From Opitutales bacterium (lineage in GTDB: Bacteria > Verrucomicrobiota > Verrucomicrobiia > Opitutales > PNEW01), in contig OY829953.1 in NCBI GenBank assembly GCA_963692525.1, positions 3,908,720-3,972,719 of the forward strand: DNA of 64,000 nucleotides, written 5' to 3'. Positions within the stretch are counted from its first letter, which is position 1. Each line of letters starts with the position of its first letter. The notes below the pieces were generated by a model. It ran no database searches. It was not told the origin of the DNA and saw only the letters and a list, made by a program, of their open reading frames with translations. A program made the position numbers and the translations under genes. This document shows positions 1 through 64,000 of the stretch, one piece after another.

Positions 1-1
1 G

Positions 2-1426
2 ATACGCGTTGACTTATTTCAGGAAGCTTTAAACGCATCCGGTGCCGATGCGCTCAACCCCTTTGCTTCGGGCCCGGGTGAAAACAATAATGAGGCGATT
101 TACAACCGCATAACTACAGATGACATCCGCTATGGGAAAAGAGAATTCAATCAATTCAGCGGAGGCATCAGTACCGAACTCTTTGAACTACGAGCAGGTA
201 AAGTATTGGGTTATTTGGGCGGTGAGTACCGTGAGGAGTCGATGGTGAGAAACCAATCTGATCTCGCAGAGAATTTTCTTCTGTTCGGTTCGGGAGGCAC
301 GTCCGCAAAGGGAGACCGAGATATCAACGCCATTTATGGTGAACTGGCGATTCCCTTAACCCCCTGGCTGGAAAGTCATTTTGCTCTGCGTCGCGAAGAA
401 TACAGTGATTTTGGTAAATCAGTTAATCCAAAAATAGGTTTAAACTTTCAACCATCCTCCAAGTTACTAGTACGCGCATCGTATGCGGAAGGGTTTCAAG
501 CACCCTCTTTGGAACAGGCTTTTGGTGGTACCACTCGCGGCTTTATCCAAGAGCGCGATTTGCTGCGCTATAGATTGACCTTTAATCAAGAAACAGGGAT
601 GCCCTTTCCCTTTGATGATTTCAGGTCACGTGATGTCCGAACGACCGGCAACCCAAATCTCGAACCGGAAGAATCACAATATTTTAATATCGGCATCGTA
701 TATAATCCGGCAAAGATAAAGGATTTAACGATTGGTGTTAATTTTTGGCGATTAGAAATTGAGAATGTAATCAGTACCAGGAGGACGCTCGGTCTGCTTC
801 AGCGAGAAGTGAATTTATACAATGAAGACCCTTTAGCTTTTTTAACGATGGATCCCGAGACCCGTGGAGAGACAACCGGAATTTTTAGAAAACCGAATAC
901 ATTTTATGGTGGCTTCACCGTACCGGGGCACATTGATTTTATCCTCACCGAACAGAGGAATTTTGAGGGGGTAGATCTTCAGGGTCTCGACTTTGAATTG
1001 TTTTACCATTATCGGACTCAGACACAGGGCGATTTCTGGTTGCGAAGTTACACTGTTTTCTTTGACCAGTTCGTCAGTGGTGGTTTCGATCTCACTGGAT
1101 TCAGAGGAGTACCGGAGTATCAAACGCGTAATTCCCTGCAATGGATCAGCAGTAATCGTGATTTCTCTGCTTATCTCGCCGCTAATTATTCATCGGGTTA
1201 CCAGACCATATATGTTGGCGTTCCCCAAGTAGGCAGTTTTACCAACATTGATTTAAATCTTACTTATTCCGGTCTGTGGGACATGGACATTACTCTTGGT
1301 TTCCGTAATTTATTTGATCGCGATCCCCCTGCGGACGTAACTCGATCTGAAGGCTATGATGAAAATAACGGCGCTCACAACCCCTATGGTCGGATGGTCT
1401 TTTTATCGTTAAAGAAGAGATTCTGA
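2..1426 (+). CDS. TonB-dependent receptor / outer-membrane beta-barrel, C-terminal part (5' end outside window)
   Basis: The reading frame is open from nt 2, and the ORF-track start at 206 is internal. The sequence has a beta-barrel-like alternating pattern and ends ...LSLKKRF with the C-terminal Phe typical of OM barrels. Confidence 0.7.
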   Translation: MRVDLFQEALNASGADALNPFASGPGENNNEAIYNRITTDDIRYGKREFNQFSGGISTELFELRAGKVLGYLGGEYREESMVRNQSDLAENFLLFGSGGTSAKGDRDINAIYGELAIPLTPWLESHFALRREEYSDFGKSVNPKIGLNFQPSSKLLVRASYAEGFQAPSLEQAFGGTTRGFIQERDLLRYRLTFNQETGMPFPFDDFRSRDVRTTGNPNLEPEESQYFNIGIVYNPAKIKDLTIGVNFWRLEIENVISTRRTLGLLQREVNLYNEDPLAFLTMDPETRGETTGIFRKPNTFYGGFTVPGHIDFILTEQRNFEGVDLQGLDFELFYHYRTQTQGDFWLRSYTVFFDQFVSGGFDLTGFRGVPEYQTRNSLQWISSNRDFSAYLAANYSSGYQTIYVGVPQVGSFTNIDLNLTYSGLWDMDITLGFRNLFDRDPPADVTRSEGYDENNGAHNPYGRMVFLSLKKRF

Positions 1427-1429
1427 ACG

Positions 1430-3385
1430 ATGAAAATATGGGTAGCAGGATTTCTCAGCTTTATCTTGACCATTATGGGGCTCCAACTTTGGGCCGACGA
1501 TATCCCAGTTGAATCATTTTTTAAAAGCACCGGTTTTAGCAAGTTTCGCGTTTCCCCAAATGGAAAGTACTTGTCCGCATTGGCAGACTGGAAAGGCGCG
1601 ACAAACCTCTATGTAATCGATTTGAAATCCCGTACCCCGGTAAGAGTAACCGCTATTAAGGATCAGACGATCAAAGATTATTTTTGGGGAAATGATGATC
1701 GACTGGTATTCACCATGGATTACCACGGAAACGAATCGTGGGGACTATTCGCAGTTGATCGCGATGGGGAAAACCCAAGGGTCCTGGTTCCACCACTGAC
1801 ATCCACCGGCAGCTTTGTATTTCGCTACACCTGGCCTTTAGACCTCCTCAAAAAATCTCACGATGAAATTCTTGTCGTGAACAACGAAAGGAATGTCGAT
1901 TATCCTGATGTCTATCGCCTGAACATCAATGATGGTGGGAAAGTTCTAAGTGTTGCAAATCCCGGTACTTTCACAAAATGGTTTACCGATCAAAACAGCG
2001 ATGTTCGCCTCGCCGAGGCAAAGGACATTGATGGTAATACGAGCTATCACTATCGGGAAAGAGAGGACACGGAATGGGAGACGATCGCCAATTTCTCCTT
2101 TAAGGAAAAAAAATGGTCTCCTGCTGGACCTCAAAACAGGGAACACTTTCAAAATCTAAGACCACCGCAGCAGCCATTTGGTTATGATCGCAACATCCTT
2201 TACATCTCGAGCGATATCGACCGCGAAGTAGCCGCCCTGTATGAGTTTAATTTAAAAACACGTAAACGCGGAGGGATGCTCTTTGAGTGCCAATCGAATG
2301 ATGTTTCTCACTTAATTCTGTCCGATTTTATTCAAAAACCCGTGGGTGTTTATTTTGAAACTGATAAACTGCAGTCTTATTGGTTTCATAAAGAAAAACA
2401 AATGATCCAGGAATTTCTCGATCGCAAATTCCCAGGCCTAATCAGTGTTATCACCAGTGTGAGTGATGATCATTCACGTCTTGTGATTGCCAGTTACAGT
2501 GACCGTCATCCGGTAATTTTTTCGCTCCTCAGTATTATAGAGGGGAGATTGGATTTTGAAATCTTAGCCGACAACAGCATTATTGAACCTACACGCTTGA
2601 GCGAAGTGAAACCCATTGTATTTAAAGCGCGCGATGGGATCACTTTGCACGGTTATTTGACTTTGCCTAACGGTAAAAAACATAAAAATCTTCCCTTCAT
2701 AGTGCATCCCCATGGAGGGCCCTGGGTAAGAGATTCATGGGGCTATAATCCGGAATTACAATTTCTCGCCAGCCGGGGATTTGTTGTGTTACAAATAAAT
2801 TTTCGTTCCTCACAGGGCTATGGACGTGAATTCCTTCACGCGGGGGACAAACTTTGGGGAACAACGATGCAAACAGACTTAGTTGACGGAATCAATTGGG
2901 TTGTGGAACAGGGTATCGTTGATCGAAACCGTATTGGCATCTACGGCTCTAGTTATGGCGGCTATGCTACCATGGCTCAATTGGTTTTCTACCCGGAACT
3001 GTATCAATTTGGTATTACCGCTTTTGGCCCGATAGATTTAGTCAGCCTCATTAATTGGCGAAAAAAATGGAGGCAGAAGATTGCTTATGCTTTCTATACG
3101 AAAACAATTGGAGACCCTAAAGCAGATAAAGAGATGCTCAAAGCCTACTCACCTGTCAATTACCTGGAACGTATTCAGGCCCCTGTATTCATTGTTCATG
3201 GAACACGAGATGCCAGGGTACCCATCGATCAAGCAAAGAGGTTGCGCGCAGGATTAATCAAAGAAAACAAGGATTACGAGTGGCTCGTTAAGAAGGATGA
3301 AGGTCATGGGTTCAAAAAGACGAAAAATAAAATTGAACTTTATACGCGAATCGATGAGTTCCTCCAACCCTATCGCGACCAGTGA
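1430..3385 (+). CDS. S9 family serine peptidase (prolyl oligopeptidase / dipeptidyl aminopeptidase-like)
   Basis: 651 aa with an N-terminal hydrophobic signal and a propeller-like N half. The C-terminal hydrolase domain has the GSSYGGY nucleophile elbow, HGTRDARV and DEGHGF triad motifs. Confidence 0.85.
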   Translation: MKIWVAGFLSFILTIMGLQLWADDIPVESFFKSTGFSKFRVSPNGKYLSALADWKGATNLYVIDLKSRTPVRVTAIKDQTIKDYFWGNDDRLVFTMDYHGNESWGLFAVDRDGENPRVLVPPLTSTGSFVFRYTWPLDLLKKSHDEILVVNNERNVDYPDVYRLNINDGGKVLSVANPGTFTKWFTDQNSDVRLAEAKDIDGNTSYHYREREDTEWETIANFSFKEKKWSPAGPQNREHFQNLRPPQQPFGYDRNILYISSDIDREVAALYEFNLKTRKRGGMLFECQSNDVSHLILSDFIQKPVGVYFETDKLQSYWFHKEKQMIQEFLDRKFPGLISVITSVSDDHSRLVIASYSDRHPVIFSLLSIIEGRLDFEILADNSIIEPTRLSEVKPIVFKARDGITLHGYLTLPNGKKHKNLPFIVHPHGGPWVRDSWGYNPELQFLASRGFVVLQINFRSSQGYGREFLHAGDKLWGTTMQTDLVDGINWVVEQGIVDRNRIGIYGSSYGGYATMAQLVFYPELYQFGITAFGPIDLVSLINWRKKWRQKIAYAFYTKTIGDPKADKEMLKAYSPVNYLERIQAPVFIVHGTRDARVPIDQAKRLRAGLIKENKDYEWLVKKDEGHGFKKTKNKIELYTRIDEFLQPYRDQ

Positions 3386-3403
3386 TATGGGGTATCAAAA
3401 TAG

Positions 3404-3478
3404 CTTCGTCTTCGTCCTCTTTTTCCACAGCTTGCTATAACACGGACGAAGAGACTGACGTGGACGTAGACGAAGATT
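3404..3478. mobile_element. Shortest family-A element (75 bp, termini only)
   Basis: CTTCGTCTTCGTCC at the left end and GGACGTAGACGAAGATT at the right end are inverted copies. The right 37 nt match the right ends of the 14449-14802 and 26405-26820 elements. It sits 19 nt after the stop of the upstream gene. Confidence 0.55.
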
Positions 3479-3551
3479 AAAAATATAAACTTATTTGGAT
3501 CTTAATTCTTTATTTTATAAATTCGCGCTCTACTATTCGGTTTCAATTCGC

Positions 3552-4331
3552 ATGGAATTATCCTGTTGTATATGGGCCCTCAGCGGGCCGGAAGAAAAAG
3601 TATTAACTCAGATCGCCAACGCGGGTTTCAGTTGTATTGATCTTCAACCCTTTGTCTTTAATCCTGAAGACATTCAAACGCGTATTCATCACCTCAATCT
3701 TCAGGTTTCTTGTCTCGCCGCATCTTTTGGCATCCAAGAAGGCGTAGCACTCGATAGTGAGGACCCGTCTTCAACTGCCCAGGCGTTAGCCTATACCGGA
3801 AAGGCCCTTGAATATGGTAAAAATCTCGGTGCTAAAGTCGCCTACCTCGTACCGGGCGCAGATGGGAGTCCTGAGGCCCACTCCCGCTATGCGCGTTCAT
3901 ATTCCACCCTTGCCGATCAGGCTTCCACACTCGGATTAAAACTCTGCATCGAACACTTTCCCGGCAGTGCATTCCCAACCGCCTCTGCAACACTCAACTT
4001 TATACGGGGCATCGATCATCCCAATCTCTATCTTCTTCTCGATATTGGGCACACACAAATATCTAACGAAGACCCGGCCGAAGTCATCGCCTCCGCCGGA
4101 CCCAAACTTGGATATGTCCATTTGGACGACAACGACGGCCAAGGCGATTTACACTGGGCCCTGACGGACGGAGTCCAGACTGAAAATTCTCTTCGCCAGA
4201 CCTTTGAGGCGCTTGAAAAGATTCAATATAGTGGACCCGTCAGCCTGGAATTGAGCGCGAAACTGACCAATCCTCTCGATGCGTTAATACGCAGCAGAGA
4301 ATTGGTCCTAAACTTTGCATCGTTTAGTTAG
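3552..4331 (+). CDS. Sugar phosphate isomerase/epimerase (xylose isomerase-like TIM barrel)
   Basis: Family-typical motifs CIEHFPGS, LLLDIGH and YVHLDDNDG are present. The ORF track starts at TTG 3495; I prefer ATG 3552 (MELSCC...). Confidence 0.75.
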   Translation: MELSCCIWALSGPEEKVLTQIANAGFSCIDLQPFVFNPEDIQTRIHHLNLQVSCLAASFGIQEGVALDSEDPSSTAQALAYTGKALEYGKNLGAKVAYLVPGADGSPEAHSRYARSYSTLADQASTLGLKLCIEHFPGSAFPTASATLNFIRGIDHPNLYLLLDIGHTQISNEDPAEVIASAGPKLGYVHLDDNDGQGDLHWALTDGVQTENSLRQTFEALEKIQYSGPVSLELSAKLTNPLDALIRSRELVLNFASFS

Positions 4332-4386
4332 TCTTCCCTCCGGGTAGAGTTAATTACCATTTTTCACGCTTAAGCTTACCAGTAAT

Positions 4387-4734
4387 TCAGGCAGCAGCTG
4401 CAACCTTGGATGAATTCCTATTTGAATCTGTGGGGAATTTACCGCGCGACTTGAGATCAATAAACTCAACATTATGGGTTACGAGAACTATGCGACTGCG
4501 ATTTTCTCCCTCCTTATTTTGCCAGGTCTCCTGTTTAAGATAGCCGCTCAGCAATACCTTTGATCCCTTCTTTAAATAACTCTGCAAATGATCCTGATTC
4601 CAGACTTCAATCGGTAGAAACAGCGTTCGTTCTCCCTGATTACAGGCTAGAGTAAATTTGCAGAGGGTATTTTCTCTGAGGGGTACTACTTCAATATCAG
4701 CAGTGAGATTTCCTGTGATGTGCACAATGTTCAT
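4387..4734 (-). CDS. ssb: Single-stranded DNA-binding protein-like OB-fold protein, short, no acidic C-terminal tip
   Basis: VHITGNLTADIEV ... YLKKGSKVLLSGYLKQETWQNKEGENRSRIVLVTHNVEFI aligns by eye with the bacterial SSB OB fold. The tail ends ...NSSKVAAAA rather than the D-D-D-I-P-F type. Confidence 0.65.
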   Translation of the reverse strand: MNIVHITGNLTADIEVVPLRENTLCKFTLACNQGERTLFLPIEVWNQDHLQSYLKKGSKVLLSGYLKQETWQNKEGENRSRIVLVTHNVEFIDLKSRGKFPTDSNRNSSKVAAAA

Positions 4735-4916
4735 GTTTAATCCTTTCTTTTTTTAATGACTACACTAGTAAACATATGTTCACTAAATTATTTTTCAAGA
4801 TAATTATTAAATTTGTTGAGAAAAAAAAGATTGAGGCAAAATGATAGAAACTTACCAAATGAATGCAGTTATTACGGTTTCCTTAACCGCCAAGCTTTAT
4901 AAATAAGGCAATATTA

Positions 4917-5978
4917 ATGAAAAAAAATAATCCCTTCTCTGGACTGGATATCACCGCGGTCTATGGACTCCTATTCCCCGCATTATTCCTTCTCTTCATC
5001 GGGCACGGCTTCGCGGGTGAAAAACCGGAAGGTGACCCGTCAATCCTGTCACCCGGAGCTGAATTAGAGTTATTGTTTAGCGACACCTTTTTTGCTGAGG
5101 GTCCCGCCGTTGCACGCGATGGATCCGTTTACTTCAGCGATATTACCTTTACCTTCAGATCTAACATGCAGGCAGGGCGTATCTGGAATTATAATCCGGA
5201 AACCGGAATCACAAAGATATTCCGCTCCCCTAGTGGCATGTCCAATGGAATCAAGTTTGATGCGCGGGGAAGGATGATCGTCGCGGAGGGCGCAGATTAT
5301 GGCGGTCGCCGTGTTACGCGCACCGACCTGACGACCGGGAAGACTGAAATCATTGCAGGCTTATATCAGGGTCGACCTTTTAATTCGCCTAATGATATCG
5401 CGATCGACGAAAAGGAACGTATTTATTTTAGCGACCCACGGTATCTCGGGCATGAACCGATTGAACAACCCATCATGGGAGTCTATCGCGTCGATCCAGA
5501 TGGAACGATAGAATTAATCGTAACGGATGCGGGCAGACCGAATGGCATCGCAATTTCACCCGATCAGAAATCACTCTATGTAGTGAGCAATGATGATGGT
5601 TCACTCGGCTTTGATCGCCTGCCTGAAGACACCGTTTATCATAAAGGACGCATGGCTCTCTTGGCTTACGATCTTTCCGAAGCTGGCACGGCTTCCTTCA
5701 GAGAAGTCCTTGTCGATTACTCTCCACAAGATGGACCCGATGGTCTAACGGTCGACGTTGAAGGTAATCTCTACGTCGCGGTACGTGATTTAACAAGGTA
5801 TGGAATTTATGTCTACACGCCCACAGGAAAGGAATTAGCATACATTCCCACTCCACAGGTACCAACAAATGTTGGATTTGGCAGGGGGCAGGAAAGCAAC
5901 ACGCTTTATATTACCGCTGAATCAGATCTCTTACGAATAAAGGTAAATAAGAAAGGTTACCAACTTCCTCCTCGGTAG
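4917..5978 (+). CDS. SMP-30/gluconolactonase/LRE-like lactonase, secreted
   Basis: It has a signal peptide and repeated propeller motifs (AEGPAV, SNGIKFD, PNDIAID, PNGIAISPD, PDGLTVD). Confidence 0.8.
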   Translation: MKKNNPFSGLDITAVYGLLFPALFLLFIGHGFAGEKPEGDPSILSPGAELELLFSDTFFAEGPAVARDGSVYFSDITFTFRSNMQAGRIWNYNPETGITKIFRSPSGMSNGIKFDARGRMIVAEGADYGGRRVTRTDLTTGKTEIIAGLYQGRPFNSPNDIAIDEKERIYFSDPRYLGHEPIEQPIMGVYRVDPDGTIELIVTDAGRPNGIAISPDQKSLYVVSNDDGSLGFDRLPEDTVYHKGRMALLAYDLSEAGTASFREVLVDYSPQDGPDGLTVDVEGNLYVAVRDLTRYGIYVYTPTGKELAYIPTPQVPTNVGFGRGQESNTLYITAESDLLRIKVNKKGYQLPPR

Positions 5979-6062
5979 AGAATAATTATAATGGCCGATG
6001 CAGATCCTATTCCTCGCGCAGCGAGTTGAAGAATCAATTATGAATAATAGAGGAATGCTGCT

Positions 6063-7769
6063 ATGACTCTTGTTGATTGGTTGCTCGTGCTCGTAATCAA
6101 TGGGGGCATCGTTCTCTATGGAATCGTTGTATTCAGGGGTAAAGGTGAAAGTTTTGACTGGTACCTCGCCGCAAAATCAATGCCCTGGTGGGTCATTGGT
6201 TTATCAGCCTTTGGGACGGCGGTCGACAGCGGCGATTATGTTTCTATTGTCGGCGGATCCTATGAATTAGGATTATCCCAATTATCCTCCTGGTGGTTGG
6301 GAATAGCGGTGGGATGGATCGTCCTGAGTTTTTTCGTTATCGTTCCGATGTACCGATCCGGTGTTTTCACCAATGCTGAATGGCTTGAATTTCGTTTTGG
6401 ACCTGGTGCCCGTGTCATTGCTGTTCTCATCAACATACAATCCCGCACCAATGTTCTGGGTAATATATTTTTCTCGCTCTATCTCGTCCTGAAGATCGTC
6501 GCTAATATCGGTTCGGGTTGGAGCTGGATGATTGTCGTGGGTGTTGCGATAACATCCGCAGTCTACATTGTCCGTGGCGGCTTGAAAGCGGGAGTTTTTA
6601 CCGATGCTCTACAGAGCACTATTATGATTGTAGCCGCTTTTGTTTTATGGGGAGTGGTCTGGGTAAAAGGAGGGGGATGGACAGGTCTCAATGAAAGACT
6701 GGTTGCCATCGATCCCGAATTAGCGGATACCCTCCTTCATGTTGGCGGTTACTCTCCGGATGGTGTCCCTGCGATCGTTGTCATCTTCGGATTTATCGTT
6801 GTCTTAACAACCTACGCGGTGATCAACCAGTACGAAGCCATCCGTTTTCTTGGAGCGAAATCGGAATGGGATTTCAAGATGGCCGCACTGGTAGCGAGCG
6901 TCGCGACCGCGATATGCCTTTGGTTTAATGTAAGCCTCGGGCCGCTGGCACACGCCGACTTTCCAAATCTTGAAACCGTAGACGCGGCCTACCCTTTAAT
7001 GATGGTAAAATACCTGCCGCCCGGCCTTATTGGTCTGGTCGTGGCCGGACTCATAGCTGCAGCCTACTCTACTTTTGATTCCGTCGCGATCGGCATATCC
7101 AGCCTTTTTGTGCGGGATATATACGCCCGATTTATCGTAAGAAATGCCGATGACGCCCACTATACACTAGTCGGTCGAATTTCTGTTCCCTTCATTATCG
7201 CGCTCGGATTTATCTATGTTCCTTTTATCCAGGATGGCATGCTGCTTTTTTTCCTGAGGTTGGCTGGTGCCATCGCGGTACCACTTATGACCATTATTCT
7301 GATGGGCGTTTTTACCCGCGTCCACCGTCGCACTGGCATTTTCGGTCTCCTTGTCGGCCTGACTTACGGAATCCTGGCCATTATTGCCGATGCCAATCAA
7401 TGGGGATGGCCGATATGGATCACCCATACCTGGTGGACCTATTTGTGGAATATATTATTGCCCGCTACGACCATGCTTATCATTTCGCGAGTGATCAGTA
7501 TTTTTCATGGACCGATGAAAGAGGAGGAATATAAAGGCCTCGTTTACGAGAGACATACCGTTACCGCGGAATTAAGGGAGCTCATGGGACATCGCTTAAA
7601 AGTATTGGAAGGCACCTGGCTGCAGAAAACGCTGATCGAAGCGCCGATCAATCCTGAGTATCCTTTTAAAATACCGCCCGGAGGATTGCCCTGGTATCGA
7701 CGACCCGGGTTATTAGCGATAATTTACCTCATCATTGTCTGTTATTTGCTTTTTATTTTGCTATGGTAA
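6063..7769 (+). CDS. Sodium:solute symporter (SSS) family transporter
   Basis: 568 aa with about 13-14 hydrophobic helices and the GGLKAGVFTDALQ SSS signature region. Confidence 0.8.
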   Translation: MTLVDWLLVLVINGGIVLYGIVVFRGKGESFDWYLAAKSMPWWVIGLSAFGTAVDSGDYVSIVGGSYELGLSQLSSWWLGIAVGWIVLSFFVIVPMYRSGVFTNAEWLEFRFGPGARVIAVLINIQSRTNVLGNIFFSLYLVLKIVANIGSGWSWMIVVGVAITSAVYIVRGGLKAGVFTDALQSTIMIVAAFVLWGVVWVKGGGWTGLNERLVAIDPELADTLLHVGGYSPDGVPAIVVIFGFIVVLTTYAVINQYEAIRFLGAKSEWDFKMAALVASVATAICLWFNVSLGPLAHADFPNLETVDAAYPLMMVKYLPPGLIGLVVAGLIAAAYSTFDSVAIGISSLFVRDIYARFIVRNADDAHYTLVGRISVPFIIALGFIYVPFIQDGMLLFFLRLAGAIAVPLMTIILMGVFTRVHRRTGIFGLLVGLTYGILAIIADANQWGWPIWITHTWWTYLWNILLPATTMLIISRVISIFHGPMKEEEYKGLVYERHTVTAELRELMGHRLKVLEGTWLQKTLIEAPINPEYPFKIPPGGLPWYRRPGLLAIIYLIIVCYLLFILLW

Positions 7770-7821
7770 TATTTTGCGGCCCGGCACGTTTACTTACAGG
7801 TTGTAGTCCCCAATCATCATT

Positions 7822-8010
7822 ATGGAAAACGAAAAAAGAACCATCCAGCTGGAACTGATATACTCTGCGGTAATCCTGTTTTTGGTTGCCATTTTATTAT
7901 TGGCTTCAAACCTCTACAGCACTGATTTGTGGCTCGTAAAAACATTGATGGCTCTCGCGCTTTTTATCGTCAGTGCCATTCTGGGGAAAAAGTATTGGTC
8001 CAATCACTAG
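7822..8010 (+). CDS. Small two-helix membrane protein (hypothetical)
   Basis: 62 aa with two hydrophobic stretches, lying directly after the SSS gene. No family was recognised. Confidence 0.35.
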   Translation: MENEKRTIQLELIYSAVILFLVAILLLASNLYSTDLWLVKTLMALALFIVSAILGKKYWSNH

Positions 8011-8070
8011 AATGAATCTTCACAGTTTCAAGCACCCTATCGCGTATTCAACCACGCTTCGTGTAATGCC

Positions 8071-9972
8071 ATGAGTGAGCGTTCTTCAGCTGACATCTAC
8101 GAGGTGGTCATAGAGAAAGATGTGAGGGTTCCGATGCGCGATGGCGTGGAAATGGCAACAGATATTTTTCTTCCGGCTATAGAGGGAAAGGTACTATCTG
8201 AGAAAATGCCGACCCTGCTCTTCCGCACCCCCTATAACATAAGTGACAGTGAAAGCTCGAACGGTGAAGGATCATGGTATGCCCGCCGAGGATATGCCGT
8301 GGTACTTCAGGATTGCCGGGGTTGCTTCCGGTCCGGCGGTAAAGTCAACTTTCTCTTGCCGGAAGCTGAAGATGGCTACGATACCTTGTGCTGGATTGCA
8401 CAACAACCCTGGTCAAACGGAAAGGTGGGCAGCTGGGGAACTTCCTGGTGTGGCTGGACGCAGACCGCGATGGCCGCGATGGGCCCCAATCAACTGGTCA
8501 CGATGATTCCCAATATGAGCGGGTCAAACGCGCACAGCAGCAGTGTGCGCCAAGGCGGGGCGCTGGAACTGCGTTTTTTGGCCTGGGCGTTCTGGCATTC
8601 AGCGGGAAACACTCAGTCCGAATTAAAGGCCGACCCCAGTATCGATCCCGCCCTCAATTTTGGCGCTAATACCTTTGGTGACTGGCTCCAGCGCATGCCT
8701 ATTCGCAAAGGACAAACGCAATTGCGCCTCGTGCCACCGTACGAGGAATGGGCAATGGAACTGCTCACCCATAGCGATTACGACGACTACTGGCGACACC
8801 CAAGCTTTGCGCCATCGGAACATTGGGATAATTTCCCCGACATGCCGATGCTCCTCGTCGGCGGGTGGTATGATTCCTATACGCGGGCGACTTTCGAAAA
8901 CTACGTCGGTTTGTCTTCGCGTAAGAAAGGTCCGGTCAAGGTTCTCGTCGGTCCCTGGACTCATGGTTCGGCGACCGTCGAACAATCTTATTCAGGCGAT
9001 GTGGAATTCGGTCCCGATGCAGCACTTGCCAGCTTTCGCGATTTACATCTTTCCTGGTTTGATGCCGCATTAAAAGGACTGGGTTCGGGTATCGAAGACC
9101 ACCCGGCGGTGCGCATTTTCGTTATGGGCGGCGGTGACGGCTGTCGCACGAGAAACGGACACCTTTTTCATGGGGGATCCTGGCGGGATGAAAACGAATG
9201 GCCTTTGGCACGCACACAATTCACCTCTTATTACCTGCATGAAGATCAAGTGCTGCGGCTTCAGCCACCTGAGCAATCAAAAGCGGACATCACTTATCGC
9301 TTCGATCCTTCAAACCCTGTCCCTTCGATCGGTGGCTCAGTCTCGTCACTTCAGGGTGTTGGACCCATGCCCCCCGGCCTTACCGATCCCGGCCTCCTCA
9401 ATTTTGCGGCGCGATCGGAATCGATCATGAATGCGGGGGGATACGATCAAATAGAAACACCAGATTTTTATGGCTGCAAACCACCTTACCTCCCATTGGG
9501 TTCCCGAAATGATGTGATTGTCTTTCAAACTGAAGCTCTCGAGCACCATGTAGAAGTAACCGGCCCGATTAGCGTAACCCTTTGGGTATCCTCGTCCGCT
9601 CGCGATACCGACTTTACAGCCAAACTCATTGACCTTTACCCACCCAGCGCAGCCTACCCTTTCGGTTACGCCTTGAACCTCAGCGATAGCATCATGCGCT
9701 TGCGTTACCGGAACAGTCCAGAGACAAGCCAGTTTCTCCCACCGGGGGAAATTGGCCAATTGACGATCACCCTCTATCCCACGAGTAACCTCTTTGCCAC
9801 CGGTCACCGCATTCGGCTCGATATTTCCAGTTCCAACTTTCCAAGATTCGATGTCAACCCCAACACCGGTGAAAAGATTGGACTCAACCGCCGTCAAGTC
9901 AGCGCCGACAATTCAATCCACCTCGATTCCGAACACCCCTCCCACATTTTATTGCCTATCATCCCCTCATGA
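8071..9972 (+). CDS. CocE/NonD family hydrolase (X-Pro dipeptidyl-peptidase S15-like)
   Basis: 633 aa. The alpha/beta hydrolase N half has VVLQDCRG and GTSWCG, and the C-terminal jelly-roll has SSSNFPRFDVNPNTG. Confidence 0.8.
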   Translation: MSERSSADIYEVVIEKDVRVPMRDGVEMATDIFLPAIEGKVLSEKMPTLLFRTPYNISDSESSNGEGSWYARRGYAVVLQDCRGCFRSGGKVNFLLPEAEDGYDTLCWIAQQPWSNGKVGSWGTSWCGWTQTAMAAMGPNQLVTMIPNMSGSNAHSSSVRQGGALELRFLAWAFWHSAGNTQSELKADPSIDPALNFGANTFGDWLQRMPIRKGQTQLRLVPPYEEWAMELLTHSDYDDYWRHPSFAPSEHWDNFPDMPMLLVGGWYDSYTRATFENYVGLSSRKKGPVKVLVGPWTHGSATVEQSYSGDVEFGPDAALASFRDLHLSWFDAALKGLGSGIEDHPAVRIFVMGGGDGCRTRNGHLFHGGSWRDENEWPLARTQFTSYYLHEDQVLRLQPPEQSKADITYRFDPSNPVPSIGGSVSSLQGVGPMPPGLTDPGLLNFAARSESIMNAGGYDQIETPDFYGCKPPYLPLGSRNDVIVFQTEALEHHVEVTGPISVTLWVSSSARDTDFTAKLIDLYPPSAAYPFGYALNLSDSIMRLRYRNSPETSQFLPPGEIGQLTITLYPTSNLFATGHRIRLDISSSNFPRFDVNPNTGEKIGLNRRQVSADNSIHLDSEHPSHILLPIIPS

Positions 9973-10050
9973 TGTGCTGAAAAACCTCATGCGCTGAGAG
10001 CAATGTAATTTTATCGGTATGTAATTAATCTGAGTTATTAAGAAACTAAT

Positions 10051-10941
10051 ATGACAACGGCCAATGACACGAAACTAAGTGGAGGGGTATACACCCTTCT
10101 CTCAACACCATTCAATGAAGACGGAAGCCTGTTTGATTCACACAGCATGAGTCGCGAGATAGATTACATCCTCGAAGGTGGAGTAGATGGTCTCGTAGCG
10201 TGCGGAAAAGCGGGTGAGTTTGAGGGAATGAACCTCAATGAGATCGAGCAGGTATTGGATCATGTTCTTGAACATGTGAACGGCAGAGTGCCCGTCGGTA
10301 TGGGTATCATCTCTGTTGACCTCGACGATGCAATGAAAGCGGCAAAGATTGCCTCACGTAAAGGGGCCAGCTTTGCGATGGTAAAAAAACGTTCCTATAA
10401 AGACTTGCACTCTTTTTTCCTGAAAATTGCGGATGAGATACCGGTTATGCTCTATGACATGACCAATGAGGGAAAACTCAATATGCAACGCGATGTTCTC
10501 CCAATCGTTAACGATTGTGATCGCATTGCGGCATTGAAAGTAAGTGGAGATATTGGATCTTTTGAAGTGCTCAAGCATGAAACACTTTCTATCCCGGCCT
10601 TATGCGGATCAGATATGTATTCACTTATCACTTATCTCTGCGGGAGCGATGGCGTGATTGCCGGAAGCGCGGCTGTTATGCCCGATCATGAAGTTGTTCT
10701 ATACAAACTGGTGAAGGCGGAGAAATGGGATGAAGCGAGAGAACATTTCTATAATAAAATGCTACCACTCATTACATTCATAACACCTGATCCCTATGCA
10801 TTCTCAGTTGCCAAACACCTTCTCAAATGGAAGGGAATAATCGACCACGCAACAACGCGCCCACCCTACCCTAAAGCCGACGACTGGCATTTAGAAGAGG
10901 TGAAAAAACTGGCGATAAAACTGAAGCTAATTGAAAAATGA
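10051..10941 (+). CDS. DapA/NanA-family class I aldolase, divergent
   Basis: TPFNEDGS, GVDGLVACGKAGEFEGM (in place of GTTGE), MLYDM and a putative Schiff-base Lys in IAALKVSGD. Confidence 0.65.
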   Translation: MTTANDTKLSGGVYTLLSTPFNEDGSLFDSHSMSREIDYILEGGVDGLVACGKAGEFEGMNLNEIEQVLDHVLEHVNGRVPVGMGIISVDLDDAMKAAKIASRKGASFAMVKKRSYKDLHSFFLKIADEIPVMLYDMTNEGKLNMQRDVLPIVNDCDRIAALKVSGDIGSFEVLKHETLSIPALCGSDMYSLITYLCGSDGVIAGSAAVMPDHEVVLYKLVKAEKWDEAREHFYNKMLPLITFITPDPYAFSVAKHLLKWKGIIDHATTRPPYPKADDWHLEEVKKLAIKLKLIEK

Positions 10942-10962
10942 AAAATGTGAGAAAGGCATAAG

Positions 10963-11694
10963 ATGTGGAATTCAAAAAACACCAGTCCTGATTTGGAAAA
11001 AAGTAATGCTGATATAGCCATTCTGCCTGTAGGTGCGATCGAACAACATGACACGCATCTTCCTCTAGGCACCGATTGGATGGAAGCGGATGCCATTGGA
11101 GAGGGCATTGCCCGTGAATTAAATGCCTACCTGCTGCCAGCATTACCCTTTAGTAATTCCGAAGCGCATGCTGATTTTCGAGGGACGGTATCACTGAAAC
11201 ATGAAACGCTTGCCCTCGTAACTGAGGATCTCGTAACTTGCCTTTTTGCACAGGGCTTTAAAAAGGTCGTGATTGTAAATCTCCACGGTGGTAACACGAT
11301 TTTGAAGATCGCGGTGCGCAAACTGAATACGAATCGAAAAGACGGTAAAGTTCTGCTTATTACCCCAGGGACACCCCCGATTAATGAGCTGCGCGATATA
11401 TTCCCAGATTTAGACAACGATTTGCATGGCGGCGATTATGAAACTTCACTCATGCTGGCGATCGATGAATCTACAGTAGGAAAAGAGCGTCACGATCATG
11501 TTCCTCCCGGTAAATCCGCCGAATATTTTGACTACTTACCTATGAGCGCGATGAGTAAAACGGGAGTGTGGGGTAAATCAAGTTTAGCTTCTCGAGAAAA
11601 GGGAAAAAAAGCGTTTGCAATTGTTGTGAAACGTTACGCAGAACACATACGCGATACCTTTTCTCAGATCGAAGATGCAATTGATCAAGATTGA
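10963..11694 (+). CDS. Creatininase-family amidohydrolase
   Basis: Contains LPVGAIEQHDTHLPLGTD, VNLHGGN and HGGDYETS motifs. Confidence 0.8.
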   Translation: MWNSKNTSPDLEKSNADIAILPVGAIEQHDTHLPLGTDWMEADAIGEGIARELNAYLLPALPFSNSEAHADFRGTVSLKHETLALVTEDLVTCLFAQGFKKVVIVNLHGGNTILKIAVRKLNTNRKDGKVLLITPGTPPINELRDIFPDLDNDLHGGDYETSLMLAIDESTVGKERHDHVPPGKSAEYFDYLPMSAMSKTGVWGKSSLASREKGKKAFAIVVKRYAEHIRDTFSQIEDAIDQD

Positions 11695-11714
11695 TGTGTT
11701 AAGTGTAGTTTATA

Positions 11715-11970
11715 ATTCTTCGTCACCGTCTTCGTCTGCCTTTTCGTCTTTTATTTTTTAGCTGGTTTTAAGTAAAATATTCTTACAATCCAAGGTGGAG
11801 CGGGCTGCGATTCGGCTGAGCTCATCGAAGTCCTGTCCGACATAGCCTTGGCGACGGCTGATCCCTAGCACGCTTCTTCAATTACGACTTTCTCAAACGC
11901 GCTAGGGACAGCGCGTTCCACCTTTATATATTAAAGAATACTTACGATGAGGCAGACGAAGACGAAGATT
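11715..11970. mobile_element. Family-A element, 256 bp, filled form
   Basis: AATTCTTCGTC...CTTCGTC on the left and GACGAAGACGAAGATT on the right. The interior is GGTGGAGCGGGCTG + 54-nt core module + CCCTAGCACGC...GCGCTAGGG hairpin + CAGCGCGTTCCACC. It lies between convergent genes. Confidence 0.6.
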
Positions 11971-11993
11971 CTCATCCAACTTAACAACTGCCG

Positions 11994-12689
11994 TCACCGC
12001 TTTAACTCGGCGGAAATAAAGGTGGGAACGCAGTCGGGAGGCGGTACTTTTTGTGGCACCGGGTCCTCGACATCTGGAGCATGTCCGTGGCTGAAACCGG
12101 GAAAGTATGGAAATGAATAGCGATAGCGATAGCGGGCACGCCTTTCTGCGGCAAGAAGTCGGGCTTCTATTTCGGCCAAACGAGCTTCTTCTTCGGTGCG
12201 GGCAATCTCTTCATCGCGCTCAAGGAATGCCGCGTCTAATTGATCAGAGATATCATTATCGGGAAAAATGCGGTGGAAATTCCTCCAGTAGTGGATACGA
12301 CTTTCGGCTGAAGCGGTCTTGAATTTCAGACTGTTCAGCTTTTCTTTTTTCAGTTCGAGCCCCCTGATGATTCGCTGTTGATTACGCTCTTTGGCGAGTA
12401 AGACTGCGAGTTCGCGCCGTTTTTTCTCTCGGGCATGTTTCACTGCCGCCGCGCTTTCGTTGATGAGCTTAATTTCTGTCACTACACCATCGATAAATAT
12501 TACTTCACCTCGATCGAAAAAATAGGTCTGTTTTTCATTAACAGAAATAGCGCCGTTAGGGCTGCCGAGGACAGCCTGAACACGATTAATTGAATCCCCC
12601 TCTTTCACCACGGCAGAAAATCCGGTTGAGAAAGAAAATAAAACCACAAGGCTGAGAGGACCGCATATTCGCTTGGAAAGTGTCATCAT
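11994..12689 (-). CDS. Hypothetical secreted coiled-coil protein
   Basis: ATG 12689 gives MMTLSKRICGPLSLVVLFSF, a signal peptide; the ORF-track extension to 12803 is unlikely. It has a charged Arg/Glu-rich helical middle and a Pro-rich tail. Confidence 0.5.
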   Translation of the reverse strand: MMTLSKRICGPLSLVVLFSFSTGFSAVVKEGDSINRVQAVLGSPNGAISVNEKQTYFFDRGEVIFIDGVVTEIKLINESAAAVKHAREKKRRELAVLLAKERNQQRIIRGLELKKEKLNSLKFKTASAESRIHYWRNFHRIFPDNDISDQLDAAFLERDEEIARTEEEARLAEIEARLLAAERRARYRYRYSFPYFPGFSHGHAPDVEDPVPQKVPPPDCVPTFISAELKR

Positions 12690-12886
12690 TACTGTTGGAG
12701 AAAATATCGCGCTTGTTTGTTCCAATTTAATTACAAATAAACGAATTTCAAGTGGAAAAAGTATGCAAAAAAGTGTCTCATCAACGCGGTGATGATTGAT
12801 CAATTTATTCGTTCTTGCACAATGCTTGAATCCTCCTCGTATTGAATCATCACTTACCCATACGCTTATAATAAAAATTAATTAAA

Positions 12887-13798
12887 ATGTCATTGCGAAC
12901 ACTCTTCGAAAATAAATATTACGAATCGTTAAAATATTTTCGCTACTTCTATGACGATCTCAATGAATACGGTAATCCTGAACAAGCGGATGAAGCGTTC
13001 TATTTTATTTACGGTTTTGATGGATCACCCGGTCAAATCCGTTTCGCAATTCCCAGCCTTTATCAAAAGTTCCAGCACCGATTTTATATCCGTTCTCTCT
13101 CTCTTCCCGAGTTTTCGGCCAGCACTCCAATCTGGGAAAAATATTCACCGGAAAATCAAAATAAAAGAGAATCGAAAATAAATGAGGATCTTTGCGATCT
13201 TGCGAAAAAGTTTGAGAAGGTTTCAATCGTGGCATCAAGCACCGGGTTCTATGATTTTCTTCCCGTCTATCCCCAGCTATCAAAAGAGATCCAGAAATCA
13301 TTGCAGCTCTTCTGGGTCGCTTCGGCACCTGATTACGCAGAAAACAGTGCTTGGGAAAAACTATTTTTCCCTCTCAATGGTTTTGAGAAAAACGAATTTC
13401 GGTGGTTCGCTCTCCCAAACAGTAATCTTTTAACCTTCATTAATCCCGAAGCGAGTTTAACTTATAATTGGAAGTTTGGTGCTCAAAACAGGATATTATT
13501 CAAGCATGATCTTGAATCCCGTTTTAAAGTTTTTGGTTTTTCATGGACGTATTTATCCTCCGATTGCATGAACTGGCTCCTTAATCACTGCACTGAAAAT
13601 ATCACTGCGCCGATTGATATAAAGGCATACGTTTTATCAGCCACTAAAGATGGTTACTGGCAGGGTCAGTCTATACCTGAAATGAAACAAGTTATAAATA
13701 AATACATTACTCCTCAATCTATGATTTGGAAAGACAACTCTCACCTCTGGGTGAATACCCCGGAAAACATCAGTGAACTTCTATCCCTTGCTACTTAA
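12887..13798 (+). CDS. Hypothetical protein (possibly alpha/beta-hydrolase-like)
   Basis: A 303-aa AT-rich ORF. IVASSTG resembles a nucleophile elbow, but no family was recognised. Confidence 0.45.
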   Translation: MSLRTLFENKYYESLKYFRYFYDDLNEYGNPEQADEAFYFIYGFDGSPGQIRFAIPSLYQKFQHRFYIRSLSLPEFSASTPIWEKYSPENQNKRESKINEDLCDLAKKFEKVSIVASSTGFYDFLPVYPQLSKEIQKSLQLFWVASAPDYAENSAWEKLFFPLNGFEKNEFRWFALPNSNLLTFINPEASLTYNWKFGAQNRILFKHDLESRFKVFGFSWTYLSSDCMNWLLNHCTENITAPIDIKAYVLSATKDGYWQGQSIPEMKQVINKYITPQSMIWKDNSHLWVNTPENISELLSLAT

Positions 13799-13975
13799 TT
13801 GAGAGCAATTAGATTTTATTTTTTATTTCGTAATCCTTATTTTACGAATAAAAATACAAGTAAAAGATGCTTGTTAAAGATCCCTCATCCTGACAACATT
13901 GCATCACACTCAGTCTCTAAAAATATTTTCTGGTGATAAATTTAATGGTCTTCCCCTTACTATTATAGATTCCTT

Positions 13976-14353
13976 ATGAAAAAAGTTTTTTTAGTTGAAG
14001 ATAATAAAGACAATGCTGATTTGGTTCTCGATATGCTCAATGGCATATACGAGATAAAAATTTTCACCCACGCTATCGAGCTGTTTAATTATTTAGACCA
14101 GCCGGATTCTATCGTCCCCGATGTATTTCTCATGGATATTAATTTACCGGGGATGACCGGGGATGAGATATTAGAGAACATTCGTATTTATTCTAAATAT
14201 GACAAGGTCCCCGTCATTGCTGTTACCGCGCAGAAATTGGGAAATGATGAAGAACACTATATTAGTGTCGGTTTCGCCGGCTATATCGCCAAGCCCATTA
14301 CGGATAGCGATATTCTCATTCAATCAATTGAAGCTGCAGCCAATGTCAGCTAA
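13976..14353 (+). CDS. Stand-alone response-regulator receiver (CheY-like)
   Basis: LVEDN, FLMDINLPGMTG, VIAVTA and YIAKP receiver motifs are present. There is no output domain and no kinase nearby. Confidence 0.85.
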   Translation: MKKVFLVEDNKDNADLVLDMLNGIYEIKIFTHAIELFNYLDQPDSIVPDVFLMDINLPGMTGDEILENIRIYSKYDKVPVIAVTAQKLGNDEEHYISVGFAGYIAKPITDSDILIQSIEAAANVS

Positions 14354-14448
14354 TAAAAGCGGCGATACTCCCTCACTGACATTGAGCGAGGTTTTGCGTT
14401 AAGCAAACCACCCTTCCATTGGGAAGTGGATGGCTTACCCGATAACAG

Positions 14449-14802
14449 CTCTTCGTCTGCCTCTTAGTCTTCGTCCCAGACGCCCTAATACTTCATGATT
14501 ATTGTAGCTTAAGATGGAGCGGGCTGCGATTCGGCTGAGCTCATCGAAGTCCTGTCCGACATAGCCTTGGCGACGGCTGATGCATAGCACGCTCCTTCAA
14601 CTACAACTAACTTAAACGCGTTAGGGATCAGCCATCCTGGAGGGCCACGCTCCTGCCTGTCCGACATAGCCTTGGCATCGGCTGATCGTGGCCGTTAATA
14701 ACATTTCAAAGCGGACGCAATGGAATGCGTCCCTCCATTCCTTATAAAATAATAGGATCTCTATAACAGACGAAGAGCCTGACGTGGACAAAGACGAAGA
14801 TT
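14449..14802. mobile_element. Family-A element, 354 bp long form
   Basis: CTCTTCGTCTGC on the left and GACAAAGACGAAGATT on the right. It is nearly colinear with 26405-26820, including the GGAGGG-GGCCACG...CGTGGCC-GGACGCAatggaaTGCGTCC-CTCC module. Confidence 0.6.
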
Positions 14803-14824
14803 AGTAGAGCTGCCGCCTCACCGC

Positions 14825-15595
14825 TTAAACCGCGGTCCAACCTCCGTCTACCATGAGCGTATGACCTGTAACCAGATCGGAAGCGGAACTCGCGAGATAG
14901 ATAACGGCACCTAGAATATCCTCAGGCCGGCCGATGCGTTGTATAGGTTGACGCTCAAAATATTTTTCCTTGAAGTCCTCATTTTCAAATAAGGATTTTG
15001 TCAGTGGTGTTAATAAATAGGTGGGACCAATTGCGTTTACATTGATTCCATATTCTGCCCACTCCGCTGCCAGGGTACGGGTTAAATTGATAACTCCCGC
15101 CTTGCTTGCTGTATACGATGCCCGTTCATCAGATCCGATTACACCATTTATGGAGGAGATATTGATAATTTTCCCGGATCGCTTTTTTATCATTTCACGG
15201 GCGACAGACTGACTCGTAAAAAAGACCCCTTTTAAATTCACGTCCATCACGCGGTCCCACTCTTCCTCCGAAGTTTCGATCGCTTTTTTCCTGATGATGA
15301 CACCGGCATTGTTGACGAGAATATCAATCCTGCCAAAACTCTCTACGGCTCTTTCCACCATTTGCTCTACACTCTTTATTTTCCGCACGTCCAGTTCCAC
15401 GGTGATCGCCTCTCTCCCTCCTTTCCGAACTGCTTCAGCTGTCTCAAAGGCTGCTTCCTCCTTACCCGGGAGTTCGGTGACGACAACAGTTGCACCGGCT
15501 TGAGAAATTCCCAGGGCTATGGATCGCCCGATCCCGGAACCGCTTCCAGTGATTATCGCCACTTTCCCCGTTAAATCAAAATTTACTCCCTCCAT
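14825..15595 (-). CDS. Short-chain dehydrogenase/reductase (FabG-like)
   Basis: Contains TGSGSGIGRS, NNAG and YTASKAG motifs. Confidence 0.85.
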   Translation of the reverse strand: MEGVNFDLTGKVAIITGSGSGIGRSIALGISQAGATVVVTELPGKEEAAFETAEAVRKGGREAITVELDVRKIKSVEQMVERAVESFGRIDILVNNAGVIIRKKAIETSEEEWDRVMDVNLKGVFFTSQSVAREMIKKRSGKIINISSINGVIGSDERASYTASKAGVINLTRTLAAEWAEYGINVNAIGPTYLLTPLTKSLFENEDFKEKYFERQPIQRIGRPEDILGAVIYLASSASDLVTGHTLMVDGGWTAV

Positions 15596-15843
15596 CTATT
15601 TATCTCTCATCCTGCATTTCTCATTAAAAGTCTCCCTTCAATCTTTAAAACTGAGGTGACGTGAAAATGCGAGCCATCGATTAATATACCTTAGCTTAAT
15701 TCATTTGGTAAAATCTCTGTGAAAATGAAGTTACAGGAAAATATGAGGTTTACTCACTAAGTAAAATAAGTATAATACCCTATGTTTTATAACCCAATTT
15801 AGGAATGGCAGATTCTGGTTAATTACATTTAAGCATTAAAAGC

Positions 15844-16200
15844 ATGATGGAAGAAATTATCAATATACTCCCTGGTGAGACGATTATCACTCAAGGTGAA
15901 GAAGCTGATGGGTTTTACATTCTACATTCAGGGCAGGTAGAGGTGCTCAAAGACGGTGTTTTACTCAGTGTGCTTCAACAACCCGGCGCTTTATTTGGCG
16001 AGATGGGTGGTATGGTAAACAAGCCTCGAACCTGCTCGGTAAGAGCTAAAGGTCCGACAAAAGTGATCCATGTAATAACGACCAACTTGAAAGAGTTCAT
16101 CCTGAAAAATCCCGATACGGTCACAGAGATTTTCAAAACACTTTCCGGACGATTGGACCGCACGACCCAAAAGCTGGATCAATTGGCCAGGTCTTCTTAA
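15844..16200 (+). CDS. Cyclic-nucleotide-binding domain protein (domain only)
   Basis: 118 aa with the FGEMGG...RTCSVRA phosphate-binding cassette pattern. Confidence 0.7.
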   Translation: MMEEIINILPGETIITQGEEADGFYILHSGQVEVLKDGVLLSVLQQPGALFGEMGGMVNKPRTCSVRAKGPTKVIHVITTNLKEFILKNPDTVTEIFKTLSGRLDRTTQKLDQLARSS

Positions 16201-16221
16201 GCGATTATCATATACGGTAAT

Positions 16222-17367
16222 TTACCTCCTGCGGTCTGTTACATCCTGCGAACGCGGCCAGCTAAAGTAGGAGATATCGATATCACTTTTTCCCCCCATT
16301 ATCTCGGTCGCTAAACTGCGTCCGATAGCTGGTGAGCTGGCAAAACCGTTTCCGCTCCAACCGCAATCGCACCAGAATCCATCCACCTCTGGTATCCTTC
16401 CGATAATAGGATGTCCATCGGGAGACATATCATAGACCGCTGAAAAACCGCCCGTGAAATAAGTTTTCCTCATGACTGCAAACCGCTGATCCAGAGGTTT
16501 GCGAAAGACGGGGAGCTGATCCTCACTCAAGGTTTCATCGTAAGTGTCAGGATCCACGGGATCTTTTTCTGAGCCGAATAGACCCGACCTGAATATATTC
16601 TCATCGGCTTTTCGCAAATACACACCATGGGTTCCATCGGAGTAGACGGGATTTTCAATATTCATTTCCAGAGGCCGACGAAAGAGACAAACGGGAATGC
16701 GATGAACTTCAATGGGCAGTTGAATACCTGCATAAGCAGCGATGCGATCACTCCATGCGCCCGCACAATTGACAACGGTGCGCGTGCTGATTTCCCCCTC
16801 GTCCGTTTGAATTGCTTCTATACGCCCCTGAGAGACTTTAATTCCCGTAACACTTACCCCTTCGATGATCTCAGCACCCAGGCTTTTAGCAGCAGCAGCT
16901 AAGGATAAGGTTGTTAAATAAGGATCAGCATAACCACCTTCAGGAAATAAAACTGCTATTTCCTTTTCACCAAACTGTGCATTGGGGGCATAATTTTTCA
17001 ATTCATCGTTAGGAATAATCTGAAAATTCACCCCCTGGCTTTTCGCGAGATCAAGATCCCCCGCCAAAGCGTTTTTTTCTAACGAATCAGTTATTCTGAG
17101 AAATCCATTTTGCACAAATCCCGCAGAACCACCAACGTATTCACCCCATTGTTCAAACAATTTAGTCGATTCACTGACCAATTGGACATAAACCAGTTCA
17201 TTAAAAAGGGGGCGTATCATGGCACTCGATTTAGCCGTCGGTCCTGCAGCCATATGTTTCTTCTCAAGAAGGACGATCTTTCCCGCTTTTTCACGCGCCA
17301 AGTGAAAGGCCAGACTGGCGCCATGGACACCACCACCTACGATAACAATATCAGCTGTGTTAATCAT
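16222..17367 (-). CDS. FAD-dependent oxidoreductase (DAO / sarcosine-oxidase-beta-like)
   Basis: IVIVGGGVHGASLAFHLA dinucleotide-binding start; 381 aa. Confidence 0.8.
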   Translation of the reverse strand: MINTADIVIVGGGVHGASLAFHLAREKAGKIVLLEKKHMAAGPTAKSSAMIRPLFNELVYVQLVSESTKLFEQWGEYVGGSAGFVQNGFLRITDSLEKNALAGDLDLAKSQGVNFQIIPNDELKNYAPNAQFGEKEIAVLFPEGGYADPYLTTLSLAAAAKSLGAEIIEGVSVTGIKVSQGRIEAIQTDEGEISTRTVVNCAGAWSDRIAAYAGIQLPIEVHRIPVCLFRRPLEMNIENPVYSDGTHGVYLRKADENIFRSGLFGSEKDPVDPDTYDETLSEDQLPVFRKPLDQRFAVMRKTYFTGGFSAVYDMSPDGHPIIGRIPEVDGFWCDCGWSGNGFASSPAIGRSLATEIMGGKSDIDISYFSWPRSQDVTDRRR

Positions 17368-17636
17368 AATTCAGATTTTTAAGTCATTTAGCTTTGATTG
17401 CAGTAATTTAATCGCGAGATCACTTCAACATAGGGGCGGGGCGATCGTTATCAGATATAATCTTTTTCTCATTACTTGACATCTTATGAATATCGCCTGG
17501 CATTTTACGTCAATCTTCCTTCATTTTGCCATCGCGTATAGCTCCTATTAAAATTACATAAGATATTTTAATATAATAACTTATATAACTATTAGGATAC
17601 TGGCATCACTCGTGCTAGGTAGTCGCATAATAAGCG

Positions 17637-19118
17637 ATGGCATCCTTGAGTTATAATAGTGTTCGACCTGATCGCATTGACCGCAGTCTGTCAAAGGTTG
17701 GCGGAAGATGGGTTAACGATATACACTCCCAACTTAACCGTACCTGGGTAAACCGCGTGGTGAAGGTAGATTCGATTGGATCCATACAGCAGACTATCAT
17801 TTACGCCAGAAACGCAGGCAAAGAAATATGCATTGCTGGAGGGAGGCATGCGATGGGGGGACAACAATTCGCCAGTGACGCCATATTGATCGATACCACG
17901 GGATTAAATCGGGTGCTCCGCTTTGACTGCCAACGAGGAACAATCGAAGTTGAAGCCGGTATTCATTGGCCAGAATTAATTACTTACTTAAATACGGCAG
18001 AGAGGAATTCGACTTATTCCTGGTCTATCACTCAAAAGCAAACAGGTGCAGATCGACTGAGCATTGGCGGAGCCCTCGCTGCAAACATTCACGGGAGGGG
18101 GCTTTTCTTCAAACCCTTTATTCAGGACATCGAATCTTTCCTCTTGATTGATGCACGAGGTCTATTACTGCGGTGCAGTCGCCAGGAAAATTCCGATCTA
18201 TTTCGATTGGCAATTGGTGGTTACGGTCTTTTTGGCATTATATATTCGGTGACATTGCGACTGGTCCCCCGAAAAAAGATTAAACGGTATGTAGAAATAG
18301 AAGTAATTGAAAACTTGATCTGCGCTGTCAACAAACGCATCGATGATGGTTTTACTTATGGAGATTTTCAGTTTTCTACTGACGAGACATCTGAAGATTT
18401 TTTACGAAAAGGGGTGTTTTCCTCTTATCGCCCGATTGACACGGATATACCGATTCCGACTGACCAGAAAAAACTATCTGCTGACGATTGGAAAAACCTT
18501 TTGATGCTGGCGCACATCGATAAAGGAAAGGCATTTCAAATATACTCTGATTTTTATCTCTCTTCCTCTAATCAGTTGTACTACTCTGATACTCATCAGT
18601 TAAGTATTTATATTGATGACTACCATTGTGACATGGACTTGAATCTGGGTACCGTTAATCCGGCATCTGAAATTATCACAGAAATATTTGTCCCCAGAGA
18701 CATGCTTGAGGAATTCATGAGGATTGTGCGCGTCGATTTCATAGATAACGATGTCAACTTAATATACGGAACGATAAGAATGATCGAGAGAGACGATGAG
18801 AGCTATTTAGCCTGGGCAAAACAATCTTATGCCTGTGTTATTTTTAATCTTCACACTGAGCACACGAACGAAGGCATAGCGCACACAAAGGAAGCTTTCC
18901 GCCGTCTCATTGACATCGCAATCTATTTTGGCGGGAGTTATTATTTAACCTATCATAAATTTGCTACGCGCAGGCAGGTACAGGCTTGCTACCCAGAATT
19001 TCGAGCTTTTCTTCGACAAAAAATGCTGTATGACCCCGAAGAACGATTTCAGAGCGACTGGTACCGTCACCACAAAAGTTTATTCACTGAAAAAAACTTT
19101 GCAACTGTTCATGCGTGA
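17637..19118 (+). CDS. FAD-binding (PCMH-type) oxidase
   Basis: The N half has ICIAGGRHAMGGQQF and GIHWPEL typical of FAD_binding_4 oxidases; 493 aa. Confidence 0.65.
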   Translation: MASLSYNSVRPDRIDRSLSKVGGRWVNDIHSQLNRTWVNRVVKVDSIGSIQQTIIYARNAGKEICIAGGRHAMGGQQFASDAILIDTTGLNRVLRFDCQRGTIEVEAGIHWPELITYLNTAERNSTYSWSITQKQTGADRLSIGGALAANIHGRGLFFKPFIQDIESFLLIDARGLLLRCSRQENSDLFRLAIGGYGLFGIIYSVTLRLVPRKKIKRYVEIEVIENLICAVNKRIDDGFTYGDFQFSTDETSEDFLRKGVFSSYRPIDTDIPIPTDQKKLSADDWKNLLMLAHIDKGKAFQIYSDFYLSSSNQLYYSDTHQLSIYIDDYHCDMDLNLGTVNPASEIITEIFVPRDMLEEFMRIVRVDFIDNDVNLIYGTIRMIERDDESYLAWAKQSYACVIFNLHTEHTNEGIAHTKEAFRRLIDIAIYFGGSYYLTYHKFATRRQVQACYPEFRAFLRQKMLYDPEERFQSDWYRHHKSLFTEKNFATVHA

Positions 19119-19130
19119 GTGAGGGGCAAC

Positions 19131-19180
19131 AATCTTCGTCTTCGTCTCGCTGTAATAAGCACAATAGCACGGCAAGGGAA
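19131..19180. repeat. Family-A remnant (left terminus only)
   Basis: AATCTTCGTCTTCGTC followed by sequence resembling the interior of 3404-3478. No right terminus is present. Confidence 0.4.
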
Positions 19181-19201
19181 AATGATTTTGATTTAAAAGC
19201 C

Positions 19202-20572
19202 TTAATCTAAGGACCTCTCAATTCGGGGATAATAGATGGCTAAAAAAACAGCCCTCGCAAACATTAAGAGGATAAGTGAAAGCCAAAGCCCGTGGTTCCC
19301 CCAACGTGGCACGAATATCCAAACGGCGACGAGAAAAGAGCTGACTGCTAATAGCATACCGTTTCTCATTTCCACCGATCGCGTCGACGCAATAAATATT
19401 CCGTCCAGTTGATAGCTCCAGACAGAGATTAAGGGTGATACAATCAACCACGGCAAAAATTCCGTGGCTCTTAATCTAACATTTTCGATCCCGGTAATTG
19501 CATTGATGATATGTATGCCGAAGCACGCATAGATAATGGTATAAATACCGGCAAAGATTAAAGCCCACAGGGTAGTCGCTTTAATCGCGGCCCTAAAATG
19601 AGATCGACTGCGCATCCCATAGGCACTACCGGCAAGGGCTTCGACGGCAAAAGCAAAACCATCGAGTCCGAAGGCTAGAAAATGCTGCATATGCATAAGC
19701 ACCGCGTTTGCCGCTAGAGTTACCTCCCCCATTTTGGTACTCATCGCGGTGAAATAAAAAAAGGCGAAGATTACGCCTAAAGTTCTTATAAAGATATTGG
19801 CATTTACATGAATGAGCGCTTTCAAGCTGCGGGGATCGAATATGGCATGCGGCTTCCAACTCCCGCCCAAGCGATCGAAATTGAGTTTTATAATCCAAAG
19901 ACCAACGAAAACTGCAATGTACTCACTGATCAATGATGCTAGCCCTACTCCTTCCACTCCCCAGCCAAAGCCCAAAACAAAAAGAAGATCCAAAGCAACG
20001 TTGCAAAGATTAAGCGTTAATTGTACCCCCAGAGCGGCGCGGGTATTGTGTATGCCGACGAGACAGCCGAGGATAGCAAAATTTACGAGGGCCGCGGGAG
20101 CGCTCCAGATACGGACCGCGAAATAGCTTTGCGCCAGGCCTTCGAGTTGACGACTCCCCTCCAAGACTGAGAAAGCCAGTTTCGCGATGGGAAGTTGCAT
20201 CGCGATGACGAAAATACCAATGACAACTGCGATTAGCAGAGCACGGGCAAGAGCGACGCGAACTTCAGAAGCGTCACCCGCGCCATAAGCTTGGGCAATA
20301 AATCCCGAAGTCCCCATACGAAGAAAACCAAACCCCCAGTAGAGGAAGTTAAATACGACTGCCCCCAGCGCAACGGCACCCATATAGACGGCATCAGGCA
20401 AATGTCCAACCACGGCAGTATCGACTGCTCCCACGAGTGGCACCGTCAGATTTGAGAGAATAATCGGACCGGCTAGAACCCAGACTCGGCGATGCCAATC
20501 ACGCGTAGTAGACGGAAGCGTATGGTTAGATGGTTCCAGGGTTTTTTTGGTATTTGGGGTATCTTCAGCCAC
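19202..20572 (-). CDS. MATE family efflux transporter
   Basis: 456 aa, about 12 TM helices, with a DinF/NorM-like pattern throughout. Confidence 0.8.
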   Translation of the reverse strand: MAEDTPNTKKTLEPSNHTLPSTTRDWHRRVWVLAGPIILSNLTVPLVGAVDTAVVGHLPDAVYMGAVALGAVVFNFLYWGFGFLRMGTSGFIAQAYGAGDASEVRVALARALLIAVVIGIFVIAMQLPIAKLAFSVLEGSRQLEGLAQSYFAVRIWSAPAALVNFAILGCLVGIHNTRAALGVQLTLNLCNVALDLLFVLGFGWGVEGVGLASLISEYIAVFVGLWIIKLNFDRLGGSWKPHAIFDPRSLKALIHVNANIFIRTLGVIFAFFYFTAMSTKMGEVTLAANAVLMHMQHFLAFGLDGFAFAVEALAGSAYGMRSRSHFRAAIKATTLWALIFAGIYTIIYACFGIHIINAITGIENVRLRATEFLPWLIVSPLISVWSYQLDGIFIASTRSVEMRNGMLLAVSSFLVAVWIFVPRWGNHGLWLSLILLMFARAVFLAIYYPRIERSLD

Positions 20573-20728
20573 AACGAAGCATAAAATAAGAAGTTGGAGG
20601 TATGATGATCAGAAGAGGCTGATCAACATTAGACAGATAGACTTTACACTTCCCATAATATTTTAAATAATAATGAATCGGAACTGTTGATCAGGCCGAA
20701 AGGTAAATCTATTAAGGAGTGATTGATT

Positions 20729-21532
20729 ATGACACCAGAAGAAAGATACTTATTTGACCTTCAAGGTTTTCTATTCATACCAGGGGCGATTCCGCTGGGC
20801 TTGGTGCAACAAATGAATGATGAAATTGACAAGCTGGAACCGCTTAGTGATGCGGATGCGGCGCAATTGGGTTTCTACCGAAAATATCACGATGATAAAA
20901 AGAGTGGGTGGAGTGAAGAATATGATCCCGGTCGACCGCGCGATTATGACTGCAATATATTAAGAATAGGTGGACCTTTTGAGGCATTAGTCGACTGTCC
21001 TCAGACCCTGCCTTATATTGACGCGATGATCAACGAACCTCTCCGTCTTGATGGTTATATGTTTATGACACGCAATCAAGGGCGACACACAAATTTACAT
21101 CATGGCTATGCTGAGCTTTTATCTTACAGTGAATACGCGATTGATGAAGGGGAGTTTAAATGTGTAAGCGTGAAGGTTGCCTACGCACTGAGAGATGTCT
21201 CGATTGAAGAAGGTTCATTTGCCGTGATTCCGGGAAGCCATAAAAGTAATTTTGATAATCCTTTTGGAGGGGCGGTTCCCGATGAGAATCACCCGTTAAT
21301 TAAAGCCTGTCCGTGTAAAGCTGGAGATGCGGTGATATTCACCGAAGATCTTACCCACGGCGCAACAATCAATCAAAGCAATAAGACTCGTCGCACCCTG
21401 TTCATATCTTACGCGCCGGCATTTCAAACCCCCTGGGGGAAACTGGTGGATACAGCAGATGGTTTTGAGGAAAGAGCTACTCCCAGGCAATTGGAATTAA
21501 TTAAGGGACCCTCGCCATTTGCCATCGCATAA
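20729..21532 (+). CDS. Phytanoyl-CoA dioxygenase (PhyH) family Fe(II)/2OG oxygenase
   Basis: Contains FDLQGFL, FAVIPGSHKSNF and DLTHGA. AAGGAG lies 9 nt before ATG 20729; the ORF track began at TTG 20723. Confidence 0.75.
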   Translation: MTPEERYLFDLQGFLFIPGAIPLGLVQQMNDEIDKLEPLSDADAAQLGFYRKYHDDKKSGWSEEYDPGRPRDYDCNILRIGGPFEALVDCPQTLPYIDAMINEPLRLDGYMFMTRNQGRHTNLHHGYAELLSYSEYAIDEGEFKCVSVKVAYALRDVSIEEGSFAVIPGSHKSNFDNPFGGAVPDENHPLIKACPCKAGDAVIFTEDLTHGATINQSNKTRRTLFISYAPAFQTPWGKLVDTADGFEERATPRQLELIKGPSPFAIA

Positions 21533-21577
21533 GCTTTTTTAAAAAACACTATAATAATCTCCCGGTTACTGAATCAG

Positions 21578-22423
21578 ATGGAAAGTAAAGCTAAGAAAAA
21601 AGTAGAGCGAACAAATAAGTTGCAGACGGGAACCGGTGAACGTCACCTCTCAGATGAAGAGAGGCATTTTTTTGATGTCAGGGGATACCTGGTAGTGGAA
21701 AATTTCCTGAAGCCCGACCAGGTTAATGAAGCACGCGAAGCGCTGCAGAATACAGCTGAAAATCCCCTCGCGAGTATAACGGTCAATAAAAAAGATTCCG
21801 AATTTGAGCTGTTAAACATCGTTGAAAACGGTGGCATTATCGAGGATGCGATCACTTTCACGCGACTGCTCCAGGCAATGGAAGAAATAATCTGGGGCAG
21901 CCAGGTCAGGCTAGTCGCTTCCCGTGGACTGATCAGAGAACCCGGTAGTATAGAATTACTTACTCAAGGAGGAAAAGCTGATCCCAGGCGATATACAAGA
22001 TATCGCTGTTTTGTCGAAGGTGAATTTCGCTGCCTTATGACAACCTGTCTCGTTGCCCTTAATAATTGCGCGCATGGCAATGGAACGTTTTGTATAATTC
22101 CATCCAGTCATAAAAGTAATTTTTCCCACCCCTACAGCAACGTGTCCCTGGAAGCAGTTCCCGTCTTGAAAGACATCGCTCTAAAGGCCGGAGATGCGAT
22201 AATCTTCAGCGAAAATTTATCCCACGCGATGAAATCGCCAATTAATGAAACACACAATTGGCTCTCCTATCAATACGGTCCATCGTACATGTTGAGTTGG
22301 CCGGGTTGCGAAGCATCCATGGAACTACGCACAAGAACCGCGGATAGCGAAATTAAAACGCGCCTCTTAAAGACTCCCTATTACCACCCCTGGGATCATT
22401 ATTATAAAGATATTGTGGATTAG
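21578..22423 (+). CDS. Phytanoyl-CoA dioxygenase (PhyH) family protein, tandem paralog
   Basis: Contains FFDVRGYLVV, FCIIPSSHKSNF and NLSHA, with the same architecture as the upstream gene. Confidence 0.75.
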   Translation: MESKAKKKVERTNKLQTGTGERHLSDEERHFFDVRGYLVVENFLKPDQVNEAREALQNTAENPLASITVNKKDSEFELLNIVENGGIIEDAITFTRLLQAMEEIIWGSQVRLVASRGLIREPGSIELLTQGGKADPRRYTRYRCFVEGEFRCLMTTCLVALNNCAHGNGTFCIIPSSHKSNFSHPYSNVSLEAVPVLKDIALKAGDAIIFSENLSHAMKSPINETHNWLSYQYGPSYMLSWPGCEASMELRTRTADSEIKTRLLKTPYYHPWDHYYKDIVD

Positions 22424-22541
22424 GGGCAAAGGGGCAAAAAGATGTCATCGATATAACAGGTGTTTGATCAATTATTTCAGGTGGGGTTGCATTAAAATTA
22501 TTCCAATTGTAGCACGAAGCTCTATTTTCCATCTCTAAACA

Positions 22542-22573
22542 TTTTGACTTTTTGACCTTTTGACTTTTTGACT
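22542..22573 (+). repeat. (TTTTGACY)4 octamer array
   Basis: ttttgact ttttgacc ttttgact ttttgact, ending 8 nt before ATG 22582. It is identical to the array at 34291-34322. Confidence 0.9.
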
Positions 22574-22581
22574 TAACAACA

Positions 22582-23295
22582 ATGTCAACAGTGCTTATAA
22601 CTGGAGCAAACCGCGGAATTGGCCTGGCTTTGGTCAAAGAATTTCTAAAACAAGGTGACCGCGTTATTGCTACCGCTCGTCAACCTGACAAGGCAGATGA
22701 GTTAAATGCATTGAGCAAAACTTACCACGAACCGAATTACACTGTCATTCCAATGGATGTCACAAATGCCGATTCGGTGAATCAGGCTTATTCAAAAATC
22801 GCTCAATCATTTTCCAGCCTCGATATTCTCATAAATAACGCGGGTGTGAATCCTGATTCAAAAGATGAAAAATTTGAAGATATGGACATTGCGCATTTTG
22901 AGATGGCCTTCGATGTTAATGTTGTCGGCGTCGCACGTGTCTCTCGGAGTTTACTTCCGCTCCTCAGAAAAGGTAATGAACCGCGCATCATTAATATTTC
23001 ATCCGGCGCGGGATCAATAGCGATAAAAACTAATTTTAAACTCTACAGTTACAGTACTTCAAAAGCGGCATTAAACATGTTTTCCCGCACATTGGCCGCT
23101 GAATTAAAACCGGAGGAGATAATTGTTGTTGCCCTCAGTCCCGGCTGGGTCAGGACGGATATGGGAGGAGATGACGCTGAGATTTCACCAGAAGAATCGG
23201 CAAATTGCATCGTCAACACCGCTCATCGATTGACGATGGACAATTCAAGCCAGTTTTTTGGTCGTGACGGCAATCAGGACGATTATAATTGGTAA
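22582..23295 (+). CDS. Short-chain dehydrogenase/reductase
   Basis: Contains ITGANRGIGLA, NNAG and YSTSKAA motifs. Confidence 0.85.
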   Translation: MSTVLITGANRGIGLALVKEFLKQGDRVIATARQPDKADELNALSKTYHEPNYTVIPMDVTNADSVNQAYSKIAQSFSSLDILINNAGVNPDSKDEKFEDMDIAHFEMAFDVNVVGVARVSRSLLPLLRKGNEPRIINISSGAGSIAIKTNFKLYSYSTSKAALNMFSRTLAAELKPEEIIVVALSPGWVRTDMGGDDAEISPEESANCIVNTAHRLTMDNSSQFFGRDGNQDDYNW

Positions 23296-23356
23296 CACAG
23301 CTTTTACTCTGTTTTTAAATAGTCATTTTGAAGCAACAGATTAATAAATATAAGCA

Positions 23357-24148
23357 ATGAGTGATTTTGATTTAAGTTATGATTACAATTTAGGGTACGA
23401 CTATGTAAACTCGTTCGTCCAGTGGGACCAGAATACAGCGGACACTACACCGCGGTGCGCTTTGCACGCCAGTTGTAAAATACGTGGCAAAGGTGAAGAA
23501 TTCAGGGAGTATTTTTTAAGTCATCCCTGCGCGGGAGAAAAGATGTACGCGGAAAAGAATATTATAGCCCAACCCACGATGGAGTTTCATATTGTTTTTA
23601 GTGATGATGGACAATTCATGATTGTAAAACAATTTGATGACGCACCCGGTTTTGAACGCATGTCTTATCGCGTGGGTGATATTGTCGGTTCTAAACACAA
23701 CAAAGTGACGACGATTGATAAAATGGAAAGTGCACTGCGCTATTTTGTCGAAGTGGCGGAAATGACCAGCTACAAGGAAGTCCACGATGCGATGATGGAG
23801 AATAAACCCATCCTCGGAAGAACGCGTTACCTCACTTCAAATGGCGATGAAGAAATTGAGGTGGTGACTGAATACCCGGTAACCGTTATGAACGCCCGCC
23901 ACGAGCATGATAGCTGGCAGGTCGATACGGGCCCTATGCTCCTCCCCGATTTTTCAATTGAGCATGAACTCGAAGTATCCATCTTTCGACAGGCCTATGT
24001 TGTCTTTAACCGTTGGGACTACTCCGAATACGCGATGCGATTGCCGATAAAAATCGAAGGTGCCAGCTATCCTGTGCTTCATTATACGAATTGCGGCGCG
24101 CTTGGAACTGAGGTGCGCAATCAGTTGTACGTGGTTAAAGTTATTTAA
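23357..24148 (+). CDS. Hypothetical protein
   Basis: A 263-aa ORF with coding-like composition. No family was recognised. Confidence 0.5.
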   Translation: MSDFDLSYDYNLGYDYVNSFVQWDQNTADTTPRCALHASCKIRGKGEEFREYFLSHPCAGEKMYAEKNIIAQPTMEFHIVFSDDGQFMIVKQFDDAPGFERMSYRVGDIVGSKHNKVTTIDKMESALRYFVEVAEMTSYKEVHDAMMENKPILGRTRYLTSNGDEEIEVVTEYPVTVMNARHEHDSWQVDTGPMLLPDFSIEHELEVSIFRQAYVVFNRWDYSEYAMRLPIKIEGASYPVLHYTNCGALGTEVRNQLYVVKVI

Positions 24149-24259
24149 CCGGTAATCACTGCCAAAGGGTATAGGGTTAACCTATGGCTAATTTTATAAT
24201 CATTGACGATGATTTAGGTATTTTTATATCATATTTTTACACGCAACCATTGTGAATAA

Positions 24260-24877
24260 ATGAAAAAACTGCTTATTATTTTTGTCGTCATGGTTCTTTT
24301 CGCGGGCGGCTTTATTGCATACATTAAATTTTTTGCTGGAAAAAAATTGCCCAAAGCAGCCAAAACGCTCGTTGAAGTAACTGACAACCCGAAAATTCTT
24401 CCGCATTTTGTGGAATCGAATACTTACTTTGAAGAATCCATGGATTACCTCGTTGAAGACGCTGTCCCACCTTCGATACTATCCGATAATTCAGTAGGTG
24501 CTTCCTCTCAAATGCCGGCAAGTGTGCCTAAGACCGGTTCAGAACTTGAAATTGCTTTACCCGAAAATGATTGGGATGGCACGGTCCTGGTTCCGGATAT
24601 GAAATTGATGTCAAAAGCCTACAATTCATCTGTTTCTCTGCCTCGGGTCGAAGCTCATCCTTTGCAGAACAATCGTATTCGTGTTTGGGCGCGTATCCAA
24701 AATGAAACCAGAGGACCGCTCCGTCTCCAGGTAGCCTGCACCTTTCGCATCGAGGGAAGCCTCGATCATCAACAAAGCGGGTCTCAATTATTAACCCTGG
24801 CCAAAGGGACTTACCAGGATGTTATGTTTAATTCCCCTTCGGATGGGGTGCTTTCATACACCGTGCTCGTAAAGTAA
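24260..24877 (+). CDS. Hypothetical membrane-anchored protein
   Basis: It has an N-terminal TM helix (LLIIFVVMVLFAGGFIAYI) and a beta-rich C-terminal half. Confidence 0.5.
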   Translation: MKKLLIIFVVMVLFAGGFIAYIKFFAGKKLPKAAKTLVEVTDNPKILPHFVESNTYFEESMDYLVEDAVPPSILSDNSVGASSQMPASVPKTGSELEIALPENDWDGTVLVPDMKLMSKAYNSSVSLPRVEAHPLQNNRIRVWARIQNETRGPLRLQVACTFRIEGSLDHQQSGSQLLTLAKGTYQDVMFNSPSDGVLSYTVLVK

Positions 24878-24898
24878 ATTGAAAATCTAAAGATTTTC

Positions 24899-25022
24899 AG
24901 TGTTACGTTTTAGGTGTTAGGTTTTAAGTTTAATTCAAAAGATAGGTTCTAAACTAATAATTCCCAAATAAGTTAACGTTTTTGTGACGATACTTAACAC
25001 CTAACACCTAAAACGTAACACT
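24899..25022. repeat. 31-bp inverted repeat with 62-nt spacer
   Basis: The arm AGTGTTACGTTTTAGGTGTTAGGTTTTAAGT (24899-24929) pairs with 24992-25022 with one mismatch. TAACACTGCGACAGC then follows twice (25016-25030 and 25034-25048). Confidence 0.85.
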
Positions 25023-25065
25023 GCGACAGCCCCTAACACTGCGACAGCATACTTGTCTTAACCGA

Positions 25066-26208
25066 TTAAACAGCGACTTGTGCTTGAGCTCTAGTTTTTC
25101 GCGAAGCGCGAATGGCCTGACCAACGAGAGGAATGCATTTATGAATGTCATCCAGGCTGCAATAACCGAAAGCCAAGCGGAGAAAGGGAATATCCTTTTC
25201 ATTCACATGGTAGGCAGATCCAGGACCATACAGGATCCCTTCTTTTTCAAGAAGTGCCTCGAGCTTTAGTCTATCTACGTCGCTGGGAAATTGCACCCAG
25301 ATAAAAATACCACCAACAGGATGTGACCAGGTACAAATATCACTCACGCTAGATTCCAAACCGGCATAAACCGCATCTCTTTTTTCTTTCAGTACCAGGT
25401 TAGCTTTAGTGACATAGTCCCAAAGATTATCTTTAAGATAGGCCGCACAAACAGAAGCAGCCAAAAGGCTGTTCCCTCCGTCAAAACGACGTTCCATGAT
25501 GCGATCGAGCATGGGTTGCCGAGCGATAAGATAGCCTAAACGAAGGCCCGGTCCCAATATTTTCGAAAGCGAACATAAATAAATAATATTGGGACTTTCA
25601 CTCAAAGCATGAAGGGAGGGTTCTTTTTCACCTTCAAAATGAACATCTCCATAACAATTATCATCCACCACTACGGTGTTATATTTAAGCGCGACATCAA
25701 TAAGTTCCAAGCGACGGGATTTAGGCATCAGGATGCCCGTGGGATTATGGTATGTCGGTAAAGTATAGATAAAACGAGGAGGGGTACCTTTTGCGTGGAG
25801 TTCCTGCAACGTCTTTTCCAGAGCATCTATTTTCATTCCGTGTTCATCCATGGGAATACCAACCAGTTGTGCTCCCAGGCTTTTATAAATGCTGAGCGTC
25901 CCCGAATAAGTCAGCTCTTCAGTTATAATGATATCTCCCGGTCTTTCCATGAGTGCTTCAGCGATAAGAGTAACCGGCTGCATTGAACCATTCATTAAGG
26001 ATATATTATCTGGAGAAACCTCCACCCCTTCACGCTGGGATTCTCTCTCAGCCATCACTTCACGCAGCCCAAGATGTCCCAGTTCTCCAGGGTATCGCGC
26101 AAAATCAATACCGACCTCATTAATCGCTTTAACCGCGTACTCCGCTATATGTGCCGCGGGAAATGAAGCTGGATCAGTGCATCCGGAACGAAAATCATAA
26201 GTTTTCAT
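25066..26208 (-). CDS. PLP-dependent aminotransferase (class I/II)
   Basis: Contains YTLPTYHNPTG and SLSKILGPGLRLGY (the PLP lysine region). Confidence 0.85.
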   Translation of the reverse strand: MKTYDFRSGCTDPASFPAAHIAEYAVKAINEVGIDFARYPGELGHLGLREVMAERESQREGVEVSPDNISLMNGSMQPVTLIAEALMERPGDIIITEELTYSGTLSIYKSLGAQLVGIPMDEHGMKIDALEKTLQELHAKGTPPRFIYTLPTYHNPTGILMPKSRRLELIDVALKYNTVVVDDNCYGDVHFEGEKEPSLHALSESPNIIYLCSLSKILGPGLRLGYLIARQPMLDRIMERRFDGGNSLLAASVCAAYLKDNLWDYVTKANLVLKEKRDAVYAGLESSVSDICTWSHPVGGIFIWVQFPSDVDRLKLEALLEKEGILYGPGSAYHVNEKDIPFLRLAFGYCSLDDIHKCIPLVGQAIRASRKTRAQAQVAV

Positions 26209-26404
26209 AATTTCTTTCGATTAATTTTATAAAGCAGAATATTAAGCCAAATTTTAAAAAGCAAAAGAATATAAACAGCTATACCTATAATTCACACCCT
26301 GGACTCCAGATATATCTTCGGTTGTAGTTTTCGATCAAAACACGGCCGAATAACGAAGCAACCCTGGTAATAATAATCAACGGACTTAGGATAACGTGTA
26401 ATAG

Positions 26405-26820
26405 CTCTTCGTCTTCGCTTGCCACGTCGTAGACTTCTGCGAAGACGGGTATGCCTTCATCGTCTTGTAGGTTACACCTTGATACTTCATAAATATTGTA
26501 GCTTAAGGTGGAGCGGGCTGCGATTCGGCTGAGCTCATCGAAGTCCTGTCCGACATAGCCTTGGCGACAGCTGATCTCAAGCACGCTTCTTCAATTACGA
26601 CATAATTAAACGCGCTAGGGACAGCGCGTTCCACCTTAATATTGCCATAGAAATATGGAGGGCAACGCTCCTGCTTGTCGGCCATAGCCATGGCGTCGGC
26701 TGATCGTGGCCGTTGACAACATTTCAAAGCGGACGCAATGGAATGCGTCCCTCCATTCCTTATAAAATAATAGGATCTCTATAACAGACGAAGAGACTGA
26801 CGGGGACGAAGACGAAGATT
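26405..26820. mobile_element. Family-A element, 416 bp, longest copy
   Basis: CTCTTCGTCTTCGC on the left and GACGAAGACGAAGATT on the right, with all modules present (see findings). ORF-track entries 26285..26584 and 26503..26727 lie inside it and are not credible. Confidence 0.65.
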
Positions 26821-27127
26821 AATAGAATACACACCCCTCCGGGGCTTAGTTAAAGCTCCCCTCGTAACAGGGCAGAAGTGTGCGTGGCTAGTTTTTAATA
26901 GCGCTTCGACCTAAGTATAATCGGAAGAGTGGATGGGTGGATTATTTCCATCAGTCAACATCCAGTCTTCCAAACTTCTATCCATCCACTTTCTTTTATT
27001 ACACCTTCACCCGGATAGCCAGTCCTGGAATAATAAGCACCGAATTACCTCTTATTATATAAAGAAAGAAAGATTCAGGAATAACATGAAAAGTGCCTGA
27101 TATTGTTAACTTAAAATAAATACTGAA

Positions 27128-27685
27128 ATGAAAATAAAAATGATAAGAGTAATACTGGCGTCACTAATTTTTACATTAGCAGGATCTGCACATGGGTTTA
27201 CATTAGTTGGATCCTTGTATACTTTAGATGATAGTAGAGTAAAAATATCTGCCTACGATACACTATACGTTAAAATTAATGATCAAACAGGCGTATTTTC
27301 AACTGACGGTTATCTTTCAGACATTGGAGAGAAAGATCGTTTTAACCATCTAAGCCAGAGTATTAGCTCGGTCATTGAAAACAAAGAAATTCCGGTTGAT
27401 TTAAAGTTTGTTCGTTCCGGCAGTGACACTCCGGATGGTGTAACGGTCCTGAATATTGGTCTATTATCCTGGAGAATAAACCGTTTAGGTGAATTTGAGA
27501 CGCGTTTATCTGCCACCCTGAGTTCACCAGGTGGAAAGGAAAAACTTGGTATTTTTGTCGGGCGTTATATTACGATCGATTTCAATCCACCGGCGACGAC
27601 GATCGAACACTTGAAAACCTCTGCCCGTCGCGCTGCAGAGAAGCTAATCCCGGAACTTCAGTTTAGAATTATTAGCTCAAGCTAG
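27128..27685 (+). CDS. Hypothetical secreted protein
   Basis: Signal peptide (VILASLIFTLAGSAHG) and AT-rich composition. No family was recognised. Confidence 0.5.
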   Translation: MKIKMIRVILASLIFTLAGSAHGFTLVGSLYTLDDSRVKISAYDTLYVKINDQTGVFSTDGYLSDIGEKDRFNHLSQSISSVIENKEIPVDLKFVRSGSDTPDGVTVLNIGLLSWRINRLGEFETRLSATLSSPGGKEKLGIFVGRYITIDFNPPATTIEHLKTSARRAAEKLIPELQFRIISSS

Positions 27686-27740
27686 CTAATTCTATTTATT
27701 TAATAAGGTAAGAAAAGAGATTAATTACTCTTCGACTACG

Positions 27741-27774
27741 CCGTCAGTTCACACCCGTGATCTGACGGTTTTTC
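27741..27774 (+). terminator. Rho-independent terminator
   Basis: Stem CCGTCAG (27741-47) / CTGACGG (27762-68) followed by TTTTT, 55 nt after the stop at 27685. Confidence 0.7.
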
Positions 27775-28237
27775 TGTACAATAAATCCAACTGGTTATGT
27801 ATATACAGCGTAAACAATAAGGATTTATTCCTGTAAGCAATTGAATCGTTATCGCAAACTGAGTAATCATTAGTCGTAACTAAAAACTAGAGCCGCAGTT
27901 TTTAAGGTATGATTTTCTCTATTTGATAGAGCTTAAAACCTGGGTTTTACTTTTTTTTAAAATTCCAGTTAGCTTCAACGCTGCTCGCCAATTTTCACGC
28001 CTTGGATGAGTAATATCTCGGCTTGAAATTTTCGCCTATACCCTTGCGTATATCTGCGAAAGTCAGCCACTTGGGAATAATAGACGTTAGGGTCACAAGT
28101 AACGGCCACCCCATAGTACCATCACATTGGTAATCAGTGATTTTCACATTTTATTGACATGTGTTTTAGCACTATATTGTCGTCATTTTGAGTAGATACT
28201 GTAATATTAAAATCACTAACCATTAATTATTCTTATA

Positions 28238-28912
28238 ATGAAAACAATACCTACAATTGCAGAAATTTTTGTCGATGATCACACACGAAGATTAAATTTA
28301 CTTTTTCTTTTTTTGATAGCAATCAGTGCCGGTTTAATTTTCGGCGGCTGCACACAGACAACCTACACTTTTAAAGTAGATGCCATTAATAATCAGCAGA
28401 TGCTGGGAAACCTACCTGAATCCTATAAACTTGTTAGCTCGGTAATAAACGTTGAAGATCAACCGTTAATATTTGAAGAGACATCTGATTATATTAAAAC
28501 CGCACTATCGGGCAAAGGCTACTATGAAGCACCCGATCCTGATCAGGCGGAAATGGTTGTCGCTATTTCCTGCGGAGTGGGCGGACCGCAAACGACAAGC
28601 TTTAAAAGAGTCAGAGATCCCATTATCGGATCCAGCACGATGGTCGAAGAAAGTTACTACCCAGTTACAACCTATGAAAAGCACCTGCGTATGGAATCAA
28701 GTGACATTCGGCAGTTAGCTGAAAAAAAGAGGGCGACCCAGATTTGGAGGGTTGATATAAGATACTCAGATGAAAATTCAGATCTGAAAAAATATTTACC
28801 GATTATGGCTGCGGCGGCTATTCCCTATATTGGTGAAAAAACAGACGGCCTGGTAGAAATTGTTATCAAAGAAAACGACTCCGCTGTAAGTTTTATTAAA
28901 GAGGGTATTTAA
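28238..28912 (+). CDS. Hypothetical lipoprotein
   Basis: Hydrophobic leader ending LIFGGC (lipobox-like). AT-rich, and no family was recognised. Confidence 0.5.
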   Translation: MKTIPTIAEIFVDDHTRRLNLLFLFLIAISAGLIFGGCTQTTYTFKVDAINNQQMLGNLPESYKLVSSVINVEDQPLIFEETSDYIKTALSGKGYYEAPDPDQAEMVVAISCGVGGPQTTSFKRVRDPIIGSSTMVEESYYPVTTYEKHLRMESSDIRQLAEKKRATQIWRVDIRYSDENSDLKKYLPIMAAAAIPYIGEKTDGLVEIVIKENDSAVSFIKEGI

Positions 28913-28956
28913 TCTCTCAACAGCCTCAGAGTAGAACTCATTAGTGTTTGCTCAAT

Positions 28957-29000
28957 AAAAAAAGCGAAGTGCGCCTAAGCAGCGCGCTTCACTTTAGTTT
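28957..29000. terminator. Bidirectional terminator hairpin
   Basis: A7, then stem GAAGTGCGC / GCGCGCTTC (one G-U pair) with a 7-nt loop, then ACTTTAGTTT. On the minus strand the stem is followed by T7, so it serves the receiver gene ending at 29109. Confidence 0.6.
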
Positions 29001-29108
29001 GTGAGATCTTTGATTTAGTTTTATCTAAACTTATACGTGATAATCTGAGCAGATTACAATGTATTGGCTAATAGCCCGGTAAAATTCAATTAGCGTAATA
29101 CGACACTT

Positions 29109-29531
29109 CTATGAAACCGCTTTTGATAGTCCTGAATTCTGTAATTCAGAGCTATAATAAGTTTCCCCTTCGCTGATCGTCTTTACCGCGTGGTAAAATT
29201 CTTCAAATCCAGAAGTTTTAATCACATACCCATCGGCCTTTCCTTCGACTGCAATGTCATAAATCCTTTTCTCAGCAATACCCGAAAATATAATAACTTT
29301 CGTATCAGGTATTTTGCGTTTTAGAAAATGTAATATCTCAAGGCCATTTATAACCGGCAAATAAAGATCTAAGATTACGAGATCTGGATTCAGTCTGACG
29401 CAGTCGTCTTTTGCTTCAACGCCATCCTCACTGATTCCCACTATTTTATGATCCGGTATTATTTCATTTAAATACCTGATGAGAAGATTACGCACGATTT
29501 CATCATCTTCGATAATATAAATATTTTTCAT
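29109..29531 (-). CDS. Stand-alone response-regulator receiver (NarL-type receiver without HTH)
   Basis: IIEDD, VILDLYLPVINGLE, VIIFSG and YVIKT motifs are present. The protein stops right after a linker-like SEGETYYSS segment. No DNA-binding domain and no kinase nearby. Confidence 0.8.
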   Translation of the reverse strand: MKNIYIIEDDEIVRNLLIRYLNEIIPDHKIVGISEDGVEAKDDCVRLNPDLVILDLYLPVINGLEILHFLKRKIPDTKVIIFSGIAEKRIYDIAVEGKADGYVIKTSGFEEFYHAVKTISEGETYYSSELQNSGLSKAVS

Positions 29532-30115
29532 GTTTTAAGAGTCGGTTTAGATTATTACTTAATCGACCATTAATAATTGGAGTTAAGTCATTCACCTTTT
29601 CATCCTACTATCCCTATCAGTGCTCCAGTTAAAAACAGTTAATCCGGTAAACGATTTCAATCTCTCTGTCATTCCACTGTCCCTGCCATACAACGATTTA
29701 CAACAAATACTATTTATATATTAAGCGATTCTTTAAGCAAGAGTCATTGCTATTTAGATTCCATTTTTACATTTCTTTAACCAACAATTCCTCTAAATGA
29801 TGAGCTTGGAAAACACTCATTATAAGGTTCAACACTTATATTATAATGAAGTGAACAGATATCTAATACTCACGCTATCAGAACCCAACCAGGCTTTGAA
29901 AGCGTGTCTCTTAACCCTTCCGATTTACGCTCATTGGAGGGACTAATAATCTTTTGTGAATCTTAATAATCTTAAAATAATTCGATGGTATATAACTATC
30001 CAGGCAGCGTATCATTTATGAAATCCCCACCGATTAGTTCAAGTATTGACTTTGCTTTTAAAATGAGTAACTAAATATGCACCGAATGGTTTTTTAACTA
30101 AAAATTAATTAGCTC

Positions 30116-30292
30116 ATGAATTACGAGGAAGCACAAAAAGCAAAAGAAGAAGCTGAAGTTACATTAAAAAAGTACGCAGAACTTCAGGATATTTACAAGC
30201 AGCATGGTTATGATAACAACATAGATTTTATCAAAGCATTACTGGAGCTTGAAACTGAAAAAAATCGTATGCGGATTTTTGAAAGCTCTTAG
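30116..30292 (+). CDS. Possible small ORF (58 aa, helical, Lys/Glu-rich)
   Basis: An ATG-to-TAG frame below the ORF-track cutoff, and the only open frame in an 0.8-kb gap. There is no clear SD. Confidence 0.2.
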   Translation: MNYEEAQKAKEEAEVTLKKYAELQDIYKQHGYDNNIDFIKALLELETEKNRMRIFESS

Positions 30293-30345
30293 TTTTAGAT
30301 TATGCTGATCGGGTCTCTTTCTTTTAATCAATTACTTAGTGGAAA

Positions 30346-31531
30346 TTGAAAATCACGTCTATCAGCCCGTGGATAATAAATGTTCCATGGATGAAGCGTG
30401 TCGGTGAACCGAGCGCCAAAGATCGTCAATACTTCTTTGTCGAAGTTGACACCGATGAAGGCCTGATCGGTTGGGGGGAAATTACAACCTATCCCGGCCC
30501 AACGGCAAATCTAGCCGTGGCTTCCATGGTAAGGGAAATTGGTAAGGGATTAATTGGTCGTGATCCTTCTCATATCGAAACGTTGTGGCAGGAAACACTC
30601 AGGTCTTTGACTTATGTCGGTATACGAGGAGCAGCAAGTGCCGTGGTCAGCGCTATCGACATTGCGCTCTGGGACATTCGAGGAAAAGTTCTCGACCAAC
30701 CTATCTACATGCTGCTTGGTGGACCCGTCAGGGACCGAATCGGTCTATACTGTCACCCACCACAACCAGAGAATCCTGTAACTGCGGCAGCGGACGCGAA
30801 AGCTATTGTTGAATCAGGGCATCGCGCATTTAAATTCGACCCTTTCATGCACGCAATTCCTGAAGGAAATGCCGCTTACATGGATGGACAGATTTCAATT
30901 AAGGGAGCAGAAGAGGCAACTGAAATTACGGCAGCAATCAGAGAAGCAGTAGGCCCAAGCATTGAACTGCTTATTGATGCCCACGGTAAATATAACGTCC
31001 CCACTGCCATTGATCTTGCCCGAAGGATTGAGCCTTATGACATATTCTGGTTTGAGGAACCTTGCCCACCTGAAAGCTATCACGCGCTTAAGCAGGTGCG
31101 GGGGAAAAATAAACCTGAAGATCTCGGTCGGCGAAAGGCTATACACACGGTTTGAATTCATTCCTATATTTGAAGACAATCTCGCTGATTATATAATGCC
31201 TGACGTGACATGGACGGGCGGCATCAGTGAGCTTAAAAAGATCTCTACCCTGGCGGAGAGTTACTATATACCGGTTTCACCCCACGACGCCAGCGGGCCG
31301 ATTAACGTTATCGCAGGAGCCCAAGTGATGATGACGGTACCGAATTTCTATAAACTGGAGACGAGTAAGTACGACTTAAGTGACTATAATCCTTTTATTG
31401 ACTACCCATTAGATATCAGAAATGGAGATCTCTATCTTTCAGATCGACCGGGTCTTGGAATCAACCTCGATCGTGAATACATGAGTGCGCACGCAATGGA
31501 GGATTTTGCCGGACCCAAATCTTCTCAATAG
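30346..31531 (+). pseudogene. Enolase-superfamily MR/MLE enzyme interrupted by a 1-nt frameshift
   Basis: ORF 30346..31155 (N-terminal capping domain plus the start of the barrel, ...FWFEEPCPPE...LKQVRG) continues in the +1 phase as ORF 30962..31531 (KINLKISVGERLY...PDVTWTGGISE...). The join lies in the G5A5 run at 31100-31109; removing one base restores a single ~394-aa frame. Confidence 0.8.
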
Positions 31532-31577
31532 AGAATATCGCTGGTAGTTTTATCCCCGAAAAAGCATAGGACAAGTA

Positions 31578-33035
31578 ATGACAGATAATGGGCAAGATTT
31601 CGATTCCCGTCGTCTCGACCTGGCTGCTGATCCCTATCGTCCTCTCTATCATTTCCTGCCCCCGGCCAACTGGATGAATGATCCCAACGGCGCGATCTAT
31701 TGGAAAGGGAAATACCATTTATTCTACCAGTACAACCCCCATGGCTCTTTCCATGGCACCATGCATTGGGGACATACCGTAAGCGAAGATCTTGTCGTTT
31801 GGAAAGATTTGCCTATTGCCCTCTCACTGAACCCGGGCGAACCCGACGAGGGCGGCTGCTACAGCGGCGGTGCTTTTGATAACGATGGAGTCCCCACTTT
31901 CATTTATTACGGTAAAGATGCGGGTAATTGCATCGCGACAGGTGATGACGAATTAATCAACTGGAAGAAACATCCCGCTAACCCGGTGATTCCTCATCCC
32001 CCGAAAGGACAGGAAGAATGGGAACCTTTCGATCCTTGTGCATGGCGAGAAGATGATACCTGGTATTCGCTTTCTGGTGGCAGTTTCGAAGGGATTGGTG
32101 ACATCGCGTTCCTTTTTAAATCTGATGATTTAATTCATTGGGATTACATGCATCCTTTTTATGAAGGATATGAAGGCAAACCCCGTGAGTCCGACTGTGC
32201 CGTACCTGATTTCTTCCCGCTTGGAAATAAGCACATGTTGCTTTTCTCCAGTCACGCGCGAGGCCCACAGTATTATATCGGTACCTATCGCGATCATCGA
32301 TTTTACATTGAGAAGCATGGCAGGATGAATTACGGCGACTTTAACCTCGAAAGCGGTAATTTATCCGCAACGATAACTTTAAAAGATGATCAGGGCCGTC
32401 GTATTTTATTTGGTTGGATCGCAGAAGGGCGCAAATACAGAAGTCAACATGAGGCGGGTTGGGCGGGTATCGCATCCATTCCAAGAATACTCTCGCTGGA
32501 CAATGAAAACAATCTTTGCATTAAACCGGTACCCGAACTGGAGCAGCTTCGGCGCGAGCATCGTTCCTATACAAACCTTCAAATCTCATCGAATACATGT
32601 GCGATGATTGATGGAATTAAAGGAGACTGTCTTGAGATAGATGCAGAATTTGAACCGTGCGATGCGAATGAATTCGGTATTAATGTGCGGTGCTCTCCCG
32701 ATGGCAATGAGTTTACACGTATTGCTTATAATCAAGAACGTGACTGTTTGGAACTCGATCCAGAGTGGTCCAGCTTAAGTAAGGAAGTTGGTAATCTGAG
32801 TATCCAACGAGGCCCATTCAAACTCCGCGCGGGAGAAAGTTTAAAGTTACATATTTATTGTGATCGTTCTGTAATCGAAGTTTTCGCTAATAATCGGCAA
32901 TGCTTGACCAAACGGATCTACCCCGTCCGTGCAGATAGTCTCGCGCTGTCTCTCTTTTCTCAAAGCGGGGATGCCAAAGTACGATCGCTCAATATCTGGA
33001 AGATGGCGGCGATCTGGCCAACCGTAAATACCTGA
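31578..33035 (+). CDS. Glycoside hydrolase family 32 (beta-fructofuranosidase/levanase-like)
   Basis: NWMNDPNGAIYWKGKYHLFYQYNP nucleophile motif, a five-blade-propeller-like N part and a beta-sandwich C part. Confidence 0.9.
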   Translation: MTDNGQDFDSRRLDLAADPYRPLYHFLPPANWMNDPNGAIYWKGKYHLFYQYNPHGSFHGTMHWGHTVSEDLVVWKDLPIALSLNPGEPDEGGCYSGGAFDNDGVPTFIYYGKDAGNCIATGDDELINWKKHPANPVIPHPPKGQEEWEPFDPCAWREDDTWYSLSGGSFEGIGDIAFLFKSDDLIHWDYMHPFYEGYEGKPRESDCAVPDFFPLGNKHMLLFSSHARGPQYYIGTYRDHRFYIEKHGRMNYGDFNLESGNLSATITLKDDQGRRILFGWIAEGRKYRSQHEAGWAGIASIPRILSLDNENNLCIKPVPELEQLRREHRSYTNLQISSNTCAMIDGIKGDCLEIDAEFEPCDANEFGINVRCSPDGNEFTRIAYNQERDCLELDPEWSSLSKEVGNLSIQRGPFKLRAGESLKLHIYCDRSVIEVFANNRQCLTKRIYPVRADSLALSLFSQSGDAKVRSLNIWKMAAIWPTVNT

Positions 33036-33286
33036 ATATCAATTTTATGACAGGTATTTGGTAAAAAAATGTTAAAAGTTACTCCCCATGCATGATTAGG
33101 GTGTTTTACCTAGACATTTTTAAGTAACTTCCTTATTTTTTTGTTAAAAATAAAGCTCGGTTAATTTTGAATCCCCTATGAAACGGGTGGTTGCTTAAGG
33201 TAAGATTCATTTCTCCGATTTAACTATTTGAATGATCAGCACGGCGAGAGCCATTTTCAATATTACACAGAAAAGAGGAAAAACCA

Positions 33287-33964
33287 ATGGAATGGTACTA
33301 TGTAATGCACAATGAACAGGTCGGACCTATAGGGACTGAAGCTGTTAAGTCACTTTTAATGCAAGGGACACTTACCACAGAGGATTATGTCTGGAACGAA
33401 AAGCTAGGAGCTGACTGGGTCCCTATAGATGAGATCACAGAGTTTAGCGGTTCAAAAAATGATCCCGTAAATAATCTATCCTCAAGTGAAGGAGATGATT
33501 ATGGTAATGAGGATATTTCTACGGGAAAATATAGTATCGATCAGGTTGCCCACCATATAAACGTTCGCATGGCAGAAGGAGTTTCGAAAAATAAAATATT
33601 ACGTGAGCTGTCAGAAAATGGTGTGGCAGAAAAAATAGGATTTCAGCTTATACAAGAAGTAAACAGAAATCGGCATTCGGAACACCGAAGCGCTGGTTTG
33701 TTTCACATTTTTATCGGTATTGGCAGTATTATTGGTGGTCTCGCATTAAGCCTCGTCTTTTCCAGTGTCCTCGGAATGCTCGGGTTTGGCGTCGTCTTTT
33801 ATGGATTAATTATCGTGGGCGTCCTCGAGAGTCTGAATGGTTTACGCTATCTCATTTTTGGCGCGCTGAAGTTATCCGCGTGCATACCTATACTGGCTAT
33901 TATATTTATATCAGGGACATTGGTTGCGCTCTGGTTTTATAATATACCAAGTGTCTCTTCCTGA
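33287..33964 (+). CDS. GYF_2-domain membrane protein
   Basis: N-terminal WYYVMHNEQVGPI...DYVWNEKLGADWVPIDEI (GYF-like) and a C-terminal half with about 3-4 TM helices. Confidence 0.6.
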   Translation: MEWYYVMHNEQVGPIGTEAVKSLLMQGTLTTEDYVWNEKLGADWVPIDEITEFSGSKNDPVNNLSSSEGDDYGNEDISTGKYSIDQVAHHINVRMAEGVSKNKILRELSENGVAEKIGFQLIQEVNRNRHSEHRSAGLFHIFIGIGSIIGGLALSLVFSSVLGMLGFGVVFYGLIIVGVLESLNGLRYLIFGALKLSACIPILAIIFISGTLVALWFYNIPSVSS

Positions 33965-33971
33965 ACCTAAG

Positions 33972-33990
33972 GAAGAAGGATCCCTTCTTC
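33972..33990 (+). terminator. Hairpin after GYF gene (weak terminator candidate)
   Basis: GAAGAAGG atc CCTTCTTC, 8 nt after the stop. No T tract follows. Confidence 0.25.
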
Positions 33991-34108
33991 TATGCTCAGG
34001 GCAGGTTGGGTTCTGGGTTCACCGTACTGGGTTCAAAGCTAGAACTATGGCGGTGTGATACAGAATTCACGACGCAGGTTACTAGATTTAATGATATTGA
34101 TTAAGAAA

Positions 34109-34266
34109 GATGGAACGCGCTGTCCCTAGCGCGTTAGTTATAAGTATTAATAATAGAAGCGCGCTGAGGACCAACATTCGCCAAGGCTATGGCAGGCAGG
34201 ACTTCGATGAGCTCCCTTCGGCATGAGCTCAGGGCCGAATGCAGCCGAATCGCAGCCCGCTCCACC
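34109..34266. repeat. Family-A core in inverted orientation, long-insert variant, no terminal repeats
   Basis: GATGGAACGCGCTGTCCCTAGCGCG ... CGCAGCCCGCTCCACC, carrying the extra TTCGGC/GCCGAA hairpin variant also seen at 63920-63965. Confidence 0.7.
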
Positions 34267-34290
34267 TAAAACGCGTTCGCGTCTTCAACG

Positions 34291-34322
34291 TTTTGACTTT
34301 TTGACCTTTTGACTTTTTGACT
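34291..34322 (+). repeat. (TTTTGACY)4 octamer array
   Basis: The same 32-mer as 22542-22573, located 76 nt upstream of ATG 34399. Confidence 0.9.
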
Positions 34323-34398
34323 TTTATCATATTACCCTCGGTTTGAAAAATACCGGGATATATATTTTATTAATAAATATGATGAAGGAGATTAAAGA

Positions 34399-35283
34399 AT
34401 GCAGTTGAAGACAGTGGGCTTGTTAAGTCCGGGTGAAATGGGTCATGTCGTCGCGAAAGTGCTCATCGAAGAGGGAATGCCGGTAGTCACCTGCCTTGAG
34501 GACCGCAGTGAGTTGACTCGATCGCTGGCGAAGGAGGTTGGGATCCGTGAAGTTGAATCCTACAATCAATTCGTGAGCGAATCGGATATGATTCTCTCCA
34601 TTCTGGTTCCCGCGGAAGCAAAGAAAGTGGCCGAGAAAGTAGTGGTGGCGACTAAAGCAACCGGTGATCAGATTATCTACGTGGACTGTAATGCCATTGC
34701 CCCAAATACGACAAAGTCGATAAATAAAATAGTAACTGAAGCGGGCAACCAATTTGTGGATGCAGGAATTATTGGACCTCCACCAAGAAAAAAAACGACT
34801 ACACGTTTTTATGCCTCGGGCAAGGATGCGGGTAAATTTAAAGAATTGAGAAACTACGGTCTCGATATCCGTGTCGTTGGACCGGAGATCGGTCAGGCTT
34901 CGGGATTAAAAATGTGCTATGCCGCATTAACAAAAGGAACGGCCGCGTTATCGACGGAATTATTAGTCGCCGCATCAAAAATGGGACTTATAAAACCATT
35001 AGCCGAAGAATTTCAATTAAGTCAGCTACAGCCCTATACTGCATTGGAACGCGGACTTCCCGGCATGCCGACTAAAGCGCGACGCTGGATAGGTGAGATG
35101 GAAGAGATAGCTAAAACCTTTGAAGACGTTGGATTGACACCAAAAATATACCAGGGTGCAGCGGAATTATACCAGTTTGTCGGTAAGTCTTCTCTGGCCG
35201 ATGAAACATTCGAGTCGCGCGATAAAGATCGAACCTTAATTGAAATGATAGATATCCTGAAGGATACCTTAGAGAAATCCTGA
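34399..35283 (+). CDS. NAD(P)-binding dehydrogenase (6-phosphogluconate-dehydrogenase-like N domain, DUF1932-like C domain)
   Basis: VGLLSPGEMGHVVAKVL Rossmann start with AAGGAG upstream; 294 aa. Confidence 0.6.
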   Translation: MQLKTVGLLSPGEMGHVVAKVLIEEGMPVVTCLEDRSELTRSLAKEVGIREVESYNQFVSESDMILSILVPAEAKKVAEKVVVATKATGDQIIYVDCNAIAPNTTKSINKIVTEAGNQFVDAGIIGPPPRKKTTTRFYASGKDAGKFKELRNYGLDIRVVGPEIGQASGLKMCYAALTKGTAALSTELLVAASKMGLIKPLAEEFQLSQLQPYTALERGLPGMPTKARRWIGEMEEIAKTFEDVGLTPKIYQGAAELYQFVGKSSLADETFESRDKDRTLIEMIDILKDTLEKS

Positions 35284-35448
35284 ATCTTAATCGTCGAGAT
35301 ACCGAGATGTAATTAACAGGTAATTGAAAAAAATAAAGTTGATGATTCAGGATTCGGGAAGACAGTGATCAGTCGCTTTCGTTGTCTCTGTGGTGAAATT
35401 AAAGTTGCTCGCATTTTGCACTTCTTTGTCATTGCGAAGGTGGAACGC

Positions 35449-35560
35449 GGTGTCCCTACCGCGTTTAATAGTTACATTGAGTTAAGAAGCGCACTGAGAT
35501 CAGCCGTCGCCAAGGCTATGTCGGACAGGACTTCGATGAGCTCAGCCGAATCGCGGCGTG
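35449..35560. repeat. Family-A partial element (inverted orientation, G/C hairpin allele)
   Basis: GGTGGAACGCGGTGTCCCTACCGCG ... ATCAGCCGTCGCCAAGGCTATGTCGGACAGGACTTCGATGAGCTCAGCCGAATCGC. Confidence 0.7.
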
Positions 35561-35632
35561 TTTTATTTTTGACAAAGATTGGGAGGAAGATGTCATTCAA
35601 ACCAAATTCTTATTTTCTTCACCGCATACACG

Positions 35633-35691
35633 CATTTGAGGATATCGGGCTTCGCCCTCGGCACGCTTCACCGCATTCACGCATAACCGCC
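35633..35691 (-). repeat. C unit (GTGCCGAGGGCGAAGCCCGATATCCTCAAATG on the minus strand) with flanking homology
   Basis: It matches 50201-50232 and 59361-59392, and ends 12 nt before ATG 35703. Confidence 0.8.
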
Positions 35692-35702
35692 TATACACAA
35701 CA

Positions 35703-36938
35703 ATGAGTCATTTTAAAAAAGTCTGTCTTGATTGTGAGCGGGAAGAAACCGACCCCATGGCGATGGTTTGCACCAGCTGCTCCGGACTACTCGGGTTTCA
35801 CTATAGTTTCAAAGACGTGAGCTGGGATGATCGTTTTCAACACAATATGTGGCGCTATTGGCCGCTTTTACCGATTAATGATCCCGGTAGCCTCATTACT
35901 CTCGATGAAGGAGGGACTCCCCTCCTATCCACCCGAGCCTATGGCAACCATGAGATTTATGTAAAAGACGAGACGCGAAATCCCACGGGGTCGCACAAGG
36001 ATCGCGCTCTATCAGTGGCCATAAATCATGGGAAAAGTATCGGTGCTGAAGTCACTTATATCGTATCGACGGGAAGCGCGGGCGTTTCCAATGCAGCCTT
36101 ATCGGCTCGTGCCGGGATGCGCAGTGTAATCGTAATGTGCGAGGGCACCCCGGCGGAAAGACTCTATCCCCTCTATATGCTGGGTGCTACTCTTGTGGAA
36201 GTCAGTGGCGATATTGATCCGGTTGTTGATCTAGTCGCTGATATCTGCCGTGAGCATGGACTCTACTCTACTTCCACAAGCAGAAAGACAAATCCCTACC
36301 AAAGCGAGGGGAACAAAACGATTGCCTATGAAATTGTCGAACAATTAGGCCGCGCACCGGATTGGATGGTAGTACCTGTCGGCGGCGGCGGGAGTATCTC
36401 TGGCATTTGGCGGGGGTTTTGTGATCTAAAAAAATTAAATATAATTACCGCATGCCCGAAGATGATCGGCGTGGTTCCACACGATTACAATGCATTGGAA
36501 ATTGCTTTTGATCAGGGCATAGCGAATTGGAATGATGTTTTGGCTATGCCCTTTGAAGATGCTCCACCCTCGGTCCTAGTAAAATTAGCTCACCCTTACC
36601 CCCCTGACCAACTTGAATCACCACGCGCGATAAAAGCCTCAGAGGGCTTTTTTATCTCGGTCACCGATGAAGAAGCGTTGAACGCTCAACAAAAAATCGG
36701 CCATAGTGAGGGTCTGTATATAGAACCTTCGAGCGGCGCTTGCCTCGCGGGGTTAAGTAAATTAGTAGACTCTGGAAAGCTACAGCCTAAAGATAGCGTT
36801 GTCGCGATGATCAGCGGATCCGGTTTCAGAGAGACCGCGACGACTATGGAATGTCGACCGCTAAAGAAACAGTCGACTGATCTAAAAGAGCTGTCAACGA
36901 CGCTCGTAAAAGCGGCGCAAGTGGAAAGCTTGACCTGA
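35703..36938 (+). CDS. Threonine-synthase-like PLP enzyme (Trp-synthase-beta fold) with N-terminal Cys4 ribbon
   Basis: CLDCE...CTSCSG zinc-ribbon-like start, NPTGSHKDR PLP-lysine motif and a GGGGSISG glycine loop. Confidence 0.75.
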   Translation: MSHFKKVCLDCEREETDPMAMVCTSCSGLLGFHYSFKDVSWDDRFQHNMWRYWPLLPINDPGSLITLDEGGTPLLSTRAYGNHEIYVKDETRNPTGSHKDRALSVAINHGKSIGAEVTYIVSTGSAGVSNAALSARAGMRSVIVMCEGTPAERLYPLYMLGATLVEVSGDIDPVVDLVADICREHGLYSTSTSRKTNPYQSEGNKTIAYEIVEQLGRAPDWMVVPVGGGGSISGIWRGFCDLKKLNIITACPKMIGVVPHDYNALEIAFDQGIANWNDVLAMPFEDAPPSVLVKLAHPYPPDQLESPRAIKASEGFFISVTDEEALNAQQKIGHSEGLYIEPSSGACLAGLSKLVDSGKLQPKDSVVAMISGSGFRETATTMECRPLKKQSTDLKELSTTLVKAAQVESLT

Positions 36939-36970
36939 CATTAAAATCTCTCAATAGATCCTATTAATCT

Positions 36971-37657
36971 ATGCCTGACTGGAATAACGACACTGAGCTT
37001 TTTGATCTCCTCAAACGTGAGTTATTTTCTGCCGTTGTTGGAGATGTCATGGATGATATAGACTTGTCCCATCAATTTTTGCCAAGACAGATACAGCCCT
37101 TGCGGGATGATATGATCGTCATTGGCAGAGCGATGCCCGTGCAGGAAGCAGATTACGGGGATAAGGCACCTTTCGAGAAAGGGCGCGATAAACCTTTCGG
37201 TTTAATGTTTAAAGCCCTGGACGATTTGAATGAGGGGGAAGTCTACATAACATCCGGAGCTTCACCAACCTATGCCCTTTGGGGGGAACTCATGAGTGTG
37301 CGCGCTATGAAAAGAAAAGCTGTGGGTGCTGTTGTAAACGGGGTTAGTCGTGATACGAACGGCATTTTGAAATTAAATTTTCCTACTTTTTCTACCGGTC
37401 GGTACGCGCAGGACCAGGGCGTTCGCGGTCGGGTCATCGACTTTCGCTGCAGGATCGAGTTCCCCAATGGAGTTGAGGTAAGCCCCGGCGATATTGTTTT
37501 TGGCGATATTGACGGTGTTGTCATCATTCCCAAGGAGCACGAGGAGGATGTAGTCAATCGCGCGCTGGAAAAAGTCAGAGGTGAGAACATGGTTCGAAAA
37601 TCCATTGAAGAGGGAATGCCCTCTCAGGAAGCCTTCGATACCTATGGGATTATGTAA
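36971..37657 (+). CDS. RraA-like protein (HMG/oxaloacetate aldolase-decarboxylase fold)
   Basis: Contains GELMSVRAMKRKAVGAVVNGVSRD and GDIDGVVIIP motifs. Confidence 0.75.
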   Translation: MPDWNNDTELFDLLKRELFSAVVGDVMDDIDLSHQFLPRQIQPLRDDMIVIGRAMPVQEADYGDKAPFEKGRDKPFGLMFKALDDLNEGEVYITSGASPTYALWGELMSVRAMKRKAVGAVVNGVSRDTNGILKLNFPTFSTGRYAQDQGVRGRVIDFRCRIEFPNGVEVSPGDIVFGDIDGVVIIPKEHEEDVVNRALEKVRGENMVRKSIEEGMPSQEAFDTYGIM

Positions 37658-37697
37658 GGGGTTTGCGGGCAGGTAGTAATTCTCATCATACAAATAA

Positions 37698-37807
37698 GCT
37701 TCGTCTTCGTCCAATTTATTTCTATACTCCCAGTAACCTATGAGCGAGTGTAGGATTAGATGAAGTCTAGTGTTTCACTAATCCTTGAATACTCTGAGAC
37801 GAAGATT
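37698..37807. mobile_element. Family-A short element (110 bp)
   Basis: GCTTCGTCTTCGTCC on the left and CTGAGACGAAGATT on the right, with an internal GGATTAG/CTAATCC inverted repeat. Confidence 0.5.
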
Positions 37808-37835
37808 ATTTCTCAGCCTGTTTCTTGCAACCCAA

Positions 37836-37995
37836 GGTGGAGCGGGCTGCCTGACCGCCATAGCCTTGGCGTCGGCTGGTTCCCTAGCACGCTTCTTCAT
37901 TTACGACTTCATACAACGCGCCGAAGATCAGCCGTCGCCAAGGCTATATCGGAGAGGACTTCGATGAGCTCAGCCGAATCGCAACACGTTCCACC
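37836..37995. repeat. Family-A core, fully palindromic form with a core module on both arms
   Basis: GGTGGAGCGGGCTGC + CCATAGCCTTGGCGTCGGCTGG + central hairpin + ATCAGCCGTCGCCAAGGCTATATCGG...GAGCTCAGCCGAATCGC + GTTCCACC. Confidence 0.7.
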
Positions 37996-38085
37996 ATGAT
38001 CCTATATTAAATAAGCGGGACGAAAGGGAATCACCCCTTACGCCCCTTAGTTTAAACTTAAAAACTGCTAACTATTTCCTACGCC

Positions 38086-39591
38086 TTACAATGCGACGAC
38101 AACGGCCTTAGTTTGGGTATAATTGTTTAGAACCTCGTGGCCCATTTCCCGACCCCAACCGGATTGTTTATAGCCGCCGAATGGCAGCGCGGCATCGAAT
38201 ACATTGTAACAATTTACCCATACCGTACCGGCTCGTAGTTCAGCGGCGGTCCGATGCGCTTTAGAAATATCACTGGTCCACACCGCGGCGGCTAAACCGT
38301 AGGAACTATCATTAGCGTTTTGGATAAGCGGGTCGCCTTCCTTAAAGGGTTCGACAACCACGACAGGTCCGAAAATTTCTTCCTTAACAATTTTCATATC
38401 TTGATTCGTCTTGGTATATACCGTGGGTTGGACGAAATACCCGGAATCACCGAGACGATTACCACCCGCAACTTGTTCGGCTCCTTGCTCGACACCTGAA
38501 GCCATATAGCCGCAGACGCGTTCCAATTGTTCGTCTGAAACGAGCGGTCCCATTTCAGTGTCGCCAGCTAAACCAGGCCCGACTTTTATATTGTTGGCGT
38601 GTTCTGCAACACCACTAAGGACATCATCAAAAACGTCGGCTTCAACAAACAAGCGCGAGCCCGCGCAACAGCATTGGCCGTGATTGAAAAAGATCGCGTT
38701 TGCGGCACCTTCGATCGCGGCTCCTAAATCGGGGACGTCTTTATAAAGAACATTGGGGGATTTTCCTCCTAATTCCAGAGTAAGCTTTTTTAAATTCCCT
38801 GCGGCGGCCTGAACAATGAGTTTACCGACTTCAGTTGAACCCGTGAATGCGACTTTATCCACCCCATCATGAGCGGCTAATGCCGCCCCGGCTTCACCAT
38901 AACCGGGCACAATATTAACAACACCATCGGGGACGCCAGCTTCCGCAAGAAGTTCACCCAGGCGTATTGCACTCAGAGGTGTCTGTTCAGCGGGTTTGAG
39001 GACAATACTATTTCCGGTTGTTAAGGCAGGCCCTAATTTCCAGGCAGCCATAAGCAATGGAAAATTCCAGGGAATGATCTGTCCGACAACACCAACCGGT
39101 TCTCTCATTGTGTAAGCGTGATAACTGCCCGGCATAGAAATCGGAATCGTATTGCCTTCAAGCTTTGTCGCCCATCCAGCCATATAATGAAAGAGATCAA
39201 TCGCGAGTGGCAGATCCGCAACACTGGCAACCGCTTTGGGTTTTCCATTGTCGATCGATTCCAGTTCGGCAAACTCTTCGGCATTCTCCGCGATGAGATC
39301 CCCAATTTTCCAAACAATACTTCCTCTTTCTGAAGGTGTTAAATTACGCCAGACCCCTTTCTCAAAAGAGTGCCTCGCCGCTGACACCGCGCGTTCGATA
39401 TCCTCTTTGTCACCCTCGGCGACTTGAGTAATTTCTTCCCCTGTTGCCGGATTATACACGGGGAATGTTTTACCGGACGCAGCGCCGACCCATTGGCCGT
39501 CGATCAGCATCTGTTTCGGTGATGAGATAAATTCCTTTGCTTTTGGAGAAAACCCGACTTCGGGAAATGCAGCTTCTTGTGTTGCGATCAT
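38086..39591 (-). CDS. NAD(P)-dependent aldehyde dehydrogenase
   Basis: Contains PWNFP, ELGGKSP and FFNHGQCCCAGSR (catalytic Cys region); 501 aa. Confidence 0.9.
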   Translation of the reverse strand: MIATQEAAFPEVGFSPKAKEFISSPKQMLIDGQWVGAASGKTFPVYNPATGEEITQVAEGDKEDIERAVSAARHSFEKGVWRNLTPSERGSIVWKIGDLIAENAEEFAELESIDNGKPKAVASVADLPLAIDLFHYMAGWATKLEGNTIPISMPGSYHAYTMREPVGVVGQIIPWNFPLLMAAWKLGPALTTGNSIVLKPAEQTPLSAIRLGELLAEAGVPDGVVNIVPGYGEAGAALAAHDGVDKVAFTGSTEVGKLIVQAAAGNLKKLTLELGGKSPNVLYKDVPDLGAAIEGAANAIFFNHGQCCCAGSRLFVEADVFDDVLSGVAEHANNIKVGPGLAGDTEMGPLVSDEQLERVCGYMASGVEQGAEQVAGGNRLGDSGYFVQPTVYTKTNQDMKIVKEEIFGPVVVVEPFKEGDPLIQNANDSSYGLAAAVWTSDISKAHRTAAELRAGTVWVNCYNVFDAALPFGGYKQSGWGREMGHEVLNNYTQTKAVVVAL

Positions 39592-39857
39592 GTCCTATTC
39601 CTTTCTTGTTGAGAGCTTGTTTATCCTAAAACGATAGCTATAATATGATCACAACAATGACTTTTTCCAATTAAAATCAGTATTTGATCATATTTTTATC
39701 CATGTCCGCTGAATGTGCCCCCTGATGTGCTATGCCGCTTCATTTCTCACCATGACAAGAGAATAATATGGCTTCTCATTTATCTATTTGCTTAGATTTA
39801 CCCTACTTTCAACTGAATAATTGAACCATTCTTTAAACTGGAAACCGTAAAAACCCG

Positions 39858-40613
39858 ATGAGTAAAAAAGTGCTAATAACCGGAATGAGTGGATTGATAG
39901 GTGGTGCGGTGCGCAAGCAGTTAGACGGGAAGTATGAGCTCAGCGCGCTCAATCGCAGTGATGTCCCCGGGGTTAAATGTCTACAGGCTGATATCGCGGA
40001 CTTAGATGCGATCCGGCCCGCATTTGAGGGTCAGGATGTAGTCGTCCATCTGGCCGCCTTTGCGAAATTAGGTGCAACTTGGGATAAGATTCATAATGCC
40101 AATGTCATTGGCACATACAATGTCTTTGAAGCGTCAAGACTAGCGGGGGTTAAACGGATTATATCCGCCAGCAGTGGGGCAACGATTGCTGGTTGGGAGA
40201 GAGAGTTTCCCTACAAAGCCATTGCCGAAGGTAATTATGATGAAGTCCCAGACTCCTGGGAAATGATGACGCATGAATCGGTTACGCGTCCGATCGGTCT
40301 TTATGGAGCGAGTAAAATATGGGGTGAAGCCCTGGCACGTCACTTCACAGATACAACCGATCTCTCCATCATTTGCCTGCGCATAGGCGGGGTGAATAGC
40401 GAAGACCGGCCCCTTCAAACGCGCCAGAATGCAATCTGGTGCAGTCAACGTGACATTGCACAGTTAATAGAAAAATGCATCGAAGCACCTGACAACCTCA
40501 AATACGATATTTTCTACGGCGTATCGAACAACAAGTGGAGTTACCGCGATATTACCCATGCCCGCGAGGTCGTCGGCTTCGAACCCCAGGACTCAGCTGA
40601 CAAATTCCTATGA
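39858..40613 (+). CDS. NAD-dependent epimerase/dehydratase family protein
   Basis: ITGMSGLIGGAV Rossmann motif and YGASK catalytic pair. Confidence 0.8.
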   Translation: MSKKVLITGMSGLIGGAVRKQLDGKYELSALNRSDVPGVKCLQADIADLDAIRPAFEGQDVVVHLAAFAKLGATWDKIHNANVIGTYNVFEASRLAGVKRIISASSGATIAGWEREFPYKAIAEGNYDEVPDSWEMMTHESVTRPIGLYGASKIWGEALARHFTDTTDLSIICLRIGGVNSEDRPLQTRQNAIWCSQRDIAQLIEKCIEAPDNLKYDIFYGVSNNKWSYRDITHAREVVGFEPQDSADKFL

Positions 40614-40621
40614 ATTTAATA

Positions 40622-40636
40622 GCTTTGTCTTCGTCC
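40622..40636. repeat. Solo family-A terminus
   Basis: GCTTTGTCTTCGTCC differs at one position from the terminus at 37698. It lies 9 nt after the stop codon and has no partner terminus. Confidence 0.35.
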
Positions 40637-40793
40637 TTAAAACTACGCCGGAGCGAGTCTCTTTTTCTCTAATAATATAACTGGAGTTCTCTTAAGGATA
40701 AAGAGGAAGATAGCCTAACTTAGGCCAATTGCTTGCCCCCCTTGACACCGACTAATATACAACCCACACCTAACGCTCCCTGGGAACGACATC

Positions 40794-41669
40794 ATGAGCC
40801 ATAAATACTCGGTTATCCTTTGCACCCTTGCCGCAGATGGTGGTGACGTCTGGAAAAATCCTCGCGAAGTATTGGAAACGGTTGCGGAAGCGGGATACGA
40901 TGGCGTCGACCTCGATGCGGAACCGGATAGAATCCCTGAAGAGAAATTCAACGAGGTACGAGATATGGCTACTTCCCTCGGGTTGAAGATCCCGTTTCTC
41001 GTTGGAGCCTGGGGTTACTGGCACGCTGGTGAAGAGCGCAATTTGGCCTCACCTGATGCCGCCATCCGCGCTAATGCAGTCGCTTACGCGAAAAAATGTG
41101 TCGACCTGGCAGCTACATTCGACGAACCCCCGTGCTATGAAATAGTGCCCTGCCCTGTCGAATCCGGTTACCCGCGTACGAGCATACCCTATAGCGAATT
41201 GCGCGAGAATTTTTTACGGACGACGGAGGAAATTGCAAAATACGCCGCTGAACGTAATGTGAATATTGCGATCGAGCCGATAAATCGATTCGAGTCGTAT
41301 GCCGGATTCATGAATACTATTCCTGAGGTAATGAGCTTAATTGATCAGCTTGAGATGGACAACCTCTATATCCTTGCAGACTTTTTTCACGTCAACATGG
41401 AAGACGGCCCAATTACCGAAGCTTTGCAGCGGGCGGGTGAACGACTCTACCACATCCACCTGGCCGACAGCAACCGTCAGGCGCCCGGGACCGGGCACAT
41501 CGATTTCCTCGACGTAATCCGTACCCTGAATGAAATTGGGTTCGACGGTTACCTGGCACTGGACAGCATCCCCGCATTACCCGACTGGAAAACACTCGTG
41601 CGTCAGACGCTGCCGTTTATGAAACAAATGGAAGCCGCCGCCGCTTTGCAGGAGAAAATAAGACACTGA
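40794..41669 (+). CDS. Sugar phosphate isomerase/epimerase (xylose isomerase-like TIM barrel)
   Basis: Contains GYDGVDL, IAIEPINRFE, LADFFHVNMED and YHIHLADSNR motifs. Confidence 0.8.
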   Translation: MSHKYSVILCTLAADGGDVWKNPREVLETVAEAGYDGVDLDAEPDRIPEEKFNEVRDMATSLGLKIPFLVGAWGYWHAGEERNLASPDAAIRANAVAYAKKCVDLAATFDEPPCYEIVPCPVESGYPRTSIPYSELRENFLRTTEEIAKYAAERNVNIAIEPINRFESYAGFMNTIPEVMSLIDQLEMDNLYILADFFHVNMEDGPITEALQRAGERLYHIHLADSNRQAPGTGHIDFLDVIRTLNEIGFDGYLALDSIPALPDWKTLVRQTLPFMKQMEAAAALQEKIRH

Positions 41670-41673
41670 TCGA

Positions 41674-41838
41674 GTCAAAAGGTCAAAAAGGGAGGAGCGC
41701 TGATGCGCGTATTAAATTATAAGATAATTAACTTTATACAAGCATTGCTACTTTTTACTGATCACTGATAAATGATTTCTGTCTAGACATCCTGCATCAT
41801 CCAACGTTTTGACCTTTTGACTTTTTGACCTTTTGACT
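41674..41838. repeat. Inverted pair of octamer arrays flanking a 116-bp AT-rich core
   Basis: (GTCAAAAR)2 at 41674-41689 and (TTTTGACY)4 at 41807-41838, lying between convergent genes. Confidence 0.85.
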
Positions 41839-41842
41839 AAAT

Positions 41843-42538
41843 TCATTCATGCGGGATAACGCGGCGCTGGAGTTTTTCGAGGGTAAACTCATCGCTTTTT
41901 AAAAATTTAAAGAAATCGGCTTCTTCCTTGAGCACCTCCTTGGCGCGCTTCGCGACATCCTCGGTGATGTCTTTCGGGACGGAGACCAGCCCGCTTTCAT
42001 CACCGTGCAGCAGGTCACCCGGGGCAACAGTCAGTCCACCAACTTCAATACTAATATTGAAGTCGAGGAAGGCGCCGTATCCGTGTGAGACAACCCATCC
42101 GGCAGAAAATACCTGAAAATCTGGCGTGCGCTTGCGGATCGCCGTTCGGTCACGGCAGTTAGCATCGGTGACGACCCCCACCATACCAAGCCTCTCGGCA
42201 AAGGTGCAAAACATGTCCCCGAAAAGGCAGCAGCGTTTGCGATCGTGTCCGACATGTTGAACAACAAGGATGACAGGATTTGGTGCCGCATCGATTTGCG
42301 CGACGAGGTCGTCAACCCGCGAGGTTCTTCTGTCGCCGGGCGTGGTGGAATCGGCGGTCGCGGTAAGCGCGTAGCCGACCATCGGTGCACCGATTTCAGG
42401 AAATTGACAGATCAATTCATTGTTGGCGAATCCCATCGTCGGATCACGCACCTCGAAATGTTCAATCGCGTTAGATATTGTTGCGCTGTCGTATCCACGC
42501 AGATCCTCGATTACTTTTGGTATAGATTTTTCACTCAT
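41843..42538 (-). CDS. RraA-like protein, second paralog
   Basis: Contains YDSATISNAIE, VGVVTDANCRD and GDLLHGDESGLVSVP. Confidence 0.75.
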   Translation of the reverse strand: MSEKSIPKVIEDLRGYDSATISNAIEHFEVRDPTMGFANNELICQFPEIGAPMVGYALTATADSTTPGDRRTSRVDDLVAQIDAAPNPVILVVQHVGHDRKRCCLFGDMFCTFAERLGMVGVVTDANCRDRTAIRKRTPDFQVFSAGWVVSHGYGAFLDFNISIEVGGLTVAPGDLLHGDESGLVSVPKDITEDVAKRAKEVLKEEADFFKFLKSDEFTLEKLQRRVIPHE

Positions 42539-42556
42539 AAAATTATCTCAATTGAT

Positions 42557-43414
42557 TTAGAATGGAGCGATGTTTAAGACCGCTTTCTCCTCCGGAGTGA
42601 AGGCCGCGATCTGCTCGGTGCTCATTCCACGAAGGTGTGTGTTCGGCGGGATCCCCGCTTCTAGACCCCACATCCGGCGCTCCTCTGCGGTCATCGCGGC
42701 GCGCAACTCCGGTGGGACAAAGCGATAAGAATCGTTGAACCCCTTGATCCACCATCGCTGGAAGTAAAAGATAAGTGAATACCTCGGGGAATCGCTAGAA
42801 TTGGTACCGCCGGTATGCCATAATCCCGAATCCCACATGACGACAGAGCCGGCTGGTGCTTCAGCAATGATCCATCCCGGAGGCAAAGTTTCAGGCTCTT
42901 CTGGTGGAACTTCAAGTGACAAATGGGATCGCGGCCAGATCATCGGTCCCCCGGTCTCTTTCGTGAAATCAGACACCGCCCACACCGACTGAATAGCCAT
43001 GGGGTAATGCTTGCCATCAATAAATGGTTTTACCGTAAAGTCGGGCCAATCGGTGTGTAGATTTCCTCCATGCTTGCTCCAATTCTTTTTACCGGTCGGC
43101 AATGGTGTCCGGATTGTGACATCGTGCGCAAACATGTCATCACCCAACACGCGCCGTGCAACCTCAACCGGCTCCGGGTTGCGCAGTGGCATCCCATAGA
43201 AATGAGGGTGCTTGCTTTGGACATTGAATGACATACGCAGATTTTCATTCTGTAACCCATATTTTCGCCCTAGGGTCTCTTCAGCATCCAAGGTCTCTTC
43301 GATCGCCTGCTTCGTCGCATCGATCTCCGAAGATGACATAACAACGTGAATAATCGTGTATCCCTCACGTTTAAGTTCAGTTGTATGTCGGTCGATGTCC
43401 AAAGTCATCATCAC
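42557..43414 (-). CDS. Phytanoyl-CoA dioxygenase (PhyH) family protein, third paralog
   Basis: Contains LKREGYTII, GNLHTDWP, MIWPRSH and LWHTGG motifs. Confidence 0.75.
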   Translation of the reverse strand: MMMTLDIDRHTTELKREGYTIIHVVMSSSEIDATKQAIEETLDAEETLGRKYGLQNENLRMSFNVQSKHPHFYGMPLRNPEPVEVARRVLGDDMFAHDVTIRTPLPTGKKNWSKHGGNLHTDWPDFTVKPFIDGKHYPMAIQSVWAVSDFTKETGGPMIWPRSHLSLEVPPEEPETLPPGWIIAEAPAGSVVMWDSGLWHTGGTNSSDSPRYSLIFYFQRWWIKGFNDSYRFVPPELRAAMTAEERRMWGLEAGIPPNTHLRGMSTEQIAAFTPEEKAVLNIAPF

Positions 43415-43575
43415 AATTTTATTCTATCAGGCTCTTATCTAATGGGAGACGGGTCAATCGATTTCGTTGCTGGTATTCAATCCCCTACATAAAACCTAAA
43501 ACTCATGGCACGCCATAGCGGAGTGATGGCGGCTAAAACTTAACAAAAAAAAATCTATCGATTTTTTTATCCTTT

Positions 43576-46119
43576 TCACCGGCTATGAACCGTCAACCCT
43601 TCGAATTTTGGTTTACCGGGTGTGATAAAACTTAAAATGTACCCCAGAATAATTCCCGCTGTCATACCGACAAAGGCATAAAGGAAGAAATGAATCTCGG
43701 TATATTGTTTTACAAAATACAATATAAAGACACTTAAAAACGTTCCGAGAATAGCGCCGGAGCTATTCGTGCGATTAGTAAAAATGCCGAGCGCAAATAC
43801 TCCTCCTACCGCTCCACCAAACAGGCTTAGTGCGATAATAAATACATCCCACATCGAAGAGCTGTCCATTTTTGCCATCCAAAGGGCTGCTCCCGTGCCA
43901 AACATACCGAGCAATCCAGTCAACCAGCGCGAGACCGTAAGAAGATGATGATCGGTAGCCGCCGGTTTGAAACGTTTATAGAAATCAGTGACGATCACCG
44001 TCGCCGTGCTATGCATCGAACTGTCCAGGCTCGACATCGCAGCGGCAAAAATCCCAGCAATGATAATACCACTGAGTCCAATAGGGACATTCTGAACAAT
44101 AAACAAAGGGACAATTGCATCGGTTGCCAGGGTTGGATTTAATTTTTCTGGATGCGTTTTATAAAAGACATAGAGAACAGTTCCCAAACCAAACGCGATA
44201 AAAGACCAGGGAATTGAAAACAGGCAATCGCACCATATCGCTTTTTTCGCCTCCTTTGCATTCGACGTCGTCATGATTCGCTGAACGATCGTTTGATCGG
44301 TGCTGAAGTTAAGCAGGCGATAAATCAGCGCATTCATTAGAACAACCCATAATACCGCTTCCGTGTAATCCCATTTTAAAACGGCCAGCTTCATCTTCTT
44401 ATCTTCAAAGGCCACGTCAAAGAAAGTCCCCACCCCGCCATCAATGCCCGAGATAACGAGCACGATACAGAGTATCGCACCACCCATGAGAACGAAAAGT
44501 TGAATTACATCCGTCCAGATGACCGCTGCCATGCCGCCCATCACCGTATAGAGAGTGGCGAATACACCCATGAGAAGAATGCAGGTGTATTTATCGATAC
44601 CGGTTACCGCAGAGAGCGCGAGTGCGGGCAGGAAAAGAACCACGCTCATACGTCCGAGGATTTGAAAGAGACAGAATAAAGCAGCAATAATTAGACGAAC
44701 GTAGATATTAAATCTTGCTTCAAGGTATTCGTAAACAGAAGTGATCTGTAATTTGTGATAAAAGGGTACGATCATGCTATTAACAAACGGGACAATGATA
44801 AACCAAATGAATATAGCGGAAAAATAGACCCAGTTAGTGGCAAAGGCTTTTGCGGGAATAGCCATAAATCCAATCGAGCTCACACCTGTGGCCAGCATGC
44901 TCAACCCCGCCGCCCAGAAAGGAATTCGCTGCCCGGCTAACAAATAATCTTTCGTCGTTTTTTCCCGCTTGGAAAAATAAAATCCCATACCCATAAGTAT
45001 GACCAGATAAACAATGAGGGAGACGTAATCGAGGAGATGAAAGTACCTTTTAATTATGCTTTTTGTTCGCGCGTGATAAACTTTGGGAGTTTTAAATCCC
45101 AACGAAGTTTCACCACCTGCTAAAACGTATCCGTCAGCAAAGGGAACGATGCCGGTTTTTACCACGCCTTGCGGCGTGTGTCCGAATGTCACCCAGGTGT
45201 CGGTAATTGTGTGATATGCAATAATATCATCTGAATATTGAATCTCGTCATTCAACGAACTCATCGCGTAGTTATCAGAACCGCTGAATATCATGATATG
45301 CGACTTACCGACAGTAGCTCCCGCTGCCTGGAATGAGGCGCGTGGCATTTCGACAATCTGTTTCCAGCGCTTACTTAAATCATCTACTTTCGGATCATAG
45401 AAATAAGCATCTTTAAGATGCTCATCATCACGCTTACCACTAAAGAGATAGAGAACAGGGTGGTAACCGTTGTTTTGGACAATCAGTGTCGCGCCGTACC
45501 GTTCTAAACCGGGAAATGGTTGTAGTTCCTGCCAATCTGACATCTCACCCGGTGTAAGATCTAAGCTCCAGAAATTATTGAGTGTTCCCTCTTCATTCAT
45601 TCCCCCCGCTACATAGATCTTATTCCCCATGTATGCTGCTGCTAAACCGAAACATTTTTGCGGGAGACCGGGTAAATCTTTTCTTACAATTTCTTTCGTC
45701 TCTTTATTCCAGATTAAAACATATACATCATCGTAAGTGTTGTTTTCATTACGTCCACCCAGGCAGACAAGACCTTCATCGGTAACGACCGAAGCGCCCT
45801 GGGTTACAGGGTGCGGCAATTTAAAATCTGTATACCAGTGGTATTCTTCACCTGTTTTTCCTAAAACGTAAATGGAATCATGAGTGACGCTCTCTATACC
45901 ATTGCTAATGGCTTGAACTGATCGTGACCCCCCGGCGATAATCAATACGCCATTGCTAGTTCCGATAAAAGCTCCGGCAAAGCCCGCCTTATTGGGATAA
46001 TCCGGTAATTCCTCCCAGGTGAATAATTCATCAGAGGTATTGTTTTTACCGGATTCTGCCGCGATGGAAGAGCAGAGTGTAATTAAAAAAAAGAAGAATA
46101 CTAATAGACTGTATCGCAT
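43576..46119 (-). CDS. Fusion protein: signal peptide + six-blade Kelch (NanM-like mutarotase) propeller + SSS sodium:solute symporter
   Basis: ATG 46119 gives MRYSLLVFFFFLITLCSSIAAES. About 350 aa carry six Kelch-like blades (IIAGGSRS, VCLGGRNENN, YVAGGMNEEG, YLFSGKRDDE, MIFSGSDN, YVLAGGETS), followed by about 13 TM helices with an SSS pattern. The ORF-track start at 46215 is probably an extension. Confidence 0.75.
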   Translation of the reverse strand: MRYSLLVFFFFLITLCSSIAAESGKNNTSDELFTWEELPDYPNKAGFAGAFIGTSNGVLIIAGGSRSVQAISNGIESVTHDSIYVLGKTGEEYHWYTDFKLPHPVTQGASVVTDEGLVCLGGRNENNTYDDVYVLIWNKETKEIVRKDLPGLPQKCFGLAAAYMGNKIYVAGGMNEEGTLNNFWSLDLTPGEMSDWQELQPFPGLERYGATLIVQNNGYHPVLYLFSGKRDDEHLKDAYFYDPKVDDLSKRWKQIVEMPRASFQAAGATVGKSHIMIFSGSDNYAMSSLNDEIQYSDDIIAYHTITDTWVTFGHTPQGVVKTGIVPFADGYVLAGGETSLGFKTPKVYHARTKSIIKRYFHLLDYVSLIVYLVILMGMGFYFSKREKTTKDYLLAGQRIPFWAAGLSMLATGVSSIGFMAIPAKAFATNWVYFSAIFIWFIIVPFVNSMIVPFYHKLQITSVYEYLEARFNIYVRLIIAALFCLFQILGRMSVVLFLPALALSAVTGIDKYTCILLMGVFATLYTVMGGMAAVIWTDVIQLFVLMGGAILCIVLVISGIDGGVGTFFDVAFEDKKMKLAVLKWDYTEAVLWVVLMNALIYRLLNFSTDQTIVQRIMTTSNAKEAKKAIWCDCLFSIPWSFIAFGLGTVLYVFYKTHPEKLNPTLATDAIVPLFIVQNVPIGLSGIIIAGIFAAAMSSLDSSMHSTATVIVTDFYKRFKPAATDHHLLTVSRWLTGLLGMFGTGAALWMAKMDSSSMWDVFIIALSLFGGAVGGVFALGIFTNRTNSSGAILGTFLSVFILYFVKQYTEIHFFLYAFVGMTAGIILGYILSFITPGKPKFEGLTVHSR

Positions 46120-46279
46120 GGGATAGCCACTACCGAGCCCCGCAATTGCGAGGCGACATCTTTCAAAGGCACTGCTTAAGTGTAGAAACATCTTCAAGAG
46201 GTACAAAAAACACAAGAAAAAGATTTAGGGAAAGGTATAGTGGCCACGACAACGCGTAGCCCACCTGGTGAATTTTTTT

Positions 46280-46338
46280 CTGGAGGGCCACGCTCCTGCC
46301 TGTCGGCCATAGCCTTGGCGTCGGCTGATCGTGGCCGT
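46280..46338 (+). repeat. Solitary core-in-stem module
   Basis: CTGGAGG-GCCACG-ctcctgcc-TGTCGGCCATAGCCTTGGCGTCGGCTGAT-CGTGGCC-GT, identical in plan to the internal modules at 14638-14696, 26655-26713 and 61319-61378 (inverted). Confidence 0.8.
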
Positions 46339-46438
46339 AGACTTTAAAATACGATTTACCTTTTAATGTATACACTTCGTGCTGTTATATTAACATTTTA
46401 CGAGAGAAGAACCGTTTTTAAAAAAAGGAACCCGAACA

Positions 46439-48061
46439 ATGAAAAGTATGATTGTCGCGCCGCAGCCACAGGCGGTGGAAGAAGGGGCTAAAGTCTTAAT
46501 GAACGGCGGTAACGCAATCGATGCAGCGGTGACATGCGCCTTTGTCCAGATGATTGTTGATTTTCACTGTTGTGGTATCGGTGGCTATATTTTATGTACG
46601 CTGCAACCGGCACTTACCTCTTCCGAGGGTAATATGAAAGCCGCGGTTCTGGATGCCCCTGCTTTGGCGGGATCAAAAGTCGATCCCACGATGTGGGTGG
46701 ATAAAGTTATCCGTCCCAATCCTGACGGGTGGGGTTACTTTCTGGAAGGTAAAGTAAACGAATGCGGTTATCAGTCGATTTGTACGCCGGGTACAGTCAA
46801 AGGGTTATCAACCCTATTGCAACAATGGGGCACTATATCCTGGGGGCAGGTCATCCGCCCGGCAGCGCAGATTGCTGAAGAGGGATTCATCGTAGGTTCC
46901 ACGCTTGCAGATTCATGGAAGAGTAAAGCCAAGTTCCCTGAATCTTCCACGATGCTTGACTACATTAAGGAAAACAAGGAAGCCAGCCGGATTTACCTTA
47001 TAGCTAACGGCAGTCCTTATGACGCTGGTGAACGACTGCACAATCCGGACTACGCAAGCACCCTGCTGCGCCTCGCGCAAGAAGGCCCAAATGACTTTTA
47101 TGAAGGCGAGTTGGCTAATAATATGCTTCAGGACCTGGAAGCCAATGACAGTTTTGTTACAGCCGAGGATTTTAAAAATTATCGAATCCGTGAGGATGAA
47201 GCACTCGTCGGTACTTATCAGGAATTTTCACTAAGCACCGTTCTTCCCCCGCATGGCGGTCCAACCCTGCTCGCGATCCTCAACATTCTCGAAGGGTACG
47301 ACCTGTCATCTTATGATCATAATTCCGCCGATTACATTTATCTTATATCGATGGCAATGAAAGCTGCATTCGCCGATCGCAATAAACATTTAGCGGACAC
47401 TACTTTCGTCGATCTACCGTTGGAATGGATGGTATCAAAGGAGCGTGCAAATGAGTGGCGTAAGCACATCGACTCCGGTCAACCTATTGATGTATCTTTC
47501 ACTCCGTTCGAATCTCCAGACACGACTCATGTTACCGTCGTCGATAGTAAGGGGAACTGTGTAGCCCTTACTCACTCGCTTGGCATGTCTTCGGGAGTAA
47601 TTACTCCAGGGTTGGGATTTATGTATAATAATTCGATGATCAATTACCATCCCCTGGCCGGTCACCCGAATTCCTATGCCCCGGGTAAAAGTCGAACTAC
47701 CGGCATGGCACCCACGATTATTTATAAGGAGGGTAAACCGGTCCTTGTTCTTGGCGCCCCGGGCGCAACACGAATTATAACTTCAATATTGCAAGTAATC
47801 CTCAACGTGATTGATTTTGGAATGAGCATCAGCGACGCGGTTCACGCCCCCCGCTGTGATTGCGAAGGTGATTTGATTCAATGCCAGGCCCGAATCCCTG
47901 AAATGGTCTGTGCTGAGATACGGAAAAAACATCCAGTAGTACGCATGCCTTACAGCCATGGGGGATTAGGCTTGGTACACGCGATTACCATAGATCCAGT
48001 GAGCGGTAAACTTTCCGGAGCCGCCGATACCGGCAGTGACGGCATGGCAATGGAAGTGTAA
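46439..48061 (+). CDS. ggt: Gamma-glutamyltransferase (Ntn hydrolase)
   Basis: 540 aa. DTTHVTVVD is the autoprocessing/catalytic Thr site, with GGNAIDAAV near the N terminus. Confidence 0.85.
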   Translation: MKSMIVAPQPQAVEEGAKVLMNGGNAIDAAVTCAFVQMIVDFHCCGIGGYILCTLQPALTSSEGNMKAAVLDAPALAGSKVDPTMWVDKVIRPNPDGWGYFLEGKVNECGYQSICTPGTVKGLSTLLQQWGTISWGQVIRPAAQIAEEGFIVGSTLADSWKSKAKFPESSTMLDYIKENKEASRIYLIANGSPYDAGERLHNPDYASTLLRLAQEGPNDFYEGELANNMLQDLEANDSFVTAEDFKNYRIREDEALVGTYQEFSLSTVLPPHGGPTLLAILNILEGYDLSSYDHNSADYIYLISMAMKAAFADRNKHLADTTFVDLPLEWMVSKERANEWRKHIDSGQPIDVSFTPFESPDTTHVTVVDSKGNCVALTHSLGMSSGVITPGLGFMYNNSMINYHPLAGHPNSYAPGKSRTTGMAPTIIYKEGKPVLVLGAPGATRIITSILQVILNVIDFGMSISDAVHAPRCDCEGDLIQCQARIPEMVCAEIRKKHPVVRMPYSHGGLGLVHAITIDPVSGKLSGAADTGSDGMAMEV

Positions 48062-48073
48062 TAAAAATCGGGG

Positions 48074-48330
48074 GGCCAGAGAGCCAGAAAATCGGAAAGC
48101 CAGCGAGAAGGAACAAGTGATTCATGACGTTGTATAAGAAGCGTGTCGGGGGAGCCAGCCTTCCTTGTTTAGTCTCAGACTACATCGATTAATCAGACAG
48201 TCCGACTATCTGGTCCTCTGGTTTGGTAGATGTCGTTCCACGACTGCGGAACTCGGTACTGACTTTCCGACATTCCGGTTTTCCGGTATTCTGGATTTCT
48301 GGATTTCTGGCCCTCTGGTTTTCAGGATGT
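48074..48330. repeat. Composite low-complexity/palindromic intergenic block including a D unit
   Basis: GCCAGAGAGCCAGAAAATCGGAAAGCCAGC on the left is answered by TTCCGGTTTTCCGGTATTCTGGATTTCTGGATTTCTGGCCCTCTGG on the right. The D unit at 48210-48261 matches 59431-59482. Confidence 0.7.
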
Positions 48331-48336
48331 CTCTCC

Positions 48337-48759
48337 TCACCATTCCTTTAAGCCGAGTAGATCATTTATTGCGCTTACGATATATCTCCAAATGAAACCA
48401 TATAAAATGGGGATGATAATGAGGGGCAAGTATTGTAACGCACCCGTTAGACCAAACAATAATTCTGGTAAGCCGATCATAAATACTCCGCTCAATGCAG
48501 CAATGAAACCGAGTAGCGCGCCCCACCCCCATAAACGTATATTTCTATTCTTTATCGGACATTTCTCTCCTATCACAAAATAAAGCATATTCCATAACCC
48601 GAAGAGAATGGGTAAAAAATGGGGAATGAATTGGAGGGGAATAGTTATTGCTGCGCTATGCCCGGAAAATATCAAAAGGGAATAAACAAAAGGAAGAAGT
48701 GTTGCTGGAAATGCCAAACCCCCGATGAAAATTTTTATATACAGTTTTTCGTTTTCCAT
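48337..48759 (-). CDS. Hypothetical 4-TM membrane protein
   Basis: 140 aa with four hydrophobic helices. No family was recognised. Confidence 0.5.
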   Translation of the reverse strand: MENEKLYIKIFIGGLAFPATLLPFVYSLLIFSGHSAAITIPLQFIPHFLPILFGLWNMLYFVIGEKCPIKNRNIRLWGWGALLGFIAALSGVFMIGLPELLFGLTGALQYLPLIIIPILYGFIWRYIVSAINDLLGLKEW

Positions 48760-48770
48760 TTTTATAACCC

Positions 48771-49592
48771 CTACTTATATCGTGACTCCCAGTTTTTGGC
48801 TACACTAAAACATGCTTTAAGTATGCCATCGCATGTCGTTGGAGTGGATTGTACTTCAAGTGTCCTTGAACCCGTAAAATTCAATACTGACAATCTGTCG
48901 ATAAACGCGTCCCAGTCAATGATACCCCTCCCCGGCACCCAGTGCCGATCGCCGTCTCCGTCCGTATCATGCAAATGTAAAGTGAACAATCTATCTGCGG
49001 CCACGTTTAACTGCTGCAGCGGATCATGTCCCGCGAACCTGGCGTGAGTAGTATCGAGACATAAGCCTACATGTTCCCTGGGCATGTCCACTATTAAAGC
49101 TTGCAGTTCTTCCATCGAATGAAAAGGCCTCGATGTCCCGCGATGCGGCAGATTTTCCAATGCCATCTTGATTCCAGCATCAGATGCGCTGTCAACCAAC
49201 GCGAGAATGGATTCTCTAGAATTCGCTGTGCTCGCATTTCGATTTTCTTCGGTATAATCAAGCGAATAGCCATTGACGTGCACAACAACCGATTCAGCTC
49301 CCAGCTCCTTGAACACAATAAACGATCGGGCTATCACTTCAATCGAAGCTTTTCTTTTTTCCTTATTGAGAGAGGCCAAATCGATATCAGTAATTGGGCT
49401 GTGACCGACGCGCATCGAAAGATCCAGGCGCTTCATAAGCGCTTGCACCGCATTCGTCGAGTGCTCGCTTGCATTGAAATGTGGGGGATCCCATAACAAC
49501 TCAATCTCGTTAAAGCCCGCGTTCTTTATCCTTTGGAGACCGGGCTCCAAGTCTTCATCTTGAACAATCAGAGTGCTGATGCCGTAGTGCAT
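48771..49592 (-). CDS. Sugar phosphate isomerase/epimerase (xylose isomerase-like TIM barrel)
   Basis: Contains GFNEIEL, VVVHVNG, MALENLPHRG, LCLDTTHA and TLHLHDTDGDGDRH. Confidence 0.8.
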   Translation of the reverse strand: MHYGISTLIVQDEDLEPGLQRIKNAGFNEIELLWDPPHFNASEHSTNAVQALMKRLDLSMRVGHSPITDIDLASLNKEKRKASIEVIARSFIVFKELGAESVVVHVNGYSLDYTEENRNASTANSRESILALVDSASDAGIKMALENLPHRGTSRPFHSMEELQALIVDMPREHVGLCLDTTHARFAGHDPLQQLNVAADRLFTLHLHDTDGDGDRHWVPGRGIIDWDAFIDRLSVLNFTGSRTLEVQSTPTTCDGILKACFSVAKNWESRYK

Positions 49593-49598
49593 CTATTA

Positions 49599-49674
49599 GT
49601 CAAAAGGTCAAAAAGTCAAAAGGTCAAAAAGGAAATGCGATTAAGCTTTTGACTATTTGACCAGTACCTTTGAC
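49599..49674. repeat. Inverted octamer arrays filling the gap between two cistrons
   Basis: (GTCAAAAR)4 at 49599-49630 starts 6 nt from the ATG (49592, minus strand). The degenerate CTTTTGAC TATTTGAC ... CTTTGACC at 49646-49674 abuts the upstream stop at 49675. Confidence 0.85.
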
Positions 49675-50139
49675 CTATTCTAAAACTTCCGGAACAATCA
49701 TCCAAGCAATAGACCAATTGTCAATTTCCCGGTATTCTAGGCAGAGAATTCCGCCGTTTTGAAAGATAACAACATCTGAATTTTCGTCGGCGATTACGAG
49801 CAGTGCCGCAAGTCTATTTAGAAAAGGTAAATGCCCAACGATCATAATGTCGGCTCCACCCTCTTCTATCACCTGTTTCATATCTCCTACCGGATCATTG
49901 GGGGATAATCCATCACGCTCGATTAATTCGCACGACGAGGCAATCGATGGATGTAAAATCTCGGCTGTATGGCGCGCGCGCGTCTTACCACTGTGCCAAA
50001 GACTGCCGATTCTCAGACTTAACGATTTTAGGGCGACAGCTACTTTTTCAACATCACGAATACCCTTATCAGTAAGTCCACGATCAGGGTCTTCCTCTTT
50101 CGATTTTGCTTCGCCGTGTTGGACCAGGTATAAGCGCAT
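49675..50139 (-). CDS. sixA: SixA-like phosphohistidine phosphatase (histidine phosphatase superfamily)
   Basis: MRLYLVQHGEA (Q in place of the usual R of the RHG motif), HSGKTRARHTAE and VGHLP; 154 aa. Confidence 0.65.
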   Translation of the reverse strand: MRLYLVQHGEAKSKEEDPDRGLTDKGIRDVEKVAVALKSLSLRIGSLWHSGKTRARHTAEILHPSIASSCELIERDGLSPNDPVGDMKQVIEEGGADIMIVGHLPFLNRLAALLVIADENSDVVIFQNGGILCLEYREIDNWSIAWMIVPEVLE

Positions 50140-50145
50140 ATATCA

Positions 50146-50296
50146 GTCAAAAGGTCAAAAAGTCAAAAGGTCAAAAGGATATGCGTGAACGCGATTAAGC
50201 GTACCGAGGGCGAAGCCCGACATCCTCAAATGTGGAAATAACTTTCACCCTTAAACTTTTTGACCTTTTGACCTTTTGACCTTTTGACCTTTTGAC
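50146..50296. repeat. Inverted octamer arrays flanking a C unit
   Basis: (GTCAAAAR)4 at 50146-50177 starts 6 nt from ATG 50139 (minus strand). The C unit is at 50201-50232 and (CTTTTGAC)5 at 50256-50296. A GCGAC aagg GTCGC hairpin follows. Confidence 0.9.
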
Positions 50297-50315
50297 GTCG
50301 CGACAAGGGTCGCTA

Positions 50316-50969
50316 CTATAGTTCTTCCAACACTATTGCTCGAGTCCAGAATGCGGTGGCGTGTCGCATTCTGACGGGAAGACCGATAAAGAAAACACGT
50401 GGTTTAGTGATTTGATCAAAACCCCTTCCATTGTCGATAAACCCGATTCCGGCGAGCAGGAGTTTGGCATCCGGAGTCGGCGCCTGGTCCAAGGGAGTAC
50501 CCGGTGGAGCGAGCGTTATGTTTTCTAATCCTAATGCCTTTATACCCGTTTCTACGAGCCAGTCGACCGCTTCAAATGTAAGATAGGCACCGTCCGGACT
50601 ACTCCACGCAAGGACAATGTCATTTTGCTTTACGCCAGCATTTTTAAAATCGGTCGGGGTAAGGGGTTGACCCGCTTTCTCTGTAAAGTTACAGGCCACG
50701 GCTTCTCCCAGGTAAGTTTCAATCGGCATTGAGGCGAGATCCGCACCGGTCTCCGAAAATTTATAGGAAGCTTCAACGTGCGTTCCGTTATGAGTCTGGC
50801 TCCTGATAAAATGCATGCGGGCATTGTCATCTGAATGATAAAACTCGGAGAGCTCAACCGGACGCCCATTAATGGGTTTCCCGTGTCGATGGTGCCCATC
50901 CGTCTTCTGTTCACTGGGAATTAATTCGTGTGATAAATCTATGATACGGTAGTTAGATAGTTTAATCAT
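50316..50969 (-). CDS. Cyclase-family protein (kynurenine-formamidase-like fold), divergent
   Basis: SQTHNGTHVEA resembles the HxGTHxD motif, but the downstream D/H residues are not obvious. Confidence 0.55.
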   Translation of the reverse strand: MIKLSNYRIIDLSHELIPSEQKTDGHHRHGKPINGRPVELSEFYHSDDNARMHFIRSQTHNGTHVEASYKFSETGADLASMPIETYLGEAVACNFTEKAGQPLTPTDFKNAGVKQNDIVLAWSSPDGAYLTFEAVDWLVETGIKALGLENITLAPPGTPLDQAPTPDAKLLLAGIGFIDNGRGFDQITKPRVFFIGLPVRMRHATAFWTRAIVLEEL

Positions 50970-50986
50970 TGACCCATTCCTTCTTA

Positions 50987-52252
50987 TTAAAGTTGATCAA
51001 TCACGGGTCCGCTTTCGGTCCTCGCATAGAGCTCCGCCCAATCTGTTGATCCATCGTCAGGTTTAACGTCCATTTTCACGCCACGTTCTTGAGCGGGAAC
51101 ATTACCGGCGAGAGCGTCATTTCTGCATTGCGTCATGTCAGAATAATGACGCACATGACCACTACTCCAGATTACCGAGAGGATCTGTCGCGGCACAGGA
51201 AGTTTATAAGGCGGTTCCATCTTATATCGAGTAAGCGCCTCTTCATCTATTTCGATACCCAGCCCCGGTCCATCCGGCACACGCGCGTAACCACCTTGTA
51301 TCGTCAAGGGTTCAACAAGAAGATCATCAGCGTAATTATTCAGACAATTCACCGCCGGCCACTGGGCAAACTTCAGCACCGCGCCGAGATGCAATGACAA
51401 AGTCGTTGTCAAACCAGTCCCCACCAACTGTAACCAAAAAGGTTTTTCAAAGGCCTCGCTCAGCTGGCCTTCTCGCAGCACCCTCTCTACGCCCCCGCCA
51501 ATAACAAATCCATCACACACTTCATCGCGAACAACGCTGGGGAATGGTGGATTGGAAAAATGAAGCGCGATCGGGTGCTTAATTTTTTGCCGCAATTGAT
51601 GATGCCCTTCAATGTCGTGCTGCATGATGGGCGACTCATAAATGGCAATGCGTTCAAATTCGTCCAGTTCCGTTAAGACCGGCGTAGCGTTACCGGCATT
51701 CAGCAGCATCTGGTTCCAGTCGAGATCGAGTTCGAAATAGTGAGGGGATACTTTACTGATTGCTTTCACTTGCTCATAGACGTCCCACCAGGGGCGCGCC
51801 TTGATCTTGTATGAAGTATAGCCATGCTCTAGCGCCTCCTTTGCTTCGGCGGCAAATTCTTCAGGCGGAAAATCGATGTTCCACCAGGAGATCGGACACC
51901 ATTCGCGGACACGGGGTAAATTGAATAGGCGGTAGGCGGGAACACCCAGCGCTTTACCCACGACATCATACATGGCCATTTGCAAGCCCGCGCCGAGGGA
52001 ATCATCACCGAGGAAATCGGCGGGATTGCCACCCTTAACTCGCTCAATCGCTTCATCGGAAACACAACCAAAGGTGTAATGAATAATTGTTTCCCCGAAA
52101 CCAACAATGTCAGGAGAGTCAGTGGATAAACGAATGATTTCAGTGACCCGCCACTGGTAGACTTCGCGGACATTCCATTTTTCACAACGTGGGGTAAACG
52201 GCACCGCGACAACGATGCGTTCGACATCGGTTATTTTTAAATTTCCGGCCAT
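50987..52252 (-). CDS. Enolase-superfamily enzyme (mandelate racemase/muconate lactonizing family)
   Basis: 421 aa with the N-terminal capping domain and barrel pattern (YKIKARPW, ELDLDWN, IAIYESP). Confidence 0.7.
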   Translation of the reverse strand: MAGNLKITDVERIVVAVPFTPRCEKWNVREVYQWRVTEIIRLSTDSPDIVGFGETIIHYTFGCVSDEAIERVKGGNPADFLGDDSLGAGLQMAMYDVVGKALGVPAYRLFNLPRVREWCPISWWNIDFPPEEFAAEAKEALEHGYTSYKIKARPWWDVYEQVKAISKVSPHYFELDLDWNQMLLNAGNATPVLTELDEFERIAIYESPIMQHDIEGHHQLRQKIKHPIALHFSNPPFPSVVRDEVCDGFVIGGGVERVLREGQLSEAFEKPFWLQLVGTGLTTTLSLHLGAVLKFAQWPAVNCLNNYADDLLVEPLTIQGGYARVPDGPGLGIEIDEEALTRYKMEPPYKLPVPRQILSVIWSSGHVRHYSDMTQCRNDALAGNVPAQERGVKMDVKPDDGSTDWAELYARTESGPVIDQL

Positions 52253-52272
52253 TGTATTATCTCCTGAATGAA

Positions 52273-52995
52273 TTAAGGATGAAACTCGGGGATTTCTTCA
52301 ACCTTAGTGCCGTCAATCATTCCGGCGACAAATTGAGCGGTATTTTCAACGATCGATTCTATCATCGCGGCACCCGCTTCAGCTGTTGCCTCCAACGGCT
52401 CTTTATCTTCCTGCTCCTGCATGGCATCGTGGCGCACATTTTCGGGAAAAACGGCGAGGGCAAAAGCGGTTTCAAGTTCCTGAGCGTGACCCGGGTAGCG
52501 CTTAGTCTTTAAATTCGCGTCGGCAACATCCTTGGAGAGAAAGTCCCAATAGGGGGCAAAAGTAAGGTTAATTTCAAGCCGCTGGAGATATTGTCCCCAC
52601 ATTCCCTCGCAGGGGGCAATATTTCCCCCATGGCCGTTGAGCACGAGAATATTAGTAAACCCGGCGTCGTTCATACTGCGTATGGTATCAAACAATACTC
52701 CCAGCCAACTGCCCGGTAGTGCGGTCAAGGTTCCAATATGCCGCATGTGATGTTCGCTGATCCCAATGCTCATTGAAGGAGCGACTAAAACTTGCGGATG
52801 GAGCCGTTTGGCAACTTCTATCGAAATGTGCATGACACTCCGCCAGTCATGCTCCATGGATAAATGTTCAAGGTGCTGCTCGATAGCGGCGACAGGAATG
52901 ATGCACGCTTTCAGTTCTCCGCTCTGCATCCGCTCTCGGAATTCTCTTCGTGTGTGTTTAGTCAAAAGGACTTGGTTATTTTCTGCTGCTGACAT
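52273..52995 (-). CDS. Creatininase-family amidohydrolase, second paralog
   Basis: Contains IPVAAIEQHLEHLSMEHD, VLNGHGGN and PGHAQELET motifs. Confidence 0.8.
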   Translation of the reverse strand: MSAAENNQVLLTKHTRREFRERMQSGELKACIIPVAAIEQHLEHLSMEHDWRSVMHISIEVAKRLHPQVLVAPSMSIGISEHHMRHIGTLTALPGSWLGVLFDTIRSMNDAGFTNILVLNGHGGNIAPCEGMWGQYLQRLEINLTFAPYWDFLSKDVADANLKTKRYPGHAQELETAFALAVFPENVRHDAMQEQEDKEPLEATAEAGAAMIESIVENTAQFVAGMIDGTKVEEIPEFHP

Positions 52996-53186
52996 CGTTT
53001 CCTTTCAGGATTATGAGGGTTAATGTATTAAGTGTGGTGAATAAACTCCAGATCAATGAGACGCTATCTCTTTTTTAATTACTAAAACGGGTATGCTCAT
53101 ACTTTTAAACGGGGTGACGAAAGTCCACATCAGCTCTGCGGGGACGTAGATACCGGCTTTTGGGAAAACATTCATATATATAAAAG

Positions 53187-53711
53187 TTATTCTTTTTTCC
53201 TTTGCAGCTCTTTTTGATAAAGCGCCGTTCCATAAAATTCATAGGATGCCGCAGCATCCGGAACATCCACGACGTGGACTGTGAAACGAGAAGGTAAACC
53301 GTTATCTGGTAAATATTCCTGAAAGAAATTCCGGTAGGCATAGGCTTCGCGCAGCCTTTTTTGTTCAGCTGCGTATCCCTCAGGGTCGACAAGTGGATTT
53401 GGAGATTTCGGTTGGCAACCAAAGGCATGAATTTCAATAAAATCTACTTCCTTCAATGAATCACAGATCCCTGCATCGATCAGCCATTTCTCCCAGCACT
53501 TGAATACAAGGGGAATTTCTTTCTCCGGATCCATTGAAACGAGTTCGTCTCTTTCTAATACTGCTTTCGCTGAATACCCTCCGGTCAATCCTGAAAAACA
53601 GATCTTCAGATCTCCATCCGGAAGTGCTTCCGTTACAAGAGAAGACAAAACAGCTTGATCCCCTTCATAATAATAAGTCAACTTTCCACGCTTTTTTATC
53701 TTAAATGCCAT
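53187..53711 (-). CDS. Hypothetical protein
   Basis: A 174-aa ORF. No family was recognised. Confidence 0.45.
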   Translation of the reverse strand: MAFKIKKRGKLTYYYEGDQAVLSSLVTEALPDGDLKICFSGLTGGYSAKAVLERDELVSMDPEKEIPLVFKCWEKWLIDAGICDSLKEVDFIEIHAFGCQPKSPNPLVDPEGYAAEQKRLREAYAYRNFFQEYLPDNGLPSRFTVHVVDVPDAAASYEFYGTALYQKELQRKKE

Positions 53712-53874
53712 GACCGAGTAATGTTTATTTAAGACTATTCTTTACTGTGTTTAAATCCTTATCTTTGAAAGGTTCTTTATTTTTAAATAGACCTTTATCT
53801 TCCTCTAAAATTTAGCAATCTATATAGTGTAAGTTATATACGAACGAATTCGAAGATTAAAAATTCAAGCAAAT

Positions 53875-54075
53875 CACCCCAGCGGGGTGTAACATTCGTA
53901 GCCCGCAGCGTAAGCTGTGGGTTAAAATATGTGCCATATAAATTAAGCCCCAGCGGGGCGACACAATAACCGTCGAAAGCGATGTTGTGTCGCCCCGCTG
54001 GGGCTCTGAATTATAAAATATCACTCCCACCCACAGCTCACGCTGTGGGCTAAACCTATGCCGCCCCTCCGGGGC
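53875..54075. repeat. Mirror-symmetric array of five hairpins
   Basis: CACCCCagcGGGGTG (53875-89). CCCGCAGC-GTAA-GCTGTGGG (53902-21). A 20-bp perfect stem, GCCCCAGCGGGGCGACACAA / TTGTGTCGCCCCGCTGGGGC (53947-54004). CCCACAGC-TCAC-GCTGTGGG (54030-49). GCCCCtccGGGGC (54063-75). Confidence 0.85.
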
Positions 54076-54206
54076 TGATAGAGTACGTTAAGGATAAGTT
54101 TTAACATCTTCCTTTTTACATTAATTCGTAAGTATCTAACAGTGATGAGGGGGAAGCCGATGACCAAGATAACCGTGATTATACTTTGCCTTAATGCCTT
54201 TTATAA

Positions 54207-55079
54207 TCAGCCTTTAAGGGCGCCGGCGGCAACACCTTTAACAATCTGCCTTTGGAGTATTACATAAAAGAGAAGTGTGGGGATGAGCACTAAGACGAGT
54301 CCCGCAAAACAAACTCCCCAGTCGCTGCGATATTGTGATGTAATCGCAATATTTGCCAGGCCCAGGGGCAGGGTCCGAATACTTTCACTGCCTTCACCGG
54401 ATAGAAACATGTAGGCAATGAAGTACTCATTCCAGAACGAGAGAAAGGTAAATATAGCCACCGTTACGAGACCGGGACGGGCGAGCGGCAACATTATGCT
54501 CCAGAAAATCCGCCATTCACTACAACCGTCAATTTGTGCGGCTTCGTGAAGCGATCGGGGTAATGTTTTAAAAAAACCTGCGAGGATAAAGATGGCAAAG
54601 GGCAGTCCCCCGGCAATATAGACAAGGGTCAGGCCGAAACGTGAATTAAGTAACCCCCACTCGCGCATTTGAAAAAAGAGAGGAATGATCGACAATTGCA
54701 CGGGTATCATGAGCCCGGATAGAAAGAGGTAAAACATTACCGTCCCACCGGGAATACGAAATCGGCTCAGGGCATAGGCTGCCATCGATGCAAGCATCAG
54801 GCAGAGAGTGAGCGCGCAAGCCGTTACGAGAGCGCTATTGAGAAAATACTGCGAGAAATGGGCGCCAACCCAGGCACGCTCAAAGTTTTCCCATTGCAGA
54901 TTATTCAGATCGGGAAGGGCAAAAGGTTCGATGAATATCTCCTGGTCCGTTTTTAAAGCTGTGTAGTTCATCCATATCAAAGGATAAACAACCACGATAA
55001 GATAACAAAGGAGCACGCTGAAAATCAGCATCTTCACGATCGGTTCAAGGAATGGCTTTTTGCCCGGTCTGGTTTTCAT
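54207..55079 (-). CDS. Carbohydrate ABC transporter permease (MalG/UgpE-like)
   Basis: Six TM helices and the EAA loop EAAQIDGCSEWRIFWSIMLPLARPG. There is a 4-nt overlap with the upstream gene. Confidence 0.85.
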   Translation of the reverse strand: MKTRPGKKPFLEPIVKMLIFSVLLCYLIVVVYPLIWMNYTALKTDQEIFIEPFALPDLNNLQWENFERAWVGAHFSQYFLNSALVTACALTLCLMLASMAAYALSRFRIPGGTVMFYLFLSGLMIPVQLSIIPLFFQMREWGLLNSRFGLTLVYIAGGLPFAIFILAGFFKTLPRSLHEAAQIDGCSEWRIFWSIMLPLARPGLVTVAIFTFLSFWNEYFIAYMFLSGEGSESIRTLPLGLANIAITSQYRSDWGVCFAGLVLVLIPTLLFYVILQRQIVKGVAAGALKG

Positions 55080-57355
55080 TGATAGACCTCCGTTGTCTCC
55101 CGTTTCATCAATCGCAGCGTAACCATCGCGCCAAAGAATACTAAGATAAATAATAGGACCGCGATCGCCGTCGCCTGACCTACCTTAAATTCCTTAAACA
55201 TCGTGGTAACCATATAGGTGGCCATGACATGCGTATTCGAAGTCGGCCGTTGGCTGGTCAGTAGCCAGATATATTCAAACGTTTTTAACCCGCCGATAAC
55301 CATGAAAACCGCGGATATCGTCAGCGCTTCCCAGATCTGCGGTATGGTAATGAAAATAAACTGTTGCCAGGTGGTAGCACCATCGATCGACGCCGCATCG
55401 TATAAGGCAGTGTCCACGTTTTCCATTGCGGCGAGGTAGAGAATCATGTTAAATCCGCAAGCACCCCAGATCGCGATCGGAATGAGCGACCAGTATAAAT
55501 GTTCCTGTGACAACCAGGGGAAATTTTCAAACTGTGTAAAGCCCAGCCCGACAAGCGCCCCATTAACCAGTCCACCCTGGGGATCGTAGGCGTTCATCCA
55601 CAAAAGGGTGATCGCGATGGCTCCCATGATATTGGGAAAGAAAAAACAGATGCGAAACATATTGCTGCCCCAGACCCGTCGGCTGATAAGAAAGGAAATG
55701 GAAAGCGCGATCGGAATGACAAAAAGAGGCGGAACAAACATGACGAATAAATTATTTTTAAGCGCCTTCCAAAATACATCGCTCTCAAACAGAAGTCGTT
55801 TGAAATGCAGCAATCCCACATACTCTCGATCCGTAATTCCATCCCACCGGGTAAAGGCCCAGACAAAAGATTCCAACGATGGTTTAATGGAAAAGACCAG
55901 ATACATCACCATCGCCGGTCCTATGGATAAAAGCACATAGCGCGCATTCAACTTGCCCGGAGAAAAACTGACCGACTTTATTTTTTTCCTCGCTTTAAGC
56001 TCGATGTAAATCGTGTATACAAAAGCGGCTACTATAATGAAAACAAGAAGAGATCCAGCCATGGTATGACGATAGACCACTTGATTTGGGTTTATACTGA
56101 TGAACCTTTCTTTTTCTGCCGCTGCTTCGAGAAAATCACCGAATTCTTCGGGAGAAATTTCATTATACATGAGCATCGCCCGCGCGTCTTCTTCTGCTTG
56201 ACCCATCCCAGGATAAGGGGGTGTTGAGCCAAATGGGGTACCATAGGTAGCCGTTGAGTTTTCAATGATCAATGCCACATCATGCATCAGCGGTGAGTAG
56301 CTTTCCAGAGGTGTTCCGATGATCGCGGTAGAGGCATCCCGCCTTTCGGTGAAAGTTTTTGCCCATCGCCGGGAAGTCATGTAACGAAAAAAATCAACTG
56401 TTACGTCTATATTTTCCACCTCATTAAAAAGGAAGAAATAACCGCTTCCGGCCTGGACCGCATTCCGGGAGCCTATTCCCTCTGGGAAAACAGGCATATT
56501 AAATGCCCCGAGCTCAAATTCCTCAGGAATTTTACCTGTCATTTCGCTCACCATCCATGAACCGTTGGCGATCATCGCGCTATTGCCTTGAAAAAACTGT
56601 AATTGGGAACCGGTGTGACTCATACCTTCCCACCCCTCCTGGAAATAATGGGTGGCAAGCCGCTGAAGAATCCCCGCGGCTTTTTTGAAGTGAGGATTGG
56701 AACGCGTCCCTTTCTCGAGAAGATTATAACGTCGATACGCATCCGGCCCCACCAGGTTGTAATAAGCCGCTCTTAAAATCATATCGCCATAGCTCATGTA
56801 AACACCGGGGAAAGCGAAGGGCGCAATATTGACTGCTTTGACTTGGTCGCAGAGGCTGAACAGCTCATCCCAGGTTTGAGGAATTTTCCATCCATTATCT
56901 CTGAACAGGGTTTTGTTATAAAAAATCACCCTCGTGGCATAGGCAAAAGGGACTGCCCAAACATGCTCGCCGTCTTGCCAATGCTCAAGTGCCCCAGGAA
57001 GAAAAGTATCACGCCATCGGGCATCGCCTTCCCAATTCGGTCCTTCCAGGTAGGGCCCCAGGTCAAGAATTTTCCCCGCTTGAATTAAGTTATACCATGC
57101 CGAGTCTGCTGTTGTCGCGTTAGGATAATTACCTTCAATGACACGAATACGCACCTGATCCGGCATACGTGGATCGCCGTAAAGATTGATCTTAACACCG
57201 GGATGTTCTTTCTCATAGGCGCGCGCGACATCCTGATATATTTTGACCCCATACCCACCCTCGAAAATGGGAATATCAATCTCAATGGGCTCTTCGGCAA
57301 AGAGCGTGTATGCAAAAATCAAAGTGAGGGTGATTGTGATTACTTTGATTTTCAT
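55076..57355 (-). CDS. Fusion: extracellular solute-binding protein (family 1) + linker TM + ABC permease (MalF/UgpA-like)
   Basis: ATG 57355 gives a signal peptide (MKIKVITITLTLIFAYTLFA). About 430 aa are SBP-like, followed by one extra TM (SLLVFIIVAAFVYTIYI), then a permease with the loop YDAASIDGATTWQQFIFITIPQ. The ORF-track TTG at 57379 is probably an extension. Confidence 0.75.
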   Translation of the reverse strand: MKIKVITITLTLIFAYTLFAEEPIEIDIPIFEGGYGVKIYQDVARAYEKEHPGVKINLYGDPRMPDQVRIRVIEGNYPNATTADSAWYNLIQAGKILDLGPYLEGPNWEGDARWRDTFLPGALEHWQDGEHVWAVPFAYATRVIFYNKTLFRDNGWKIPQTWDELFSLCDQVKAVNIAPFAFPGVYMSYGDMILRAAYYNLVGPDAYRRYNLLEKGTRSNPHFKKAAGILQRLATHYFQEGWEGMSHTGSQLQFFQGNSAMIANGSWMVSEMTGKIPEEFELGAFNMPVFPEGIGSRNAVQAGSGYFFLFNEVENIDVTVDFFRYMTSRRWAKTFTERRDASTAIIGTPLESYSPLMHDVALIIENSTATYGTPFGSTPPYPGMGQAEEDARAMLMYNEISPEEFGDFLEAAAEKERFISINPNQVVYRHTMAGSLLVFIIVAAFVYTIYIELKARKKIKSVSFSPGKLNARYVLLSIGPAMVMYLVFSIKPSLESFVWAFTRWDGITDREYVGLLHFKRLLFESDVFWKALKNNLFVMFVPPLFVIPIALSISFLISRRVWGSNMFRICFFFPNIMGAIAITLLWMNAYDPQGGLVNGALVGLGFTQFENFPWLSQEHLYWSLIPIAIWGACGFNMILYLAAMENVDTALYDAASIDGATTWQQFIFITIPQIWEALTISAVFMVIGGLKTFEYIWLLTSQRPTSNTHVMATYMVTTMFKEFKVGQATAIAVLLFILVFFGAMVTLRLMKRETTEVYQ

Positions 57356-57375
57356 GCAATAAAAACTTTCAATAT

Positions 57376-58401
57376 TCAATTTGTGGCAAGGCCGTTGATT
57401 ATATGTGCGATACCATTCACCACGCGCGCCATCCGGGGATAGTCAATCTTGTCCGGTGTATCAGCCGGCGTGTGGTAATAATCATAACGGAAAAGCGCGG
57501 TGTCGGTTATCATAATTGCAGGGTAGCCGGCCTTCCAAAAAGACCAATGATCCGACCACCCTACCCCGGTTACCCATCCAGGTGCCGCGGTCCCTTCGGA
57601 GGGAAATGGTGTATTTTCCCGAAAAGTAGCAATCGCCCGTCGCACCAAACCACGCGATGAAAGATTTCCGACAAAGCCGATGAAATTGGCAACATTCGGA
57701 TAAAAGAAACTAAAAGGAAAGGGATATCGCTGGCTGCCCACTTCATCTGAGTAATAGCCGATCGTTTCAAGTGAAAGCATGGCGATAATTTTTTCACCGC
57801 GCTGCCTGGAACGGGTCGCGTAAACAAGGCTCCCCATTCGAGAAGTCTGGAAGAAGGGCGGTTCTTCATTAACGAATGCGACAAAGCGGACGGTCCGGGA
57901 TAGTTTATTATTAGACAGGAGACGAGCTGCTTCAATTAGCCCTGCAACCCCAGAGGCATTATCGTTAGCGCCGGGACAACCACTGACCGAATCATAATGA
58001 GCACCGACAATGATAATTTCGTCGGGTAAGGTTGTTCCTGATAACTCAGCTTCAAGATTAGTCACGGTTACACCATCAACCTTGTATGCTTGTTGTTTTA
58101 CCTCGTAACCTAAATCGGTAAACGCTTCTTCAATGTAATTCGCAGAAGATATTAAGCCCTGATATTGCCAGACATTTCGCTCCCCTATCTTTTTCGCCAG
58201 GATGTTTAAATGTTTTTCAAGCTGACGACGCGTAATTTCCTCATCATCAGATAGCGGTTGAAAAGGGCCTGAATAAGAATTTTTTGGCATCCAAACGACG
58301 TATAATATAAATGTGGTCAGAATTATAATAATAATCGTTATTTGTATGAGCAACATATACCACTTACTAGAGATCTTTAGGGCTATATAAGCCGAAATCA
58401 T
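57376..58401 (-). CDS. M28 family metallopeptidase, membrane-anchored
   Basis: N-terminal TM, then IIVGAHYDS, GANDNASGVAGLIEAAR, FVAFVNEEPPF and SDHWSF motifs. Confidence 0.85.
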   Translation of the reverse strand: MISAYIALKISSKWYMLLIQITIIIIILTTFILYVVWMPKNSYSGPFQPLSDDEEITRRQLEKHLNILAKKIGERNVWQYQGLISSANYIEEAFTDLGYEVKQQAYKVDGVTVTNLEAELSGTTLPDEIIIVGAHYDSVSGCPGANDNASGVAGLIEAARLLSNNKLSRTVRFVAFVNEEPPFFQTSRMGSLVYATRSRQRGEKIIAMLSLETIGYYSDEVGSQRYPFPFSFFYPNVANFIGFVGNLSSRGLVRRAIATFRENTPFPSEGTAAPGWVTGVGWSDHWSFWKAGYPAIMITDTALFRYDYYHTPADTPDKIDYPRMARVVNGIAHIINGLATN

Positions 58402-58536
58402 CGGTGAATGGTGAAATAATTAATATTAATTGAAAACAGGATATGTCGAAATCAAGAGCTGAATCAATTTCCTATTAATCGTCAGTACTTTTTAAGTCGA
58501 CATTAGACTTTCGGCCTTCGAACTTATGACTAAAAA

Positions 58537-59271
58537 ATGAAAGCACTTCTCGTAAGGGTTGGAATTGATAGCGCTTTTGGTAATTGGAATGCGCCGATAG
58601 ATCCGCAATCGAGGGAATTTGTTTACCTTCCCATTCCAGAAGTTATGCCGAGCCATAAGCATCTGGAGCGTCGTTATACCGAGACCTTGCCAGTATTAAA
58701 ACAGTTTTGTGAAAAATATAAATTGGATTTAGCGCGTGATCTTAATTTTCCAACTTCTCTCTTAAATAAAAAAATGCATTTGGATCCGGATTTCCATGAA
58801 CTGACTTATGGTGATAATGGTGCTAGACGCGGCGTTAATATGTCCCGTATGAAATCTGGTGATGTTCTTGCCTTTTATTCAAGTTTGCGACCAATTAAAG
58901 CGTGTGCGCATACTCTAATATATGCTATAATTGGTCTTTATGTAGTTAAAGAAGTTGTTTCTGTAGGAGAAGTGCAGAAGAAGCTATGGAAACAGAATGC
59001 TCATACCCGTAGAGCAAATCCGCTGGCAGCGGAGATTGTCGTGAGAGCAGAAAAGAATGAATCAGGGCGCTTGGAAAGCTGCATCCCGATTGGGGAGTGG
59101 CGTGATCGAGCTTATCGTGTGCGCGGGGATCTTATTAAAAAGTGGGGAGGAATATCAGTAAATAATGGCTACATACAACGTAGTGCCGTACCACCAGCAC
59201 TTACTCACCCCCAGCGATTTTATGACTGGTTTTTAAAGCAAAACGTCACGCTTATTAAGACGAATAATTAA
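58537..59271 (+). CDS. Hypothetical protein (possible nucleotide-modification-associated fold; unverified)
   Basis: 244 aa. The N terminus, LLVRVGIDSAFGNWNAPIDPQSREFVYLPIPE, reminds me of an R-x-G-x-D-S ... P-I-P-[DE] signature. That is recollection only, with no search run. Confidence 0.5.
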   Translation: MKALLVRVGIDSAFGNWNAPIDPQSREFVYLPIPEVMPSHKHLERRYTETLPVLKQFCEKYKLDLARDLNFPTSLLNKKMHLDPDFHELTYGDNGARRGVNMSRMKSGDVLAFYSSLRPIKACAHTLIYAIIGLYVVKEVVSVGEVQKKLWKQNAHTRRANPLAAEIVVRAEKNESGRLESCIPIGEWRDRAYRVRGDLIKKWGGISVNNGYIQRSAVPPALTHPQRFYDWFLKQNVTLIKTNN

Positions 59272-59279
59272 GTTTATAG

Positions 59280-59535
59280 GTCAAAAAGTCGAAAAGTATA
59301 CGCGTACCGAGGTCGAAGTCCGACATCCTCACATGCGTTTAAGCGGTTATGCGATAAAGAGTGCCGAGGGCGAAGCCCGACATCCTCAAATGGGAATAAG
59401 CGGATACTGCTATGAATTTCCTGCAACACTCTGACCTTCTGGCTTGGAAGATGTCGTTCCGCGAATATGGAACTCGGAACCGGTTCTCTAGCCTTCCTGC
59501 ATAAATCCGCAATCGCATATCGCAAATCGACAATT
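59280..59535. repeat. Mosaic of octamers, two C units, a D unit and AATCCGCAATCG motifs
   Basis: GTCAAAAA GTCGAAAA at 59280-59295, C units at 59304-59335 and 59361-59392, the D unit at 59431-59482, and AATCCGCAATCGCATATCGCAAATCG at 59507-59532. It fills the whole gap between convergent genes. Confidence 0.85.
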
Positions 59536-59539
59536 GTTA

Positions 59540-60271
59540 TCATCCTCTCCCTAAATACAACTGCCCTACGGGTAGAGTGATACACTCATACATATTTACG
59601 TGGGGAGGTAAAGTAACTACGGTGAGCACAACCTTTGCAATATCATCAACAGACATCATGGGTTCCTGGTCTTGGACAGAATCACTCACCACTCGCCGCT
59701 CGATCGCAACATTGCCTGGATGCACACAACTGGCGGCAACCCCAAAATCACGCCCTTCGAGGGCGGTAGCCTTCGTTAATCCCGCAATACCAAATTTGGT
59801 CGCGACATAAGGAGCTGAATTCAGGCGAGGCATCTGGCCCGAAATGCTGCCAATATTGACTATCCTTCCACCTCCCTGCCCTTTCATGATTTTCATCGCT
59901 TCCCGACTACAGAGAAACGTTCCTGTGAGGTTCAAATCGACGACCTGACTCCATTCCTGAAGCGATAATTCATCTATCGATTTACCTACACTTATACCCG
60001 AATTATTAATCAGGATATCCAGACGCCCAAAACTATCCATCGTCTGTTTGAATAGGGCGATGACTGCTTCTTCTTTAGTAATATCAGTCGGAATTACTTT
60101 AACTTCCGAATTATATTCTTTTAGTTCATCTGCGGTCTTTTGCAGATTATCTTCATTACGTGAAGCGAGTACAAGCTGTGCGCCCGCACCGGCTAACGCT
60201 CGAGAAATACCTTTACCAATACCAGTACCGGCTCCCGTAACGATGGCGATTTTACCTTCTAATTCACTCAT
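59540..60271 (-). CDS. Short-chain dehydrogenase/reductase
   Basis: Contains VTGAGTGIGKG, NNSG and YVATKFG motifs. Confidence 0.85.
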   Translation of the reverse strand: MSELEGKIAIVTGAGTGIGKGISRALAGAGAQLVLASRNEDNLQKTADELKEYNSEVKVIPTDITKEEAVIALFKQTMDSFGRLDILINNSGISVGKSIDELSLQEWSQVVDLNLTGTFLCSREAMKIMKGQGGGRIVNIGSISGQMPRLNSAPYVATKFGIAGLTKATALEGRDFGVAASCVHPGNVAIERRVVSDSVQDQEPMMSVDDIAKVVLTVVTLPPHVNMYECITLPVGQLYLGRG

Positions 60272-60500
60272 GGTTTTTTTATTTTTAATTTATATTTGCT
60301 TTTTAAATACGTGTGTTTTGCCAATCTTTACAACAATTCATCATAACTGGAAGCAAAGGCATTAGTGAGCTTTATATTTTAAGACGCTCAATTTACACAA
60401 TAGTAAAATGGAGAAATAACGATGTGTGACTGATAACCATTCACTGGTTAGAGATTCTTCTATTCAATCGAAAATCGAACATCCCGCAATCCGCAATCGT

Positions 60501-60627
60501 CAGTGGCCCTCCAGAAGGGCTGTTCCAGAGCTCGCTTCTTTAATTACGACAAATCTAACGCGGTAGGGACACCGCGTTCCACCTTGATTTTGTATTATAT
60601 AGACGAAGAGGTAGACGTAGACGAAGC
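60501..60627. repeat. Family-A right half (G/C hairpin allele) with right terminus
   Basis: CAGTGGCCCTCCAG ... AACGCGGTAGGGACACCGCGTTCCACC ... AGACGAAGAGGTAGACGTAGACGAAGC. Confidence 0.65.
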
Positions 60628-60641
60628 TTTATATAATAAAA

Positions 60642-61115
60642 CTAATAATTAAGGGGCTGATTTATTTTTATAGGACGCATGAAGGTATAACGAAATTGTC
60701 CATGCAGTGTCGTCTCTTTCATTTTCCAACCTAAATATTTATAAAACCCATTAGCACGAGAATGCGGATCGGCCCCGGTATCCAACCAGATTTCATCATA
60801 GCCCTGTTCCCATAACCAGTGCATGGCCAATTCTAATAAACCGCGACCTATACCTTGACCTTCATAGTCGGGTAAAACAAATAAAGCCCAAACAGATCGT
60901 GTCCGTTTATTGGCAATAGAAAAACCGACCAAAAGGTCATCGGATTCCGCTACCCATCCTTTGCAATCAGACTTAAAGGCCTCTTTCACACTTTCCTGCG
61001 TTATCCCCATATTTCTCAACTCCAGGAGAGACAAGTAGTTCTCTCTCACTTTTACGCGTACCTTAAAAATGGTCGGGATATCCTCGGCTATGGCTTCACG
61101 AAATATCATCTGCAA
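60642..61115 (-). CDS. GNAT family N-acetyltransferase
   Basis: 157 aa. LPDYEGQGIGRGLLE is the acetyl-CoA-binding Q/RxxGxG motif. Confidence 0.8.
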   Translation of the reverse strand: MQMIFREAIAEDIPTIFKVRVKVRENYLSLLELRNMGITQESVKEAFKSDCKGWVAESDDLLVGFSIANKRTRSVWALFVLPDYEGQGIGRGLLELAMHWLWEQGYDEIWLDTGADPHSRANGFYKYLGWKMKETTLHGQFRYTFMRPIKINQPLNY

Positions 61116-61197
61116 AATAAATAATCGAGAAAGATCCTATAAACACCCTATGTATAGATCAAGAAAAAGCGGATAATCCCTCCTACTTCCACCTTGA

Positions 61198-61545
61198 ATA
61201 ATCTTCGTCTGCGTCTTTAATAAGGCTCCTTAGAAATGGAGGGACGCACGGAGCATGTCGGCCATAGTACCGCAACAGCGAAGACGACGGCTGATTGCGT
61301 CCGTTTGACAAGATGGTTACGGCCACGATCAACCGACGCCAAGGCTATGGCCGACAGGCAGGAGCGTGGCCCTCCAGGCGACGGCTGACCCCAAGCGCGC
61401 TTCTTCATTTACAACTCACTTAAACGCGCTAGGGACCAACCTTCGCCAAGGCTATGGCTGGCAGGACTTCGATGAGCTCAGCCGAATCGCAGCGCGTTCC
61501 ACCATGATATTATAGTTAATGATTGGACAGACGAAGACGAAGATT
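61198..61545. mobile_element. Family-A element, 348 bp, inverted module order, with an extra nested core
   Basis: AATAATCTTCGTCTGCGTC on the left and GACGAAGACGAAGATT on the right. The GGACGCA/TGCGTCC hairpin carries a 47-nt core-like insert in its loop. Confidence 0.6.
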
Positions 61546-61581
61546 TCAATTACTCAATGCCTTATTCTGGCATATTTCCAT

Positions 61582-62688
61582 TCAAAAATCATTATCACTC
61601 TCGAGCATTGAAATAGATAAGGGAGTACCCTTCCTTTCTCCATGCATCATAGCGACTCGCTGACATAGGGGAGTCAGTTGGCTTGCGATATATTTTGCTC
61701 CCTCATTATTGGGATGAAATCCATCTGGAAAAAAGAACCCGTATGAATTCGGTGAATCGTAATCCATGTCCTTTAAATTGAGAACCATTGCATCTTTATA
61801 AAATTCATCACGAATTTTATTATTATAGCTAAGAATACCACTTAACCGCGGCGCACGATTGGATACAGGAGGTAAGATAAGAATAATTTCGGTATTGTGT
61901 TCACTTGCCGCGGTGACAAAAGTTTTAAAATTAGCAATCGCATCCTCCATCGGAACTCTCACATTCTTATTAATCTGAGAATGTTGGCCGGCAGGTTGTT
62001 TTATGTACGTTTGATAAAGTGATTCGAATGCGAGGTAAGTGTGAGTTTTTTGAATCCATTTAAGAGGAGCGGCATGAGTAAACTGCAAGAGGTTTAGATA
62101 CTGGTTGTCAGTTAAGAGGGGTGTTTCCCAGATATCATTCCATCCAAAGTAAATAATGAGGAGATCCGGGTTGACCTTGGAAAACCACCTATCGAATACA
62201 ACTTTTCCTTGACTGCTGCTGTAGCCGGGCTGCGAAAAGTTGTAGACTTTAAATGCACCTGACTGTTCACCTAATCTCTCTTCCAATATCGACTGAAACG
62301 TAAGGCGATAATCTAAAATGCCCCAACCAAAAGCACACGAGTCTCCAAGGATCATAACCTTTGTCTCATTATCACTATGCAGATTTGGATCATAAACATT
62401 ACCGCGAAAGCCTAAAGCGTTAATACCCGTATAGCCCTGAATCGGTTCTCCTGATGGATTTTGCTGAACGTGAAATAATAAGCCAGCATCAGGATGTGAG
62501 AGCTCATTTTCTCTCAATGTATATTTTATCGTGCTGGGAATGTTACTTGCCGCATAAGCGGGTAAACCAAGTTTGCGAAAATTGATATAGAGTGGTCGGG
62601 CAAAAAAACAGGTTAACTCAAGACCTCCAAAAAAGAGCCCAACAACGATGGCCGCAAAAAACATCCTCTTCTTTAAAGAAAAGTTCAT
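61582..62688 (-). CDS. SGNH/GDSL hydrolase, membrane-anchored
   Basis: ATG 62688 is preceded by AGGAGG. It has an N-terminal TM, then ILGDSCAFGWG (block I), GWND and DGFHPN (block V). The ORF-track start at 62772 is probably an extension. Confidence 0.8.
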   Translation of the reverse strand: MNFSLKKRMFFAAIVVGLFFGGLELTCFFARPLYINFRKLGLPAYAASNIPSTIKYTLRENELSHPDAGLLFHVQQNPSGEPIQGYTGINALGFRGNVYDPNLHSDNETKVMILGDSCAFGWGILDYRLTFQSILEERLGEQSGAFKVYNFSQPGYSSSQGKVVFDRWFSKVNPDLLIIYFGWNDIWETPLLTDNQYLNLLQFTHAAPLKWIQKTHTYLAFESLYQTYIKQPAGQHSQINKNVRVPMEDAIANFKTFVTAASEHNTEIILILPPVSNRAPRLSGILSYNNKIRDEFYKDAMVLNLKDMDYDSPNSYGFFFPDGFHPNNEGAKYIASQLTPLCQRVAMMHGERKGTPLSISMLESDNDF

Positions 62689-63068
62689 TTGCCTCCTCTT
62701 TTCCTGATCACCTGAAGTACCTTTATCACGATTGGGAACACCAGGTTTATAATCTCTGTATTTTAGTGCCATTCTTCTTTATATTACACTGCTACACTTA
62801 CTGTAAATTCGGATAAAATTCATTTGCAGTGGTTAGTCTCTCAAAACGAACTAATTTTCTGTATAATTCAATGTCATTTTTTTTCTAAAGTGCAATATTA
62901 GAAAATTGACTCCCGCCTGACACTTTGAACCTGTCTCTTAACTCTTAACACTGAATAATTTAATTTTTTTCACTTTTTCCGGGAAGAAAATGGTGCGTCA
63001 CGGCTCTAAGTTTATAATTCAGTGTTTTCGTACATTGTTAACTTATAAACAAACACATACTTATAAAT

Positions 63069-63440
63069 ATGAAATATATTAGCAGTCTTTTGACATGTTG
63101 TATTCTCTTACCTCTTCTCACCGCCTTGGGTTCTGGCGATTATTCGCCACCGCCACGCACCACAGATCATAGTTCCATCTCGTCGGCATCGGCCACTAAA
63201 AACAATATCGATGGGACCCGTTTCAATCTTGGTAAAAATATATATTTGGGGAAGATTGATTTACCGGCAGATCCTATTAATGAGGCAAATTACGAAACGC
63301 AAAATAAAATTCTCACCAAATTGAAAATAACTTTACCTAAAAGCGTAGTAAAAAAACTCGACGCTGCAGCTTTCTCGGGCCGTTTAACTAAAAAGCAATT
63401 TGATAGTTTAAGGTATTTTTTAATTAAACGTTTTAAGTAG
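63069..63440 (+). CDS. Hypothetical secreted protein
   Basis: Signal peptide (LLTCCILLPLLTALGSG); 123 aa and Lys-rich. No family was recognised. Confidence 0.45.
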   Translation: MKYISSLLTCCILLPLLTALGSGDYSPPPRTTDHSSISSASATKNNIDGTRFNLGKNIYLGKIDLPADPINEANYETQNKILTKLKITLPKSVVKKLDAAAFSGRLTKKQFDSLRYFLIKRFK

Positions 63441-63484
63441 AACTAAGCTGAATGGTGTTAGGATAGAACGTATGGATTTGTCGT

Positions 63485-63692
63485 ATTAGTCTTCGTCTCT
63501 GGCTAATATAGATTATCTTGCAATCCATGGTGGAGCGGGCTGTCCCTAGCACGCTTCTTCAATTACAACTTAATCAAACGCGCTAGGGACAGCGCGTTCC
63601 ACCTATCTATTCTATTAATAACTGGATGGACGAGGAGGCTGACCCGTCTTCGCAGTAGTCTACGACGTGGCAAGCGCGGACAGAGACGAAGA
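63485..63692. mobile_element. Family-A element, empty form (no core module)
   Basis: ATTAGTCTTCGTC on the left and GACAGAGACGAAGATG on the right. The interior GGTGGAGCGGGCTG-TCCCTAGCACGC ... GCGCTAGGGACAGCGCGTTCCACC is an uninterrupted 26-bp-arm palindrome. Confidence 0.6.
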
Positions 63693-63727
63693 TGATTGTT
63701 ATACATAGCAGTGAATCAAGCGCGGGC

Positions 63728-63811
63728 CACCCCGGAAGGGGTGAAGGTAAATAGCCAGGGGTTTTAAACCCCTGGTACAATGATTATAATATAAGCGCCC
63801 TGAAGGGGCGC
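63728..63811. repeat. Three GC-rich hairpins
   Basis: CACCCCggaaGGGGTG (63728-43), CCAGGGGTTTtAAACCCCTGG (63755-75) and GCGCCCtgaagGGGCGC (63795-811). The CACCCC...GGGGTG-type first hairpin and overall plan match the 53875-54075 family. Confidence 0.8.
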
Positions 63812-63861
63812 AGGCATTCTGATTACCCTGAAGTTTTGGTTAGAGCGTATGGATTCGTCAT

Positions 63862-64000
63862 ATTAGTCTTCGTCTCTGGCAAATATAGATTATCTTGCAA
63901 TCCATGGTGGAGCGGGCTGCGATTCGGCTGCATTCGGCCCTGAGCTCATGCCGAAGGGAGCTCATCGAAGTCCTGTCCGACATAGCCTTGGCGACGGCTG
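63862..64000. repeat. Family-A element, filled form, truncated by window end
   Basis: The same 85-nt left part as 63456-63542, but GGGCTG is followed by the long core module (CGATTCGGCTGCATTCGGCCCTGAGCTCATGCCGAAGGGAGCTCATCGAAGTCCTGTCCGACATAGCCTTGGCGACGGCTG). Confidence 0.7.

Follow-up and report, generated by a model that had tools for sequence, protein, structure and literature searches.

Probable insertion of a small hairpin-shaped repeat into a REP-like unit of a mosaic intergenic element in an Opitutales genome

The intergenic element at positions 61198 to 61545 of the window (the whole stretch of 64,000 nucleotides analyzed here, from an uncultured Opitutales bacterium) is, with a probability of roughly 0.7, a copy of a mosaic, BIME-like repeat in which a small hairpin-shaped repeat, the core, has been inserted as a discrete block into the loop of a REP-like unit. 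The same estimate covers our reading of the queried hairpin, GGACGCA/TGCGTCC, as the inverted partner, second in order, in a tail-to-tail heterodimer of REP-like units. We compared the window with related loci, labeled L002 to L030, for a total of about 340 kb (342 kb); all genomes compared were MAG or metagenome assemblies. Across this sample, the core is a discrete insert with defined boundaries and a fixed polarity. It fills half-sites independently, is present in some strains and absent from others, and recurs in different stems and at a nonrepeat site.

The GGACGCA/TGCGTCC stem encloses a 6-nt loop at 14713-14732 and 26731-26750, ATGGAA in both cases, and a 47-nt loop at 61242-61302. A search of the window with the pattern CGGACGCA-N(1-61)-TGCGTCCCTCCATT returned three matches, at 14712-14739(+), 26730-26757(+), and 61235-61303(-), where shuffled sequences predict none. 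This bears out the preliminary description of a hairpin with a core-like loop at 61 kb. The stem itself is real, with its arms at 61242-61248 and 61296-61302; the positions first given for them (61244-61250 and 61298-61304) were both 2 nt too high. On the plus strand, the 47-nt loop reads CGGAGCATGTCGGCCATAGTACCGCAACAGCGAAGACGACGGCTGAT, identical to the sequence originally quoted. Its resemblance to the ends of the core module is exact (12/12 and 10/10 nucleotides): the window holds four exact copies of TGTCGGCCATAG, among them the one at 61256-61267, and five of GACGGCTGAT, among them the one at 61286-61295. Both motifs are overrepresented, with 14 occurrences of TGTCGGCCATAG versus 3.9 expected when two mismatches are allowed and 12 of GACGGCTGAT versus 3.3 when one is allowed. 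The loop sequence belongs to the core family and terminates in CGGCTGAT, as other copies do. However, the insert is not simply the 29-nt core. It represents a separate long-center subfamily, with its own loop prefix (CGGAGCA versus CTCCTGCC) and an 18-nt center (TACCGCAACAGCGAAGAC) that is unique in the window and differs from the 8-nt center (CCTTGGCG) of the standard core, including the one in adjacent unit 1.

The hairpin had also been described as a second, different target of the core. Instead, GGACGCA/TGCGTCC and the GGCCACG/CGTGGCC hairpin next to it are homologous in inverted orientation, and both share a TGGAG tag and a CTCCGT loop. The doublet is laid out as 5' TGGAG-GGCCACG-CTCCGT-CGTGGCC ... 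GGACGCA-ACGGAG-TGCGTCC-CTCCA 3'. Because every GGCCACG/CGTGGCC copy in the window already holds a standard core in its loop, the apparent second kind of nesting is the mirror image of one that had gone unrecognized. Sixteen distinct units could be aligned without gaps. Their TGGAG tag is near-invariant (GGAG in 14 of 16, GAAG in one, and GTAG in one, from L006), and their 7-bp stem is maintained, with 99% of cells paired and changes on both sides at five of seven pairs. With this stem and a 6-nt loop, the unit has the short stem-loop form of a REP. All eight REP units in the 64-kb window are intergenic, and type-1 units join type-2 units in inverted doublets, giving extragenic, multicopy dimers that are arranged tail to tail in the window and head to head in L030 and at 46.24-46.34 kb. 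As expected of a REPIN, in which inverted REPs and their spacer form a long hairpin, the doubly filled 144-nt doublet has a predicted fold of -37.4 kcal/mol (z = -5.6), while isolated filled hairpins fold no better than shuffled sequences (z about -1.3). Kissing-loop covariation between CTCCGT and ACGGAG was considered and rejected: the two hairpins are inverted copies of a single unit, so their loops are complementary automatically.

All parts of the 61198-61545 element are described here on the minus strand, except where noted. The left "frame" arm AATCTTCGTCTTCGTCTG (61528-61545) is the inverted partner of the right frame arm AAGACGCAGACGAAGATT (61200-61217). The octamers GACGAAGA and TCTTCGTC are intergenic at 27 of 27 occurrences in the window, and the orthologous spacer of L025 and L023 holds the frame alone. 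An IS110-family element in the same genome targets the TCTTCGTC frame, another repeat of these mosaics. A derivation of the composite from IS110 ends or bridge RNA was discarded, as the IS ends share nothing with hairpin B, the REP units, or the core, and only the frame motif is targeted. Hairpin B starts with its outer 5' arm GGTGGAACGCGCTG (61490-61503), and L027 carries an empty B at the orthologous site. It is followed by a 24-nt second-level insert, CGATTCGGCTGAGCTCATCGAAGT (61466-61489), which is missing as a clean indel from the orthologous element of L021, where the flanking lipase is 99% identical in protein. Next come a degenerate core in the 5' half-site of B (CCTGCCAGCCATAGCCTTGGCGAAGGTTGG, 61436-61465), the inner stem and loop of B (TCCCTAGCGCG ... 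GCGCGCTTGGGG, 61389-61435), and TCAGCCGTCGCC (61377-61388), the complement of the canonical right flank of the core (GGCGACGGCTGA), which takes the place of the usual 3' outer arm of B.

REP unit 1 (61321-61376) consists of the tag TGGAG (61372-61376), the stem GGCCACG/CGTGGCC (61365-61371 and 61321-61327), and a 37-nt loop with a standard core (61328-61364). The doublet spacer GTAACCATCTTGTCAAAC (61303-61320) separates it from the inverted unit, the queried hairpin, which comprises the 5' arm GGACGCA (61296-61302), the 47-nt loop (61249-61295), and, at 61237-61248, the 3' arm TGCGTCC together with the CTCCA that complements the TGGAG tag. In predicted folds, TGGAGGG and CCCTCCA form an outer pairing. 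The long-center core (core-L, TGTCGGCCATAG - TACCGCAACAGCGAAGAC - GACGGCTGA) lies within this loop on the plus strand, at 61256-61294, and is forward relative to its own unit's GGAG tag at 61238-61241(+). Two plus-strand doublets, at 14639-14736 and 26657-26754, served as references; in each, unit 1 is filled by a core and unit 2 is the short-loop copy described above. At the orthologous site, module content varies between close strains from nothing to the full composite.

The core is 30 to 46 nt long and forms a single small hairpin, in which GCC(T)GTCG/CGAC-GGC is the basal stem, GCCATAG stays unpaired, the mini-hairpin at the apex varies, and TGA forms the tail. Covariation lends this stem little support. 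A model in which the flanks are unpaired was dropped after folds of long-center variants paired GCC(T)GTCG with CGAC-GGC. Only five of nine end positions match as inverted repeats; the ends carry direct repeats instead (GTCGGC ... GTCGGC), which sets the core apart from MITEs. The central segment measures 8, 12, 18, or 24 nt, and the corresponding filled loops 37, 41, 47, or 53 nt. Subfamilies follow context, with TGTCGGCC...GTCGG in REP loops and TGTCCGAC...GACGG in hairpin B. About 10 copies of B and the 8 REP units are spread over the 64 kb in both orientations, beside unrelated genes.

Cores were found in the REP loop of either unit, of both, or of neither, in both half-sites of hairpin B, and once alone, at CTTG^TGCT in L024. 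Entry into REP loops is just 3' of CTCC. In B, it follows G(C/G)TG, at the point in a continuous helix where the outer stem gives way to the inner one, rather than near the apex as had been suggested for the GGCTG-junction insertions. Left junctions are GCTG^ or GGTG^ in B, CTTG^ at the solo site, and CTCC^ (or CCTG^) in REP loops, and have only TG^ as a common part. The loop remnant varies by subfamily (CTCC versus CGGA or CGG), and no simple model accounts for it. Polarity is uniform: the core runs forward from the tag or outer arm in all 12 filled REP units and all 14 B half-sites. The L021 ortholog has the identical 47-nt loop, as does another locus of the same genome (L020, 452-512), where the partner unit is empty and degenerate; core-L is also found inside a type-1 stem (L027, 449-509). 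Some copies are not independent insertions, since recombination between cores is evident. Specifically, the core at 14658, in a REP loop, carries the left flank of a neighboring B core, and L012 has a deletion between two direct cores.

Loop lengths and orthologous alleles both point to a discrete insertion, in keeping with the preliminary description. The loops of GGAG-tagged type-1 and type-2 units in about 340 kb measured either 6 nt (22 units) or 37, 41, 47, or 53 nt. Intermediate forms, which had been named as evidence that would speak against discrete insertion, were looked for among these units, and none had a loop of 7 to 36 nt. At one REP site, L027 has an empty loop (12093-12112, CTCCGT) and L023 a filled one (11904-11954, CTCC-TGCCTGTCGGCCATAGCCTTGGCGTCGGCTGA-T), with conserved flanks; at another, L021 (8813-8832, empty) and L020 (8551-8601, filled) differ by a 31-nt indel. 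In hairpin B, GGTG^TCCC in L020 corresponds to an allele with 30 additional nucleotides (CCTGACGGCCATAGCCTTGGCGACGGCTGT) and unambiguous boundaries in L021. None of the B and REP-loop alleles compared showed a target duplication at the core junctions. The B junctions are clean, but a clean single-block insertion was rejected for the REP loop, where the junction requires 32 added nucleotides with loss of one G or 31 added nucleotides plus a substitution.

All four filling states were observed among REP doublets. Both units are empty in L021, L027, L030, and other phyla; only unit 1 is filled at 14.6 and 26.6 kb in the window, in L023, and at L015 259-390; only unit 2 is filled at L015 1200-1339; and both are filled at 61.3 kb in the window, in L021, and at L027 366-509. 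Hairpin B was seen in the same four states. Among the related loci there was no orthologous empty allele of the queried hairpin, which is filled alike in L021, and more distant relatives lack the whole doublet. We take the empty state as ancestral because other phyla carry only empty CTCCGT-type loops. To judge from the sequences, slippage between short CTG repeats would not derive the empty alleles from filled ones.

We propose that the core enters fixed positions of other palindromic repeats, with a polarity that would be set by the host half-site. Since palindromic hosts offer two mirror-image half-sites that are filled independently, the queried copy can face the opposite way from the remainder of the element. 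Initial entry into a given context would have required a transposition-like process that does not need flanking homology, as the same core sits in two stem types, in B, and at the solo L024 site, and matches 28 of 29 nt in a viral contig of 67% G+C. Entry probably took place on single-stranded DNA, and a trans-acting enzyme, either of the RAYT/HUH type or otherwise specific for repeats, probably catalyzed it. Later growth in copy number would have come mostly from duplication of whole host units and gene conversion. Where both units are filled, the two cores are predicted to pair, so that the doublet could fold as a hairpin of about 60 bp. Because whole filled units also duplicate, truly independent entries may be as few as about five.

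The strongest competing explanation is that the core never moves alone. A large-loop REP variant would have arisen once or twice and spread by copying of units or doublets and by gene conversion between paralogous repeats. Several observations fit: core subfamilies are context specific, the mixed core at 14658 and the L012 deletion show that cores recombine, and large-loop REP subfamilies are known (PMC3733652). Furthermore, the L020 doublet at 8512-8601 is nearly identical to the one at 26.6 kb in the window and departs from its L021 ortholog at several sites, as gene conversion would produce, and whole units at nonorthologous loci (L015 1269-1345 and L027 345-419) are 87% identical. However, the same core occurs in hosts that lack common flanks (two stem types, B, the solo site, and the high-G+C contig), and 7-bp stems are shorter than homologous recombination needs. 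At least five separate entries would therefore still be needed, and we consider an exclusively passive core unlikely.

It is improbable that the element is instead a functional structured RNA (an sRNA, leader, or terminator) in which a hairpin loop tolerates the 47 nt as a helix extension specific to the lineage. The 348-nt element is predicted to fold strongly as RNA (z = -7.8), its stems show compensatory changes, and it lies between codirectional genes in the same orientation as they do. In contrast, the B copies and REP units occur in both orientations next to unrelated neighbors, content at one site differs between close strains, and the element contains no promoter-like or terminator-like site. 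Searches of the window, the element, and seven related loci against Rfam, at gathering and E-value thresholds (E <= 1 and E <= 10), returned nothing relevant. In the window, only Acido-Lenti-1 (54030-54076) reached its gathering score; inside the element, the only matches were to miRNA and c-di-GMP-I families, far under their gathering scores.

Less probable again, and already contradicted, is quasi-palindrome correction, in which the doublet, as a long imperfect palindrome, would have undergone a template switch during replication that left unit 2 with an inverted replica of the unit 1 core. The insert is indeed inverted relative to the adjacent core, and the two cores pair in the predicted fold, but their centers are wholly different (CCTTGGCG versus TACCGCAACAGCGAAGAC) and the loop remnant is TGCTCCG where GGCAGGAG would be expected. 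The identical 47-nt loop in L020 lies beside an empty partner, and the doublet at L015 1200-1339 has a core in unit 2 only. Finally, gradual loop expansion by slippage or drift, with which the varying length of the central segment among filled loops would agree, is largely refuted for the step from 6 to 37 nt by the gap in loop lengths, by orthologous alleles that differ by a single 31-nt block, and by insert flanks that are exact copies of a dispersed repeat; the sole 21-nt loop (L029 4093-4127), which we rejected as an intermediate form, lies inside an annotated acetyltransferase gene and contains no core sequence.

The closest known systems are REP, BIME, and REPIN repeats, and the element does not represent a new class of repeat; REP/RAYT was the right comparison to suggest at the outset. 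Like these systems, the units described here are short, G+C-rich stem-loops; the conserved tetranucleotide that abuts their stem may be a degenerate form of the REP tag. They are extragenic and multicopy, form inverted heterodimers of two stem variants capable of folding into a long hairpin, associate with other motifs in mosaics, and vary in presence from strain to strain. GTAG REPs whose tags are degenerate are reported to be abundant in Opitutus terrae, a member of the same order (PMC3733652; PMC3116915; PMC3333891). The tag variants given for such REPs are GYAG, GYRG, GTRG, GTMG, and GTGG (PMC3733652); GGAG, the tag found here, is not among them, and, unlike in GTAG REPs, a second repeat family occupies the loop. 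Large-loop REP subfamilies provide a further parallel. Bradyrhizobium GTAG-14 loops contain self-complementary inner sequences as long as 27 bp, and the Y, Z1, and Z2 units of Escherichia coli differ in loop length (PMC3733652). Such REPs likewise combine a common stem with an extra, partly self-complementary loop block, and their dimers mix short and long loops. In contrast to those reported in PMC3733652, the loop block here is a dispersed repeat that also occurs outside REPs, in B and at the solo site, and has orthologous empty and filled alleles.

Insertion into REPs also has precedents. ISPsy8, ISPpu9/10, ISRm22, and IS1397 insert into REPs in a site- and orientation-specific manner, several of them at the symmetry axis of the hairpin (PMC1525189). 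Core insertion is similarly specific for site and orientation, but those ISs are 1 to 1.5 kb long, encode a transposase, and generate direct repeats of 2 to 6 bp, whereas the core is about 30 to 40 nt long, noncoding, and free of target duplication. With IS200/IS605 elements and PATEs, the core shares the lack of terminal inverted repeats and target duplication, a fixed polarity relative to the target, and a focus on hairpins. Unlike IS200/IS605 elements, it seems to lack a single fixed tetranucleotide target, and no TnpA or TnpB partner was seen. A PATE typically exceeds 100 nt and has a subterminal hairpin at each end. The core, with one small hairpin in 30 to 46 nt, differs in both ends and length, and its anatomy gives no support to the link with IS200/IS605-type PATEs raised in the preliminary description. 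Small dispersed repeats (SDR) of Nostoc, 21 to 27 nt long, are reported to be probably mobile, although they lack their own transposase, and to be nested in other conserved hairpin-forming repeats. The core would resemble them in being a small repeat nested inside conserved hairpin-forming repeats. It differs in phylum and sequence, in having a tagged REP doublet as its host, and in following an explicit polarity and half-site rule.

A single-strand mechanism of the RAYT/HUH type may account for core insertion. RAYTs are usually single copy. A tblastn search of the 342 kb for a Y1/HUH gene found none, although with YafM and IS608 TnpA as queries this was a weak test. E. coli RAYT cuts single-stranded DNA at CC|T, including TGCC|TGAT (PMC3333891), and the start (...CTCC|TGCC|TG) and end (GGC|TGAT) of the core resemble these sites, which we treat as a lead only.

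REP- and BIME-type repeats are abundant, their diversification is poorly understood, and large-loop variants have so far lacked an explanation. The alleles described here offer a concrete route, in which REP loops receive a second repeat of about 30 nt, always in one polarity, and close strains segregate for empty and filled forms. A bolder and more doubtful possibility is that the core is free-standing mobile DNA, among the smallest known: a tagged mini-hairpin that would be copied in trans into REP loops, the B stem, and now and then other sites, keeping a strict polarity and leaving the target unduplicated. In that case the core and its GGAG-tagged host would cross phyla, which would imply a horizontally mobile enzyme. 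If the core were independently mobile, the minimum size of mobile DNA would be lowered, and short oligonucleotides would provide a tractable substrate for studying recognition by RAYT-like or other single-strand enzymes. If it merely hitchhikes on its hosts, the result is an ordinary description of a repeat family.

Outside the related loci, the whole element as a BLAST query matched nothing in plasmid and phage collections, and a literature search with sequence strings returned unrelated papers only. A metagenome scan for the hairpin with loops of 8 to 68 nt gave three matches, all in coding-like DNA, two of which are the same Planctomycete sequence as L002. REPIN-RAYT systems are described as lineage restricted and vertically inherited, and near-identical units occur here in MAGs labeled as several phyla, in conflict with a strictly vertical view of such systems. 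Specifically, exact 22-nt matches to the type-2 unit and its flank were found in MAGs labeled Opitutales, Verrucomicrobiia, Lentisphaerae, Kiritimatiellia, Thermodesulfobacteriota, and Bacteroidales (at least five phyla by label), most of them with a 6-nt loop and close to a type-1 partner; from database size, we estimate about 0.07 chance matches with a 6-nt gap. Genes around the motif in other phyla were unrelated housekeeping genes, with no transposase among them. Scans of viral contigs for the queried hairpin yielded no copy, those for the empty type-1 unit one solo copy, and those for the core a single copy, the 28/29-nt match on the 67% G+C contig.

A core-like module nested in the loop of a GGACGCA/TGCGTCC hairpin had been described at 61198-61545. 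We found three matches of CGGACGCA-N(1-61)-TGCGTCCCTCCATT in the window, at 14712-14739(+), 26730-26757(+), and 61235-61303(-), where shuffled sequence is expected to give none. Both plus-strand copies have the loop ATGGAA. The loop of the minus-strand copy is 47 nt long, and its plus strand is identical to the sequence quoted in the preliminary description. The nested hairpin is therefore present, with its stem at 61242-61248 and 61296-61302, 2 nt lower than first reported. The insert also begins and ends like the core, a dispersed repeat of ~30 nt: the opening TGTCGGCCATAG and the closing GACGGCTGAT have four and five exact copies in the window, respectively, and the 18-nt centre occurs once. 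Overall, the observation stood, and its interpretation was partly supported.

To place the host hairpin, a genome collection was scanned for GGACGCA/TGCGTCC with any loop of 1 to 61 nt, which returned 16 loci. (L numbers denote loci of other genomes or contigs; L020 is the window genome, ENA ERZ28669063, contig ctg27034, reaching beyond the window.) The matches in L002 and L014 lie within long ORFs and were set aside as chance. The remaining loci, from MAGs labelled Opitutales, Verrucomicrobiia, Lentisphaerae, Kiritimatiellia, Thermodesulfobacteriota, Bacteroidales/Porphyromonadaceae, and Oscillochloridaceae, mostly have a 6-nt loop (5 nt in L003; tandem hairpin repeats in L007 and L009). At least eight loci carry a second hairpin, TGGAGGG-CCACG-CTCCGT-CGTGG-CC, a few to ~20 nt away and typically upstream. 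On its own strand, the GGACGCA hairpin reads TGGAG-GGACGCA-CTCCGT-TGCGTCC-G. Because the two readings share the TGGAG tag and the CTCCGT loop, the hairpins are inverted versions of a single unit (tag, 7-bp stem, loop), with types 1 (GGCCACG) and 2 (GGACGCA) differing solely in the stem variant. In an ungapped alignment of 16 distinct units, the stem was 99% paired, five of the seven pairs had changed on both sides, and the tag was near-invariant (GTAG in one unit). The host has the anatomy of a tagged REP in a tail-to-tail heterodimer, a REPIN-like doublet of the kind already published (PMC3733652, PMC3116915, PMC3333891). Opitutus terrae, which belongs to this order, abounds in tagged repeats with degenerate tags (PMC3733652). 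No Rfam family matched the repeat element, and in other phyla the motif is flanked by unrelated genes.

The 47-nt loop recurs unchanged at a second locus of the window genome (L020 452-512, ~8 kb beyond the window), where it adjoins a degenerate, empty partner unit. The same long-centre core, with the related prefix CGGTGCT, lies in a type-1 stem at L027 449-509. The insert is thus part of a replicating subfamily that has been placed in stems lacking mutual homology. A third subfamily (prefix (C/T)GGATGCC, centre CCCAG(R)GGGGCG) occupies type-2-like stems of L015 and L027, and L024 has a solo core, at CTTG^TGCT. The doublet occurs in all four possible fill states: both units empty (L021 at 8.8 kb, L027 at 12.1 kb, L030, and other phyla), unit 1 alone filled (window 14.6k and 26.6k, L023, and L015 259-390), unit 2 alone filled (L015 1200-1339), and both filled (window 61.3k, L021, and L027 366-509). 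In 12 of 12 filled REP units, the core runs forward from the unit's own tag, which is why it looks inverted in a doublet's second unit. Hairpin B, GGTGGAGCGGGCTG^TCCCTAGC ... GCTAGGGA^CAGCGCGTTCCACC (^, core position), carries cores in either arm, both, or neither, running forward from the outer arm in 14 of 14 half-sites. One orthologous pair of B has unambiguous boundaries, GGTG/CCTGACGGCCATAGCCTTGGCGACGGCTGT/TCCC, around a 30-nt block. Insertion near the apex, as proposed earlier, does not apply to B, where the site lies within a continuous helix away from the apex.

Hitch-hiking combined with gene conversion may by itself account for most copies. Recombination clearly contributes to core spread and homogenisation, as three observations indicate. 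Compared with window 14496-14740, L012 6095-6260 (MAG CBDCNV01, a related genome) has lost the interval from the B core to the REP-loop core through recombination of two direct cores spaced 105 nt apart; at 14658, the loop core has a left flank typical of the adjoining B core; and some doublets look converted. However, hitch-hiking and gene conversion alone cannot explain the non-homologous contexts of the core. We infer that at least ~5 core entries required a process that works without flanking homology, in a sample (~340 kb, metagenome assemblies throughout) that holds few independent insertion events.

Syntenic regions of seven related genomes were fetched via flanking GDSL lipase homologues (99% to 76% protein identity), and the lipase-acetyltransferase spacer was compared in six of them, those that retain the neighbouring acetyltransferase gene. 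L025 (lipase 95%) has only the frame, the GACGAA-like arms that bracket mosaic composites (TCTTCGTC ... GACGAAGA); L023 (96%) likewise has only the frame, with more hexamers, and L031 (76%) only a frame-like remnant without B or REP units. The frame is joined by an empty hairpin B in L027 (89%), and in L021 (99%) by a core-bearing B and a doublet filled in both loops, one of them with the identical 47 nt. The window genome matches L021 with an extra 24-nt block in B, and L030 (76%) has a 1.36-kb mosaic of different modules. Because spacer content differs between relatives, the repeat modules are presence/absence characters among close relatives; no orthologous empty allele of the hairpin at 61242-61302 was found in the relatives' data examined. 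A functional RNA encoded by the composite is unlikely given this strain-level turnover, the copy number, the occurrence in both orientations beside unrelated neighbours, and the absence of promoter-like and terminator-like sites.

All type-1 units in the window have a 37-nt loop, CTCC-TGCC-TGTCGGCCATAG-CCTTGGCG-TCGGCTGA-T, in place of which relatives and other phyla carry CTCCGT. One orthologous pair sets an empty unit (L027 12093-12112) against a filled one (L023 11904-11954), with flanks conserved on both sides; another (L021 8813-8832, empty; L020 8551-8601, filled) differs by a single 31-nt indel. Among GGAG-tagged type-1/2 units in ~340 kb, loops measured 6 nt (22 units) or 37, 41, 47, or 53 nt, and no loop measured 7 to 36 nt. 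Gradual loop expansion is contradicted by this two-group distribution and by the orthologous alleles, and the discrete insertion first proposed is borne out. A sole 21-nt loop was rejected as an intermediate; it lacks core sequence and lies inside an annotated acetyltransferase gene. Length variation of filled loops is confined to the core centre (CCTTGG, CCATGG, CCCAGGGGGG, TCCCGC-CACT-GCGGGA, TCCTGCCCG-ACCG-CGGGACGGGA, and, in the 47-nt loop, TACCGCAACAGCGAAGA). Predicted folds of the long-centre variants show the core to be a small hairpin in its own right, with a basal stem GCC(T)GTCG/CGAC-GGC, for which covariation support is weak, an unpaired GCCATAG, and a variable apical stem-loop. With both loops filled, the cores would pair and the doublet would form a single long hairpin (-37.4 kcal/mol, z = -5.6); singly filled units retain the outer stem alone in predicted folds. 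A template-switch copy from the neighbouring unit as the source of the unit-2 core is contradicted by sequence, since the centres (18 versus 8 nt) and the loop remnants (TGCTCCG versus the GGCAGGAG expected from copying) differ between the insert and the adjacent unit-1 core.

The core is thus a discrete block with defined boundaries and polarity that fills mirror-image half-sites independently, turns over from strain to strain, and occurs in non-homologous flanks. The empty state is probably ancestral, because other phyla carry CTCCGT-type loops only and because slippage between short CTG repeats cannot turn a filled loop into an empty one. We favour a model in which cores would enter through a trans-acting single-strand enzyme, either HUH/RAYT-like or otherwise repeat-specific, given the hairpin anatomy, the fixed polarity, and the lack of terminal inverted repeats and target duplication. 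A further reason is that REP-bound E. coli RAYT cleaves nearby single-stranded DNA at CC/T (type I site TGCC/TGAT) and exchanges strands (PMC3333891). The core starts as ...CTCC/TGCC/TG and ends as GGC/TGAT, ends that recall RAYT cleavage sites and offer a lead. Arguing against a simple model, the REP-loop junction requires an additional nucleotide change, subfamilies differ in their loop remnant (CTCC in one, CGGA/CGG in others), and a transposase search of 342 kb found none.

The host belongs to the tagged REP/BIME/REPIN kind or is a close variant of it. Unlike REPIN-RAYT systems, the doublet showed no lineage restriction among the loci recovered. Elhai et al. (cited in PMC3116915) reportedly described very small nested repeats in cyanobacteria in 2008. 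The novelty lies in the extra loop block, which is itself a dispersed, polar repeat of ~30 nt, found in several host contexts and as both empty and filled alleles. Earlier work describes large-loop REP subfamilies, REPs nested within other palindromes (PMC3733652), and REP-targeting IS elements that insert at the hairpin axis (PMC1525189).

The window, ~80% of which is coding, has 27 copies of the frame octamers GACGAAGA and TCTTCGTC (GACGAA-like hexamers in runs), every one of them intergenic (e.g., 3409, 3445-3476, 11717-11736, 11955-11968, 14450-14475, 26406, 26787-26818, 61202, and 61530-61543). They form inverted pairs around B and REP doublets and also stand alone, at 3396-3480 and in the orthologous L025 and L023 spacers. 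An IS110-family element (310-aa DEDD transposase, P0014) has at least two copies in the window genome (L034 1-731, which lies ~8 kb before the window begins; L035 3640-4941; L036 30-1300). Its right end (…CATGACACAATTG) abuts the frame motif CTTCGTCC, which brackets mosaic repeats, and in L035 it lies within an otherwise empty frame. Both junctions have CTT, and AAGACGAAGCC in the left non-coding end is complementary to the frame motif and could be a bridge-RNA guide. On this basis, the frames appear to be targeted by a repeat-specific IS. Some frame arms carry a further nesting level, a 23-nt hairpin block CCGTCTTCGCAG(T/A)AG(T/C)CTACGACG between GACTGAC and GTGGAC (26406-26456, 63636-63686, and L035 3645-3690). 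Inside the 24-nt second-level insert, a 28-nt block CATTCGGCCCTGAGCTCATGCCGAAGGG follows CGATTCGGCTG (63919-63957 and 34215-34253(-)); it repeats ATTCGGC and GAGCTCAT, adds GCCGAA, and looks like template-switch palindromisation, not foreign insertion.

Acido-Lenti-1 at 54030-54076 (44.5 bits), preceded by a long hairpin (53950-54005), is the sole Rfam match in the window. This two-part module recurs twice within the 1.36-kb L030 mosaic (L030 11780-12230). In these genomes, the 'sRNA' motif behaves as another dispersed repeat module. Arrays of three to five copies of an 8-nt unit, TTTTGACC/TTTTTGAC, adjoin gene ends and starts (22540-22580, 34287-34329, 41805-41837, 49599-49637, 50146-50176, and 50256-50304), and one inverted pair (49599-49645/50250-50296) flanks ORF 49675-50139. 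A dispersed intergenic repeat with GTACCGAGGGCGAAGCCCGACATCCTCAAATG has four copies in the window (35633-35688(-), 50177-50232, and 59283-59392) and also occurs in L020/L021 indels.

A 28/29 match to the Opitutales core, CTGTCGGCCATAGCCTCGGCGTCGGCTGA, lies at L033 1737-1765 on an unrelated viral contig (IMGVR_UViG_3300037755_001060; 67% G+C in the stretch examined), as a single copy without nearby REP or B. At 61328-61364, as in all other cores (e.g., 46297-46329), the 5' half with its prefix (TGCCTGTCGGCCATAGC) looks like the 5' terminus of bacterial 5S rRNA (E. coli, TGCCTGGCGGCCGTAGC; 15 of 17 positions agree), and the core 3' flank pairs with it in the manner of helix I. Rfam's 5S model gave no match on the repeat element, and the resemblance may be coincidence. 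Two ORFs that cross the repeat element, of 63 aa (61217-61408(-)) and 84 aa (L021 11258-11512(-), annotated publicly as a gene), are most likely repeat-derived artefacts. In some relatives, small 23S_rRNA_IVP-family (PF05635) genes (L027 14787-15185 and L024 847-1245) occupy positions where the window genome lacks one; they represent strain-variable insertions into these same intergenic spaces.

Follow-up and report, generated by a model that had tools for sequence, protein, structure and literature searches.

The small dispersed repeats SDR1-8 of Nostoc punctiforme and its relatives were reportedly described by Elhai et al. in 2008, in Genome Res 18:1484, as sequences of 21-27 nt that carry no gene, have no obvious transposon ends and are dispersed in intergenic DNA. 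They are also said to occur inside other repeats and hairpin hosts as well as inside one another, and to show exact presence or absence between related strains. We know of no explanation of their mechanism since the 2008 description. The accessible text of PMC5861425 reports SDRs and SDR-like repeats within the Nostocaceae only. REPINs, another kind of repeat, are inverted doublets of REP sequences that form one hairpin; their enzymes are the RAYTs (TnpA-REP, HUH-Y1), the REP consensus has 5' GT[AG]G, and the BIMEs of E. coli are mosaics (PMC3116915, PMC6006769).

We analysed a stretch of 64,000 nt (the window), which contains a layered family of intergenic repeats. The closest analogue of this family, which here occurs outside the cyanobacteria, is the group of SDRs known from Nostoc-type cyanobacteria. 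The puzzle addressed is how sequences of 21-30 nt, with neither a gene nor ends that a transposase could hold, reach exact positions. Since the strains differ by single modules at orthologous sites, this question can be tested by comparison.

A hairpin host and its nested modules

Two direct repeats of 85 nt, 93% identical and 377 nt apart, lie close to the end of the window (63458-63542 and 63835-63919). A previous sequence-only reading had recognised this pair, with positions off by 1-2 nt, and correctly described its shared end: both copies terminate in CAATCCATGGTGGAGCGGGCTG. Copy 1 runs on into TCCCTAGCACGC and forms, as had been claimed, an uninterrupted palindrome. This 75-nt hairpin repeat, H (63529-63603), has arms of 28 nt each (63529-63556 and 63576-63603), 86% complementary, around a loop of 19 nt. 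It is built of two inverted 26-nt arms, each opening with GGTGG. The predicted fold of H reached -45.1 kcal/mol as RNA (z = -9.9) and -24.4 kcal/mol as DNA (z = -7.9), and single arms were self-complementary only weakly (hairpin z about -1.3). At the level above, H is the central GC-rich hairpin of a long palindromic composite element with TCTTCG/GACGAA-rich ends.

Copy 2, whose H starts at 63906, carries an insert of 82 nt after GGTGGAGCGGGCTG. Past 63919 it enters a module with CATAGCCTTGGCG (63981-63993), within which the window stops. The assembly L126, 99.94% identical to the window across 12.4 kb, shows what lies beyond this point: the insert, 82 nt in all, gives way to TCCCTAGCACGC, after which come the same loop and GCGCTAGGGACAGCGCGTTCCACC. 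This makes copy 2 a complete H that contains an insertion, which bears out the 80-odd-nt module with a core motif proposed at this place. The tandem copies are not an assembly duplication, because they are distinguished by 6 of 85 positions and by their content, L126 has the same arrangement, and copy 1 is conserved in L120, an assembly of strain clade A. Nor is the recurrence of H and core due to chance: GGTGGAGCGGGCTG (up to 2 mismatches) occurred 11 times in the window vs 0.19 expected, and the core 13-mer 15 times vs 1.23 expected. The features are the following.

63458-63542, plus strand: direct repeat copy 1, left half of composite element 1, with the outer TCTTCG-rich terminus, an AT-rich spacer and the outer left arm of H
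63529-63603, plus strand: H with both sites empty, GGGCTG^TCCCTAG at 63542/63543 and CTAGGGA^CAGCGCG at 63589/63590; empty identically in clade A (L120), filled and rearranged in clade B (L122)
63604-63692, plus strand: right half of composite element 1, ending in CAGAGACGAAGA, the inverted repeat of TCTTCGTCTCTG at 63490-63501 (12 nt, 100% complementary)
63835-63919, plus strand: direct repeat copy 2, left half of composite element 2, with the outer left arm of H (63906-63919) at its end
63920-63971, plus strand: e24 split by e28, i.e. CGATTCGGCTG (63920-63930) and AGCTCATCGAAGT (63959-63971) on either side of e28, CATTCGGCCCTGAGCTCATGCCGAAGGG (63931-63958); an identical 52-nt e24+e28 unit lies at 34201-34252, minus strand
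63972-64000, plus strand: core cut by the window end, CCTGTCCGACATAGCCTTGGCGACGGCTG, to be followed by one further base (T) and the rest of H
11794-11922, plus strand: H whose left arm holds e24 (11808-11831) and core (11832-11861) and whose right arm is empty
61380-61503, plus strand: H whose right arm holds an inverted core (61436-61465) and an inverted e24 (61466-61489)
60518-60592, plus strand: H with both sites empty in the window; clade A has a 30-nt inverted core at 60569/60570
37836-37995, plus strand: H filled in both arms, left with a 31-nt core (37850-37880), right with inverted core (37928-37957) and inverted e24 (37958-37981)
34109-34266, minus strand: H with e24+e28 (34201-34252) and core (34171-34200)
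26507-26635, plus strand: H with e24 (26521-26544) and core (26545-26574)
14513-14635, plus strand: H with e24 (14527-14550) and core (14551-14580); right arm replaced by fusion to a G-type element
35439-35553, minus strand: degenerate H with core (35500-35529) and e24 (35530-35553)
14639-14741, plus strand: G-type hairpin host, GGAGGGCCACGCTCCTG^...^TCGTGGCCG, with core (14656-14685) and without e24
26658-26759, 46282-46338, 61319-61375 (minus strand): further G-type hosts of the same arrangement; an empty G-type host was observed in L120

The 82-nt insert consists of three nested units, each with its own boundaries: the core, 30 nt, CCTGTCCGACATAGCCTTGGCGACGGCTGA; e24, 24 nt, CGATTCGGCTGAGCTCATCGAAGT, located between the H arm and the core; and e28, a 28-nt paralogue of e24 that lies inside it. 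The nesting order is thus outer element, H, core, e24, e28. The 64 kb hold eight copies of e24, two of e28 and about 14 of the core, one of which lies directly beyond the window end and was read in L126. The copies are without exception intergenic, and convergent, divergent and tandem genes are all represented among their settings. The copy at 11794-11922 has, exactly as had been read, a 54-nt version (11808-11861) at the same point.

Modules sit directly 3' of the CTG that closes the outer 14 nt of either H arm, and their orientation relative to the arm is constant (wrong-way modules in 0 of 27 arms). The core was found in left arms of H, in right arms (inverted, in mirror orientation) and in the unrelated G-type hairpin. 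Newer units lie nearer the arm or within the previous unit. The modules are without terminal inverted repeats, without target duplication and without a gene of their own, and the core, e24 and the 54-nt unit folded no better than shuffled sequence (z = +0.2 to +0.7).

The sequence-only reading had taken the GGCTG on both sides of the insert for a short direct repeat of the junction and had raised the question whether the junctions are always GGCTG^. The former view does not hold, and the junctions vary. The 5' flank takes five forms (GGGCTG, GCGCTG, GCGGTG, GTGTTG and CTCCTG) and the core ends in GGCTGA, GGCTGT, GGCTGGT, GGTTGG, TGTTGG or AGCTGA. A target-site duplication was rejected because flank and module end both vary and the empty sites, which have no duplicated bases, are one base off the prediction. 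The apparent GGCTG repeat, different from copy to copy, is part of the module itself. Every insert in this lineage is preceded by (C/T)TG. At the 3' side there is no common cleavage motif: the last letters of cores are TTGG, or CTG with 1-2 bases added, those of e24 are AAGT and those of e28 AGGG.

Exact and inexact differences between strains

The compared strains are about 96% identical in coding DNA (overall range 92-96%) and are represented by several long-read assemblies, among them ERZ28669063, ERZ25069191, ERZ25071132, ERZ25067264 and ERZ25766727, the last with a closed circular chromosome of 5.05 Mb, ctg362391_21x_c. Coding-sequence comparison gave the strain tree ((window,A),B),C, and the phylogenetic signal was conflicting, the three groupings that are possible being backed by 82, 40 and 13 informative sites.

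Three orthologous sites showed exact presence or absence, of the core alone, of e24 alone and of e24+core, with a junction microhomology of 0-1 nt. The 54-nt e24+core at 11808-11861 is missing from the orthologous H of clade A, which is exactly empty (L145, L146); in clade B the whole element is missing at this site. At 61466-61489, precisely the 24 nt of e24 are missing in clade A (L120, L121), and the arm variant AACGCGCTG and the unusual core variant found only there (CCAGCC...GGTTGG) are unchanged with or without e24. At 60569/60570, clade A has an exact 30-nt inverted core and clade B is empty like the window. All states were recovered with exact strings. In the case of the e24 and the e24+core indel, each state was present in two independent assemblies from different samples, and the filled core state was present in L120 only.

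These differences, together with the filled state of copy 1 in clade B and its empty state in the window and clade A, provide the polymorphic occupancy that the sequence-only reading had proposed to look for in related genomes. They also indicate, as does the presence of the core in the G-type hairpin and in either arm of H, that modules move independently of their host. The idea of a mobile module at a fixed host position thus stands as regards a discrete, host-independent unit and a fixed site, and is amended in that there are three nested units, not one. With discrete, module-sized junctions, the modules are shown to be entities gained or lost independently, not stages of a deletion series.

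Not every strain difference is an insertion, because microhomology deletions of repeats occur at neighbouring loci. Such imprecise losses use the 6-nt repeats AACGCG and CCAAGG. In the H at 34109-34266, clade A has a deletion between two AACGCG repeats that kept GGTGGAACGCG, the first 11 nt of the arm, and clade B has a CCAAGG-mediated deletion at 37.9 kb. A central deletion joined two cores at copy 1 (63529-63603) in clade B, and clade A misses a whole composite of about 490 bp (26365-26853). Chimeric H/G fusions with joints inside cores occur at 14.6 kb and 61.38 kb. These cases show that homologous recombination and microhomology deletion between copies shuffle modules into chimeras.

We considered the possibility that there was only loss, the filled form being ancestral and the shorter and empty forms arising by replication slippage or exact excision, with no insertion. 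The deletions seen directly (34.1-34.27 kb in clade A; 37.9 kb and copy 1 in clade B) fit this explanation, and for two of the three exact indels, those of 54 and 24 nt, exact excision is as compatible as insertion. Yet we find it improbable. At the three module-sized indels the microhomology is 0-1 nt, and the indel ends match boundaries independently defined in other copies. A deletion from GGCTG to GGCTG would leave an extra base that is missing from the empty sites, where exact two-arm symmetry is restored. The core at 60.5 kb in clade A is, on the sequence comparison, most simply read as a gain, because neither the window nor B has a core at this site, so that parsimony favours gain there. 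Furthermore, the core is common to two unrelated hosts, e24 occurs in unrelated foreign repeats, and the e24 copies are identical though their host cores differ.

Gene conversion could instead have transferred the filled or empty state between H copies, filled hosts multiplying as a whole and the modules being immobile. Arms of 14-26 nt, common to the H copies, could support short tracts, and the H/G chimeras testify to recombination between copies; the conflicting signal between strains and the presence or absence of whole composites point the same way. At 61.4 kb, however, both the right-arm-type flank and the locus-specific variant of the core stayed the same, so that the tract would have to be limited to e24 and at most 3-4 nt per side. 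There is also no flanking homology for the core in the G hairpin or for e24 in two of its foreign contexts (B and C, below), and the absence of e24 from all sampled clade A copies would be left unexplained. We judge this explanation to be as improbable as that of loss alone.

The module e24 was identical in 8 of 8 copies in the window, with adjacent cores differing by 12.5%. Mean pairwise difference amounted to 0% in e24, 12.5-14% in the core and about 31% in the inner stem, and 0 of 24 sites segregated in e24 vs 9 of 30 in the core (Fisher p = 0.003). The window has 8 copies, clade B has 5-6, and about 62 kb of orthologous sequence of clade A has 0; in the latter, the closest sampled strain clade, H and cores are present and e24 is absent. 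The exact 24-mer was also found in three other repeat contexts on 13 metagenome contigs, and two of these contexts share nothing else with this H-repeat family; the contigs were retrieved by exact match, so that the sample is biased toward invariance. e24 is preceded by CACT in context B and by AGCT in context C, not by CTG.

No matches to e24 or the core were found in viral contigs, none to a filled H in a plasmid collection, and none to the module sequence strings in a literature search. Across the genome collection, the 14-mer GGTGGAGCGGGCTG gave 119 chance matches in GC-rich genomes, none with the rest of the family. Rfam returned no family at E <= 0.1 for the repeats and the foreign contexts, and at E <= 1 sub-threshold, chance-level matches only. 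In the window as a whole, the only above-threshold Rfam match was Acido-Lenti-1 at 54030-54076. e24 was rejected as a hammerhead or other small ribozyme, there being no Rfam match and, by eye, no conserved core motifs. A TnpB/omega-RNA or insertion-sequence end was rejected as the source of context B, because no transposase is among the neighbouring genes, which encode FeoB, an iron-dependent repressor and a Na/H exchanger.

That the copies of e24 are perfectly conserved may be the result of selection for a function instead of youth. On this account e24, and perhaps the core, would be a binding site or RNA motif recruited repeatedly, with sharp edges that reflect function. Besides the invariance, an 8-bp palindrome at the centre of e24, TGAGCTCA, is what one would expect of the site of a dimeric protein, and in context C e24 caps a long conserved hairpin. 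Function alone does not, however, produce exact 24-nt presence or absence at orthologous sites; the Rfam result and the occurrence of copies in every kind of intergenic setting also speak against it, and we hold it to be very unlikely as a full account. It can be combined with mobility and is no substitute for it. An artefact, with the tandem pair duplicated during assembly or the indels arising from errors in long-read assembly, can practically be dismissed: although the sources are metagenome assemblies and one clade B contig has 6x coverage by its name, the two copies differ, their arrangement recurs in a second assembly, and two of the three indels have both states replicated.

Cut-and-join at hairpins as a candidate mechanism

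We consider it probable that this is a layered hairpin-repeat family in which discrete units of 24-30 nt are exactly gained or lost after the CTG of an arm and are then shuffled. As such, the nested modules behave like the smallest known class of mobile DNA. Our best guess for the process is single-strand cut-and-join at REP-like hairpins. The repeat would be extruded as a hairpin, a trans-acting single-strand DNA nicking-and-joining enzyme would cut after CTG, and this enzyme would join short single-stranded segments at the cut. Candidates would be enzymes of the HUH/Y1 type, e.g. REP-associated tyrosine transposases or the TnpA of IS200/IS605. Cut-and-join at hairpins would account for sites that are exactly empty, for the lack of a duplication, for the use of both arms in a strand-symmetric way and for the restriction to hairpin hosts.

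Taken on its own, the involvement of a trans-acting nicking-and-joining enzyme at CTG is a tentative proposal. In the window no transposase gene was found, and Pfam searches found no HUH/Y1, RAYT or other candidate enzyme in the window, in the orthologous regions of about 60 kb of clades A and B or in about 20 kb of C; apart from an IS3-family element, an IS1595-family transposase and a phage integrase in other strains, the Pfam lists had nothing of this kind. Symmetric cutting after CTG predicts inserts that end exactly in CTG, which the observed module ends do not, and the CACT and AGCT that precede e24 in its foreign contexts also argue against cutting at CTG.

A further-reaching version, possible though doubtful, is that a dedicated machinery adds single strands of 24-30 nt after CTG, with stacking on the arm side, and that e24 spreads among unrelated repeats and distant bacteria. 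New units would be placed beside the arm, giving a time-ordered stack with e24 the youngest, then the core, then the inner stem, a polarity resembling acquisition at a fixed entry site. e24 would pass from one host repeat to another, unrelated one, and also among bacteria, marine and otherwise, that are only distantly related. If this were true, e24 would be the smallest horizontally spreading mobile DNA described. The presence of e24 in the window strain and clade B and its absence from sampled clade A make it possible to ask which genes co-vary with it. Irrespective of mechanism, modules alter the length and the hairpin stems of intergenic repeats and so confound repeat annotation, searches for small RNAs and terminators, and strain typing.

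Comparison with known repeat systems

The mobile G+C-rich clusters of yeast mitochondrial DNA measure 30-50 nt, lie in AT-rich intergenic surroundings, are polymorphic between strains and are sometimes nested or in tandem; they are reported with short target duplications. Our modules share with them the small size, the GC-rich units in AT-rich intergenic DNA, strain polymorphism and nesting, but belong to another compartment and kingdom and lack the duplications. ERIC, Correia, BOX, RUP and classical MITEs are short, non-coding, intergenic and hairpin-forming, with long and short variants. The outer composite element, with its inverted TCTTCG/GACGAA-rich ends, resembles this group, whereas the inner modules, without terminal inverted repeats or target-site duplication, differ from classical MITEs.

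Like IS200/IS605 and its palindrome-associated miniature derivatives, the modules leave exact empty sites and no target duplication, and they may likewise depend on hairpins in single-stranded DNA. Insertion 3' of a short fixed sequence would be a further parallel: all inserts in this lineage follow (C/T)TG, and in the foreign contexts B and C e24 follows CACT and AGCT. Elements of this type depend on subterminal hairpins at either end and span about 100 nt or more. The modules measure 24-30 nt and, because they fold no better than shuffled sequence, are without such hairpins; nor do their 3' ends share a cleavage motif.

H bears some resemblance to a REPIN, each of its inverted arms beginning with GGTGG: two inverted units of about 26 nt have GTGG at positions 2-5, and together they fold into a strong hairpin (z = -7.9 to -9.9), whereas the single arms are weak (z about -1.3). 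As mosaics of a few modules, the H loci are also similar to BIMEs. In contrast to REPINs, however, Pfam found no RAYT gene, either in the window or in what was read of three further strain clades. What moves in a REPIN is the entire doublet and not an insert of 24-30 nt, and the small in-arm modules are without counterpart in the REPINs described.

The SDRs are approached most closely, in the length of the modules (24-30 nt), in their many dispersed intergenic copies, in their nesting in repeats, hairpin hosts and one another, and in exact presence or absence between strains without target duplication, at three sites. Set against SDRs as described, the features here are the fixed entry after CTG, the mirror use of both arms, the age order from the arm inward and an e24 exactly common to unrelated metagenome repeats. 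The host lineage also differs, not being one of the Nostocaceae. Sigma-54 activator genes adjoin the locus and, to our knowledge, cyanobacteria are without sigma-54; because of these genes, the Acido-Lenti-1 RNA and the thrC relatives, the nearest named of which are from Gemmatimonadota (about 65% identity), the host is not cyanobacterial. Several PhyH genes are present, as in Poribacteria. SDR-like behaviour, regarded in the accessible text of PMC5861425 as a peculiarity of Nostocaceae, is thus met with in an unrelated, uncultured marine lineage.

Three nested units in a hairpin-forming host

The 85-nt direct repeats described by the sequence-only reading near the end of the window (copies 1 and 2) lie at 63458-63542 and 63835-63919, are 93% identical and 377 nt apart, and both finish in GGTGGAGCGGGCTG as claimed. 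In copy 1 this end is followed by TCCCTAGCACGC, giving the uninterrupted palindrome that had been noticed, a 75-nt hairpin repeat (H) at 63529-63603 with 28-nt arms that are 86% complementary. Its fold is much more stable than that of shuffled sequence, both as RNA (-45.1 kcal/mol, z = -9.9) and as DNA (-24.4 kcal/mol, z = -7.9). Copy 2 continues with an insert carrying CATAGCCTTGGCG, inside which the window ends. The insert was completed from another assembly, of what is virtually the same strain (L126; ENA ERZ28669063, ctg27034; 99.94% identical over 12.4 kb). It is 82 nt long, in agreement with the 80-odd nt first estimated, and is followed by TCCCTAGCACGC, the copy 1 loop and the right arm. 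This makes copy 2 an entire H, interrupted by an insertion where originally proposed, and the 54-nt version reported at 11794-11922 sits at the same point. Matches to the arm motif numbered 11 (0.19 expected by chance) and to the core motif 15 (1.23 expected). H forms the GC-rich middle of a larger palindromic element whose ends are rich in TCTTCG/GACGAA; each of the 85-nt repeats makes up the left half of one such element. H appears to resemble a REPIN in that it consists of two inverted units, each starting with G-GTGG, as against the REP consensus GT[AG]G.

The view of the insert as a single module was not borne out, since three nested units were found. The core is 30 nt long (CCTGTCCGACATAGCCTTGGCGACGGCTGA). 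A 24-nt unit, e24 (CGATTCGGCTGAGCTCATCGAAGT), always lies between arm and core. A 28-nt unit, e28 (CATTCGGCCCTGAGCTCATGCCGAAGGG), is a paralogue of e24 with a common CTGAGCTCAT centre and sits inside e24, after the GGCTG of the latter. The 54-nt form is thus e24 plus core and the 82-nt form e24 plus e28 plus core; a core-only form of 30-31 nt is also present (37850-37880).

Occupancy of H (ten copies, window plus short extension)
63529, 60518: both sites empty
11794, 14513, 26507, 35.5 kb, 61.4 kb (right arm, inverted): e24 and core in one arm
63906, 34266: e24, e28 and core
37836: both arms filled

Right-arm insertions are inverted and, on the other strand, are preceded by GCGCTG, as left-arm insertions are by GGGCTG; the opposite orientation was seen in none of 27 arms from the four strain clades examined. 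The units sit directly 3' of a (C/T)TG that ends the outer arm, in the form GGGCTG, GCGCTG, GCGGTG or GTGTTG. The GGCTG pair previously taken for a direct repeat left by insertion belongs to the core and varies (GGCTGA, GGCTGT, GGCTGGT, GGTTGG, TGTTGG, AGCTGA). There is no target duplication and empty sites are exact; unit boundaries and orientation relative to the arm are fixed, and the hosts form hairpins.

The core is also found on its own, with no e24, in an unrelated hairpin, G (GGAGGGCCACGCTCCTG^core^TCGTGGCCG), where the preceding flank is CTCCTG. Four core-filled copies of G lie in the window, one just beyond its end (L126) and more in other strains, and strain L120 has one empty copy (GGAGGGCCACGCTCCGTCGTGGCCG). 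At the junction of G and core e24 was never found, though the local CTG^CCTG is identical there. Of note, the G-type host closes with another conserved hairpin (window 14696-14741 and 26714-26759; L126 8503-8533), GCGGACGCAATGGAATGCGTCC then CTCCATTCC, the latter pairing with GGAGGG at the hairpin start. This makes G itself a structured element, about 100 nt long.

Exact differences between related strains

Through homologues of three window proteins, contigs were reached that represent three or more additional strain clades.

Coding identity to the window strain
Clade A: 95.9%
Clade B: 93.2%
Clade C: 91.9%

The tree ((window,A),B),C was favoured by 82 informative sites, with 40 and 13 for the alternative groupings, a sign of some recombination between strains. 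All intergenic regions with repeats varied in length from strain to strain, while the flanking genes were mostly 94-99% identical. Occupancy was indeed polymorphic, with three exact differences, each module-sized.

Module-sized differences (window positions)
61466-61489: arm-e24-core in the window, arm-core in clade A (L120, L121); right-arm-type flank and locus-specific core variant (CCAGCC...GGTTGG) unchanged; junction ambiguity 1 nt
11808-11861: e24 plus core (54 nt) in the window, exactly GGGCTG^TCCCTAG in clade A (L145, L146); microhomology 0 nt
60569/60570: empty in the window and clade B, exact 30-nt inverted core in clade A; microhomology 0 nt

Given the tree and the empty sites in the window and clade B, the simplest reading of the third difference is a gain in clade A. 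At copy 1, neither the window nor clade A has an insert in either arm of H. In clade B the outer arms are retained, and e24 with two head-to-head fused cores replaces the inner stem, as would be expected after a central deletion in a doubly filled H. In clade A, the exactly empty H (L145/L146 9461-9510, orthologue of window 11794-11880) carries further in a 17-nt tandem-like duplication (TCCCTAGCACGCTTCTTCA, CCTGGCACGCTTCTTCA, ATTACG). Its first bases, CCTG, are also bases 1-4 of the core, and it may represent a footprint or an abortive event.

We considered the possibility that the forms represent a continuum of deletions. Ordinary deletions do occur. The H at 34.1-34.27 kb is absent in clade A through a deletion between two AACGCG repeats that left the first 11 nt of the arm, and at 37.9 kb clade B shows one between two CCAAGG repeats. 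Strains have or lack composites of about 490 bp as wholes, and H/G chimeras have their junctions inside cores. Yet such events use 4-6 nt of microhomology, which module-sized indels do not, so that the two classes can be told apart and discrete junctions exist alongside ordinary deletions. The units are very probably discrete entities that are gained or lost independently, and exact orthologous presence or absence supports the original proposal of an independently mobile module with a specific position in a structured host repeat.

Other rearrangements were observed. Clade A (L145 10912-11013) is without the response regulator and short-chain dehydrogenase genes of window ~13976-15595, which the window strain and clade B possess; composite repeat elements bound this segment, which suggests repeat-mediated gain or loss. 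Beside copy 1, an IS3-family element (HTH_Tnp_1, HTH_21, rve) replaces a 123-aa gene in clade B (L122 8086-9338, L123 6971-9338), on a contig that carries the esterase gene region twice. Also seen were an IS1595-family transposase (L148 17580-18254) and a phage integrase (L144 14991-16244). Tandem arrays of 4-5 copies of an 8-nt unit (TTTTGACC/TTTTGACT), intergenic and near gene boundaries, have copy numbers that vary with the strain, both at 34.3 kb and downstream of copies 1 and 2; they are another repeat family, possibly regulatory. The Acido-Lenti-1 'RNA motif' may here itself be a dispersed repeat, because similar pairs of small GC-rich hairpins lie at ~26843-26890 and 38020-38060.

Other repeats in the window
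22542-22573, 34291-34322, 41807-41838, 50257-50296, + strand: 8-nt tandem arrays
49598-49630, 50145-50176, - strand: 8-nt tandem arrays
54030-54076, + strand: Acido-Lenti-1 RNA motif, 44.5 bits, above the Rfam threshold
63728-63775, - strand: Acido-Lenti-1, sub-threshold (22 bits), in the spacer between the two composite elements

Uniformity and foreign contexts of e24

All eight window copies of e24 are identical, including two split by e28. Among the eight cores next to them the mean difference is 12.5% (segregating sites 0/24 in e24 versus 9/30 in the cores, Fisher p = 0.003). The inner stems of H differ by about 31%; divergence therefore rises with distance from the outer arm.

Copies of e24 by strain group
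Window strain: 8
Clade B: 5-6
Clade A (~62 kb of orthologous sequence): 0, though H and cores are present
Clade C (21 kb): none of the family

Metagenome contigs were scanned for the e24 24-mer, with exact identity required and an insert allowed at the e28 position. The scan returned 13 contigs in three contexts; about 0.007 chance matches are expected, a rough estimate for a collection assumed to hold ~10^12 bases. Context A is a diverged H (GGTGGAACGGACTG, e24, a diverged core, TCCTTAGCGCG...), evidently from a relative. Context B is a ~150-nt repeat (CTTAGTGCTTCGATTCGC...AGGACTTAGC) at several unrelated loci (L132-L134, L137-L140, L142). In context C, e24 forms the tip of a conserved hairpin of about 110 nt (L135, L136, L141; RNA fold z = -4.9). 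The elements of contexts B and C have only e24 in common with the window family and gave no Rfam match; the module sequences themselves had no match in Rfam, viral contigs, plasmids or the literature. The apparent invariance of e24 across lineages is partly a sampling effect, because the search demanded exact identity.

Possible mechanism and relation to small dispersed repeats

The Pfam domain lists contained no transposase gene in the window. A trans-acting enzyme might nick single-stranded, hairpin-extruded repeats after CTG and then join short single strands at the nick; the best-known enzymes with such properties belong to the HUH-Y1 family, IS200/IS605 TnpA and the REP-associated RAYTs (PMC6006769). 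Yet the modules are without hairpins of their own, no cleavage motif is common to their 3' ends, and CTG does not precede e24 in contexts B and C. We offer single-strand nick-and-join enzymology after CTG only tentatively, as a rather doubtful proposal.

The 64 kb hold several PhyH (phytanoyl-CoA dioxygenase) and creatininase genes and one Kelch/mutarotase-sodium:solute symporter fusion (window 42557-43414; L130 17843-19537; L123 2498-3376), a content reminiscent of sponge-associated Poribacteria, in which PhyH is the most abundant domain family (PMC3909097). The lineage is not cyanobacterial, as indicated by the sigma-54 activators adjoining the locus, the Acido-Lenti-1 RNA, the PhyH genes and homologues in Gemmatimonadota, the nearest named ones.

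Small dispersed repeats (SDRs), reportedly described by Elhai et al. in 2008 from Nostoc and relatives, are said to be units of 21-27 nt that nest in one another and in hairpin hosts, are polymorphic among strains and are unexplained in mechanism. The behaviour of the window units matches this description. SDRs were reported only within Nostocaceae (PMC5861425). On grounds of lineage, the window units fall outside the SDR families as defined, yet are a variant of this kind of element. What makes the finding truly interesting is that a class of ultra-small mobile DNA, itself poorly understood, now reaches into a new lineage, and that the strain-resolved material at hand could reveal its mechanism. 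Compared with SDRs, the features here are a REPIN-like host, a fixed entry point, use of both arms, an apparent age order running inwards from the arm, and one unit common to foreign repeats.
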